Positions 1 through 64,000 of a stretch of 64,000 nt of DNA are shown piece after piece (positions within the stretch are counted from its first letter, which is position 1; each line of letters starts with the position of its first letter). The stretch comes from Eledone cirrhosa (lineage: Eukaryota): assembly GCA_964016885.1 (NCBI GenBank), contig OZ024740.1, forward strand, positions 231,880,001-231,944,000, given 5' to 3'. The notes below the pieces were generated by a model. That model searched no databases. It was not told the DNA's origin and worked only from the letters and a program-made list of their open reading frames with translations. A program made the position numbers and the translations under genes.

Positions 1-327
1 GATATCTGGTGTGTGCCGTAATACTGTGTCGCTTGAAGCCAGCTCCCGCACCAGAGCAGATACGTTTCCTTATGATCAAGTTAAGCAGGCGGGTGGTAAA
101 TGCTTTTTCTAGCAAATTCGGGACTCGCTAAGTGTCAAGCCTTCACGTCTCTTCTATGAACTCTGTATCGCGTGTTAATTTCTTCCTTCGCAGTCCACTA
201 ACTGAGGGATCTCTTGATAAGTCTTATAACCTCACAACGATGGTGCACTTCTATAACGCATGAATGCTGCTATAACTGATGAAAAGATTGATATATTTCT
301 CTCTATTATTTCCTCGCATATTTTATT

Positions 328-363
<36 letters not shown>

Positions 364-368
<5 letters not shown>

Positions 369-752
369 TAAACGGAATAGAAAATGCTGACAAATTGTTC
401 ACAGTTGAAAAATGGTTTAATTAGGAATAAAAAAGTATTAGTGATTGTATGGGTTAGTATTCAGTTGTGGTTTTTAGTTTTTAAGTTTTTACCGGTTGCG
501 CATTTCTAAATGCTTTTCAGATCAGAGCAAACAGCACGGACACTCTATCTCAAAATTATTTTTGAAAAGCATTTAGAAATGCGCAACCGGTAAAAACTTA
601 AAAACTTAAAACCACAACTGAATACTAACCCATACAATCACTAATACTCTTTTATTCCTAATTAAACCATTTTTCAACTGTGAACAATTTGTCAGCATTT
701 TCTATTCCGTTTACCAATATATAATAACTTGTGTGTTACACCTCTATTCTTT

Positions 753-756
<4 letters not shown>
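364..756. mobile_element. Fold-back HHR-bearing insertion in a (TA)n tract (arms ~364-519 and ~563-718, tail 719-756)
   Basis: Left arm ATTGGTAAACGGAATAG...TGCTTTTCA is the near-perfect reverse complement of right arm TGAAAAGCA...CTATTCCGTTTACCAAT; (TA)n on both sides. Confidence 0.85.
559..595 (+). ncRNA. Type I hammerhead-like motif, U3-A8 core variant with GCAA in place of GAAA
   Basis: TTT-TTGAAAA-GCATTT(AG)AAATGC-GCAA-CCGG-TA-AAA: stem I, core, stem II, palindromic ACCGGT stem III, UA site. Confidence 0.6.
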
Positions 757-797
<41 letters not shown>

Positions 798-1040
798 TAA
801 CGCACATACACAATTTCTCTCTCTGGCTGTGTATGTATGAATGGACGTATGCATATGTATACGTGCATACCAACCAAAATACATACATACATGCACACAC
901 ATACACACATACATACATAAACATAATTTTACAGATAAACAATCTTCCAAATAGATTCTCTGACATTAACTCGACTCAAATAGCGAAATGTATGAAATAG
1001 GCCATGCACAAATTCTCCTCGCCCCTCCTCCTACTCCTCA

Positions 1041-1041
<1 letters not shown>

Positions 1042-1130
<89 letters not shown>
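1042..1130. repeat. (TAC)n microsatellite
   Basis: Pure TAC run. Confidence 0.95.
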
Positions 1131-1132
<2 letters not shown>

Positions 1133-1586
1133 TGCTTAATTAACAAATGAAATGAAAATGACATACAAGCACAGATGCCCAAATGAAGATACACATGCAA
1201 AGCCAAGCACACATTCTCTCACACACACATGCATATATAGTCATATTAATGCACACGTATAAGCGCTTGCACACACACACATACAAACACACATTCACAT
1301 CCACAGTATCTTGCACGCAGATATACACACATACATAATATACATACAAAGATCCAATTATATCGTATATTGTGTGTGTCAGGTTAATTCTCTCGTCCGG
1401 GGGATTAAGTATTTGTGGAATACTCAGGGCCTTACACGGTAATTTAACGAGCATATCGCTCCATTGATTGAACAACTGAAACACTCGTCGTCGAAACCGA
1501 CGTAGATCCCTTAAAATAAAGAAAAGACGGTGTCTTCGCTGGAACGTCTTTCACCATAGGTCTGTTAGATCTTGTAAACAAGAATA

Positions 1587-4500
1587 ACACCACCACCATC
1601 ACCACTACAGTCACACCATCACCACCAACACTACCATTACCACCATCATCATCACGACCACCATCACCACTATCATCATCACCATCACCACCATCACCAC
1701 CAACACCACCATCACCATCACTACCATCACCACCAACACCACCGCCACCATCACCACCATCACCACCACCACCATCATCACCACTACCATCACACCATCA
1801 CCGCTATCATTCATCACCATCAACACCATCACCATCACCACCACCATCGCCACCACCACCACTACCACTATCATCATCATCATTAAAACTACCACCACCA
1901 CCAACAACAACAACACCACCATCATCAGCATCATCAATATCATCGCCACCACCGTCACCACCATCACAACCACCACTATCATCATCATCATCATCAACAT
2001 TACCACTACCACCAACACCACCACCACCACCACCAACACAACCACCATCAACACCAACACCACCACTATCATCATCATCACTACCACTATCAACTACACT
2101 AACCCCCCCCCCCCCCCACCACCATCATCACTACCACCAACAACAACAGCAACTAATCAGAAACATCCAGGCACACCAATACCAAAACATGGAGAAGAAA
2201 TGGTGCCCAAACAAACACACGTGTCTGTGATGAGGTTATCTAAGATGGTTTTCCGTCTAAACACATTGAAATATAACAGTTTCATGTCAGAAATTCTGTT
2301 TAGGTCTGATAATTGTTATTTTGTTTGAACATTTGACACTGTTTACAGTGCAACAGCAGCAGCAGTAGTAGCAGCAGCAGCAGCAACATCATCATCACCA
2401 CCACCACCACCACCACCACTATAATGACTACAACCACCTTAACAACTACCACCTTAACAACTACCACCATGCCCACCACCACCACCATCACCACCACCAC
2501 CACCACTACAATGACTGCAACCACCTTAACAACTACCACCATCACCACCACCACCGCCACCACTACCACAACCACCACCACCACCACCACCACCACCACC
2601 ATTACAATGACTACAACCACCTTAACAACTACCACTATCACCACCACCACCACCACCACCACCACCGCCGCCACTACAATGATTAGAACCACCTTAACAA
2701 CTACCACCTTAACACCTACCACCACCACCACCAGCACCACCATCACCACCACCGCCACCACTACAATGACTGCAACCACATTAACAACTACCACCATCAC
2801 AACCATCACAACCACCACAACCACCACCACTACAATGACTACAACCACCTTAACAACTACCACCATCACCACCACCACCACCACCGCCACTACAATGATT
2901 AGAACCACCTTAACAACTACCACCTTAAAAACTACCACCACCACCACCAGCACCACCGCCAGCACCACCATCACCACCACCACTACAATGACTACAAACA
3001 CCTTAACAACTACCACCATCACAACCAACACCACTACCACCACCACCACCACTACAGTGACTACAACCACCTTAACAACTACCACCATCACAACCACCAC
3101 CACAACCACCACCACCACCGCCACCACTCCAATGACTGCAACCACATTAACAACTACCACCATCACAACCACCACAACCACCACCACTACAATGACTACA
3201 ACCACCTTAACAACTACCACCATCACAACCACCACCACCATCACCACCACCACCACTACAATGACTACAACCACCTTAACAGCTACCACCATCACAACCA
3301 CCACCACCACCACCACCACCATCACCACCATCACCGCCACTACAATGACTGCAACCACCTTAACAACTACCACCATCACAACCACCACCACCACCACCAC
3401 CACCACCGCCGCCACTACAATAACTGCAACTACCTTAACAACTACCACCACCACCACCACCACCACCACCGCCACCACTACAATGACTACAACCACCTTA
3501 ACAACTACCACCACCACCACCACCACCGCCACCACTACAATGACTACAACCACCTTAACAACTACCACTATCACAACCACCATCACAACAACGACTACCA
3601 CCACCTCAACAACTACCACCATCACAACCACTACCACCACTACCACCATCTCAACGTCTATCACCAATATCGCCACCACCACTTTCACCACCACCACCAG
3701 TACAACAACAACTACCATCCTCACAACCACCACCATTTCAACCACAACCACCAATACAACCAGCACCACCACCTCCACAACCACCACCATCACAGCTACC
3801 ACCGCCACCACAACGACTACCATCATCCCAGCCACCACCGCCACCACCATAACGACTGCCACCATCACAACCACCAACATCACAACCACCACCACCACAC
3901 CACCTCCACAACCTCTATCACCAATATCGCCACCACCACAATGACTACGACCATCACAACCACCACATCACGACCACCATCGCCACCACCACCACAATGA
4001 CAACCAGCACCGTCACCACCACCACCACCACCACCACCACCACCACCACAATACTCAATCATTATATATATATCACTAACACCACCGCTATCACTATCAT
4101 CAACACCATCGCCATCATCTCCAGTATCCAAGCGCCATCAATATCACGCTATCCCTATCATCACCACCACCACCACCACCACCACTACCATCACCACCAC
4201 CATCACCAACACCATCACCACTACCATTCACCACCACCACCATCACCACCACCATCACCACCACCATCACCACTACCATCACCACCACTACCATCACCAC
4301 CATCATCACCACCATCATCACCACCATCACCACTACCATCACCACAACCATCACCACCACAATCACCACTACCATCACCATCACCATCACCACCACCATC
4401 ACTACCACCATCACCACTACCATCATCACCACCATCACCACTACCATCACCACTACCATCATCACCACCATCACCACCACCATCACCGCTACCATCACCA

Positions 4501-5143
4501 CTACCATCACCACCACCATCACCACCACCACCATCACCATTCCCATCACCACCACCATCACCATTACCATCACCACCACCATCACCACTACCATCACCAC
4601 CACTACCATCACTACCATCACCACTACCGTCACCACCACTACCATCGCCAACACCATCACCACTACCATCACCACCACTACCATCGCCAACACCATCACC
4701 ACTACCATCACCACTACCACTACCATCACCACCACTACCATCACTACCATCACCACTACCATCACCACTACCATCACCACCACCATCACCACCACCACCA
4801 TCACCACTACCATCACCACCACTACCATCACGACCATCACCACTACCGTCACCACCACCATCACCACTACCATCGCCAACACCATCACCACCACCATCAC
4901 CACTACCATCACCACCACTACCATCACCACCACTACCATCACTACCATCACCACTACCATCACCACCACTACCATCACTACCATCACCACCACCATCACC
5001 ACTACCATCACCACCACCATCACCACCACCACCATCACCACTACCATCACCACCACCACCACCACCATCACCACTACCACCACCACCACCACCACCACCA
5101 CCATCACCACCACCATCACCACCACTACCATCACTACCACCAT
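1587..5143. repeat. Cryptic ACC/ATC/ACT trinucleotide satellite with higher-order minisatellite units (interrupted ~2155-2350)
   Basis: Recurrent unit ACTACAATGACTACAACCACCTTAACAACTACCACCATCAC at ~2420-3600; CCATCACCACTA-type units at 4230-5140. Confidence 0.9.
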
Positions 5144-5440
5144 CCAAATGTCCTCAAAATGTCCTCAACTTTACTTTAAGTTGAAGACATACAAACGAGC
5201 TTTGGTCAGCGCTTTGAGATATTGCGTATATTGACATTTATGCCGATCACCGAGCTTCATACACACACACACGCACACACAAACACATTTGTGTGTGTGT
5301 GTGTGCGTGTGTATATGCGTGCGTATTTATCTGTGTACGGATGTAGAGAGACATGCATATTTATTAACAAGATGTATTACTTTACTATTACATCAATGTT
5401 ACATTGTTTACTCCGATTTACATATAACGTGAAGCATTTA

Positions 5441-5634
5441 AATAACTGTTTCTACTTTAGGCACAAGGCCAGCAAATACCCAGTGCATTATTACTGGTAC
5501 TTTTTTTTTATCGACCCCGTAAAGATGAAAGGCAAAGTCAACCTCGGCGGGATTTGAACTCAGATCGTAAAGGGACGTGACTATGCTGGAAAGCATGGCG
5601 TCCGACCCTCTACCGATACTGCCAATCCACCGCC
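5441..5634 (-). mobile_element. tRNA-derived Deu/Nin-domain SINE
   Basis: Reverse complement has A-box TGGCAGTATCGGT, B-box GAGTTCAAATCC and GCCTTTCATC-TTACGGGGTCGATAAA-AGTACCAG domain. Confidence 0.85.
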
Positions 5635-5744
5635 GTTGCATTTGAATCAACGTCAAGCATTTAAATAACGTTTACGTGCTATAGTACGTAAACGTATTTG
5701 TAATAAGTGTTGCAGCTTCTGAAATGAGACAAGCTAATAGCAAT

Positions 5745-6085
5745 GTTGTTATTTACCATATGGGTAGAATGTCTCAGGAGAGAATCGCTGGACAGATTTT
5801 ACGGGCGAAACCAGCCGGTAGGAGACCCAGGAGTAGAGCCCGATCAGCGTGATTGGATAACATCCATGAGCTTGGTTGGTCACGCTTGGGGGACCCAGCC
5901 GGATCAGTTGGAGACGGTTGCTTCTGAACTGACAGGATCCACTGGAAGGACTATTTGAAGACGCTACCCCGCACTACCTTCTCAGGAATAAGTGCACGAA
6001 GAAGAATAAGTGCACGAAGAAGAAGAAGAAGAAGAAGAAGAAGAAGAAGAAGAAGAAGAAGAAGAAGAAGAAGAAGAAGAAGAAG

Positions 6086-6117
<32 letters not shown>

Positions 6118-6323
6118 GAAGAAGAAGAAGAAGAAAAAGAAGAAGAAGAAGAAGAAGAAGAAGAAGAAGAAGAAGAAGAAGAAGAAGAAGAAGAAGAAGA
6201 AGAAGAAGAAGAAGAAGAAGAAGAAGAAGAAGAAGAAGAAGAAGAAGAAGAAAAAGGAAAAGGAAAAGGAAAAAGAAGAAGAAGAAGAAGAAGAAGAAGA
6301 AGAAGAAGAAGAAGAAGAAGAAG
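5745..6323 (+). mobile_element. RTE-like LINE 3' end with expanded (GAA)n tail
   Basis: Degenerate translation HMGRMSQERIAGQILRAKPAGRRPRSR...LDNIHELGWSRLG resembles the RTE ORF C-terminus; followed by ~320 bp of (GAA)n. Confidence 0.6.
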
Positions 6324-6689
6324 ATTGCAGATTCCGAAAAATTATTCCAGGTAAATGAGAGGATACAAAAAAATTCATTTTGAGTAGGTGGACTTCAGAA
6401 CAAGCCGTGAAGGAGTTTATGTGCGCATTCGAAGGTGATAATCATAGTACTATGGCGTGTTTCATAATTTCATACATTTTAGAGGGTAAAGTGAAACGCA
6501 CCATCATTTTGCGGCGTTCAATTTGTGACAAACTTTCCAAAAAACACTCACTAACACAACACATACCTTTTCTCTGTGTAAATGTATGGCGTGTCGATGC
6601 GTCAACCTCATCAGCCACAGAGATCAGGCAAAGGTCTTGAATACTGCTCCTAGTTTATTTATTTTTTTTTGTTTTATTAATGCAGCTAT

Positions 6690-6808
6690 GAGTTCCGATA
6701 AACTTGTAGCTTGAGAGCATTTTGTCAAGTAATATTACTACAGCAAATAAACTCCTGTAATATAATCTGTTGATGGCAACTTGGTGACGTCAAGATGTTA
6801 GCAACCGT
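6690..6808. repeat. Dispersed repeat, inverted diverged copy at ~27895-28007
   Basis: GTAGCTTGAGAGCATTTTGTCA...AATCTGTTGATGGCAACTT matches the reverse complement of 27895-28007. Confidence 0.7.
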
Positions 6809-7007
6809 AAGATGGTTTCTATCCTAATATCATGTCGTTTGCCACTTTGATGAATGATTCATTTATATATTCTATTGGAAAGTTTGGTTATAAGCTACTA
6901 AACTTTTACAAGAAAAAATATCTCCAATCGGTAAGTTCATTTACAGTAAACAAAATGGAACACATGTGTAAGATTAAATATATGAATGTATATATATATA
7001 TATATAT

Positions 7008-7550
7008 ATGGTGGCTGCCAACTCGTTTTCGAGTACGGCCACTACTTTATATCCATGTAGGAGAACCCCTACCGATGCACTGAACGAGTGTGACTTTTTA
7101 GTCCAGCCAGCGACTTGAAAACTTGAAAACAGAGAGATCTCCAGATATAAAGCAATGCCTGTGCCGTGAAGCTTTTATAGTGAGCAAAGGCACTGCACAA
7201 AGCCAGTTCCACTCTCTTAACCAAGATGATATTTACCAAAAAGAAGAACAAGTCAACATCATTGGATACCATCAGGGTTGCAGGTGTTATATCAGAGTTT
7301 TCCTTCTCCTAGAATTCTGTCTTGTCAAAGGCTAAGGGGTCATCTCTCCCGGTGATTTTGGATGGCCATTGACTCTTAAGAGCTCCTTTGCCCTTTGACA
7401 GGTATTGTTTTTAGTCTTGCAGGATGTCCAAAGTCACCCTCCCCACCAATAAACCTTGGTGGGGTTGCCAGTTTAGTCGCCAACGACCAGACCATGAGAC
7501 AGGTTGTACTGGGATACATGTTACCAGTAGCACCAACTGGTGACCTGACA
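7008..7550 (+). mobile_element. Non-autonomous retroelement family (probably RTE-derived); other copies at 11092-11610 and 42744-43155
   Basis: Starts TGGTGGCTGCCAACTCGTTTTCGAGTACGG and ends GACCTGACATA; three copies, each flanked by simple repeats. Confidence 0.7.
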
Positions 7551-7616
7551 TAATATATATATATATATATATATATGTAGATAAATCTACCAAGAGTTTA
7601 CGGTAGTGTCCAATCC

Positions 7617-7668
<52 letters not shown>

Positions 7669-8192
7669 GTGTGTATGTATATATATATATATATATATAT
7701 GTAAATATTTACACATACACCAATTAAACAAAGTCACAGGTATATATGTGTTTTGGCAACTTTTCACGATGTGGGAGAAGAAGAGAGAGAAGGGGGGGGG
7801 AGAGGAGGATAGCAGCAAGGGAAGAGAAAAAAGACAGGTCACAGCAGAGGGGGAAGCATATATGAATCAAAATGGCGAGCTGTGTTGTTGAAATTAAGTA
7901 TAATGAAAAATTAGAAATTAGAAGTTAGGTCTTTTTTCTCTTCCCTTGCATCTATCACCTCTCTCTCCCCCTTCTCTCTCTCTCCTTCTCCCTCTTACTT
8001 TCTCTCACCCCCTCTGCTAGGTATTTTTCCCTTTCAGATAGACACGCTCCATCATCAACTTTTCAAAAAAAGTATATTATACACAAAACGCCAGCATCAA
8101 TAGTTTTCTAAGAGACGTTAACATGAATGGACTTGTTATTTCTCCATGCCCATCTCCTCAATCCTTTTATTTCTGCTTTAATTACTCATTCT

Positions 8193-8230
8193 ATCGTCTG
8201 ACGAAGGAGTAGCGTCCGAAACGTTAAGAC
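8193..8230 (+). ncRNA. Minimal type I hammerhead-like motif (PLE-type)
   Basis: CTGACGA-AGGA(GTAGCG)TCC-GAAA-CGTT; stem I weak. Confidence 0.6.
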
Positions 8231-8316
8231 TCTCTTCATGCTATTTCAAGCGTGAATCTAATATATTCCTTCCATGTACTGCACCATTTGTTTTATTTTT
8301 GTTATTTTTGTTTACC

Positions 8317-8393
<77 letters not shown>

Positions 8394-8659
8394 TACACGC
8401 AGGCACACAGACACAGACACACACAGACACACACACAGATACACACAGACACAGTCTGTGTGTGTGTCTGTGTGTGTCTGTGTCTGTGTGCCTGCGTGTA
8501 TGTGCGTGTGCGTGTGTGTGTGTGTCTGTGTGTGTGTATATATATATATACACACACCCACTAGACGTGAAAGAAAAGAAACAGGATCGGGGTCGCAAAA
8601 ACCACTTCAAATCCAAACTACAAACAATAAGTTTTCCCTTTCGAAATAATCCCACACAA

Positions 8660-9262
8660 GTCTAACACACTATCCCATCGTCATTTTCCGCCGCTCCACC
8701 ATGCACTCCTGGAAGAATTCTCCCATGATTCTCTGCAGATCTGTTGTCATGGCTTCCACGTCCGGAAAACGGGTCCCCTTGATTACCCTCTTGAGCTTGT
8801 GGAAAAGGTGTGATTTCAAGTCGCATGAAGGTGCTCTTACACACCTACATGCGCTCAACCTTGGTGTTAGTTCTTCTCATTGAAGGTCTTCCGTTCGTTG
8901 AATCGTTTTCCACGTCCTCGAGTCCTTCTTTGAACCTTTTGTGCCACTCAAAATCTAATGAGTGCGACATCATCAACACTGTGCACTTGTTGCGGTATTC
9001 CGAGGATTGCTGACGGACATTTCCCCAGCCGGACTAGAAATTTCAGGCTTGTTCGTTGCTTTGTATCGATCGCTGACGGCCTGAAATTGAGGAATTGTTA
9101 ACAAAAGCACGCCATAAGAAATCCAATGACTGCAGGGAGCTGAGATCGCAGTTACATACTCCTCGGATATGAAGTCATACGGTGATGCAATCGACTAATT
9201 CCTACCCCTCTCATAGCTCAAACGGCACACCAAGTACTATTACTTTTCTGACACACCTCGTA
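8660..9262 (-). mobile_element. Internally deleted mariner remnant
   Basis: Minus-strand peptides HLFHKLKRVIKGTRFPDVE and RFKEGLEDVENDSTNGRPS; TACGAGG-type terminus at ~9256-9262. Confidence 0.7.
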
Positions 9263-9348
9263 TATATATATATGTTAACCTAATATATACCTTCCATATA
9301 TGTACCGATTGTCTTGTTATTTACCTTTTGCATACATATATATATATA

Positions 9349-9703
9349 TTAGAAAGTGAGGTTTTTTTTACAAAATGAAAAATAACCGAGGTGTCCTACA
9401 CGAGTGAAAGTATAAGGAAAACATGAAATCGATAATGCAACTGCAGTCTTTTTTAGAAAAATATATATTTATTTGGTTCCTTTATCGGTTTCGCAGTTCT
9501 TCTGATTTTCAATAATAGAGTTGAGATGGAGGGTCTGTGATCTGAGAAAAAAAATGTTCTCACATGTGAGAAAAATCACAGACCCTCCATCTCAACTCTA
9601 CTTTTGAAAAGCAGAAGAACTGCGAAACCGATACCAAATAAATATATATATATTTTTTCGAAAAAAGACTCCAGTTGCATTTTCTATTTAATCGTTCTTC
9701 CTT
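9349..9703. mobile_element. Fold-back of the CAGAT/U3-A8 HHR family in (TA)n
   Basis: Antisense arm 9349-9540 with tail and sense arm ~9562-9703; HHR CTT-TTGAAAA-GCAG(AAGAA)CTGC-GAAA-CCGA-TA at 9601-9633. Confidence 0.85.
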
Positions 9704-9720
9704 ATATATATATATATATA

Positions 9721-10259
9721 TATTGTTATACTTGGGGAGGGTCATATTTGCGTAATATTGCCAGAATTAATAGCAGAACACACTCACTGTTTGGTTGGTT
9801 TTCGCTTCTCGCTGTCTTTGCATGCGCATGCGCAAAGAAGACAAAATAAAATAAACAAACAAGCAAATAAATAAATAAATATATAGACAGACTGAATAAA
9901 AAATGGCGTAGACATACAACACAACAGGAGGAAAAAAAATATATATATAACACCACTGACGATATTGCAGATGTGCAACGAAAGATTTATGTAAATTATG
10001 TAAACTATATATATGTGTTTGTGTCTATATTGTATCTGTATTATTTTTGACCGTCGGTCAGTCAATGGCAACATTGAGGACCGAGTAAGTTAGATCGCAG
10101 ATATAAAAGACAGCGAGAAGCTAAAACCAACCAAACAGTGAGTGTGTTCTGTTATTAATTCTGGCAATATTACGCAAATATGACCCTCCCCAAGTATAAC
10201 AATATCTGTTTCGACACACGATTTCATATAAAAAACCTCGCTAAACTAATTCATCGCCG

Positions 10260-10260
<1 letters not shown>
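9721..10260. mobile_element. Inverted-repeat insertion in (TA)n (arms 9721-9819 and 10107-10204, tail to 10260) with an HHR-like motif in the spacer
   Basis: Arms are near-perfect reverse complements; CTGACGA-TATTGCA(GATG)TGCAAC-GAAA at 9956-9983. Confidence 0.8.
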
Positions 10261-10314
<54 letters not shown>

Positions 10315-10319
<5 letters not shown>

Positions 10320-10595
10320 GAAAGATGAAATCGAAAATGCAGTAGGTATACGGTGCTGACGATAGCTAATAAGCTTGAAACTAGTTCATCGTTCCTTTGC
10401 CAGTGTTGAACAAAAGGGCAACGATGGTTGCTAAACACTGTACGGCTTAATTCGGGATGTTTGTTTACAAACAAACCGAGCATTATAATAAATGTTCGGT
10501 AAATCCATACGTACATATATATCTGTGCATGCATGTATATATATACATACTACTGTACGTCTGTATACATATATCTATGTACGTATACATACTTA
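10315..10595 (+). mobile_element. PLE-type 3' end fragment with HHR-like motif; same family as 16872-17081
   Basis: CTGACGA-TAGCT(AATA)AGCTT-GAAA-CTAG at ~10348-10375; ACAAACAAACCGAGCATTATAATAAATGTTCGGTAA shared with 16872-17081. Confidence 0.65.
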
Positions 10596-10618
10596 TATAT
10601 ATATATATATATATATAT

Positions 10619-11007
10619 CACAGAAAAAAGAGAATCAGTGTTGCGACGAAAGGAATTCATTGGACATATTACAATTGTTTCTCGGGCGACCAGCTTGAGG
10701 CAGGATCGATGTGGTGATCAAACCTGACTCTCAAATCGTGCGGTCCTCGGATACGTCTCGATTCTACGAAATTTGCTTCGTAGAATCGAGACGTATCTGA
10801 GGACCGCGCCATTTGAGAGTCAGGTTTGATCACCATATCGATCGTGCCTCGAGCTGGTCGTCCGAGAAACAATTGTAATATGTCCAATAAATTCCTTTCG
10901 TCGCAACACTGATTCTTTTTTTTCTGTGATACCATACTCTGCTCTATGAGGGCATCGAGTGCTCATACGGTCTACCGCATACGGACGCTTTAAGCATCCA
11001 ACACCAA

Positions 11008-11010
<3 letters not shown>
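10619..11010. mobile_element. Fold-back insertion in (TA)n (152-bp arms 10619-10770 and 10777-10928, 6-nt loop, tail to ~11010)
   Basis: Direct reverse-complement match across loop ATTTGC, with several mismatches. Confidence 0.9.
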
Positions 11011-11071
<61 letters not shown>

Positions 11072-11091
11072 GTACGTACGTGCGTACATAA

Positions 11092-11610
11092 TGGCTGCAA
11101 ACTCTACTGGGAGTATTGCAATCGCTTGTTAGATTACAGAAAATGGTGCACTTTTAGGCTACGGCCAGCCACACGAACCTATAACAGATCCTGAACAAGC
11201 AATGCCTGTGCTTTGAAGGTTTTTTAAGTGGGTGGGGGAGGCATTGCACTCGACTTATCCCACTCTCTGAACATCGGAAACACTACTCGAAAAGGAGGAA
11301 TGGTCAACATCATCGGATGCTTCCGATGCCACAGGGTTTTTTTTCGGAGTTTCCCTGTCTTAGAAAGGTGTTGTGACAACAACTGGAGGCCTTTCACTCC
11401 CAGGTAAAAAAAAAAGTACTATTTAGATGGTCGTTGACACTACTGAGTTCCTCCACCCTTTGTCCGGTCTTGTATTTCATCCCGCAGTGTGTCCAAATAT
11501 CACCCTCCTCACCAAGCAAGCTTGATGGGGTTGCCGGTTTAGTCGCCGACGACCCGACCATGAAACATGTTGTACTGTGTTACCAGTAGCACTCGAGATC
11601 GACCTGACAT
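11092..11610 (+). mobile_element. Diverged copy of the 7008 family with (ACAT)n tail
   Basis: Shared blocks AAGCAATGCCTGTG, GGGGTTGCC-GTTTAGTCGCC and GACCTGACAT. Confidence 0.65.
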
Positions 11611-11810
11611 ACATACATATATATACATACATACACTACTTACATACATACACATATTTCTCTTTGTTTTTATGTGAATACATTTTCAACGTTTAATCCT
11701 AGTTTAACAATACGAAATATTATTTTATGTATATTCAAACTATTAAAATATATTCTTTTTCGTTAGTGTGTTCCTTAGCCATGAACGTTTTAAAGACACT
11801 ACATTTTAAA

Positions 11811-12150
11811 GGTTTCCACCAACCAAATATCACTAACAAGTCATAAGTCAACCCGAAGCTATAATAGAATACTCTTGCTCAAGGTGCTAGACATCTGACT
11901 GAACATATTTATTGTTTGGTTCAGTCAATAGGTAGCAACCACGATGGAGCAATGCCTTCAGGAGATTTAGTCAATCATATCAACTCCAGTACATTCAAAT
12001 AGTTTCCATCAACCAAATTTCACTGACAAGTCATACGCCAACCCAAGGCTATAATAAAAGACACTTGCTGAAGGTGCCAGATTTAGAACTGAGCCTGAAG
12101 CCACGTGAATGGGAAGCGAAACTCCTCTAAACTACATATCCATGACTGAA
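11811..12150 (-). mobile_element. Two tandem degenerate SINE-like copies
   Basis: GTTTCCA-CAACCAAAT-TCACT-ACAAGTCATA...CTTGCT-AAGGTGC occurs at 11812 and 12002. Confidence 0.5.
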
Positions 12151-12404
12151 TCACAATACATATAATATACTTTAACACCAATTTAAACATATTGTTTATT
12201 AATGAAAGCAGTGCTTATATACTTCGTACGAATATATTATTGGATTTTCAGCGAGTGAAACGTGAAAGATTTACGTGGAGAGAAATGGATTACACTATAG
12301 TTGGTGAGAGGGGAAAAAATATATAAATAAATATCCAAAAACATAAACATACACATACCAACCATAATTAAATATGGAATGATACGCGATGCCACGCACA
12401 CACA

Positions 12405-13050
12405 CACAGCTCCGGCGGTCAGAATGGAGAAGGCGTTTCCCTGGAGGACGGCAAGAGAGACGCGCTTGGAAAAGCCACTCCAACTCGCGGGCCTCACACC
12501 TGCGGTTGGCCAGCTCAGCGCCTATGGTGGTGAGTAGGGAGGTAGCCCTAGGGTCAAGGACACCAGAAGTCTCCACTGCCAGGGGTACAACCACAAATCT
12601 GTCGGAGAGCGACCGGTATTTGAGGAGTTTAGCCTCCTCAGCCCGACGTGTAGCAGAACCTGGGTTAGTCGCAGACTGCACCAGGTTGCGGCTGCAGAAA
12701 GTGTCGGTACAAGTGGCATCGCAGACGAGGGGTTCGCCACCGCGGAACGAGAAGATGGTCATGCCATCTAGCCTTTTACCGTCCCCTCGGTCCAGCCCCA
12801 CCGAACTCGAGCTGGGAAGGGAAGCCTGCAGCGTCCACGCCATGCTTTATGACCTCGTTGAGGGCAGCATGGAGAGGAAGGCGGCCGGCATTGTGGCGAC
12901 AGGAAAGTGGGTGGAGGCCGAAAGAGTCCACGGTGGATCCGCAAGCGGCATTGGTGTGGCTGGCAGATCCGGTGTCGCTGACTATTGTCCCCGGCATTGC
13001 ATTCACCATCTTGTCCGCGAGACGCAGCTGAGATATACCACCTAGCCAGA
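12405..13050 (-). mobile_element. CRE-clade-like non-LTR retrotransposon 3' fragment (restriction-like endonuclease region), decayed
   Basis: LHPLSCRH...HAALNEVIK, GDGKRLDGMT...DATCTDT...AEEAKLLKY...VPLAVETSGVL, SLAVLQGNAFSIL. Confidence 0.8.
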
Positions 13051-13159
13051 GTTGTAGTATTTTTTCTCTCATTTTCCTCTTCCCTTTCTTTATTTAATTT
13101 TTTCTACCCTCAATTTTTCTTTCTTATTTCTATTTTAATTCCGTTTTGTAATTGAATAG

Positions 13160-13264
13160 CAAAGCTAACCTCGGTGGGATTTGAACTCAGAACATAAAGG
13201 GCCGTAACTCTATACTGCAAAGCATATTGTCCGACACTCTACCAATACTGATAATCCACCGCCC
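13160..13264 (-). mobile_element. Deu/Nin SINE 5' part
   Basis: GGATTTGAACTCAG is the reverse complement of the B-box; family-specific flanks. Confidence 0.7.
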
Positions 13265-13429
13265 TCGAACAAACAAACAATTATAATAGAATAGGCTCTT
13301 TCTCCGATCGACAATCCATTTATTTTATTATTTATTTTATTATTTATTTTATTATTTATTTTATTATTTATTTTATTATTTATTTTATTATTTATTTATT
13401 TAATCTTTTAACTAGTTACGTATTTATTC

Positions 13430-13490
13430 ATTAGTAGGTCCGTATTTATTCATTAGTAGGTCCGTATTTATTCATTAGTAGGTCCGTATT
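13430..13490. repeat. 22-bp minisatellite, about 3 units
   Basis: CGTATTTATTCATTAGTAGGTC in tandem. Confidence 0.85.
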
Positions 13491-13751
13491 TTTATGCCTA
13501 TTTTTAACAGTTGTAGTTTATTGAATATATTACTTTTTAAAAATGTTCATTTTGCTTTATGTGTTAACGTATAATCTTGTTATTCGCTATATTTGGAACC
13601 ACAAGTTTTCATTATTAAATATGTAGCACGTTTTGTGAAAACAATTTATTGAGCTAGTAGTTTTAACAAATCAATTGAGTATATTCACTGTCTTTATACT
13701 AAATTTATTGCTTTATACTAAATTTATTGCTTATATACATATATATATATA

Positions 13752-13800
<49 letters not shown>

Positions 13801-14027
13801 GTGTGTGTGTGTGCCTGTGTCTGTGTGTGTATATATGTGTGTGTATGTGTCTGTGTGTGTGTGCCTGTGTGTGTGTGTCTGTGTGTGCCTGTGTGTGTGT
13901 GCCTGTGTGTGTGTGCCTGTGTGTGTGTGTGTCTGTGTGTATGTGTGTGTGTGTGTCTGTGTGTGTGTGTGCCTGTGCGTGCGTGCGTGTGTGTGTGTGT
14001 GTGTGTTCCTGTGTGTGTGTGTGTGTT

Positions 14028-14075
<48 letters not shown>

Positions 14076-14319
14076 TAATCGTAGTTTCTAGACACCATAT
14101 ACTGCTATAATTAAAGGGTGTCTAGAACAAATCTGAATAAAATATATCATCCAGTTTGGCCAACATTCAGTACGACACGTCATGAGAGAGCATTTGAAAG
14201 CCTAGTGCTTCACGGGCATCAAGATTTCTAAACAATTGTTGACATTAGCTGGAATGTCATTGATCTTAGCTTTTCTCGGTCAAAAATTGTCTTGGGATAA
14301 ATAACATCATTAATGCCAA

Positions 14320-14508
14320 CGGCGGTAGATTGGCAGTATCGGTAGAGGGTCGGACACCATGCTTTCCAGCATAGTTACGTCCCTTTGCGGTCTGAGTTCA
14401 AATCCTGCCGAGGTTAACTTTGCCTTTCATCCTTACGGGGTCGATAAAATAAAGTACCAGTAATGTACTGGGTAATTGATGGCCTTGTGCCTAAAGTAGA
14501 AACAATTA
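14320..14508 (+). mobile_element. Deu/Nin SINE, full length
   Basis: A-box, B-box, Deu/Nin domain and 3' GTAGAAACAATTA. Confidence 0.85.
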
Positions 14509-15258
14509 ATGTATCGAAATACAGTTTTAATAATTTCCAAATTTTGATTTTTTTTTATCGTGTCACAAGTCAACGAAGTTGTATGAGGTATATACCTTTC
14601 TCATTGACATCAACATGTAAATGAATTGAAGTGAATGAAACCCAAACCTAGGAATATTTTGGCCCCTATTCTCCAGATATTGCATTTTAAATTTAACATT
14701 TGGATCAGACAAAAAGCAAAGGAAGTATAATGGTAGCAATTTCGTATCAGAAATGGGTCATGAACACAATTCTCCTCCGTCTTTACAAACCTGTTCCCCC
14801 TATTAGAAATAAGTTTAACATTTACAAGATACACATTTTAATAAGCAGAACTGTTTTTAATTTGTTTATTTATGTTTCTTTCAATAACCAAAACCTAGTA
14901 TTGAATTATTTCGAATCTCTTAATATATCCATCGATAATTTGTTTGTTCAGAGTGATTTTGCTCTTTCAGTAATATTCCCAATAACGTTTCCTCGCTTCA
15001 TTATGAATAAATAAATAAAATGAACAAATAAAATAAATAAATAAATACATAAAAGAAGGGGAATATTTTGAATATTCCATGACCGGATACAAGTACGACG
15101 TTTAAGCTGTTTATAGCTGTGACAACAGTAAGGCATTCAGGCTGTGTTTGTTTTCCAAAACGGAATAGTGCCAACACGTGACAAGTAAGTGCAGTTACTG
15201 AACTTTTCAAGTTATATTTCTGCAAACACGTGATGTGAGATGAAATTGTTGGATAGAT

Positions 15259-15656
15259 TGATTGCACTGTAATAATGGTTTCTCGTAAAGCCTCAAGGCC
15301 AGCAATTTTGGTAACCACAAGCAGTCACTAATAATAGGAGGCGCAAGCTCTCCTATCTCGATGTCATCTCCATAGATTCTGGTATTGAAATCCAGGATTT
15401 GGCAACGGCAATGAAGATGGAGATCATTTCTTGAGTCCATTTCGGCTGAGGCCACCGGATGACGATGATGATGAAATTGACTCCAGTGCGTGACTGGTAC
15501 TTTATTTTATCGACCCCATAAAGATGAAAGGCAAATTTAACTTCGGCGTGATTTGAACTCAGACCGTAAAGAAGCGTAACTCTATGCTGCAAAGCATAAG
15601 CGTCCGACCTTCTACTCATACTGCCAATCCCCCGCTCGTGATTGCACTGTAATAAT
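15259..15656 (-). mobile_element. Deu/Nin SINE with 18-bp TSD and an internal RTE 3' fragment (~15311-15472, + strand)
   Basis: TSD TGATTGCACTGTAATAAT at 15259 and 15639; insert translates RRKLSYLDVISIDSGIEIQDLATAM and ends in (GAT)n. Confidence 0.75.
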
Positions 15657-15828
15657 ACAAATCAAAGTTTAAAATGCGTAAGCAAAAACCATTCTTTTAA
15701 CTTTGTGTACCAACAAACAATTTTTTTTTTGTATATCACCAAATGTACTTGGGGGTGTGTTGTGCACGAATGTACATCGATATCTCCACATACAGTTACG
15801 CAAACAATCACATAAATATATATATACA

Positions 15829-16249
15829 ATATATTAATAAATGGAAACTATATTTATAAAACAATATTTATTTTATTATATATATTTCAAGGGCAACCAA
15901 GGCAAATTATGGTGCGCTTTCATCAGATAAAATACAGATTTGTTTTATAAATAAATATTGACATACACGGAAAAAAACACAACCTTAACGGTTGGAGCTT
16001 CCAGGAAGCTTTTTTCGTATTTTTTTCCGTGTATGTCAATATTTATTTATAAAACAAATCTGTATTTTATCTGATGAAAGCGCACCATAATTTGCCTTGG
16101 TTGCCCTTGAAATATATATAATAAAATAAATATAGTTTTATAAATATAGTTTCCATTTATTAATATATAGTCTATTTACTCCACTGTCTTATTGAGTGCT
16201 TTATATCAGTTATAAAAATGTTTAAGCTTGTTGAATGCCAACTAATTTA

Positions 16250-16250
<1 letters not shown>
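15829..16250. mobile_element. Fold-back HHR element in (TA)n (arms 15829-15977 and 16020-16168, tail to ~16250)
   Basis: Near-perfect reverse-complement arms; second family copy at ~50090-50265. Confidence 0.9.
16065..16126 (+). ncRNA. Type I hammerhead ribozyme motif
   Basis: TTTTAT-CTGATGA-AAGcGCACCA...TGGTTGCcCTT-GAAA-TATATA-TA-ATAAAA; stems I-III all present. Confidence 0.75.
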
Positions 16251-16320
<70 letters not shown>

Positions 16321-16753
16321 ATGTATATATGTAAATATATATATATATATGTATATATATGTATATATATATATATATAGTAAAAAATTGAACGGGAACA
16401 AAACAGAGAGGCAGTACGAACAAAGGTTTATTACTTTCACGCTCTTGAGAGTGGGGTGGTGGTGGGGAACGACGTTCAGGCATAAACCCTTCTTCGGGTG
16501 AAAAGTGTGTGGGAAGAGAGTTCCAAAGGTGTGTAGGGGAGTGGTGGAGAGACATATAGAAAAAAGGGGGTGAGAGGAAACGGTACAAATGAAATTAAAT
16601 ATAAAAGCATGATAAAAATAAAAATAAAAATACACATGAAGTAAAACAGGTGGTGGAAGGGTGTGGGGCGTGTAGGGGTGGTGCCGGGTGGAGTGGGGAG
16701 AGGGAGGCGGGGTGTCCGAGCGGGGAGGGTTGAAGATGGTGTGTGTGTAGGTG

Positions 16754-16809
<56 letters not shown>

Positions 16810-16871
16810 AAAGTAAGAGTTGGGGGAAGAACGGGGTTGCATGCATATATATATATATATATATATATATG

Positions 16872-17081
16872 TAAGTATGTATGTATATATACGTACATAC
16901 ATATATGTATACAGACGTACAGTAGTATGTATATATATACATACATGCACACATATATATATGGACGTATCGGGTTACCGAACATTTATTATAATGCTCG
17001 GTTTGTTTGTTTGTAAACAAACAAACCGAGCATTATAATAAATGTTCGGTAACCCGATACGTCCATATATATATGTGTGCA
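16872..17081. repeat. Fold-back head with a 67-bp-arm palindrome (16946-17012 and 17015-17081, loop GT)
   Basis: Direct reverse-complement match; left arm extends further and matches 10457-10595. Confidence 0.9.
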
Positions 17082-17083
17082 CG

Positions 17084-19397
17084 TAGGGGGCGGGGAACGG
17101 GCGACCACCCGTCGATGGATCTCCCGGGGCGGACAACGACCACCCCACAAATTCGAGCCGCGAAGATAACAAAAAGCATAGAGCCCAAAGGGGAAGCAAC
17201 AGTGCGGAAACCACCAGCAACCCAACAAATCTCCAACAAATCACGAAGCCCCCGACCCACAGATATAGGAGGAGACACCGAAAAATCACGTGGTATAACC
17301 TACCCTACTCAGCGGCCCTAAAGAAAAGCTTGGCCCGATTATTCTTTGGAGCACTTGACAAATGCTTCCCGAGGGACCACAGATACCACAGGATCTTCAA
17401 CAGACACACTGTGAAGCTTTCGTATTCCACCACGAGAAATTTGGCCCAACACATAGCTAGCGTCAACAGAAGTAAGCTTAAAAAAACACTCAGAAGAACC
17501 ATGTGAAAGGAGGGAAGGGGGTGGGGTGGACCCAGAGCCCACCCAAGAAACCCAAACAGACCCGAGGACCCCCCACCGAGCCTGGGGGAAGACCAACATG
17601 TAACACATAACGGGAACCCTAATCTAGGCAAGCAGAGGCCGACCACCCTCTGCAACTGCAGAAACCCCGAATCATGCCCCCTTGGTAATGAATGCCTCAA
17701 GAAGAACCTAGTTTACGGTTGTAGGGTTAAAACCCTCAACTCCGAACACCTCTACATAGGAACCACATCAACGAGCTTTAAAGACCGCTGGTACAACCAT
17801 CGCCATTCATTCAAGAATGAGGCCAAAAGGAAAAGCACAGCTCTCTCTGACCTGATCTGGAAGCTTAAGCTGGACAGGACCCCATACTCTCTGGCCTGGT
17901 ACATAATCAGGAAAGTACCACCCGATAAAGGGGGATCTTGCATATGCAAACTATGCCTGAACGAGACCCTCGAGATACTAAGAGGTGGAAGCGGCCTGAT
18001 AAACCTCAGAACCGACTTCTGCGGGACATCAGACACCTTAGAGCCGGGACCTTTCTCAAGATATATGGACAGTAGCAACACAAGAAGATGTGAACTCCCC
18101 TCAAGCTATAGGGACTTCTACAGAACATGAAAACACCTCTCGGCCAGACCTCCCTCAAGCTATATGGGCAGTAACAACACCCTAGGTTGTGAACTCCCCT
18201 CAAGCCATAGGGAACAACTCAGGCTGAGCAGACACCATGATAGCCTAGAGATAGAATCGGACACAGCCATTATAATTTGGCCAACATCTATTTAACACAA
18301 ACACTTTTTAATTTACTAGATTTCTGATTTTCAAGTTCCAATTTTAAATCTTGATTTCTCTTTATTAATTTGTTATTTGTTTTCTGCCCTCTTCACTGTA
18401 TCACCTTATATTTATTTTTAAGTTGAGATTGATTATAACACAAACACATTTAGGTTGATTATCTTATCTTAACATCTTGTCTCATACCAATCTATCCAAC
18501 ATATTCTGACCTTGAGATTGGTTATAGCACACACACACTTTATCCTACATTATTTCTCACTTCTCCATATTCATTTTCATTACTTTTTCACCAATTTTTC
18601 ATTTATTCTTTATTCTTTATTCTCTATTTATTTATTTATTTTCAAATTATACAAATTATATTAATTATTTTATTATATTATTTATTTATTTTCTGTTTTC
18701 TTCATTTATTGCCTTATATTTCTTCATATACATGGAAGAACACCCCCCACCCCCACCACCACCACCACTATGATGGTGGCAGGAGGGATGAAGGGAAAAA
18801 AAAACACACACACACACATTGGAAACTTCTAAATTGTTAGCAGCAGCAAGATATAAGCTGACCACAACACCAACAACACTACCAAAATAATGGTAGAGGT
18901 CAACTGTACTGAACAATAGCAAGCAAAAACACTACAGGGAGCCTCACCCCAGAAAGAATTCTATAGACTTCTGACTGAGGAATGCTCTCAGAACTGACCA
19001 ATGGGAAGTTTGACACTTTTTTTGTTATTTTGTTCCTTTAACACCTTGTCCCTTCTACCATTTTATCAATTTTTTAAGCTAACTCCAACAATAACAACAC
19101 TTAGAATGAGAAATGTTCTAATAACTGACCAATGAGAGGAGAAGGGGACCTGTGACACGAAAATTCGTTTGCTTGAATTCATATGACTCCAGTTCCTCAG
19201 TGAAATAACAACCCAACAAGGAACTGGGCATATCAGAGTATTGACAATATTATACACCTCAACAACATATGTACTTGTCTATACCATACTAATTCAAACT
19301 GCCTGAAGAGGTCACAGTCAAAGATGGCTGTCACTGAAATATATATATCAGTAATAAACGAAGCTAAATTTTAATCATTTGACTTTTATTTAACTTT

Positions 19398-19403
<6 letters not shown>
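17084..19403 (+). mobile_element. 5'-truncated Penelope-like retroelement (Naiad-type), frameshifted thumb/GIY-YIG endonuclease at ~17267-18075 plus long 3' UTR
   Basis: RKITWYNLPYS...LDKCFPRDHRYHRIFNRHTVKLSYS; CNCRNPESCPLGNECLKKNLVYGCRV...LYIGTTSTSFKDRWYNHRHSF...STALSDLIWKLK...CKLCLNETLEI...LINLR; CxCx5C linker; ends at (TA)n. Confidence 0.9.
19298..19352 (+). ncRNA. Hammerhead motif at the 3' end of the PLE
   Basis: ACTGC-CTGAAGA-GGTCACAGTCA(AAGA)TGGCTGTCACT-GAAA-TATATATA-TA-TCAGT. Confidence 0.75.
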
Positions 19404-19455
<52 letters not shown>

Positions 19456-19462
<7 letters not shown>

Positions 19463-20003
19463 GTGAGGTTTCTTTTACAAAATGAAAAATAACCGAGGTA
19501 TCCTACACAAGTGAAAGTATAAAGAAAAAAAGATGAAATTGAAAATGCAACTGGAGTCTTATTTAAAAAAATATATATATATTTATTTGGTTCCTTTACC
19601 GGTTTCGCAGTTCTTCTGCTTTTCAAAAGTAGAGTTGAGATGGATGGTCTGTGGTTTTTCTCACATCTGTGATGGCTACTAATCAAAATTGGGTCACAAA
19701 CACAGCTCTACTAGGAATTTACACACCTTCTATTCGTCTATCACAAATAAGCTCAAAATCAACAAGATACTTATTTCAATACAGAAAGTCATTTATTTAT
19801 TTTTACTTGTTTCTTTCAATTAACAAAATCTAGTTTCGTAACGCTTCGAATCTTTAAACAGATGTGAGAAAAACCACAGACCCTCCATCTCAACTCTACT
19901 TTTGAAAAGCACAAGAAGTGCGAAACCGGTAAAAGAACCAAATAAATATATATATATTTAAAAAAATAAGACTCCAGTTGCATTTTCGATTTCATCTTTT
20001 TTT

Positions 20004-20008
<5 letters not shown>
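19456..20008. mobile_element. Inverted pair of the CAGAT/U3-A8 HHR element enclosing a captured 186-bp fragment
   Basis: Antisense arm 19456-19669, sense arm 19859-20008, insert 19675-19860 equals the reverse complement of 20451-20636. Confidence 0.9.
19899..19934 (+). ncRNA. Type I HHR, U3-A8 variant
   Basis: CTT-TTGAAAA-GCAC(AAGAA)GTGC-GAAA-CCGG-TA-AAA. Confidence 0.7.
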
Positions 20009-20088
<80 letters not shown>

Positions 20089-21319
20089 CATATTTCTTGC
20101 TTACACATTAAACAGTTTGATTTTCATCCATACAGTGCAATCAATCTCACCAACAATTTTGTTTCACATCACGTGTTTGGAGAAATATAACTTGAAAAAT
20201 TCAGCAGTGCATTTGTCACGTGATGGCACCATTCCGTTTTGGAAGACAAACAGACCCTAAATCCCATTTTGTTTACACGGCTATAAACAGCTTAAAGTGG
20301 CGTACTTGTATCCGGTCACGGAATATTCAAAATATTCTCCTGTATTAGTTTATTTATATTCTTTATTTATTTATAATATAGAAACAAATGTTATGGGGGA
20401 TAATATTCAAAGAGCAAAATCGCTCTGAACAAACAAATTATCGATGGATTTGTTTAAATATTCGAAGCGTTACGAAAGTAGATTTTGTTAATTGAAAGAA
20501 ACAAGTAAAAATAAATAAATGACTTTCTGTATTGAAATAAGTATCTTGTTGATTTTGAGCTTATTTCTGATAGACGAATAGAAGATGTGTAAATTCCTAG
20601 TAGAGCTGTGTTTGTGACCCAATTTTGATTAGTAGCTATTTTTTCAAGTTAAATAGCAATCGTTTCCTTTGTTCGTGATCCAATTAAAAATTGCAGCAAT
20701 GAGCACTTTAGTAGGAAATTTCCTCGTATCTAGGAAATGAGCATTTCTTTCTTACTTCATTCATTTCATTTCGTATATGTCCATAAGAAAGGCACGAATT
20801 TACCACAATCCCATTTTTCTCTATACAACTTTGTTTTCGGATGCCTCAACAAAACGCGAATATTGAAAAAAAACTCTATGGGATAATGATGTCGTTGTTC
20901 CTTTTAATCTCCAGGCCAACACTGGTTGAACAAATATATGAGGTGTTCTAACTATGACCATCTCGTCTTTTTAGGACCGTTTAGGAGTATAGTGTTTAAT
21001 GTGTAATTATTTTATGACCACTACTTTTAACATATGAATTAACTTAATAAATTTTGGCTCTTTTGCTCAAGTCACATTCTGTTGTTACATGTGTTTTGGC
21101 TTATCAATTTAGTCGTTCGTGGGTGTGTTTCAGAAGAAGTAGGGGGTATGAAGCTTTTATGCATCCTGGTCCAATGAACAACAGTAAAAGTGATCAATAA
21201 ATAATTATAAAACAATGCATCCTTAACAGCTTAGTCCAGTTTTCTATAACTCAAATATTTCTCTATTAACATTGTCTATATTTCAGTTATGAAAATACAA
21301 TCTTGACAGATGCAAAGTG

Positions 21320-21500
21320 TCCGAACACTGAAGAGCCGAACTCCCACCGTCATCGCTCCCATCTCTTTCGCCCTCCCTATCTCTCTCTGTAGTGAGCAAA
21401 TGGGCTCTCACGTGCTAGCCACCCCACAGCCCCGGCGGACAGAATGGAAAAGGCGTTTCCCCGGAGGATGGTAAGAGAGATGCGCTGGAAGAGCCATTTC
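21320..21500 (-). mobile_element. CRE-like LINE 3' end fragment
   Basis: Reverse complement matches 26860-27025 (GNAFSIL region and 3' UTR). Confidence 0.7.
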
Positions 21501-21606
21501 ATCTCGCTTCGTGTATTTCATTAACATTTTTCTTTCTTTCTTGGGGATTTCGTATACTTTGTAATTTGAGATGCAGCTCCAAATACAAACTAAACGATCA
21601 TAAAAT

Positions 21607-22909
21607 ATACAAGATACACTCAAGAGGTTTTGAGACTTCACAGAGAGACGTTTATTTAACTCAGATCAACACAAATCTCTAGTCCCGCTCAAAGTAGGAT
21701 CTTCCAACTTCAATGCACATGTAAAGCTCCAATCACTTCTGGAAGGCCCCCTTGTAGTCCTCTAAAGTGAAGGTGTACAGGGCGTTTGTCACAGCCTATT
21801 TCGTTTCCTCCACATCCTCAAAATGGATACCCCTAAGCTTATCCTTCAGTTTCGGGAACATCCAGAAATCGTATGTGGCTAAGTCTAAACTGTAGGGAGG
21901 ATGAGGGACAGTCTTGATCCTCATATCGGCCAAGTAGTGGGTCACCAGGATGGAATTGTGGCAGGGGACATTGCCCTGGTGCAGCTGCTACTGATCAGAC
22001 CTGCAGAGTTCTGGACTCTTGCGACGAAATCTTTTTCTGAACTACCTCAAAACTTCCTCATAGTACTCTTTGTTGATTGTCTGGCTGTGGGGGACCCAAT
22101 GGATGTATATGATGCCTTTGCTGTCGAAGAATGGGATCATCATGAGCTTCTCGGTGGATCTGCTTGGGTCTTGGGGCGTCAGAATGATTCGACTGGACAC
22201 TCTGTTTCTTGGTCTCTGGATCATAATAGTAGACCCAGCTCTTGTCACAAGTTATCAGACACTCAAAAATATTTGGTTTCGAAGCGATCCACTCGATCAT
22301 GTCCCTACTGTCACCAACGCACCTCTGCCTTTGATAATCATTGAGCACCCTGGAAACAAACGTTGCGTAAACTGTGTGCATGTTCAGATGGTCGTGAATG
22401 ACTCTGTGCACAATGACTTCAAGCACTTCAAATTTTTAGTTATCGTCAGAAGAGATGCACGATGGTCTTCGTCCAGAAAAATGCGAATTTTATCGACAAA
22501 CTTTGGCGTTCTAATGTCCCGCTCCTAGCCACACCTTTCGTCATCCCTCACCTGCTCTATGCCCTCCTGGAACCTCATGTGCCAGTGAAAAACAGTTGTT
22601 CAGCTCATGATAGGTATTCTGTAAGCAGTTTTAACCATTTCATATAATGTTGCAGCATTTTGCCGACCTACACATAAAATGTTATTGCATATCGAGCCGC
22701 CAAGTTGTCCTCATGTCCCGACTGCATTGTTGAATCTGTCAGCTGTGACAAGACGTGTATGACGGGTAGTGTTTAAAGTGTTGAAACTCCCCGTCCCTTC
22801 AAGCTGCGTGTTAGCTTGTTATAACCATATCAACGATGTATTAGAGTGACAGTTACATAGGTCATTAAAAGTGTCTCAAAAAATAAAAAGTCTCAAAACG
22901 TACCTCGTA
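21607..22909 (-). mobile_element. Mariner transposon, near full length, decayed
   Basis: ITCDKSWVYYYDPETKKQS, MMIPFFDSKGIIYIHWVP, PHPPYSLDLATYDFWMFPKLK; TACGAGG terminus at 22903-22909 and degenerate partner near 21607. Confidence 0.9.
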
Positions 22910-23279
22910 TATAGCTGCTCATCCGATCACCAATTAACCCAACCCCTCGTCAATTTATATATCCATCCCAAAGGATGGTTCGATATTGCTAAAACCATAT
23001 CCAGTTATATAATATTTAAGCCATTTGAAACAGTGTGCTGTACTTCATATGTTCACCCGAAGAGAGGTTTTATGTTTCTATATACACGGAAATTAGACTG
23101 TAGTTCTATCAACTACAATGTTGAGCAACATTTCTCCTCACACAACATATATCATCCTGAAGAATGAGTTGCTGATGCTGGTAAAGTTTTAGTACACATC
23201 GTACTATTTATTCCATTAGCACCTAACGTAGCAAGTAGGTGAAACGAAGAAATCGGTTGTTGCTCTTCTATGGCTTTTG

Positions 23280-23312
<33 letters not shown>

Positions 23313-23327
23313 CGTGTGTGTGTGTGT

Positions 23328-23458
<131 letters not shown>

Positions 23459-23492
23459 CGTGTGTGTGTGTGTGTGTATAATAAAGATATTT

Positions 23493-23557
23493 CATCTGAT
23501 GAACGAACTTAGACGATTCTGTTCGAATCATCTGACTCCGCGAAACTGTGGTTAATG
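23493..23557 (+). ncRNA. Hammerhead-like motif with long stem II
   Basis: CAT-CTGATGA-ACG...GATTC(TGTTC)GAATC...CGC-GAAA-CTGTGG-TTA-ATG, between (TG)n and (TA)n. Confidence 0.55.
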
Positions 23558-23589
23558 GAATGATTATATCGTGTTGTTTTTTACATAAT

Positions 23590-23631
<42 letters not shown>

Positions 23632-23635
<4 letters not shown>

Positions 23636-25230
23636 CTGCATGGTACCTCCAATAAAAAGAGTTCATCAAAGAAGAAAAGGGAGTTCATTGAATATCCAAA
23701 CATCCCATCAGCTATTCACACAGTTCCACATGGAAAAAGGTCTACCTGTTCCTGATTTACCAGCTTTGGTATCCTTCGAGTCAGATGAAGAATGTGATAG
23801 GGAAGAAGCAGAGAAGGATGACAGTGCTGGGTAACAAAATGATCTAAATGTTGATGAAGCACACTCCTCTAGACCACATCTTATAAGACAATGGAAATTC
23901 CATGACCTTGGCAGGGATATAAAACTACCTAAGAATTAGGCAGAGCTGCAAGGTTCTCGCATTCAACAGTGGAATCTCCTGTTAGCTAATGTGCAGATTT
24001 CAAAATTTCGTGGCTGTGAGCAGTCAACCAGCAATTTCTTCATAATGGAAGGTGATTTATTTGCCTGCAACAATATTAATGGTCTGATGGAATCACTTAA
24101 TATTGAATACGAACCCAATCACTGGAGGCTATTCATAGATTCATCAAAAACTAGTCTGAAAGGTGTCTTGCTGCATAATGACAATAGTGAACCATCACTC
24201 TCTGTGGACTATGCATCACATATGAAAGAAACTTATGAGAATATAAAGCATATGTTACAATGCATAAAATATAATGAACATGACTGGCAGCTCTGTGGTG
24301 ACTTAAAGGTTGCTGCTCCTGTGATGGGCTTCCAGGACGGATACACCAAGTACTGCTGCTTTCTGTGTGAATGGGGACAGCCGTGCAAGAAGTTTCCAAT
24401 ATATCAGCAAAGACTGGCCACCCCGTTAATCATTGGAGCCTGAGATGAAAAATGTTCAACATCCATCTCTCACTGAACCAAACTAAATTTTGCTTCCACC
24501 ACTACACATAAAACTGGGGCTCACGAAACACTTTGTAAAAGCTATGGACAAATCCAGTCAGAGATTCAAGTATTTAACATCAAAATTCCCCTCACCGAGT
24601 GACGCTAAATTAAAAGCGAGAGTCTTCATTGGTCCTCAGAATCAAGAGCTTCTTAAAGATGGTGACTTTGAATCAGCCCTTCATGGGGAGGAGAAAGCTG
24701 CTTCGGAAGCATTGAAGTTAGTGGCGAAGGAATTTCTCGGAAACAGAAGGGAAGGAAACTATGAAGAATTAGTGGAAAACCTCATCAAGTCTTACAAGAA
24801 CATGGGATGTAACATGTCACTTATAATCCATTTTTGGACTCACATTTAGACTTTTTTTTAGCGAACTGTGGGGCAGTTAGTGGCGAACATGGTGAAAGGT
24901 TTCACCAAGATATTTCGACAATGGAAAAGCAGCACTAGGGTAAATGGAGCACAACAATGCTTGTAGACTATTGCTGCACACTGGCAGCAGATGATTCTCC
25001 AGCTAACTATAAGCGTCAAGCAAAAAGACAGAGTAGATACGGACTAGAGCTTAAAACATAATGACACATATTGTACGTTATAATAAAATACTCAAATATC
25101 ACACATGTATCTTTAAGCCTGTAGCTAAGCGTTTATCAAGGTGATATTTGGATTCAGGACATGGAAATACATAAGAATTAAATAATCTCATTTAAGAATA
25201 ACATAACTTTTCAAAAATTGTTGACCAGTG
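23632..25230 (+). mobile_element. Chapaev3-type (CMC) DNA transposon, decayed transposase, 5' truncated
   Basis: WRLFIDSSKTSLKGVLLHN, WQLCGDLKV, GYTKYCCFLCEW, LPPLHIKLGL, GCNMSL, EHGERFHQDIS; 3' terminus ...TTGACCAGTG. Confidence 0.8.
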
Positions 25231-26063
25231 TTATCAGAGTGGATACAATACGTTACATAGTGGAATAAACGGAATTGTGTAGGAATACAAGAAGCGGTGC
25301 ACTTTGTTTCATACTTTAAATCTGGCAGAACCCTTACTCATTCCAGGTCCAAATACAGAGAGAAAGGGGGGCGAAAGGGAGAGAGGGAGGAAGACAGAAG
25401 AAGCGAGAAAGGGAGATAGAGGGAGTAGGACAGAGGGAGAGTGAGAGGGGATGAATACAGAAGAGAGGGAAGGAGAGAGGAGAGAGAAAGAACGAGAGAG
25501 ATAAGAATTGAAAAAGAGATATAGAAGAAGAATCGACACAAGTACGGGATTTGATGAAAGGCAGAATTGGCTGCGGCAGGATTTGAACAGAGAGAGAGTA
25601 CAGAGACCCGGGTGAATGCTGAAAAGAATTACATCGTGGGATATTGCTTGTTTTAATTGTTTATTTATTGAAGTTGGTCAGTGGACGATTTGTCAGTAGA
25701 TCCTCGTGTGCAATAATGTATGGCATTTGGCTACTTCAGTATATGTGCTGATTTCAAAACCTTCGAAGTACTGGGTGAATGGAATAGATTATACTCATAA
25801 AGTCTCACAAGAATACTGTCTAATGAGCGAAAGCAGTAAAATAATGTAGAAGTTATTAAAGAATGACCTGACTTATTTAGAAATGTGGAAATCAAATCAA
25901 TATACTTCGAAACATATGAACGTAAAACATTTTTCTGTGGGTTTTTTTTAGTATTCACAGTTTATGAATATAAACCAGGTATCGTTCAATATTGATTCAA
26001 GGACACCAGCACACAAACCTTAGATGCTATTACACACACAAACACACACTCAGTCATACATAC

Positions 26064-26104
<41 letters not shown>

Positions 26105-26216
26105 GGTGGGGGTGGGGGTCTGTTTCATGTGTGTTGGCGTGAAGCCAGGTTATAAACGAAAAAAGAAAAATAAACGAAATATGTGCGAAGAATGGACGAA
26201 CGGGTAAAACCTACTA

Positions 26217-26330
<114 letters not shown>

Positions 26331-26719
26331 GTGTGTGTGTGCCTGTGTGTGTGTGTGTGTGTGTGTGTGTAGAAGGTTACGTTATCAAAATATATTTAAT
26401 ATATATAATGACTATGCTTCTCAATGGTTCAAATTTAAAAGATATATTTAGAGAGAATGAAACAGTCGAATATCATTTGAGAAACAAATCGCATTTTATA
26501 CACATATATACTAATGATATTCAAGAAAAATACATATTTTAAGGTGAAAAAGACCAAGACAAAAGGAAAATCGATCTAAGCAATCGACTATCGTTTACCA
26601 ACTATCGATTCGGGTAAAGCCAACGGAAGACAAGGGACTAATTATCAGAAGAAATGGTCTTTACATATATGCCACACTATACAAAATACCTTTATATCTG
26701 TTGAGAGAAGAGAGAGTCT

Positions 26720-27030
26720 AGTACCAGTCGCTCTCCGACAGGTTAGTGGTCGTGCCCTTGGCAGTGGAGACTTCTGGTGTCCTTGGTCCAAGGGCTACCT
26801 CCCTATTCACCACCATAAGCGCTGAGCTGGCCAGGTGTGAGCCTCGCGAGTTGGAATGGCTCTTCCAGCGCATCTCCCTTACCATCCTCCGGGGAAACGC
26901 CTTCTCCATTCTGTCCACCCGAGCTGTGGGGAGGCCAGCACGCGGGAACCCATTTGCTCACTATACGGAGAGATGGGGAGGGCGAGAGAGATGGAGGTGA
27001 TGACAGTGGGAGTTCGGCTCTTCCACGTTC
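26720..27030 (+). mobile_element. CRE-like LINE 3' fragment
   Basis: VVPLAVETSGVLGPRA...WLFQRISLTILRGNAFSIL; same family as 12405-13050. Confidence 0.8.
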
Positions 27031-28189
27031 GGACCATATCCTTGTAGATGTGTTCATTAAGCAGTTAATGAGTCTGTTTATGTATAGAATCAATTTTCCA
27101 TTGTCTTCATTAGTCAACTTCTCTCCATATTGACATTAATTAAGAAATATATCTTGTTTTATTTTTTAATTACAGTCTCAAGTCAAAATAAGAGTTCTGT
27201 TAAATGCAAGACAAAATTCCTTAACATTGTGTATTGTTGCTCAAAGTTTATTAATTTGTCGAGTTGATTCAACTGTCACCGATATTTCGCTATACTTTCT
27301 AACCGATAAGACGTCCAGTCCTGTTTATATCTACCCTCGCCATTAAACGTTTTGTGTACAAAATACTATGTTTCTCAAAAGATATATGACACTTTTTCTC
27401 TCTCTAAATATATCTTTTAAATTTGAATTATGTATATATGTGTGTGTATGTGTATATGTGTGTTTGTGTGTGTGTGTGTTTGTGTGTGTACATACATACA
27501 TACATACATACATACATACATACATACATACACACACACATACATACATGCATACATACATACATACATACATACATACATACATACATACATACATACA
27601 TACATACATACATACATACATACATACATACATACAACTGGCTTTACCTCGATTGATATATCTCGTAGTCACGTTACCCATCAACATCAAATATATTATT
27701 TTTTTCATTATCGTTAAATTAAGATTGGAAGCTGAACTCAGATTGAAACAAAGAGAAATCTGCAGATTTTAAATGTGAGAACTAAGCTCCTTACATTTCT
27801 GTTTCTTTTCGTTTCAAATAGAATATTTTAAATTATTCTCAGCGTCATTAGAGTCACAAATGACTTGAGGAGATTAGGAACTAAACAAACATAAGGTGGT
27901 TAACATCCTGACGTCGGCAAGTTGCCATCAACAGATTACATCACAGGAGCTTATTTGCTGTAATTATAGTACCTGACAAAATGCTCTCAAGCTACAATTT
28001 CATCGGATCTCAGATTTGTGTTACCACTCCAGTGTTTGTTGTTATATTGTTGTAAGCTCGACCCATTTCAGGGGCATCCACACAAAAACAAAATTTTTGG
28101 AGAGATAGCGCGAAAAAACAATTGGGTACTGCTAAGTCACGATATAGTACCTGATACAAATCCAAACGAAAAACTTGTAACAATCTCAG

Positions 28190-30410
28190 TATTAATAGAA
28201 TTTCAACACAAAACGCAATAGCATAGATGTGGTGGCCATCACTAAGAACAAAATGTCTGAGGCATAAACGTTCGCATCCATTTTTGGCGGTTACGTGGTG
28301 TACGCATCTGCAAGCCGTCTGGGATCACAACGGAGTCACTGAGCTGTTTCGGAAAGGCCTGGATCTCGTGATACAGACCATCTTTCTGGACCCAGAAGCT
28401 AAATCAGTAGTGCTGGGCATGAACAGCCTGACTTCCTAGGAACGTCGGCTCTTTAATATTAATGGAAGATTTGACTGAGATCTTGGATGCACGCTGGGAT
28501 TCTTGGGACTAGCGGGTAGGGGAGGAGAGTGTAAAAGCCTCGCAAACCGGCTCAGACGTTTCCAACTGTCTAAGAGGTACCGACTAGATTTCCTGAATGT
28601 GTTAATGTGAACATGGACAAACCGCACCACGTCATCCAGATTGTATATATAGAGAGTATTTTGTAAGGAAATAGATAGTTCTAGCATAGGTTGCCCACAA
28701 TTCTTAATCTCTGTGGTCAACTTAGATAGGCTTCATAGACAGGGACCCGGCTACTGGAAGCTGAACGCGTCGCTCATGCGCGCAAAGCCTACAGAGACAG
28801 GATTGGTGAATTATTTAAGCGGGTTTTGACGGGAGAATTCGTCAACAGCAAATAGTAGTTCACCCCGAAAAGGGCGATTAGAATAGAGTCAATTTGTTTC
28901 AGGAAGGCTTTAGCAATAGAACAAAATAGAGTAAAGGGAGAACTAGATAGAAAATTAGACGACGCGCTTAGTAAAGACATCGTGACCGACGCGCTTGCAG
29001 CGAGATTGACCCTCGACCAATTCTTCAACGCAAAGCACGAAGGTGGGTTGTCAGATAAGGTTCGTGCTCTCAGACATGAGGGAATGAGGGGCCCGAGTGG
29101 CGGAGATGCGTCATGGCAGCAAACCCACGATATGGTCTTTGGGGCATCACAACAGGCGCATGTTACTCGATGCCGGGCGAATGTGTGCGGCTTTTCAGGG
29201 GCACTTTACTCAGATGGTAGGCGGCAGCCGCTGGCCAGATCGTGGGATGGAGTTTAGTGCCTACCTCGATGGTCTTCCGCGGCTATCAGCCACTAAGGCA
29301 GAGTGTTTCGAAAACCGATAACAGCTGCTGAAGTACGGGAGGCAATGACTGACTGCACGATGAGAAAATCGCCTGGTTTGGATGATCTGCTCTACATATA
29401 CATGCCAGACTTGGACGTCTACTACAAATCGCAGCAGAACGGGAGAATTCCCAGCTCAGTGATCCCAGGAGCGGTGGTTCTGCTGAGAAAGGACCCGAAC
29501 AAGGGGCTCAACATATATACTTTCTGATTTGGTATGGACCTACAGACGAACAGAAAATGGGATGAGGTGAGGAGCAAGGTGGCTTTCTCTCACCCAGAAA
29601 TCGGCCGAGAGGAAGCTATCCCTGAAATGTCTGGTGGAGGTGGTGAACGAATACATCGCGTCCGTCATCTACTACCACCTGACTATCGTGTTTGTATTAA
29701 ACCTCACCTGACTGCACTGGAGCGTTTGCTCTTTTTGTGGAAGGGACGCGCTCTGATGGTGAGGCGGTCCATTTTCTATGAACACCCGCTAAGTCGAGGG
29801 CTGGGCATGCTCTGGCTGATGATGCGCAGAAATGCGCTGAGGCTACAGCGTCTCCAGCTCTTCCTTGATGGTGAACATACATGGTTGCCGTTTGAAACAC
29901 AATTTTTTCCCCCAGCTCATCTCCTTGGTAGAGCTGCAGTCATGGGTCAAGCGAAGGCCGAGAGGGACCACCTCGAGACTGGAATATCTTCAGGCGCTTA
30001 CAGTCCTTAGCCAATCTGGCACTGCAATCGGTGGAAACTTCACCTTGGTGTTCTATAGAGGGTTAGCGGAAGACAAGAGCGACGACGTCCTTGGGGAGAC
30101 CCTGGGCGTCGATGAAAACCAACTAGCCAATCTCTTCGGGAGAACTTTGGGGCCGAGGCCCATGGACAACTTCCAGAAATCCCTGACCTGGCAGTACTAC
30201 CGATGAGCTTTGCCAGTTCGGGATAAATTCTACAAGCATGGAAGTGCCATCAGCCCGACCTATCCGAGATGCCCGTAGAGCGACGAAACCGTCCTGTGCG
30301 CATTCGTCTAATGCCCGAGAATTGCTGGCTTGCGGGTTTATGTTGAACAACTTCTGTTGCGTGTAGGACGGATCCGGCTATCACCTGAGTCCACCGTGAG
30401 CAACCCCGGA
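28190..30410 (+). mobile_element. Tx1/L1-clade LINE ORF2 remnant, heavily degenerate
   Basis: GPGYWKLNASL at ~28744, PITAAEVREAM...KSPGLD, LLRKDPNKG, HPLSRGLGML; multiple stops and frameshifts. Confidence 0.75.
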
Positions 30411-30796
30411 TCAACAGCAGTAAATAAATTACTAGGGAAGATGGAGCATTGGGTGACACCGCTAGCTCCCAAATAAACTCTTGCAACCGGGTGATTTAGT
30501 TACTTGACGAGGCAAGTAAATGTCACCTCTAAAAAGCCTAGTCTTCGCGGGTTTGAGAATAATACTGAATTGGTGTCTGCCTTTATTGTTTCTGCTCATT
30601 GCACTATGAGCAGAAACAATAAAGGCAGTCATATATGTGTTTATGTGGTATGTGTGTATGTGTGTTTCTTCATCTCTCTTTGTATCTCTATCTCTTTATC
30701 ATTATAAATCTCATTCCCTCACATACACGCTGACACATATACTGATACATACAAAGACTCACACACAATCGTTCGCAAATTCATTATATATTATAA

Positions 30797-31513
30797 GGGC
30801 GGCGATTTGGCAGTATCGGTAGAGGGTTGGATGCCATGCTTTCTAGCATAGTTACGTCCTATTACGGTCTGAGTTCAAATCCGGTCGAGGTTAACTTTGC
30901 CTTTCATCCTTACGGGATCGATAAAATAAAGTACCAGCAATGTACTGGATAATTGCTGGCCTTGTGCCAAAAGTAGAAACAATTATTATAGGGAGGTGAA
31001 TTGGCAGTATCGGTAGAGGGTCGGACGCCATGCTTTGCAGCATAGTTAGGTCCCTTTACGGTCTAAGTTCAAATCCCGCTGAGGTTAACTTTGCCTTTCA
31101 TCCTTACGGGGTCGATAAAATAAAGTACCAGTAATGCACTGGGTAATTGCTGGCCTTGTGCCTAGAGTAGAAACAATTATTACATAGTTACGCCCCTTCA
31201 TGATCTGAGTTCAAATCCCGCCAAGGTTAACTTTGCCTTTCATCCTTACGGGGTCGATAAAATAAAGTACCAGTAATGCACTGGGTAAATTGCTGGCCTC
31301 GTGCTAAATGTAGAAACAATTATATATTATAAGGGTGATGGATTAGCAGTATTGGACGCCAATGTTTTGCAGCACAGAGTTACGGCACTTTAAGTTTTGA
31401 GTTCAAATCCCACCGAGGTTAAATTTGCCTTTCATTCTTACGGGGTCGATAAAATAAAGCACCAGTAATGCACTGGAATTAGAGCCGGCCTTGTGCCAAA
31501 AGTAGAAATAATT
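30797..31513 (+). mobile_element. Head-to-tail array of 4 Deu/Nin SINEs
   Basis: Four B-box plus Deu/Nin domain units. Confidence 0.9.
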
Positions 31514-31654
31514 ATTTATTTCAGGTTAGTTGCCCTTTTTTAGGTATTTTCGTACCACCGACTAGAATTGTCCTAGTACTGTCCTGTCCTAATCAGCTTT
31601 GTGTTATTGTGGCTAATAAAGAAGCGGTTATTGTATTTGTTGTTGATGTAGTAG

Positions 31655-31656
31655 TT

Positions 31657-31700
<44 letters not shown>

Positions 31701-31865
31701 TGTTGTTGTTGTTGTTGTTGTTGTTGTTCTTCTTCTTCTTCTTCTTCTTCTTCTTCTTCTTCTTCTTCTTCTTCTTCTTCTTCTTCTTCTTCTTCTTCTT
31801 CTTCTTCTTCTTTTTCTTCTTCTTCGGCAGCGCTGCTGCTTCTGCTGCTGCTTCTGCTGCTGCTG

Positions 31866-31932
<67 letters not shown>
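31655..31932. repeat. Compound trinucleotide microsatellite (GTC/GTT/CTT/CTG/CTA)
   Basis: Direct reading. Confidence 0.95.
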
Positions 31933-31938
<6 letters not shown>

Positions 31939-32400
31939 AAATTCCTGCTCTTTTTTTTTCTTTGTCTTTCTATCTATTTATTTATTTTCTATTTTTCTTT
32001 CTCTAGTCCCTTATTGTCGTTCTTCCTTTTCAGCACTATCTCTAACTCATGCTCTCTCTGTTTCTCCCCCCTCTCTCTCTCTCTGTTTCTCTCTCACACC
32101 TCCCTCTCTCACTATATATATATCTCTCTCTGTTTCTGACTCCCCCCCCCTCTCTCTCTCTCTCTCTTCTCTCTCTTTCTCTCTCTCGCTTACCTCTCTC
32201 TCTCTCTCTCTCTCTGTTTCTGTCTCTAACTCTCACCTCTCCCCCTCCCCTTCTCTCTCTGTTTTCTTCCCATTCTCTCACTTACATGCATTTATCTCTT
32301 CTCTTTCTTTCGTTTCCTTTCTATTTTTCTTCACACACTTCCTTCTCTCATTTTCCTTTTGTCAAAACATTTTCTCTTTCTCTCCCTTTAAACATAATCG

Positions 32401-32488
<88 letters not shown>

Positions 32489-32652
32489 CTTTCAACTCGT
32501 ATTTTCTTTTATTCTCTCCTTTTCTCTTTTCTCTCCTATTTGTTTCTTCTCTTTCACAATCTCCTTTTCTGAATCTTACATTTTTTTCTCTAAACTATTT
32601 TTTTCTCTCTCAACCACACCACACACAGAAATATCCACACAGACACACGTAC

Positions 32653-32683
<31 letters not shown>

Positions 32684-33789
32684 GGTCTGTGTGTGTGTGG
32701 CTGTGTGTGTGTGGCTCTGTGTGAGTTGCTGTATGTATGTGTGTGTCTGTGTGAGTGGCAGTGTGTTTGTGCGTATGTGTGTGGCTGTGTATGTGCGAGT
32801 GGCTGTGTTTGTGTATGTGTGTGTCTGTGTGAGTGGATGTGTGTGTGTGTGTGTGTGTCTGTGTGAATGGCTGTGTATATGTGTGTGTGTGAATGTGTAT
32901 GTGTGTTTGTGTGGCTGTGTGTGTGAGTGGCTGTGTATGTATAATTGGCTGTGTGTGTATGTGTGTGTGTATGTGTGTGGCTCTGTAAGTGTGTGTATGT
33001 GTGTGAATGTGTATGTGGCTCTGTGCATGCATGCGTGTGTGTGTGTGTGTGTTTATGTGTGTGTGTGTGTGTGTGTATGTATGTGTGCATTACACATTCG
33101 AAGGAGAAAGCATGCAAGAATAGCAACAGAAATAAACAGAACAAGCAAGACAAGATAAAAACTACCAAAAATTGTGAAAACTCAACAGCGACAACATAGA
33201 GGGAAAGGCTGAAGTCACATGACCCTTTTCCTCTTCACTAGACACGAATCACCACCCTTTCTATTGCATCATTTTCAAAGAGTCCTAACACAGATAAACA
33301 CTAATTCAACCCTCTGCTGAGAGATTAAATGTGTCTAAGGTGAGTTTCCGTTGGATTTTATTCAGTTGCATCCTCTCTTTAGTGTCATTGTACCTGTTGT
33401 TATTGTTAGTACCAGTAATGTACTGGGTATTTTTCTGGCCTTCTGCCAAAAGCAGAAACAGTTATTGTTAGTTATAGCTTCAGTTCTCTGCTGATGGTTC
33501 ATTGTGCAAGCTCTCACTATTTTTTACTCTAATTGCATGTGAATTCTTAACTGATTTAATCCGATAATTGTCATAATATGAAATAAGTTCCTTTTACCCG
33601 TAAGTCGACCATCACTAAATTGGATGGATTTGGATTTTACTTATTTTACAATTTACTGTAAACATCAAATGGACAGAGTTATTAGAAAGTCGGATAGAAT
33701 ACTATTCGATATTCTCTCCAGCTCTCTGCTACTGATTTCAAATTCAGCCGAGATCTAATTTGACTGGAATCGATTCTTCTTTTAAATAA

Positions 33790-33880
<91 letters not shown>

Positions 33881-34046
33881 GATTTTTAATGCGATGAAAT
33901 ATCAATGATGGTTGGCAAATCACTGACGAAGGACTATTTTTATAATATGTAACCCATGTGCAACCAGTATTCTTCTTTCTTCTCATGTTTTATATATATA
34001 TATATATATATCTTTCTCTCTCTCTTTCTCTTTCTTTCTTTCTCAG

Positions 34047-34118
<72 letters not shown>

Positions 34119-34394
34119 ATTCCTTTCTCATTCTCTATTTCCTGGGAAGAAATGTGTGGCCCTCGGACCTAGAGATGATGGGTCCGTCTGGCTAAATGCT
34201 CATGATACGCCGTATATCTCTACTGCAACCCTACAACTCCAACGGAGTTAAGGGTCCATAGACATGTTGCTAATTACAGTATTGTGCAAATATCTACTCT
34301 CAGCACCAAAAACTCATTTTCCTGGGTGTAACCTGTTTCAGAATGCCCATTATATGCCATAGTATTACAGATTTTATTAATTGTTAATTCACTT

Positions 34395-34563
34395 GGGTGG
34401 TGGATTGGCAGTATCGGTCAAGCGTCAAATCCCGCCGAGGTTAACTTTGTCTTTCCTCATTACAGGGTCGATAAAATAAAGTACCAGTCACGCACTGGGG
34501 CCGATTTAATCGACTTTCCCCGTCCCTGAAATTGCTGGCCTTGTGCCTATATAAGAAACCATT
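34395..34563 (+). mobile_element. Deu/Nin SINE, internally deleted
   Basis: A-box start and Deu/Nin domain. Confidence 0.75.
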
Positions 34564-35007
34564 AATTGTTAACTCACGTAAGATAATCAATAGCTTTTCC
34601 TTAAATATCTCCAGAGTTTTACACTATTCTTCACAGCTTTTACACTGTTGGTTACCTGTTGTATAATATTTTGTCACTTTAAGAAACAAGTTAAATATCT
34701 ACGAGCTTTTTTCAAGTAACTCAGATTATTGTATATTCTTCAGTGTTAAGTTCCACACGATCTGTGCTAGGAAATTAAATGCCCGAATTTCATCCTTTCA
34801 TGATCGACAATATAAGAATCATTCGTATTAAATTGGTCAACCGAATCCTTCTCTTACAAATATACAAACTTTGTAATACATGTGTTGCGAACGGTAGATA
34901 GCATAAACAATTGAAAAGACCAATGAAAACATTGTTACCTTGGTCCGATCTAACAATTTCCGCCCCACTTGGTAAGCAAGCGTGGTCTAGAATCTTATCG
35001 AATCGAT

Positions 35008-35134
<127 letters not shown>

Positions 35135-35347
35135 TGTGTATGCCGCGTTCAATTGGCGATAGCCACAATAAGTAAGGTATTCAATACATAGCTGAGAATA
35201 AATATTTAATATAGAAATGGCTTCTACAAGACTAGAACTGTTTCATTCGAAGGAAATCATCAAGCCATTTCTAAATTATATATATATATATAGTGCAAAT
35301 TTATACGGGAACAAAACAGAGAGACAGACAAATAAAGGTTTATTAGG

Positions 35348-35650
<303 letters not shown>

Positions 35651-35959
35651 TCTATATATATTGTTGAACGCAAACTCGAATCTAAAATGTTCTACTAGTA
35701 TGTGAGACCATTAATAAAATTCCTTAATTATTTTGTAGAAACTGTCCGTTTATTAAGACTAGATAGATAATGACCTGCTAGGAATATATTTTGTGTACTT
35801 AATTTTTAGAATCCCATTAAAGTTCATAGGCATTTTCTTTCTCCTGTAATTTTAGGATTATAAAATCCTAAAACGCTCACTATCAGGCGGGCAATACTAA
35901 TTCAGCAACAAGGCTCGTAGACTGTAGCCACGTGATCGTTCACTGTAACTATACTAACA

Positions 35960-36175
35960 ATAATGGTTTCTAATTTAGGCACATGGCCAACAATGTTTGG
36001 GGGAGGGGAAGTCAATTAAATCGACCACAGTGCGTTACTGGTACTTTATTTTACTGACCTCGTAAGGGTGAAAGGCAAAGCTAACCTCGGCAGTATTTGA
36101 ACTCAGAACGTAAAGGGTCATAACTATATGCTGTAAGACGTCCGATGCTCTACCGATATTGCAAATCCACTGTCC
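35960..36175 (-). mobile_element. Deu/Nin SINE
   Basis: Reverse-complement A-box, B-box and domain. Confidence 0.8.
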
Positions 36176-36317
36176 TCTAACTATACTAAAATACTCACAC
36201 CCACAAAAAACATACTGGTCTGGGACGACGTCGAGCTAAACAACAAACTCGAATCAAACACGTTAACTTTCTTTTTGACGAAATGTACATCATTTGTTTT
36301 TTATTATTACATAGTTA

Positions 36318-37290
36318 AGGGCGGTATTTTGGCAGTATCGGTAGAGGGTCGGACGCCATGCTTTGAAGCATAGAGTTACGTCCCTTTACGATCTGAGTTC
36401 AAATCCCGCCGAGGTTGACTTTGCCTTTCATCCTTACGGGGTCGATAAAATAAAGTACCAGTAATGCACTGGGTAATTGCTGGCCTTGTGCCTAGAGTAG
36501 AAACAATTATTACATAGTTACGCCCCTTCATGATCTGAGTTCAAATCCCGCCAAGGTTAACTTTGCCTTTCATCCTTACGGGGTCGATAAAATAAAGTAC
36601 CAGTAATGTACTGGGTAATTGCTGGCCTTGTGCCAAAAAGTAGAAACAATTATTACTCGTAACTTTAGGGTGGTTGATTGGCAGTATCGGTAGAGTATCG
36701 GAAAATATGCCGAGCCGCATAGAGTTACGAGCCTTTACGTTCTGAGTTCAAATCCCGCCAAGGTTAACTTTGCCTTTCATGCTTACGGGGATAAATTACC
36801 AGTCACGCACTGGGGCCGATTTAATCGATTCTCCCCTCCCCCAATTTACTGGCCTTGTGCCTATATAAGAAACCATTATTACTCTAATGCACTGGGTAAT
36901 TGCTGGCCTTGTGCCTAAAGTAGAAACAATTATTACTCGTAGCTCTAGGGTGGTGGATTGGCAGTTTCGGTAGAGGGCTGGACGCCATGCTTTGTAGCAT
37001 AGAGTTACCCCCTTTACTGTCTGAGTTCAAATCCCACCGAGGTTAACTTTGCCTTTCTTTACTTACGGGGTCGTTAAAATAAAGCACCAGTAATGCATTG
37101 GGATCGATTTAATCGATCTCCTTAAAAATAATTGCTGGCCTTGTGCCTAAAGTAGAAACAATTATTACTCGTAATTTTCAATACGCCGAGGTTAACTTTG
37201 CCTTTCATCCTTACGGGGTCGATAAAATAAAGTACCAGTAATGCACTGGGATAATTGCAGGCCTTGTGCCAAAAGTAGAAACATTATTAC
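36318..37290 (+). mobile_element. Head-to-tail array of ~6 full or partial Deu/Nin SINEs
   Basis: Repeated units separated by a TTATTACTCGTAA-like spacer. Confidence 0.9.
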
Positions 37291-38299
37291 TCGTAATTTT
37301 ACGATATGCCATCTCCATATTTTTCCCGGTTCTGGTAGATATCACTCCCAAATGATGCAAGGTTACTAATAAGGATAATCACTGGTGTTGTTGAAGATAT
37401 TTCCTATATTTTCCCACATGGCATTAGTAGAAGCAAAGTGAGAAAAAGTAGATTTCGCCTGTTACTACTTCAGTTTACAACTTCTGATTTGAAGTTTATC
37501 TGGAATAGAAGGAAGAATGCATGTTCTTCATTCTGATATAATAAATAGCAGCAAAAACCTCTGAGAGGGTTGCCAGAGTTAAACTGTATTTGTATCGTGC
37601 ATGGGTTTTATTCAGATGTTTTTAGGACAGTTATTCCCAGTCTTTTATCTATCAAGGCCCTTTATTACTTAAATGAAGCTTCCAATAGACATCTGTTACA
37701 ATAAATCACCTTCCTGATTGTCATATGGAGAGAACAAGAAGAAAGGGATAGATTTGTTGAAACTTAGAAAGAAACAGATACTCAGTAGTGTGTGTATATT
37801 TTGTTTTTAACAAATAAATAACATTTTGAATTTAGCGGACAAAACCCCCATGTAAAGGTACTCCTGAGTTGGAAATGTTGATCAATGGCAACTTCCACGA
37901 TTTTAAAAATTCCTCCTTTTGTTAATAATAATGAAATTAGATTTGAGGGCGATTATTTCCGAGGGTGGAGTCTGTTGACTAATCAGAAGCTACCGTATTT
38001 TCTTGAATATAGACGTGTCCTTGGCGCACATTTAGCGTGAAAACTCATTTTAATATATATTTACAAAATCTCATAATTAATCTAGGAGAGAATCTAAATA
38101 TATCTATATGTACATGTGTCGAACGGATTTCTTTTAAAATATAACATTTTTTGAAAATATGAAAAAAGACAAATAATTTCAAAAACCTTCAGAATTGTCT
38201 TGAATATGTAAACTATATAAGTATAACCGGTTTAGTTGGGTTGTTCCGCCTGTCTGATTTGTTGATGTGACAAATAGTAAGACGTAAGTAATTCGGGAA

Positions 38300-39420
38300 A
38301 TATAATAATTATTCTTTTAATTGGCCACAAGGGCCAAAACATAAAGGACGATAAAAAAGCAGGAGAGTGAGGATTTACATAAAACGTGTTAAAAGGAAAA
38401 ACAGAAAACAATCAACAATAAATGAATAACAACAGAATCCTTCAATAGTGGTGAGTGCCACTGAGGAATGATTCAAGAAACCCACAAATCTAGGAAGGTA
38501 CCCTCTGTTTTCTCGGAACTTTCCAATCCGCAGGCGCATGCTCAGAGTTGCCCATTCACTGGAGCCATCCTCGAGGCATTCACCCTTCTCTTAACAAATG
38601 TACTGGAGTACAGCACTTCCCACACCACACTCCCGTTCCTTTCCCAGTGGAACTTGAAAAGGGGGATAAGGGTTTAGCTGAAAAAGAAAGTGTCTGTTTC
38701 AGTCGCGTCCACCACACAAATCTCTTTCGATACTCCCACCAGATAGAGGAAAACTGCATGTCCTTCCCAGCCCAGAGAAGGCTGGGGGGGGGGGGGCTCT
38801 TTACTGTGGAGTCGGCTGAGAGCCAGATATGTCCTCCACGTGACAATAGTTGTTCGACAAAACTCCACAAGTCAGCAATACCCGGATACTGGACGAATGC
38901 AGGCAGAACCGTTTCGTCGCTCTGTGCTCATCTCGGTGACGCCATCTGACCGTATTTCCATGCCCGTAGCGTTTGTCACAAACCGACCGACAGTGCTCCC
39001 CGGTAGCACTGATATGTCAGGAATTTGGAATTTGGAAAATATTCATATTCCAGGGACCGAAAGTTCTTCATGACAGACTGGTTAGTTCGTTCTCATCGAC
39101 ATCTAGAGCCTGATTAAAAGTGTCGTCGCTTTTGCCCACCATTAATCCGATAGTGGAGTTTACACTGACCACCTTGACCGATTGGTAGATGGCTGTGAGC
39201 GCCTGACAACATTCGCTTGACCCCCGACTACAGCTCAATCAAAGAAATGAACTGCGGAAGCACGTACTTGACAAACGACAACCACACTTGATCACCGTTT
39301 AGAAATATCTGGAGATGATGTAGCCTCAACGCATGTTTGCGCATCATCATCCACAGAATACTCAGTCCCTCGCGTAAAGGGATAGCCAATTCTCGGCCCA
39401 TTTCTCGCCGCCTGGTCAAG
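38300..39420 (-). mobile_element. Tx1-like LINE 3' remnant
   Basis: GLSILWMMMRKHALRLHHLQIFLNGDQVW is homologous to 29800-29940; FVWWTRLK further downstream. Confidence 0.6.
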
Positions 39421-40424
39421 TTGTCCGGAGTCTAGGACAATGTTTTACAGAAGAATTTGGATAACGAAAGCTGGAAAGAGCACGTTGCCGCAGTTTATGG
39501 CTATAGACGTGTAACCCAACAGATCTGATCAGATAATAAAATTTCTTGATAAGATGCCAATGAAAGTTAGCATGTTTTCAATTGGTAAAATAAAATGTCG
39601 GATACCAGTTAACTATGTTTAAACTGAATGTTCGCAGTAAAGCGCCTCTTGCTGTGTTGTTGTTTTTTAGCCCTAGGTCAGTTATAATTGAAGATAACTA
39701 TGATTAAAGGTATTCAATACTTGAACATGTTGTATGTCTAGAACTATATTTTCAATAGTGTCCTTCTTGTTTAAAATTTTAGGGTGAGATTAGAAGCAAA
39801 TTTAATTGCTATTTCTTGTTACCACATCAAATTTCAGGCATTGGTCCGAGTCTGTTACTATGTCATTTGTGACATATATACTTTGTGAGAAACTTTCAAT
39901 ACATTAATCTATGAATTAGTTATTTAAGTCAATTGAAAATGAATAACGAATCAATGAATACAGATCATTGGTCACTGTGATAGCGCATTATCTGGTAACA
40001 CAACTAAGAACATAATAAGTATATTTTATCTTCATTGTTAAGTATAATACGTTTATAGAATGATTTATCATAATATTAGCGGTATCCTAATTATTTGCCC
40101 TACACAAATAGTAAATGCATTACAATTTCTTGGGTGAATTCTCATTTAACTCGCATCAATAACTTTAATAATTACTTTCTGTATTGATTTGTATTATTTA
40201 GCTTCTTTGCTAGTTAGTATCCATTGTCAAATATTACAATACTTTTACATTCTTCTTCTTGTGAGTTTAATATAAAAGAGACTCATCCTTTCTTTTTATC
40301 GATATTTCTTTTTGTATATTTAAAAAAAAATTTCTTTTGTATAATTTTTGTATATTTCGTTTTTGTATCTTGAAGAAAACAAGAAATATTCCTTTCCATA
40401 TCGTTTATACTACATTATATTAAG

Positions 40425-40618
40425 GAGGGCAGTGGATTGACAGTATCGATAGGGGGTCAGACGCCATGCTTTGCAGCAAAGAGTTACGGCCCTTTATGAT
40501 CTGAGTTCAAATCCCGCCGAGGTTAACTTTGCCTTTCATCCTTACGGAGTCGATAAAATAAAGCACCAGTAAGACACTGGGGTAATTGCTGGCCTTGTGC
40601 CAAAAGTAGAAACAATTA
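40425..40618 (+). mobile_element. Deu/Nin SINE with TSD TTATATTAAGGAG
   Basis: A/B boxes and domain; duplicated flank at ~40416 and ~40616. Confidence 0.85.
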
Positions 40619-40835
40619 TATTAAGGAGTCAACATGGATGAATTAATGGGGAGCTATCATAGTTGCTAAACCCTTTTTGACACCTTCATCCAAAGAACCA
40701 AAGAAATGTTACCTAAAGCGTAAATTGTATGAAAATACTCGCACGCTCATACACACACTCCCCCCCCCCCCCTCACACACACACACACACACACCGCGCA
40801 CCCACGCACACACACACACGCACCCACGCACGCAC

Positions 40836-40890
<55 letters not shown>

Positions 40891-41511
40891 CACACACACA
40901 CACATACACACTCACACACACACACAAACACACACATAACACACATACAAACAAAATATATGAACATAAATATTTCAAAAGAAGACCAGAAGATGATGAA
41001 AAGAAATTGTGAAGAATGAAAACAAATGAGAGGGAAATAATAAGGAAAAAAGAAGAAATATGATTAATTAGAGACCGAATGAGAGAAGAGAAAGTAGAAA
41101 TGAAAGAACGAATGGAAACAGATATACAGAATAATGGAGGAAGAAACATGGTGAAGAAAGAGAAGAAACAGTGAGAAATATGAGAAATACAAGCTTAAAT
41201 GTATAAAAGAAGGGAAGAAAAATCGAATGTAGAGGTAAGAAGGAGGTAAGAGTATTAGTATGAACAAGATTTGTGTATACTAAGAGAGATGTGGACAAAA
41301 CAAAATGGCGCTACAGACAAGCTGGTCATCTGATTTTTTTTATACATTAGTGTTAATTTATTAATGGATGACGTTAATGGACGACATTAAAATCTCAGGT
41401 GACAAGTACACTACAGAATCCATGATGGCACTTCAGTAAACAGAACCCTGATTAATCTATCAGCAACAGAACCAAAACAGAATCAGTTATTTTCCTATCT
41501 CTGGACTCTAT

Positions 41512-41603
<92 letters not shown>

Positions 41604-41700
41604 TAATAATATTGAACGACATATTGAATCGGATGAATCGTATCATTAGATTATCTTTAACAAATAAAAACTGAGTTGGAATCAAAAGTGAAAGTAAAAT

Positions 41701-41765
<65 letters not shown>

Positions 41766-42426
41766 GAGAGAGAGAGAGAGAGAGAGTTGTATTGTAGTTA
41801 TTTTTATTATCCAGGCCATCAGGTGATGATGTTGGAAATTATAGGGGAGGTGAGTGTGGCCACAGGAGATTTGTGAATCGCTTTTCCTTGTGTCGTTAAT
41901 GGATGAGATAGCTGAAATGGTGCAGTGAAGAAGGTATGGGGTTAGATATGGGTTACTGGTTGAAGTGTAACGCTGAGCAAGAAAGTAATTATAGTTCGTT
42001 TTGTAGAGGTGACCGCTATATCGCTTTTTGCTTCCTGAATATATGTGTAAAGGGTGAAAATTGGAGAATGAAGGAAAGAACAAAGTGCAAATGAAAGGAA
42101 AGAACAAAGTGCAAATGAATAAGAGAGTGATATTGATCATGTAGAAATGTGGTCATAGTTGAAGGAGATTGCAGAATAGTGCTTGATATTGAGTGAATCG
42201 ACAAGATATAACAGTTGGTATGGTTTAAACCCACGCTCCCATATATACACAGAAACACACACGTATAAACACTATGAACGCATTCGTGTAGAGGAGAAAA
42301 CATACAATGAGCTATATCTATCTACATAATCCACATACACGTACACACAAACCTCCACACACACTTACACACACAAGCATATATACATATATATGTGTGT
42401 GTGTGTGTTTATATATAAATATATAA

Positions 42427-42676
42427 AGATGAGGGTTTTTTTTAAATCACACGGTGAAAGTATAGGAAAAGAAATCGAAAATGCAGCTGGAGTCTTTTTA
42501 AGAATATTCATTTATTTCCTTTACCGTTTCACAGATCTTATGCTTTTCAAAAACCACAAACCCTCCATCTCAATTCTTACTTTTGAAAAGCATAACTGCG
42601 AAACCGGAACCGGTAAAGAAAATTAAAAAAATAATCTTAAAAAGGCTCCAGTTGCATTTTTCGTTTTCTTTTCCTG
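42427..42676. mobile_element. Diverged fold-back of the CAGAT/U3-A8 HHR family
   Basis: ACCCTCCATCTCAA...CTTTTGAAAAGCAT-ACTGCGAAACCGG with an inverted partner arm upstream. Confidence 0.7.
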
Positions 42677-42743
42677 ATATATATATGTACATACATACAT
42701 ACATACATACATACATACATACATACATACATACATACATACA

Positions 42744-43155
42744 TGGTGGCTGCCAACTCGTTTTCGAGTACGGCCACTACTTCATATCCATGTAGGAGAA
42801 CCCCTACCGATGCGCTGAACGAGTGTGACTTTTCAGTCCGGCCAGCGACTTGAAAACTTTGGTACAAACACTACACTTGTGACAATTATTGACACATAGT
42901 GCTGGGCCCATGGTACCATGTGACGACAAGTGCAGAGAGATCTCCAGATATAAAGCAATGCCTGTGCCGTGAAGCTTTTATAGTGAGCAAAGGCACTGCA
43001 CAAAGCCATTCCCACTCTCTTAACCAGATGATATTTACCAAAAAGAAGAACAAGTCAACATCATTGGATATCATCAGGGTTGCAGGTGTTATATCAGAGT
43101 TTTCCTTCTCCTAGAATTCTGCCTTGACAAAGGCTAAGGGGTCATCTCTCCCGGA
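42744..43155 (+). mobile_element. 3'-truncated copy of the 7008 family inside (ACAT)n
   Basis: Near-identical to 7008-7352 plus an extra ~65-bp internal segment. Confidence 0.85.
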
Positions 43156-43744
43156 CATACATACATACATACATACATACATACATACATACATACATAC
43201 ATACATACATACATACAGACAGACACACACATGTATATATGTATATACACACACACATATATATATACATATATATATATTTATATATATACATATATAT
43301 ATGCATATATATGTGTATATATATATATATGTGTGTGTGTTGGGGGGGGGGGGGGGGGGGGCATACGTTGTTTCTAATACTCAGTCTGCTCAATGGAGGG
43401 ATAAAATATACAGATCAGTTATATGACTCAGGGAACTAATTTAACATTAGATATTTGCTAAAATCATAATTTGGTGGGATATACGGCAAACCGACTAAAA
43501 TAATAACATATGGTTTCAAGAATAGAGAAGCGATATTAATTATTTCAAAACAATGGAACAAGTAATATTGGAAAAACCATTCTATGATCAGGGAGAAATA
43601 ATTTGGAAGAACTATTCTGTCATCAGGAGGGAATTCTTTTTTCCGAAAATGCATAGTGCCCGATACGTGGCGTTATTAAATGACCACATCTCACTGTATA
43701 TGTATTAGGACAAGACGACTTAGAGAGTATGTTCTTTTCATAAG

Positions 43745-44158
43745 TACGGCTTCCTAAATTTTTACTCTGTAAATATACCGTGTTTCTTTGGAAATACGAA
43801 ATTTCTATACATATCTGTATACAGCTATGCTTGAAGCTAAATCCTATTTCTATTCTATCATAAGTTGAGGTAACTTATGCAGCTTCATATGCAAATGAGA
43901 TTAATCACCTTCTTTACACAGACGAGAAAACTATATATTCTCGACTGTTTTCAAGTCCAGCAGTGCAAGAGTGGAAGGGATCGTCCTGATGAGGACCAGT
44001 TAAGTCTGAAATGCATCCATGATTGTCCCCCTTGCTTCTGCTGGACACCACAAGAGGGCGTTAGGCGTGGTGTTTTTTTTTTTTGCATAGCTACGGCTTC
44101 CTAAACGTTTACCCTGTAAACTTACCGTGATTCTTTAGAAATACGAAATTTCTATACA
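43745..44158 (+). mobile_element. Non-LTR retrozyme-like element, about 1.2 units of a ~347-nt monomer
   Basis: TACGGCTTCCTAAA at 43745 and 44092; HHR at 43980-44023. Confidence 0.75.
43955..44046 (+). ncRNA. Type I HHR with extended stem I
   Basis: ATCGTC-CTGATGA-GGAC(CAGTTAA)GTCT-GAAA-TGCA-TC; outer GTCCAGCAG-TGCAAG pairs with CTTGC-TT-CTGCTGGAC. Confidence 0.8.
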
Positions 44159-44181
44159 CAGACACATATATATATATATCA

Positions 44182-44286
<105 letters not shown>

Positions 44287-44582
44287 CGCCGTATTCATTC
44301 GTGTAGACGTCGAATTTTCAGACCATATATGAAGTTTAAATTTATGGTGTCGACTTTTATATGGACTACTTTTGACGGGCAAGAATCCAACATGATCAGA
44401 TATTGAACTCTCATGCTGTTTGAACAGTCATTATAACTGTGAGAAATCGTTAACCACTGCACATCTAATCGAATTCTGCATGAACGCAGAAAGGAACATA
44501 AATTTCGTTATGACGGGAAAGAAAAGCAATCACAAGAAAAAATCTAGATCAATGTTGACAATATAAAACGAACCATTATAAT

Positions 44583-44770
44583 ATAACTGTTTCTACTTTG
44601 GGCACAAGGCCAGCAATTACCCAGTACATTACTGGTACTTTATTATATCGACCCCGTAAGGATGAAAGGCAAAGTTAACCTCGGCGGGATTTGAACTCAG
44701 ACCGTAAAGGGACGTAACTATGCTGGAAAGCATGGCGTCCGACTCTCTACCAATACTGCCAATCCACCGA
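44583..44770 (-). mobile_element. Deu/Nin SINE with TSD ATTATAATATAAC
   Basis: Reverse-complement A/B boxes; duplicated flank at ~44575 and ~44774. Confidence 0.85.
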
Positions 44771-45532
44771 AATATTATAATATAACGTTAATTGATTTGG
44801 GCCTAGCTGTTATCCATAGGAGTGTTTATATCTACAAACTGTAGGCTTACTATGCGTTACTTTATGACAATTTAAATCAATATAATTAAGTACCCATATA
44901 GATATATGTTAGTCATAAGGAAATAGATTTATATGAGTCGAGTTTATATAAGAGATGGTGGTGTGATATATTGACCCAGTGATAGGATAATATGATATAT
45001 AAGGAATTTCAACTTGGGATTAGATACGTTCGTACCTGTGACTGCTTACATCTGCGAACGGCCATCGGACGAATCATAATTATAAGGCTTCCATACATTT
45101 ATAGTATGTTACAATCATTTTTAAGTTCACATTCTGAGACACGTTAATCATAGTGAAAGAAAGCATATAGGTTAGTTGGTATAAGAAGTGTTGTTGCAAT
45201 ATAACTTGTATCATATTAATTATACCACTTTTCGTTAATTAACGTGTGTGTGAATTGTCCATCAAAACACATACGGATAATAATAGGCTAAAACGGAAAG
45301 AAAAACCATTCCTACTTCGTAGCCTTTGTCCATGGAACACTTCACACACACATATAATATACTTTAACTTTAATTATATCTCATAAAATAATACAACTGG
45401 TTTTTCCACATTATACATATTGTTAGCACCCCAAACACTTAAATTGGGCTTATATTTTAATATAACCTAATGTTTGTTGAGTGAGATGGTTACCAGTCAG
45501 AGTTTAGCTTTAAACTATCTCTGTTATTGTAT

Positions 45533-45590
<58 letters not shown>

Positions 45591-46116
45591 TTTATTAAAG
45601 TTTAAGCAAAGAATTATCATTACTATATATATACACAGAGATATCCACGGTAAGTTGTGAGGTCTAGTCTGCATGAAGAACTCAATGTAATCCATATGTT
45701 GAAAATGTTGTAGGTTAAAATAAATCCCGGAAAACAATAAAACATTAAAAGGAAAACAGAGTCATGATATAAGTTAAAACAATGAAATAAAAAATCAAGT
45801 CATTAGAAATATAGTTCACTGCTTTCTAGGTGATGATAATACATGCGATCGTTTCTAGGTGATGATAATACATCGTAAATATACTTCGTTATCGATCTAT
45901 GTAAGGTTAGTTACAAAATATCAGATAAGGAGAATATTTACTTACATGCATATCACCAGCAATAATAATTTTATTCAAAATTAGTAGTAAATGACCTCAA
46001 CTAAAGTGAATTAGTTTTCATCTTAACATCATATGGAAAAAAACAATCTGATTGGTTAGTTCTTTAGCTACCTCCAAATAAGTAAAAGAACTAAACATAA
46101 TACTAATTTACTACTA

Positions 46117-46174
<58 letters not shown>

Positions 46175-46178
<4 letters not shown>

Positions 46179-46325
46179 AAAAAAAAGATGAAATCGAAAA
46201 TGCAACTGGAGTCTTATTTTTAAAAAATATATATATATTTATTTGGTTCCTTTACCGGTTTCGCAGTTCTTCTGCTTTTCAAAAGTAGAGTTGAGATGGA
46301 GGGTCTGTGGTTTTTCTCACATCTG
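46175..46325 (-). mobile_element. Single antisense arm of the CAGAT/U3-A8 HHR element (HHR at 46250-46285)
   Basis: Near-identical to 19520-19669; reverse complement reads CTT-TTGAAAA-GCAG(AAGAA)CTGC-GAAA-CCGG-TA-AAG. Confidence 0.9.
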
Positions 46326-47300
<975 letters not shown>

Positions 47301-47387
47301 GGAGTGAGTCTGCGGTGTTGAGCCCCGGGAAACCACTAATTATGGGAGTACTCAATGCGTGGGGAAATGCAGGTCAGGAATTTACTC

Positions 47388-47419
<32 letters not shown>

Positions 47420-48073
47420 ATATATATATATCTCTATCTATCTATCTATATATGTATGTATATATATGTCTGTCTGTCTGTCTGTCTGTGTATTACCGTA
47501 TGTATTCGTGTAAAATTCGACCCAAAGTTTTGCACAAAATATCTAGAATGTTCCATATATTTCACAAATAAATCAACATTTATGAGACAAGAAATTATCA
47601 CATACATACATGGTACGATGTGGAAATGAGTTTTTCGATAATATAAGTATCTGGTTTGAACACTAAGTATTGGTGTTGATAACATTGACTAAATCTCTTG
47701 AAGGCGGGTCTCAGTATTGCTGCTGTCATGTCACTGAAACTATTAAAAGAAATAAGAATTATTCCAAGAGGAGGAAATGGAGAGAACACCCGAAACTTTA
47801 TTCAGCCACAAATTAAATGGAGAAATATAGGGTTGCATATGTTCAATTAATTAATCCTAATGACTTGTCTTCTTATTGGGGTTATAATGTCAATTGATTA
47901 AGGAATATTTTTGGCTCAGAACCAACTTAAAGCATGTGCTTAATAAAATGGCTATGCAGTGAGATCCCTTAGGAAATTTGTCAACGTCCTATATGTACAT
48001 ACGTTTTATATGTGTATCTTTGTATATATGTATATATATATGTATGTGTGTAGAGAGAGAGAGCAAGAAAGAA

Positions 48074-48127
<54 letters not shown>

Positions 48128-48204
48128 GATGAGGGGAAAGAAAAGGAAAGGAAATGTGTAAAATTAGATACAATTAAGTTAATCTATATGTATACATCAC
48201 ATTA

Positions 48205-48394
48205 TGGGTGAATTGGCAGTGTCGATAGAGGGACGGACGCCATGCTTTGAAGCATAGAGTTACGGCCCTTGCCATTCTGAGTTCAAATCCCTTCGAGGTT
48301 AACTTTGCCTTTCATCCTTACGAGGTCGATAAAATAAAGTACCAGTAATGTACTGGTGATTGCTGGCCTTGTGCCAAAAACGTAGAAACAATTA
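48205..48394 (+). mobile_element. Deu/Nin SINE
   Basis: A-box, B-box and domain. Confidence 0.85.
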
Positions 48395-48548
48395 TGTGCG
48401 TGTGTGTGAGAGAATTCCATATCACTTGCATATCAATAGCATGTTCTCAAACAAATTAAATCATTGTATGTAGTCGTGGTGTGAAATCTAAATATATGTA
48501 TACACACACATACACACATACAGCCGTGCACATAGACATGCGCGCGCT

Positions 48549-48617
<69 letters not shown>

Positions 48618-48654
48618 GTATCCAAAGCCTGTCTTAAGCCAGAAGAGTCATTTG

Positions 48655-48890
48655 GGTGGTGCTTATCCCGGTTTCATGGCGTGAAGCGACTGAGAGTACA
48701 AGATTCTCCTTGGACGTCTGTCCATCGCAGGGTTAAACTTCCAACTATTGCTGGTACTCATTTTCGGCTGAGTATACTGGAGTAACGTGAAATGAAGTGT
48801 TCTGCTCAAGAACACAACACGCAACCCAGGAATCGAAGCCACGACATTATGATCGTAATTCCAACACTCGTACCACTAGACCACGTGCCA
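48655..48890 (-). mobile_element. Second tRNA-derived SINE family (CORE-like)
   Basis: Reverse complement GGCACGTGGTCTAGTGG (A-box)...GGCTTCGATTCC (B-box)...TGTGTTCTTGAGCAGAACACTT. Confidence 0.7.
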
Positions 48891-48900
48891 CTACCGTGTA

Positions 48901-49026
<126 letters not shown>

Positions 49027-49350
49027 CGTAAAATAAGAAAATATTTTTTTAAAAAAATTTTTTAAAATTTTTTTACTTACTTAAATTTTCACTCCAACTA
49101 ATTAGTTTCTGCAATGGGATAAAGACAGTTACGTAATCCAACTATATATATATATATATATATATATAAATTAATGAATAAAGTAATGAATAAACAAAGA
49201 AACAGTTCATTATATTAAAAAAATTCATCATTTTACGATCGTTTCTAGGATATATATGTGTTAGTGTTGGTATGCATATTCTATAGATCTATGTAAAATA
49301 TTTATACAAACTATCAGAGGGAATATACATACCTACACATATATATGCTG

Positions 49351-49482
49351 TCTTCAGAAATAATTGTTTCTACTTTTAGGCACAAGGCCAGCAATTACCC
49401 AGTGCATTACTGGTACTTTATTTTATCGACCCCGTAAGGATGAAAGGCAAAGTCAACCTCGGCGGGATTCTTCAGAAATAAT
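49351..49482 (-). mobile_element. 5'-truncated Deu/Nin SINE with 14-bp TSD
   Basis: TCTTCAGAAATAAT at 49351 and 49469. Confidence 0.8.
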
Positions 49483-49809
49483 GATATTTGTTTATTGAAA
49501 AAAACAAAGATTTAATACAATAGGTCTGTTTGGGAACAGGTTTTGAATTGACCAATAGAAAGATAGTGAAGGTCAAGATAGTAATCTAGTAGTAAAAGAA
49601 CCTTAATTTATGGGTAGAGGAAGGTAGATTTCAGTTTTGGATGGAAAAGAATATTATGAATGAAAGATTATTTTAGGGATGAAAATAGGTCGTATGCTGA
49701 CCTCAGAAATAATTATATTTGTTCATTGAATAAAACCAACAAAGATTTGATATAGTCTGTCTGTTTGGTAACCGGTTTAGAATTAACCAATCTCTCTCTA
49801 TATATATAT

Positions 49810-50052
49810 ATAAATTAGGGAGACATGATATGAAGCTTAAAATACACTTGCGAGCAGTGAAGTGTTAAATCAACATATATGATATGATATATGTTGATTT
49901 AACACTTCACTGCTCGCAAGTGTTTTTTAAGCTTCATATCATGTCTCCCTAATTTATCTGATGAGAACGTAAATATCATCCCATGATGATATTTGTTTTT
50001 GTAATGCGCATAATAAAATACATGGAACTCTTTTAACCATCTTTTGATTTTA
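49810..50052. mobile_element. Fold-back (71-bp arms 49810-49880 and 49887-49957) followed by an HHR-like tail
   Basis: TTAT-CTGATGA-GAAC...AAATATCAT(CCC)ATGATGATATTT...GTAA-TGCGCA-TA-ATAA at 49954-50016. Confidence 0.8.
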
Positions 50053-50089
50053 TATTATATATATATATATATAATATAAAATATATATA

Positions 50090-50265
50090 CAATGATATTA
50101 AATAAATGGAAACTATATTTATAAAACCATATTTATACTATTATATATATTTCAAGGGTACCAACAATTTTGGTACGCTTTCATCAGATAAAATACAAAG
50201 TGTGTTTTATAAATGTTGACATAGCCAAGGAACATACCTTAACGGTTGAAATGTTCCTTGGATAG
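50090..50265 (-). mobile_element. Second copy of the 15829 family with HHR (50139-50191) and an 11-bp incipient fold-back
   Basis: Reverse complement CTGATGA-AAGcGTACCAA(AATTG)TTGGTACcCTT-GAAA-TATATA-TA; CCAAGGAACAT/ATGTTCCTTGG. Confidence 0.8.
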
Positions 50266-50380
50266 TTTATATTTATAATTTATATTTGTTGAATTACCAA
50301 CAAATTGAATATCCCTTCTAATATATATATATTAATGAAAAAGAACAAAGGAACTATTATGACATTACAACAAGTTTATT

Positions 50381-50425
50381 GCCGACAGCCGTTTCGTCCG
50401 ACCATATGGTGGGACTTTTCAAGGT
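50381..50425 (-). ncRNA. Type I HHR, U3-A8 variant
   Basis: Reverse complement ACC-TTGAAAA-GTCC(CACCATATGGTC)GGAC-GAAA-CGGCTG-TC-GGC. Confidence 0.7.
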
Positions 50426-51149
50426 ATATTACATGTGATTGTAAGTTCATTATTTACATCAACGTTTCACTCAAGATTAGCAGTTTCAAATTGTGGTATA
50501 CATCAGCAGCTCCGCTTGTATATCTGGGGTCTATATTCTAAGGGGGCGCTTTTATATTAGTTGTCGGAGTTGTAAAAGGGATGGGTTATGGGGGAGTTAA
50601 GAGAATTTGAAGAGGGCCTAAGAGTCAGGGATTGAAGGTTAAAAATTAGATAATTTATAATTTACGCATTAAAAGTAAAGGACTTGGGACCTCGTAGAAG
50701 CACCTTAAAAAATCCCTCAATAAGTGCATAAAGCTTATAAGCCCCAATAAACCTAACAAACCAGAAGAGATTAAGACTAAAAAAATAAAAAAAAATATAA
50801 AAAATAAAAATAAAATAAAATAAAAATAAAAAAAAAAATAAAAAAAATAAAAAATAAAAATATAAAGTTTCCTAAAAAAATATAAAGTTTCCTAAAAAAT
50901 TCCTTCGAGGGAAAAAAAATTTTTTCGAAAGAAAAAAACTTTCTTCCCCAGAGATCACATTAAAAAATTTCAGAAAATTTACGAAGTTTTGATAATCCCT
51001 ACTAAGTTGAAAGAAACTAATCAATTAAAGGTTAATTCAAAAAGCCTTCAAAAAATCCCCCAGAAAAGGCCCTTTAATATTTTTAATAAGAACCTCTCCC
51101 GCGAGAGACCCTTTGGATAGCGTAGACGCCACGCTATGTATGTTTCATT

Positions 51150-51330
51150 AATTGGCAGTATCGGTAGAGGGTTGGACGCCATGCTTTCTAGCATAGTTAC
51201 GTCCTTTTACAGTCTGAGTTCAAATCCCACCGAGGTTAACTTTGCCTTTCATCCTTACGGGGTCGATAAAATAAAGTACCAGTAATGTACTGGCTAATTG
51301 CCGGCCTTGTGCCTAAAGTAGAAACAATTA
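51150..51330 (+). mobile_element. Deu/Nin SINE
   Basis: A-box, B-box and domain. Confidence 0.85.
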
Positions 51331-52626
51331 TTTTTATTTGACGAATTTACAAATCTTTCAAATTAAAATGCGCTGTTAGAAAATGCGATACTTAGAATAC
51401 AAATTAGAATACAAAATTAGGTCACAGAAAGTTTTAACTGTGATCTATTTTATTTATTCATCGATGTTTCACATATTATTGGTAATTTAAAAACAAAAAT
51501 AGAGTGAAGTGTGAGCACTATTTTTCTCCGTCATAAAACTGATAATAATTGAAGCTTTATCTATTCATTTTCAATGTCTACAAACTCGTAAGGCTCGATA
51601 TTTATGGCCAATGTCCCTCATCGAAAGTCATCAATGCACTCGGAATTAAAGGAATTATCTTCTTCTTATAGAAGGCCATCCTCTGTGTTCTCAAGGTTAT
51701 TGCTAATGCCACATTTTTGAATGATTTTAAAACTGTCTCCATTTTAATCTCATCTTAAGCATTTTTGACCCTTTGATAAACCTAATGTATTGTAGGCCAC
51801 TTGTTGTAACCTCATGGTGTTACCTCATATTATTAGAGTGTCACCCATTCTTTCCATTCTTCGCGTATGTAACCCTTGACAGGCTTGTCTATTACTGCAT
51901 CAAGGGGCTGTAGTTGACATGTTAATCCTTCAGTTGTTATAGCCATTCTGGCTTTTAAGCTGTTTATTCTACGCTTAGTGGGGTTTTGTTATGTGAGCCC
52001 TGAACTGATCACTTCCGTGAAAAGACAACTCAAGAACGTCCTCTTTCATCAAGCCCATGGCTGGCACATGGATACAAATACCTGGTGTAATGAATTCATT
52101 GGGAAATGATTTTCTGTTAAATATTAATATAATTAGTAAATTGGTGAAATTTGACAAGATTCAAGCAGAATTTTCTTTGGATCCACTACAGTTTCTATAC
52201 CTACTTCAGGACCACCTCTCCTCGCAGGGTGCAAAATTTGAATTTCAACGTATTTAAAGAAAAATATTCGCAATCATATTGAAATATGATAAATTAAAGT
52301 AAATCGAAATTTGAGAGGTTGGGGGGAAAAGATAAACATTAAAAATTTTGTTGTGAATTTCTCTAATTTTTATTATGCACAAAATCTGAGATATCTATTG
52401 ATATGCGAAGAGATATCTATTGATATGCGAAAACCTTTCAGGATTTTGTGTCTTCAGTGTCATGTGTAAAAAGACATATGTGAATAAAAGAAGTGCGCTT
52501 CATGGAATTTAGCGTTGATAATATTTTAAAGTTCTATTAAATAGATTATCATATTCCAGGGTATGACAAATCCATTATGTCGAAAATAATTATTTAATCA
52601 GTTGGTAGTTGGACATTACTAAATAA

Positions 52627-53236
52627 ATAATTGTTTCTACTTTTGGCACAAGGCCAGCAATTACTGCACTGCATTACTGGTGCTTTATTTTATCGACCCC
52701 AAAAGGCAGTTAACCTCGGCCTGATTTGAACTCAGAGTGTAAAGAGCAATAACTCTAAGCTGCAAAGCGTGGTGTCTGACGTTCTACCGATACTGCCAAT
52801 CCACCGCCTATTACTAAATAAATAATTGTTTCTACTTTTGGCACAAGGCCAGCAATTACCCAGTGCATTACTGGTACTAATTTTTCAACCCCGTAAGGAT
52901 GAAAGGCAAAGTTAACCTTGGCGGGATTTGAACCGAGAATAGAAAGGGCTATAACTCTATGCGTCAAAGCATGGCGTCCAACCCTCTACTGATACTGCCA
53001 ATCTACTAAATAAATAATGGTTTCTTATGTAGGCACAAGGCCAGCAATTTTGGGGGGAGGGAAAAGTCGATGAAATCGACCCCATTGCGTGACTGGTACT
53101 TTATTTTAACGACCCCCGTAAGGATGAAAGGCAAAGTTAACCTCGGCGGGATTTGAACTCAGATCATAAAGGGCCGTAACTCTATGCGACAAAGCATGGT
53201 GTCCGACCCTCTACCGATACTGCCAATCTACCGCCC
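52627..53236 (-). mobile_element. Tandem array of 3 Deu/Nin SINEs
   Basis: Three units separated by TACTAAATAAATAA. Confidence 0.9.
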
Positions 53237-53615
53237 TGCATAAATAATGATGGAAGTTCAGTAAGACATTGCATAGATTGTAATAGGTTGTAATATCATC
53301 TAAAGACCTTGTGATATTAATGTAGAGAGAGGCAAATTCTACAATGAACGAAATAGTCTTTAATTGTTACCATTATGCTTAGAGCACCAGATATATTTAG
53401 ATAGTGAACAAATAAGAGATTTTTCTGAAAGTCTGAATGAGTATATATGTTGTGGGAATCTTCCTATATAGGTATTTACACTAAACCCTATGTACGTCAA
53501 TTTGATTAAAACCTGCATTAGCTCAATAAACCAATGATTTTAAGATACGTTGTTAAGGGTAAGCATTTAATTCCTTCCAATTACAAAATATGGAGAAACG
53601 TTTTATACGACCGAA

Positions 53616-54495
<880 letters not shown>

Positions 54496-54661
54496 TATTA
54501 TATATGTATATGGCCATTTGCAGCCGATGTTTTCCCTTTTGAAACAGCGCAGTTTGACATACTCAGACAATACTGGCAACTCTGTAATATATTCGCAGAG
54601 GGAAATAGAGAAAACAAAATTTTCTTTCGTTTCATTCAGTTACAAAAAAAGTATTTTTCTT

Positions 54662-54783
54662 TAGCAGCTATCAGTAGAGGGTCGGACGCCATGTTTTGTA
54701 TCATAGAGTTACTGCCCTTTACAGTATGGGTTCAAATCCTACCGCTGTTAACTTTGCCTTTCATCCTTACTGGGTCGATAAAA
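54662..54783 (+). mobile_element. Deu/Nin SINE, 3' truncated
   Basis: GGTTCAAATCC B-box and start of the domain. Confidence 0.7.
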
Positions 54784-54881
54784 GCATATATGTATGCATG
54801 TATTTATATATATATATATAAGGACATCTGTTTTTTTTTTTTCATTTTGGAAAAAAAACTCATTTTCTAATGTATATGTAT

Positions 54882-55355
54882 AAAATCCTCCAAACACACA
54901 ATATCATAAAGAGCAAAAGACAACCTAAATCCATAAAAAGCATCCTCACACAAGCCAAAATCTAACCAACCCTCACAATGAGCCCTATAGTAATAAAAAT
55001 GCGGAAGGCCCAACTGTGGTATATGCATAAATCTAACAGAAGGTTCAACATTCTACCTTAAACAAGGACAACATTTCACAGTTAAATACAACTTTACATG
55101 TTTTGACCTGCTAAGGTTGTCGAAAGCAATACATAAGGCAGACAACGAATGAACGCCCATAGATCACAAATCAAAATACAGGAATACAGAAAGATTGCTT
55201 TTATATAACATATCGCCAATTGTGCACCTAACAAACAACCAAACTTTAGAATTTTCCCCATTTATAAATTCATAGACAACGCTTCCTTCATCCATCGTAC
55301 CAATAAGGAAACGTACTTCATTAACAAATTCCAACCTCTACTTAATGGACTAAAC
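54882..55355 (+). mobile_element. Penelope-like element GIY-YIG endonuclease remnant (Neptune-like Cys linker), decayed
   Basis: IIKSKRQPKSIKSILTQAK, KCGRPNCGICINL, YNFTC, QYIRQT, MNAHRSQI, HIANC, RTNKETYFINKFQPLLN across frameshifts. Confidence 0.75.
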
Positions 55356-55878
55356 TTCGGACTAAACTAAAACTGGAACGAACAATGAACTATAGTCCAA
55401 AATTGCGACATTCTCTAAAGATTTACCTCCCGTACACCCTACTTAATCCTTTTTCTTATATAAATGAATTACCCCCTCACCTCTCTTTCTCCTATCCGAC
55501 CACCTGCATATTAATTCTCTAAAAAGGGAAAACACATCCATTCCCAGGCAGATTTTTGCCACCATCATGGATCAACTCCTCCAAGCACTCCTCCAATAAT
55601 AACACTTTTTGAACTGCTTATCCTCAAGAACCATGTCTGTAAATAATATTATTCTTTCTTTCCCATTACCTTATTATGTTCGACATCACCTCTTTTTTTA
55701 ATTCAAAAAACCTTGTTTGTAAATAATATTATTATTTCTTTCCCATTTCAATAACATGTTCAACATCACCTTATCTTCTCTCCTACATTTTATACCAATA
55801 CAAATTCCCCCCTTTTTTTCTCTCCCACTCAAATAATTTGATAATGCATAAAATGCTGAAACCGGTAATTGATAATTA

Positions 55879-55934
<56 letters not shown>

Positions 55935-56096
55935 ATGGTATTGTTAATTAATAAATAAATCAACAAATACCTTAACACTTCACACAAAGTTAAATATTTT
56001 GTTTTAAACAATTTCTAACCCAGAAAAAAGAGAAAAAAATAAAGGAAAAAAAGATATTTTTCTTCCTAATAATTTCTCTCTCCCTATTTATATATA

Positions 56097-56371
56097 TATA
56101 AATTAGAAAATAGAATAGCTTTCACCGTATCTTTGACTAAATAAATTTTAATCTGATAATGGGGTTTAGAACCCTCAGATAAATGGAAAAAGATGAGTAT
56201 TGACGTACATGGGATGTACGTCAATACTCATCTTTTTCCATTTATCTGAGGTTTCTAAACCCCATTATCAGACTAAAATTTCTTTAGTCAAAGATACGGT
56301 GAAAGCTATTCTATTTTCTAATTTATATTTTCTAATTTCAAACCTGCTCACTGTTTCAAAACATACTTACT

Positions 56372-56375
<4 letters not shown>
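56097..56375. mobile_element. Fold-back in (TA)n (114-bp arms, loop GGG at 56211-56213, tail to 56375)
   Basis: Direct reverse-complement match with few mismatches. Confidence 0.9.
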
Positions 56376-56421
<46 letters not shown>

Positions 56422-57224
56422 GTTAACAAGTTATCGTTATAGGTAATCCAGTTAGAGGTTGTGAGTACTCTGTATTGGGGTAGTTTTAACGTACGGCGTT
56501 GTTTGACTCAACAAGAGGTTTCCATAGTTAGGTAGCGAGCTCGTGAGAATTCCTATGCAGGTTATTTTTGGAGTAATAATAGTGAAAGATTGAAGAATAA
56601 CATTGTCGACTGTACAACCAGGGGCTTTATTTCAAGTATTAACAATTGTTTCATTGATCAGGTGCTAATCACTCGAAGCCTCTAATCACTCGAAGTTGCT
56701 TCACTCGACCTTAAATACAGTGTTTACCTCTGATCAAATCATCGGAATACTGGAGGTTTTACATATGGCATTGGTATATATAGATACAACGGAGAATCAA
56801 AACAGTAACATCAATAATAAAAGATAATAATAAAGAAGTAAAGAAGTTAGAATAAAGATGATACAGATGAAAAATAAGTAAAACAATAATAAGTACAGAA
56901 TATGATTGCTGATAATAGTGGTGGTGGTGGTGTTGGTGGTGATTAAAGTTACAGTTGTGAGTAAGTGTATGTTTAAAGACGTGGTGAGGGTAGAGATAAT
57001 ACTAACACGAAAAGCAACATTAAATACATACATACATACGTGGTGGTCAAATCTCAGAGGGTTAGAGTAGAAAATAAAAAAATAGTAACAAATGACAGAT
57101 AAAAGATAAAAAATAATAAATTAAAAATTAAGTGAGATACAAGGATGAGACATAAGGGGTAAGGCTAAGGACGGGGAAGGAGCAGATATGTAGATAGAGA
57201 ATAAAATTGAGAGCGATAGTTTTG

Positions 57225-57266
<42 letters not shown>

Positions 57267-57416
57267 TAAATGTCTAGCATGCTGATTGTCTTATCTTAAT
57301 GGGGGTGATGTGGCTTTAGGGAGAGAGAGTGAAAGAAAGGTTAGGAGATTTATGATGTTGATCTAGTGACCAGTTGGTTAGTTGACAGCTAATAACACTG
57401 GGGTGGTATGTAGTCA

Positions 57417-57548
<132 letters not shown>

Positions 57549-57686
57549 ATTCTCACATGCATTCAAACTCAAATGTTAGTTTGTCTCATCTCCGCAATCC
57601 ATGGTGTAACATTTTCCAAAGGATGACAGCATATAACATTTTATCGACGGCCAAATTCTTAATATAAGCGCGAACAGATGCACAAA

Positions 57687-57757
<71 letters not shown>

Positions 57758-57761
57758 GCGC

Positions 57762-58245
57762 GGAAATAGCACGGAAAATATGTTTAAGGATCTGTTTTTC
57801 TTTTTTTTTATTTTTCTTCTTCTTTGATTCGTCAAAGTAACATTATTGGAAAAGCGAGAGAAACAATTCTTTAAAAAAAAAGAGTTTTATATATACACTA
57901 TAAATGTAAATATACATTATAAAACTCTTTCTTTTTTAAATAATTATTCCTCTCATTTTTTCAATAATGTCTCTTTGACGAATCAAAGAAAGGAAAAAAA
58001 GTAAAACAGATCCTTAAATATATTTTCCGTGCTATTTCCAATTTCACCTTTTCTCTGTTTTCATAGAGAAAGGGTGAAATTGGAAATAACACGGAAAAAA
58101 TATTTAAGGATCCGTTTTTCTTTTTTGTGGAATTGGAAATAGCAGGGAAAATATATTTAAGGATCTGTTTTTCTTTTTTGATTCGTCAAAGTGACATTAT
58201 TGAAAAAATGAGAGGAACAATTCTATAAAAAAAGAGTTTATAATG
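57762..58245. repeat. Inverted triplication (A, A', A) with a partial internal re-duplication
   Basis: GGAAATAGCACGGAAAATAT-TTTAAGGATCTG...GATTCGTCAAAG at 57762 (+), ~57920-58040 (-), 58082 and 58135 (+). Confidence 0.85.
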
Positions 58246-58334
58246 GATATATAAATATAAAGAAAGTGCTCAAGCGCAGATATGCTATAAAGATAGCTTA
58301 TAAAATTGGTGAACACCCTTAAAAGATGGAAAAA

Positions 58335-58530
58335 GAAATTGCCATCGGCCGCTATGAGGAACCCTATATTTTCCAGGTCTTCTAGCAAAACCGACTGGGG
58401 TGCGTCTTCGTGGATTTTACCATATCTAGTCAGTCCACTCGTTGACTTGCAAATTAAGCCACTCACTGCAAATATACCGTGGAGTGTGTGGTGTTAGATC
58501 CATTTCACAGTTGCCCCCTTTCCTCCCTGG
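58335..58530 (-). mobile_element. Possible RTE LINE 3' end with a degenerate C2H2 finger
   Basis: AVSGLICKSTSGLTRYGKIH resembles CxxCGxxCKSxxGLxxHxxxH. Confidence 0.35.
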
Positions 58531-60382
58531 CTCCTGTAATTTCAGATGATTAACATACATATATACATACATAAAATGTGTGGATGTATGTGTGTTTATG
58601 TGTGCGTGTGTTTGTGTTTCACCATTTTGACGATGCATCTGTTTGTCATGTGATTTGATCTGATATCTTGTATTTTGGCAGGTAAACAACAGTTTCAGAG
58701 AAGTGATATGTATATTAATCATCAAAGGGCACATGCACTGTTATCATTTATGTTTTATTAATATGTCGTAAGACAAAAACATGTATTATTAAGTATTAAT
58801 GTCTGTATTCGACATCATAACCTTGTGTTTAATCTACTTATTAATTGTTTCTGTTGTTCATCTCTGTTTCCAGTCGTTTCACATCCAGTCATTTAAGACA
58901 TATAATATCTTGCACAACAATATCCTATATGTCCTTTTTGTAGATATGAGTGTGGATTAACTTCTATCTCTAGAAGCTTGAACGAAAATGTTTTCAGGAA
59001 TCAACAGAGAGTGGGAAGCACAATATTTGCAATTGGTTATCCTAATTTATATTATGTGGGTGTATGTATCTGAATGCAACGTCTTTCAGACACAATCCAT
59101 GAGCTTGGAAGGCTGTAGGTGAACAAAGAACGACGCAGCTCTGCTTTTGCAGAGCATGTCTTTCACCATATTCCTTTTCAATACAATGGAAATAGAAACA
59201 CCCAAACAACTCTGTTCATAACTAAGACAGATAGACCTATGGTCGGTAACGCAGTTACAGCACACAATGAAAGTAAGAAAATAATTGTGCCCTTATGGGA
59301 AATATAGAAATCATCATCATCATCATCATCATCACTTTCCAACAAGGATACCAATATGAGTTGGGTGGCACATGGAGATGATAAAAATGCACCGTGGGTT
59401 TGGATGTTTACATGTGGTCTTGTAAAAATGAATAAGGAATATATCACCATTCAGAGCGAATGAAGAAAGTGCTCCAGACTTGGTTCACCTTGGCCCCAAG
59501 GGCATGTGCCCTGTCCCTGGTATCGTCTCCCAATCTAAAGGGGTATACTCAGAATTGACCCATTCACTTGGACCATATTGACTGTATTTGACTGTATTTG
59601 AAATTAAATATAAATATATAACATTTTCTATAAGGGATTCAATTGTGGCACTATATAATATTGGGTAGACAACAATCTAATGAAACCTTTAATATATTAT
59701 GAGAGAATAGACTATTTAAAATTAAATATAAATACATAATTTTTTATATAAGGGATTCAATTGAGGCACTATATAATGTCTATTAGAGCAAGGAATTTAA
59801 TTATTATAATGAGCTAGTTACCTCCCCTTACGCATTAGTTCCCCTTAATTCCATATCCATTTCCGGATATTAAACCGTTGAAAATTCTCGCAGTAGAACA
59901 ACTCTAACCCATAAATATGGATAAAATAACACCAAGTTACAATCCATTACTATAACAAACATTCAATACAAATATAACTTAACATATGTAATAGATGTGA
60001 AATCTGTAACTTTCATATTCTACACATACAAATTTGAACTATACAGAAAATATCATCGCATTGCACCCACCATAATACACTAACATAGTGCTTGTATTTC
60101 ATGTAATACCTTGCCATACAGTACTCATATATGCATGATACATTTGCTTGTTCCATTCCTTTATATATGACTAACGCATGTACTATCTCTTTAATTTATT
60201 TGTTAGATTATTCTCTTGTATTATCTGTCGCATGTATTCCACCCTTTGCTTTTAATTTTAATTTTTAATTTTAATTTTAATCTTAATTTGAATTATTGTA
60301 CAATTCTCGTATAATATATGTCGCATCCATTCCACTCTGTAAACATGAAACTGTTGTCCACAACATCACCATATATATGTAT

Positions 60383-60425
60383 CTCCGAGGACTCCTAGCT
60401 TAAGCTTGGAAGAAACAATTGTCAG
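60383..60425 (+). ncRNA. Degenerate hammerhead-like motif
   Basis: CT-CCGAGGA-CTCC(TAGCTTAAGCTT)GGAA-GAAA-CAATTG-TC-AG. Confidence 0.45.
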
Positions 60426-60604
60426 CGATTAAATGTTTTAAACATAACTTTGATACTTGTGTAATCTATATTACTGCTCTATAAAACAACTGATGTTCTT
60501 ACATTGAGCTATTTCTCTTACTGGTAATAAGGTAGCAATAAATTACTCACCTTCCCTGTTTATAGTTGTTTATAGTTTTAGTATATACATAACTATAAAT
60601 AGTA

Positions 60605-60635
<31 letters not shown>

Positions 60636-61316
60636 AATTTTGAGTATATGTTGGTTGTTTACCGACACCTCAGTATACAGATTGAAGCACTCGATGAAGT
60701 ACGCAGGTTGGTTTGTTTACTCCGGAGTAATGTAAAATGAGTAAGTAAAACATGTAAAATTTGACTTCGTTTATTATAAATTCTCTGCTCTATATATATT
60801 TCGGTGGCAGCTATTATTGGCTGTGACCTCTTCAGGCATTACGAATTAATGCCGAAAAGACAGGTAAGCCTGTTGTTGAAATGTGTTCCACTCTGTCAAT
60901 TTATCAATATGTCCAGCTCCTATGTGTGTTGTTAGTCCTCCGAGGAACTGGAATCATATGAACTAGAACATAGGTATTTCAGCGTCAGAGGTCACGCTCG
61001 TACCCTATTGGACAGTTATCATACCACTCCCCAGTCGAAAGTCTATAGAAATTCTTCAGAGACAGTTCAGCCTGTTATAGTTGTTTTTTATCAGAATGTT
61101 TAAGTCCAGTTCCTCGGAGGACTAACAACATAGCCAGGAGGTGGACATATCGATAAATTGACAGAGTGGAAGACATTTTAACACGTTTACCTCTCTTTTC
61201 CACATTAATTCGTACTGCCTGAAGAGGTCACAGCCAATAATAGCTGTCACCGAAATATATATAGCAGAGAATTTATAATAAACGAAGCGAAATTTTACAT
61301 GTTTGACTTACTTATT

Positions 61317-61322
<6 letters not shown>
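60636..61322. mobile_element. Fold-back element related to the Naiad-type PLE 3' end (arms ~60740-60952 and 61105-61313), with two HHRs
   Basis: HHR CTGC-CTGAAGA-GGTCACAGC(CAATAATA)GCTGTCACC-GAAA-TATATA-TA-GCAG at 61215-61267 (+) and 60785-60838 (-); homologous to 18950-19400. Confidence 0.85.
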
Positions 61323-61386
<64 letters not shown>

Positions 61387-61894
61387 AGTAAAACAAACAT
61401 GTAAAATTTGGCTTCGTTTATTATAAATTCTCTGATATATATATATCTATATCTATATATATATATATATCGTTCAGAAAAGGTTGCTTTGGTAAAAACT
61501 TTTAGTTACGATGGAGAATTTTATAAAATAACAAAATAAGATGCTGAGGTTACATATATAGTTTAATCATTATAATTATTTCCACGGTTCTCTATACAAT
61601 CGAGATGTCCTTCATGCATTTGCTGTTGATTATGAGAACGGTATCCTCAGATGAAAACCCGATATGTTTGATATGTCACTGGCAGGTAAAAACCCACGTC
61701 CTATTGCTTGTGTGCCCAGCAGACATATGAGTTCCTTGAAGGTTTTGCCAGCCGTCGTGTTTGCTAAAAAAACTATCAACGAAAAAAAACAACCAAAAAC
61801 TGTAGACAGTGGAAGCAATAAATGGAGCTCTGAGGGAGGGTGGGGTATACATTTTGTTGGCAACCACCCATAGACAACAACGCTGTTGCTTTCG

Positions 61895-61943
<49 letters not shown>

Positions 61944-61988
61944 GACGTAGAATCAGAAAATTATAAAAATTAACTTACTAAAATTTCA

Positions 61989-62069
61989 CTCCAACTAATT
62001 AGTTTCTGAAAGGGAATAAACATGGTTTCCAAATAGAAAACATGGAGAAGCCATTTCGTCATCAGGAAG
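61989..62069 (-). ncRNA. Type I HHR with long stem II; partial family copy at ~49025-49135
   Basis: Reverse complement CTTC-CTGATGA-CGAAA...TTTCA-GAAA-CTAATTAG-TT-GGAG. Confidence 0.65.
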
Positions 62070-62256
62070 TCGTTCTCAGCTAAGATCCCTGGCGATGCGT
62101 GGACACAGGGAACTTATACAAAAATAATTCAGTGGATGGAAAAAAGCAAGCATGTTCTGCATCCCCATGCATTGAACAACAAAGTTACTAAGACAAAACC
62201 TATATATTTGCTTGCATAGGTATACTTCTGTATATATGTGTTGGCAGACATACTAA

Positions 62257-62294
<38 letters not shown>

Positions 62295-62296
<2 letters not shown>

Positions 62297-62476
62297 GAAT
62301 CACTACCTCCTTACGGACAACTGACGCTGCACACCAGGTCCGACACACAGAAGAGCCGAACGCCCACTGTCATCGCCTCTATCTCTCCCTCCCACCCCAT
62401 CTCTCTGTATTGTGAGCAAATGATCTCCCACGTGCTGACCGCACTACGGCCACGGACGATGGTAAGGGAGATGCGC
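62295..62476 (-). mobile_element. CRE-like LINE 3' UTR fragment
   Basis: GAAGAGCCGAAC-CCCACTGTCATC...GTGAGCAAATG matches 21330-21410. Confidence 0.65.
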
Positions 62477-62816
62477 TATTATAGTTTTAGTAGGGGTGCT
62501 GACAATAATATTTGCGTTTCTCTACGTGTGAGTATGTGTGCGAACGTGGTGTAGTTATAGCGGTGACACAAACTGTTGTGATTGGTTACAGCCTGTTTTT
62601 GTTTTGTTTCTTGTAGTGGCTGTAAAGATGATGGCGTATGAGAGATTACGTAATGGCTGTGTGTAACGATGTATATATGCGTATATGAGCGTGTTGCATA
62701 TGTGTGGAAGATTACTTAAAAATGTCGACTCTGGTTTTAACCCCACTCGCTGAGGTGAGGTAACGGCAATAAAACTACACTCATTAGAAAACAGTACCCA
62801 CATTATGAATTGCAAT

Positions 62817-62850
62817 GTAGTAGCATTAGTAGTAGCAGCAGCAGCATTAA

Positions 62851-62898
<48 letters not shown>

Positions 62899-62910
62899 CA
62901 GCAGCAACAT

Positions 62911-62957
<47 letters not shown>

Positions 62958-63052
62958 TAGTAGTAGTATTACTTCACGGTGTTGTAGTAGTAGCCACAAC
63001 AGTAACAACCCAAACGCGAGAAGCTGAAACATTAAATAGTATCACCGCCATA

Positions 63053-63106
<54 letters not shown>

Positions 63107-63110
63107 GCTG

Positions 63111-63157
<47 letters not shown>

Positions 63158-63326
63158 GCTACTACTACTACTACTACTACCATTACTATCATCATAATCT
63201 CAGACAAGGAACAAAAACAACTACCTTAAAGACAATAAGTCCCTAGGTATTCACATATAATCCCTTCGTAAAATTCAGGGTCACTTGCAGATGAGTATAC
63301 AGAACTACGGAAAACGGCTTACTACG

Positions 63327-63386
<60 letters not shown>

Positions 63387-63402
63387 GCTGATGCTGCTGA
63401 TG

Positions 63403-63470
<68 letters not shown>

Positions 63471-63484
63471 ACTACTACTACTAC

Positions 63485-63518
<34 letters not shown>

Positions 63519-63532
63519 ACTACTACTACTAC

Positions 63533-63569
<37 letters not shown>

Positions 63570-63590
63570 ACTACTACTACTGCTACTACT
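62817..63590. repeat. (TAG)n, (TAC)n and (CTG)n microsatellites
   Basis: Direct reading. Confidence 0.9.
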
Positions 63591-64000
63591 GTATACCAGA
63601 ACATCGCAGCAATCTTATATTTTCTGTCCTTGACAAGTCCTCCAATCATTATACATTCTCAATACAGCTCCTCCACTATCATACCTCGCTATCTACTCGA
63701 GTATCAATTTTCATAATAACGCCAAGATAACTAGCCATTACACTAGGGTGCAGCAGTTAGTGGTTGCATTTAAACTTGCTCAATGTAAGAGCGAAAAACT
63801 TCCATAATTTCCCTGCTGTCATTAAAATGATGATCACTAAGTTTGAGATGGAGCTGCCAGATAATCACTTGACCACGACATTATATTTCTACATTATATT
63901 CCTCAGTTCTTTTAAAATGGGAACCATAAAGCCAGTAAAGAATCTTCTATGAAATCGCTCCATTCATGCAATATCTTTACTGCCTTTAATACAGGAACCA

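Follow-up and report, generated by a model that had tools for sequence, protein, structure and literature searches.

Within the window, a stretch of 64,000 nucleotides of the Eledone cirrhosa genome, lies a real, locally templated patch in an otherwise ordinary Penelope-like inverted pair, with its junctions taken from the assembly. The spacer of this pair, which consists of two head-to-head element leaders set in (TA)n, is probably flanking DNA that was copied in inverted orientation as a patch while two new cDNA ends were being joined. The observations that bear on this directly are the identity of the two arms, the asymmetry of their ends (nucleotides 214 and 152 of the leader), the local donor, a CA microhomology and the recurrence of the arrangement with other local donors (Table 1). 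The family-wide pattern of one long and one short arm weighs more than the single locus.

Table 1. Features of the locus and of its old relative (positions in the window)
Feature	Position	Strand	Remark
Old inverted relative of 20131-20629 (76%)	14746..15271	+	Outgroup, not donor
Left (TA)n tract	19404..19456	.	TRF; likely half of the target microsatellite
Long arm, nt 1-214 of the Penelope-like transcript leader	19456..19669	-	Ends at distal 3′ end ("with tail")
Hammerhead-like motif, long arm	19594..19629	-	Minimal type I, read from sequence
5-nt junction patch TGATG, absent from donor	19670..19674	+	Alignment
Captured 186-nt inverted copy of 20451-20636	19675..19860	+	Final 2 nt (CA) common to right arm
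Short arm, nt 1-152 of the leader	19859..20010	+	Ends at proximal 3′ end ("no tail")
Hammerhead-like motif, short arm	19899..19934	+	Private changes G54C, C60G (stem II kept), G76A (stem I weakened)
Right (TA)n tract	20007..20093	.	TRF; likely other half of the target
Donor tract	20451..20636	+	441 bp past short-arm end; break-proximal end with TG/CA microhomology

A spacer copied from the adjoining flank

The original prediction that 19675-19860 equals the reverse complement of 20451-20636 with four mismatches is exact: the alignment contains 4 substitutions (at 19726, 19744, 19833 and 19852) and 0 gaps. Its choice of the local copy as donor also holds, as this is the sole close match found genome-wide and the relative at ~14740-14920 is only 71% identical (measured over 14746-14923). 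A genome search with the 186-mer, which had been proposed as a check, gave at least three matches, as did a search with 20094-21200; all lie within the 64-kb window and correspond to the insert, the donor and the old 71-76% relative at 14746-15271. Both searches skip very common words and therefore give lower bounds, and within them no distant copy proved better than 20451-20636. A 25-mer of the insert, with up to 2 mismatches allowed, has exactly 2 matches in 3.0 Gb, the insert and the donor. By the same searches and 25-mer count the composite of arm, insert and arm is single-copy, and its presence at many loci, which had been named as evidence against a local event, was not seen.

The alignment of the old relative extends into the donor flanks past both ends of the copied tract. 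Because of this, 20451-20636 is the original and 19675-19860 the copy, and the ends of the tract are therefore not element ends; we rejected a mobile-element end copied from elsewhere on the genome searches, the 25-mer count and this alignment. The relative, itself only 71% identical, agrees with the insert at three of the four insert-donor differences, which would suit neutral change on both copies and led us to reject error-prone copying or RNA editing as the origin of the mismatches. More broadly, 14480-15271 and 20131-20900 form an old inverted duplication with its halves ~5 kb apart (76% in the best part), which a SINE insertion later split and of which other genomic copies were not found.

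Both arms had been described as joined to the insert at their exact 5′ end, with (A)CA microhomology on the right. This is borne out for the right arm, where CA is shared, giving a microhomology of 2 nt at an end that the AA-CAGATG search pattern favours; the preceding A is not element sequence, full copies reading CCAGATG. On the left, TGATG sits between the 214-nt long arm and the insert. The term "exact 5′ end" is probably right for the RNA and wrong for the genomic end of the family, as many copies continue upstream. No empty site was seen at the locus, where (TA)n would hide any target duplication, and the ORF of the element is found at other loci and not at this one. Tandem head-to-tail hammerhead units, which define non-LTR retrozymes in the accessible text of 10.64898/2026.07.22.740005, were not found either; the arms form an inverted pair, and a non-LTR retrozyme was rejected for that reason.

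The junctions are known from the assembly alone. In contigs of runs X1-X4 and X5-X7 and in the raw RAD reads of X9, neither junction is spanned and no empty site appears, contigs of this kind showing presence and not absence; three other organisms' contigs and one RAD run matched only the arms and short, weak stretches. Contigs from three runs of one sample (X1-X3) cross 20099-21200 and leave the insert and its junctions uncovered. Over the donor they carry the insert alleles at 20478, 20567 and 20585, three of the four sites, with at most one other difference in ~900 nt. This picture is what an assembly artefact or merged haplotypes would predict, the insert being the donor's other allele misplaced between repeat arms. 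We nevertheless regard such an error as very improbable: in graph-based contigs the collapse of a 98% duplicate would look no different, the fourth insert allele (19852 C) is missing from the X1-X3 contigs and agrees with the old paralog, and a misplaced allele would leave unexplained both the 5-nt patch and the same architecture at two further loci, L212 and L233. The insert alleles on the donor contigs may thus be explained by collapse of the near-identical duplicate, and a second haplotype is possible.

The Penelope-like element and its leader

Both arms derive from an abundant Penelope-like retroelement (PLE) with reverse transcriptase (RT) and GIY-YIG domains and represent its 5′ leader, which contains a minimal hammerhead-like motif; a 25-nt hammerhead pattern has at least 13,686 copies in the genome. 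Autonomous copies were reached via the spacer of another pair, L209 (C17:1264692-1265326), which was rejected as a host capture because its 634 nt come from within the ORF of the element itself. In autonomous copies L266, L269 and L270/L276, nucleotides 1-214 directly precede the ORF, in the order upstream repeat, TATA, arm 1-214 and ORF. L276 is a partial tandem, running from an ORF end through the 3′ repeat region, TATAAAA, CCAGATG and arm nucleotides 1-214 into a new ORF. The frame in L275 matches the Pfam families RVT_1 at 31.2 bits (cut-off 29.6) and GIY-YIG at 29.1 bits (cut-off 22.6). L275 and L276 share the CX4CXXC linker CGRSNCGTC, and a CCHH-type motif with two cysteines inside GIY-YIG, LIYAIKCKGCNEDYIG with downstream histidines, was read by eye from the translation. 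Partial tandem and inverted terminal copies with a one-ended tail, both characteristic of endonuclease-bearing (EN+) PLEs, are present (L276; 130 of 147 pairs). In the available sections of PMC8557442 the Neptune and Nematis clades are described as having a CX2-5CxxC linker ahead of the endonuclease. Because of its RVT_1 and GIY-YIG domains, its linker and its CCHH-type motif, the predicted protein makes this an EN+ PLE, probably of Neptune or Nematis type by the definitions given there.

The autonomous element also has a long N-terminal region, a 409 aa frame with no Pfam match (L276:2863-4089, L275), which in several autonomous copies ends in another frame than the RT. Its 3′ region contains a ~340-bp unit in tandem and in variable number (upstream of the arm in L006, L009, L011, L013, L023 and L025). 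At L216 (C25:9295216) a long arm abuts apparent coding sequence, and there is no TA tract on the 5′ side.

Of 48 copies that extend upstream, 30 have TATA at -29, and there are 1,844 exact copies that start at CAGATG without the upstream C. From these two observations we infer that CAGATG is likely the transcription start of the element, whose upstream TATA contrasts with the TATA-less internal promoter of Drosophila Penelope (PMC2377424, accessible portion). The long-arm motif comprises stem I CUU/AAG, a UUGAAAA core (U3-A8), stem II GCAG/CUGC, GAAA and the palindromic stem III ACCGGU, with a predicted cut after GUA; stem II folds in the fold prediction. The catalytic core, the G10.1-C11.1 pair and the palindromic helix III of a type I hammerhead are all present, stem I is only 3 bp long, and there is no bulged base between positions 9 and 10.1. 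Rfam at its gathering score returned no match to the motif. Two forms, the commonest, cover 188 of 355 arms. The U3-A8 core variant and palindromic helix III have been described in minimal PLE hammerheads (PMC4209133, in the part available), and the motif as read fits the minimal type I hammerheads of that paper. Copies begin ~73 nt upstream of the predicted cut, and uncut RNA is the likely template, as has been reported in vitro for an anole PLE (PMC11167929, accessible text).

The stem II difference between the arms (GCAG/CTGC versus GCAC/GTGC), which the original prediction took as a sign of two different templates, is real; the two templates are unsupported. The two arms agree at all five subfamily-diagnostic sites, and their divergence is that of ordinary decay: they differ at 5 of 90 sites, by rare alleles, where ~4.4 would follow from a family average of 2.2 rare alleles in each arm. 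Full agreement at the five diagnostic sites is found in 82 of 106 pairs, against 20% of 5,000 random pairings. The GCAC/GTGC form was counted in 10 of 13,686 copies; by eye, the other nine lack the right-arm haplotype and belong mostly to an older subfamily, and the form was rejected as a subfamily marker on these grounds. The right-arm changes do not all preserve structure, since G76A breaks a stem I pair. It is possible that two RNAs from one source element lie behind the arms.

Head-to-head pairs and local capture across the family

Head-to-head pairs occupy 60 of 85 unselected loci (the 85 tabulated among the first 100 listed) and 88 of 169 enriched loci, the latter tabulated out of 173 loci retrieved with three patterns that favour foreign junctions. 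A long and a short arm, with ends near 214 and 152, were seen in 130 of 147 classed pairs, a few of which may count twice, once per arm. This asymmetry is the one-sided tail of PLEs. In the anole PLE the tail spans the interval from one internal RT start site to the other, and in vitro both strands are cut and extended by the protein (PMC11167929, in the portion available); the two start sites and the two-strand cutting match the long and short pairs seen here. Among 118 long and short pairs, 17 have a complete short arm and a 5′-cut long arm. One self-folding cDNA cannot give such pairs, although a central deletion after insertion could, which weakens the argument for two cDNAs. The spacers of unselected pairs are mostly 1-8 nt overlaps or short, iterative, element-derived patches.

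Local capture is real, repeatable and rare. Host-like spacers longer than 30 nt occur in 4 of 88 enriched pairs (this locus, L212, L233 and L112) and in 0 of 60 unselected pairs, and the yield of duplications is small, with three local patches of 55-202 nt each among the same 88. The 55-nt spacer of L212 is 100% identical to a tract 85 bp beyond the long arm, in direct orientation, and has microhomologies of CTG and CA. At L233 the 202-nt spacer is 100% identical to a tract 4,170 bp away, also direct, with no arms at the donor; other copies of this spacer repeat among the tabulated loci reach 74-89% over comparable lengths. No donor was found within ~15 kb for the 65-nt host-like spacer of L112. 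The break-proximal donor end has microhomology in all three patched pairs (2, 3 and 1 nt), lengths that carry little weight.

Across 254 loci, an exact 16-mer copy within 1.4 kb was found for 7 of 25 junction segments, against 0.47 expected from a flank-swap control; about 9 of the 25 are element sequence that the lighter mask left unmasked, and the L233 donor lies beyond the 1.4-kb range. Without this locus the count is 6 of 24. With stricter masking, which hid L143 and L238, local copies were found in 4 of 12 segments against 0.07 expected. Four of the seven local matches (L143, L178, L238 and L294) consist of one arm next to an inverted copy of the flank, and these could be TA-centred palindromes of greater age. 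The route to local templated duplications put forward in the original prediction therefore recurs, L212 and L233 having different local donors, and its claim of copying during integration is supported.

Several further structures were recorded. The pair at C1:76.405 Mb, with a 190-nt spacer, was rejected as a capture, its spacer being a third arm in a locus within a 4.6-kb tandem duplication. That duplication (L150-L152, C1:76.401-76.411 Mb; 99.8% identity, three-arm insertion) is either recent or an assembly duplicate. In both pairs of L153 (C1:89.210-89.212 Mb) the host flanks of the two sides are mutual inverted copies, and one junction has four iterative repeats of the arm end. Within the window, 9349-9708, 42454-42668 and 487-740 are older pairs in head-to-head orientation that belong to the same leader family or to related ones, the first a long and short pair with a short spacer. 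A single short arm at 46172-46325 has its CAGATG joined directly to an opposed LINE-like RT fragment (46327-47086, with a similar frame in L276), possibly as a two-cDNA join or a nested insertion. TA-centred or PLE-adjacent palindromes of host-like DNA are common (9720-9819/10106-10205, 15805-16160, 518-740); some may be fold-back scars and others MITEs.

Formation of the patched pair and related systems

Under the reading that we favour, in which a flank copy patches the join of two cDNAs, the GIY-YIG endonuclease would cut both (TA)n strands, and each 3′ end would prime reverse transcription inside the RNA, one near nucleotide 214 and the other near 152. Both cDNAs would go back to one source element and extend as far as CAGATG, the start of the RNA, where their 3′ ends would share 1-2 nt of complementarity and would usually be joined directly. 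The right cDNA, ending in TG, is continuous with the right-flank bottom strand. Here its end (...TG-3′) would fold onto its own parental strand ~590 nt behind, pairing at 20451; 186 nt would be copied away from the break and, after release and the gain of 5 nt, the end would be joined to the left cDNA. Pairing at 20451 with copying away from the break would give the observed orientation of the insert and would place the untemplated patch at its far end. According to the accessible text of PMC7165422 and PMC5728401, inverted templated insertions arise in cis, from a 3′ end on its own strand, and direct ones in trans, by priming across the break.

As donors occur in both orientations, a DNA template is favoured over RNA. 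A nascent local RNA read by the RT, which the "extra template" class of R2 and known RT jumps to RNA would allow (PMC11371274, in part), is accordingly a far-fetched source: donors of either orientation are found, one of them only 85 bp off (L212), and nothing here indicates donor transcription. As the agent of the copying, the element RT is less likely than host alternative end joining or microhomology-primed repair synthesis.

The original prediction had a polymerase jump from the element 5′ end onto nearby DNA and back to a second element molecule. Its timing, during integration, is supported, its second, different template is not, and its jump-and-return form comes nearest to an account with a single cDNA, which we consider unlikely. 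In such an account the long cDNA, on reaching the RNA start, would jump to the right flank, copy 186 nt, return at CA onto its own cDNA or a second RNA-derived template and continue to nucleotide 152, where TATA would anneal at the opposite end of the target; the copying may have been done by the PLE RT. In its favour, subfamily markers agree between the two arms in 82 of 106 pairs, the sequence at the RNA start forms a quasi-palindrome (CAGATGTG/CACATCTG), and the L209 spacer, 634 nt of element ORF, indicates that jumps between element templates occur. Self-priming has been proposed for PLE inverted repeats (PMC3846280), and R2 cDNA snaps back onto cDNA or nearby DNA (PMC11371274; both papers in their available parts). 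Yet the template would be the right-flank top strand, the one that resection removes, the jump onto the donor would fall at the junction without microhomology, and the 17 pairs with complete short and cut long arms would need a later deletion.

Near-perfect 300-bp palindromes are fragile, and the patch could also postdate retrotransposition: an ordinary palindromic pair would have formed first, its centre would have broken as a cruciform, and mending would have been templated by the flank. Besides this fragility, the insert-donor divergence (4/186) is nominally below that between the arms (5/90), a contrast that rests on very few changes. Such a repair would have had to keep both ends, because nucleotide 1 is retained in both arms here and at L212 and L233, whereas overlap or a loss of central bases is seen in most direct joins; we think it improbable.

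Extending the two-cDNA reading to the group, PLEs could plausibly integrate by double priming, though we stop short of calling this probable: each cut microsatellite strand would prime at its own internal RT start, both cDNAs would run to the cap, and the host would join the 3′ ends, with occasional copying of 50-200 nt from as far as 4 kb off. If true, one scheme would cover the inverted repeat, the one-sided tail and the captured host DNA of PLEs, and this genome, with its thousands of leader-only pairs, would preserve a dated record of the process. The formation of inverted and tailed PLE structures was called undefined in papers of 2021 and 2024. This family offers thousands of short, young pairs with ends on two fixed positions, and its patched pairs record the behaviour of free cDNA ends before joining.

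As far as the accessible portions of PMC8557442, PMC3846280 and PMC11167929 go, EN+ PLEs share with this element a C-terminal GIY-YIG, the CX4CXXC linker, a terminal-repeat hammerhead, (TA)n targets and a head-to-head inverted copy with an extension on one arm only. They differ from the ORF-less, leader-only pairs seen here, which stop at a TATA-defined start and have a tail of 62 nt, compared with 30-40 in EN+ PLEs. Host DNA captured between pLTRs is reported from Adineta (PMC3846280, available sections), whereas here the source of such DNA could be located next to the insertion. A literature search that took in few subscription papers and no supplements found no tracing of captured DNA in PLE pairs to the flank and no twin-priming proposal for PLEs.

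Templated insertions of L1 are shorter than 250 bp and mostly originate no more than 15 bp from the site (10.1101/2024.08.27.596794); L1 also shows local inversions and joins between cDNAs (PMC11702581, PMC13526784; all three in the parts available). The likeness extends to non-element genomic DNA of <250 bp copied in, two cDNA ends joined by microcomplementarity and inversion of the target flap. The L1 donors are typically within 15 bp, whereas those here are 85 bp, 441 bp and ~4 kb away, and, unlike in L1, reverse transcription from both primers here would begin within the RNA, and the same 152 nt are present in both cDNAs. R2 snap-back is similar in that, ahead of 5′ junction formation, DNA synthesis is primed by the 3′ end of the cDNA, more often on cDNA than on nearby target DNA (PMC11371274, accessible text); that system is engineered, uses rDNA in human cells and involves one cDNA, in contrast to the natural insertions with two arms described here. 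By-products like the single locus are thus familiar from L1 and R2, and the family-level pattern is the more useful result.

Pol-theta repair and SD-MMEJ likewise produce inverted copies in cis and direct copies across the break, with short microhomology, AT-rich context and iterative patches (PMC7165422, PMC5728401). Copying of flanking DNA, direct or inverted, as in Pol-theta insertions, was found at this locus, at L212 and L233 and in the 16-mer test. Pol-theta tracts are typically 3-30 bp and near the break (PMC7165422; both papers in their accessible portions), whereas those here are 55-202 nt and come from up to 4 kb away. We therefore rejected filing the insert as a Pol-theta templated insertion on its size and distance (186 nt, 441 bp off), although it works like one.
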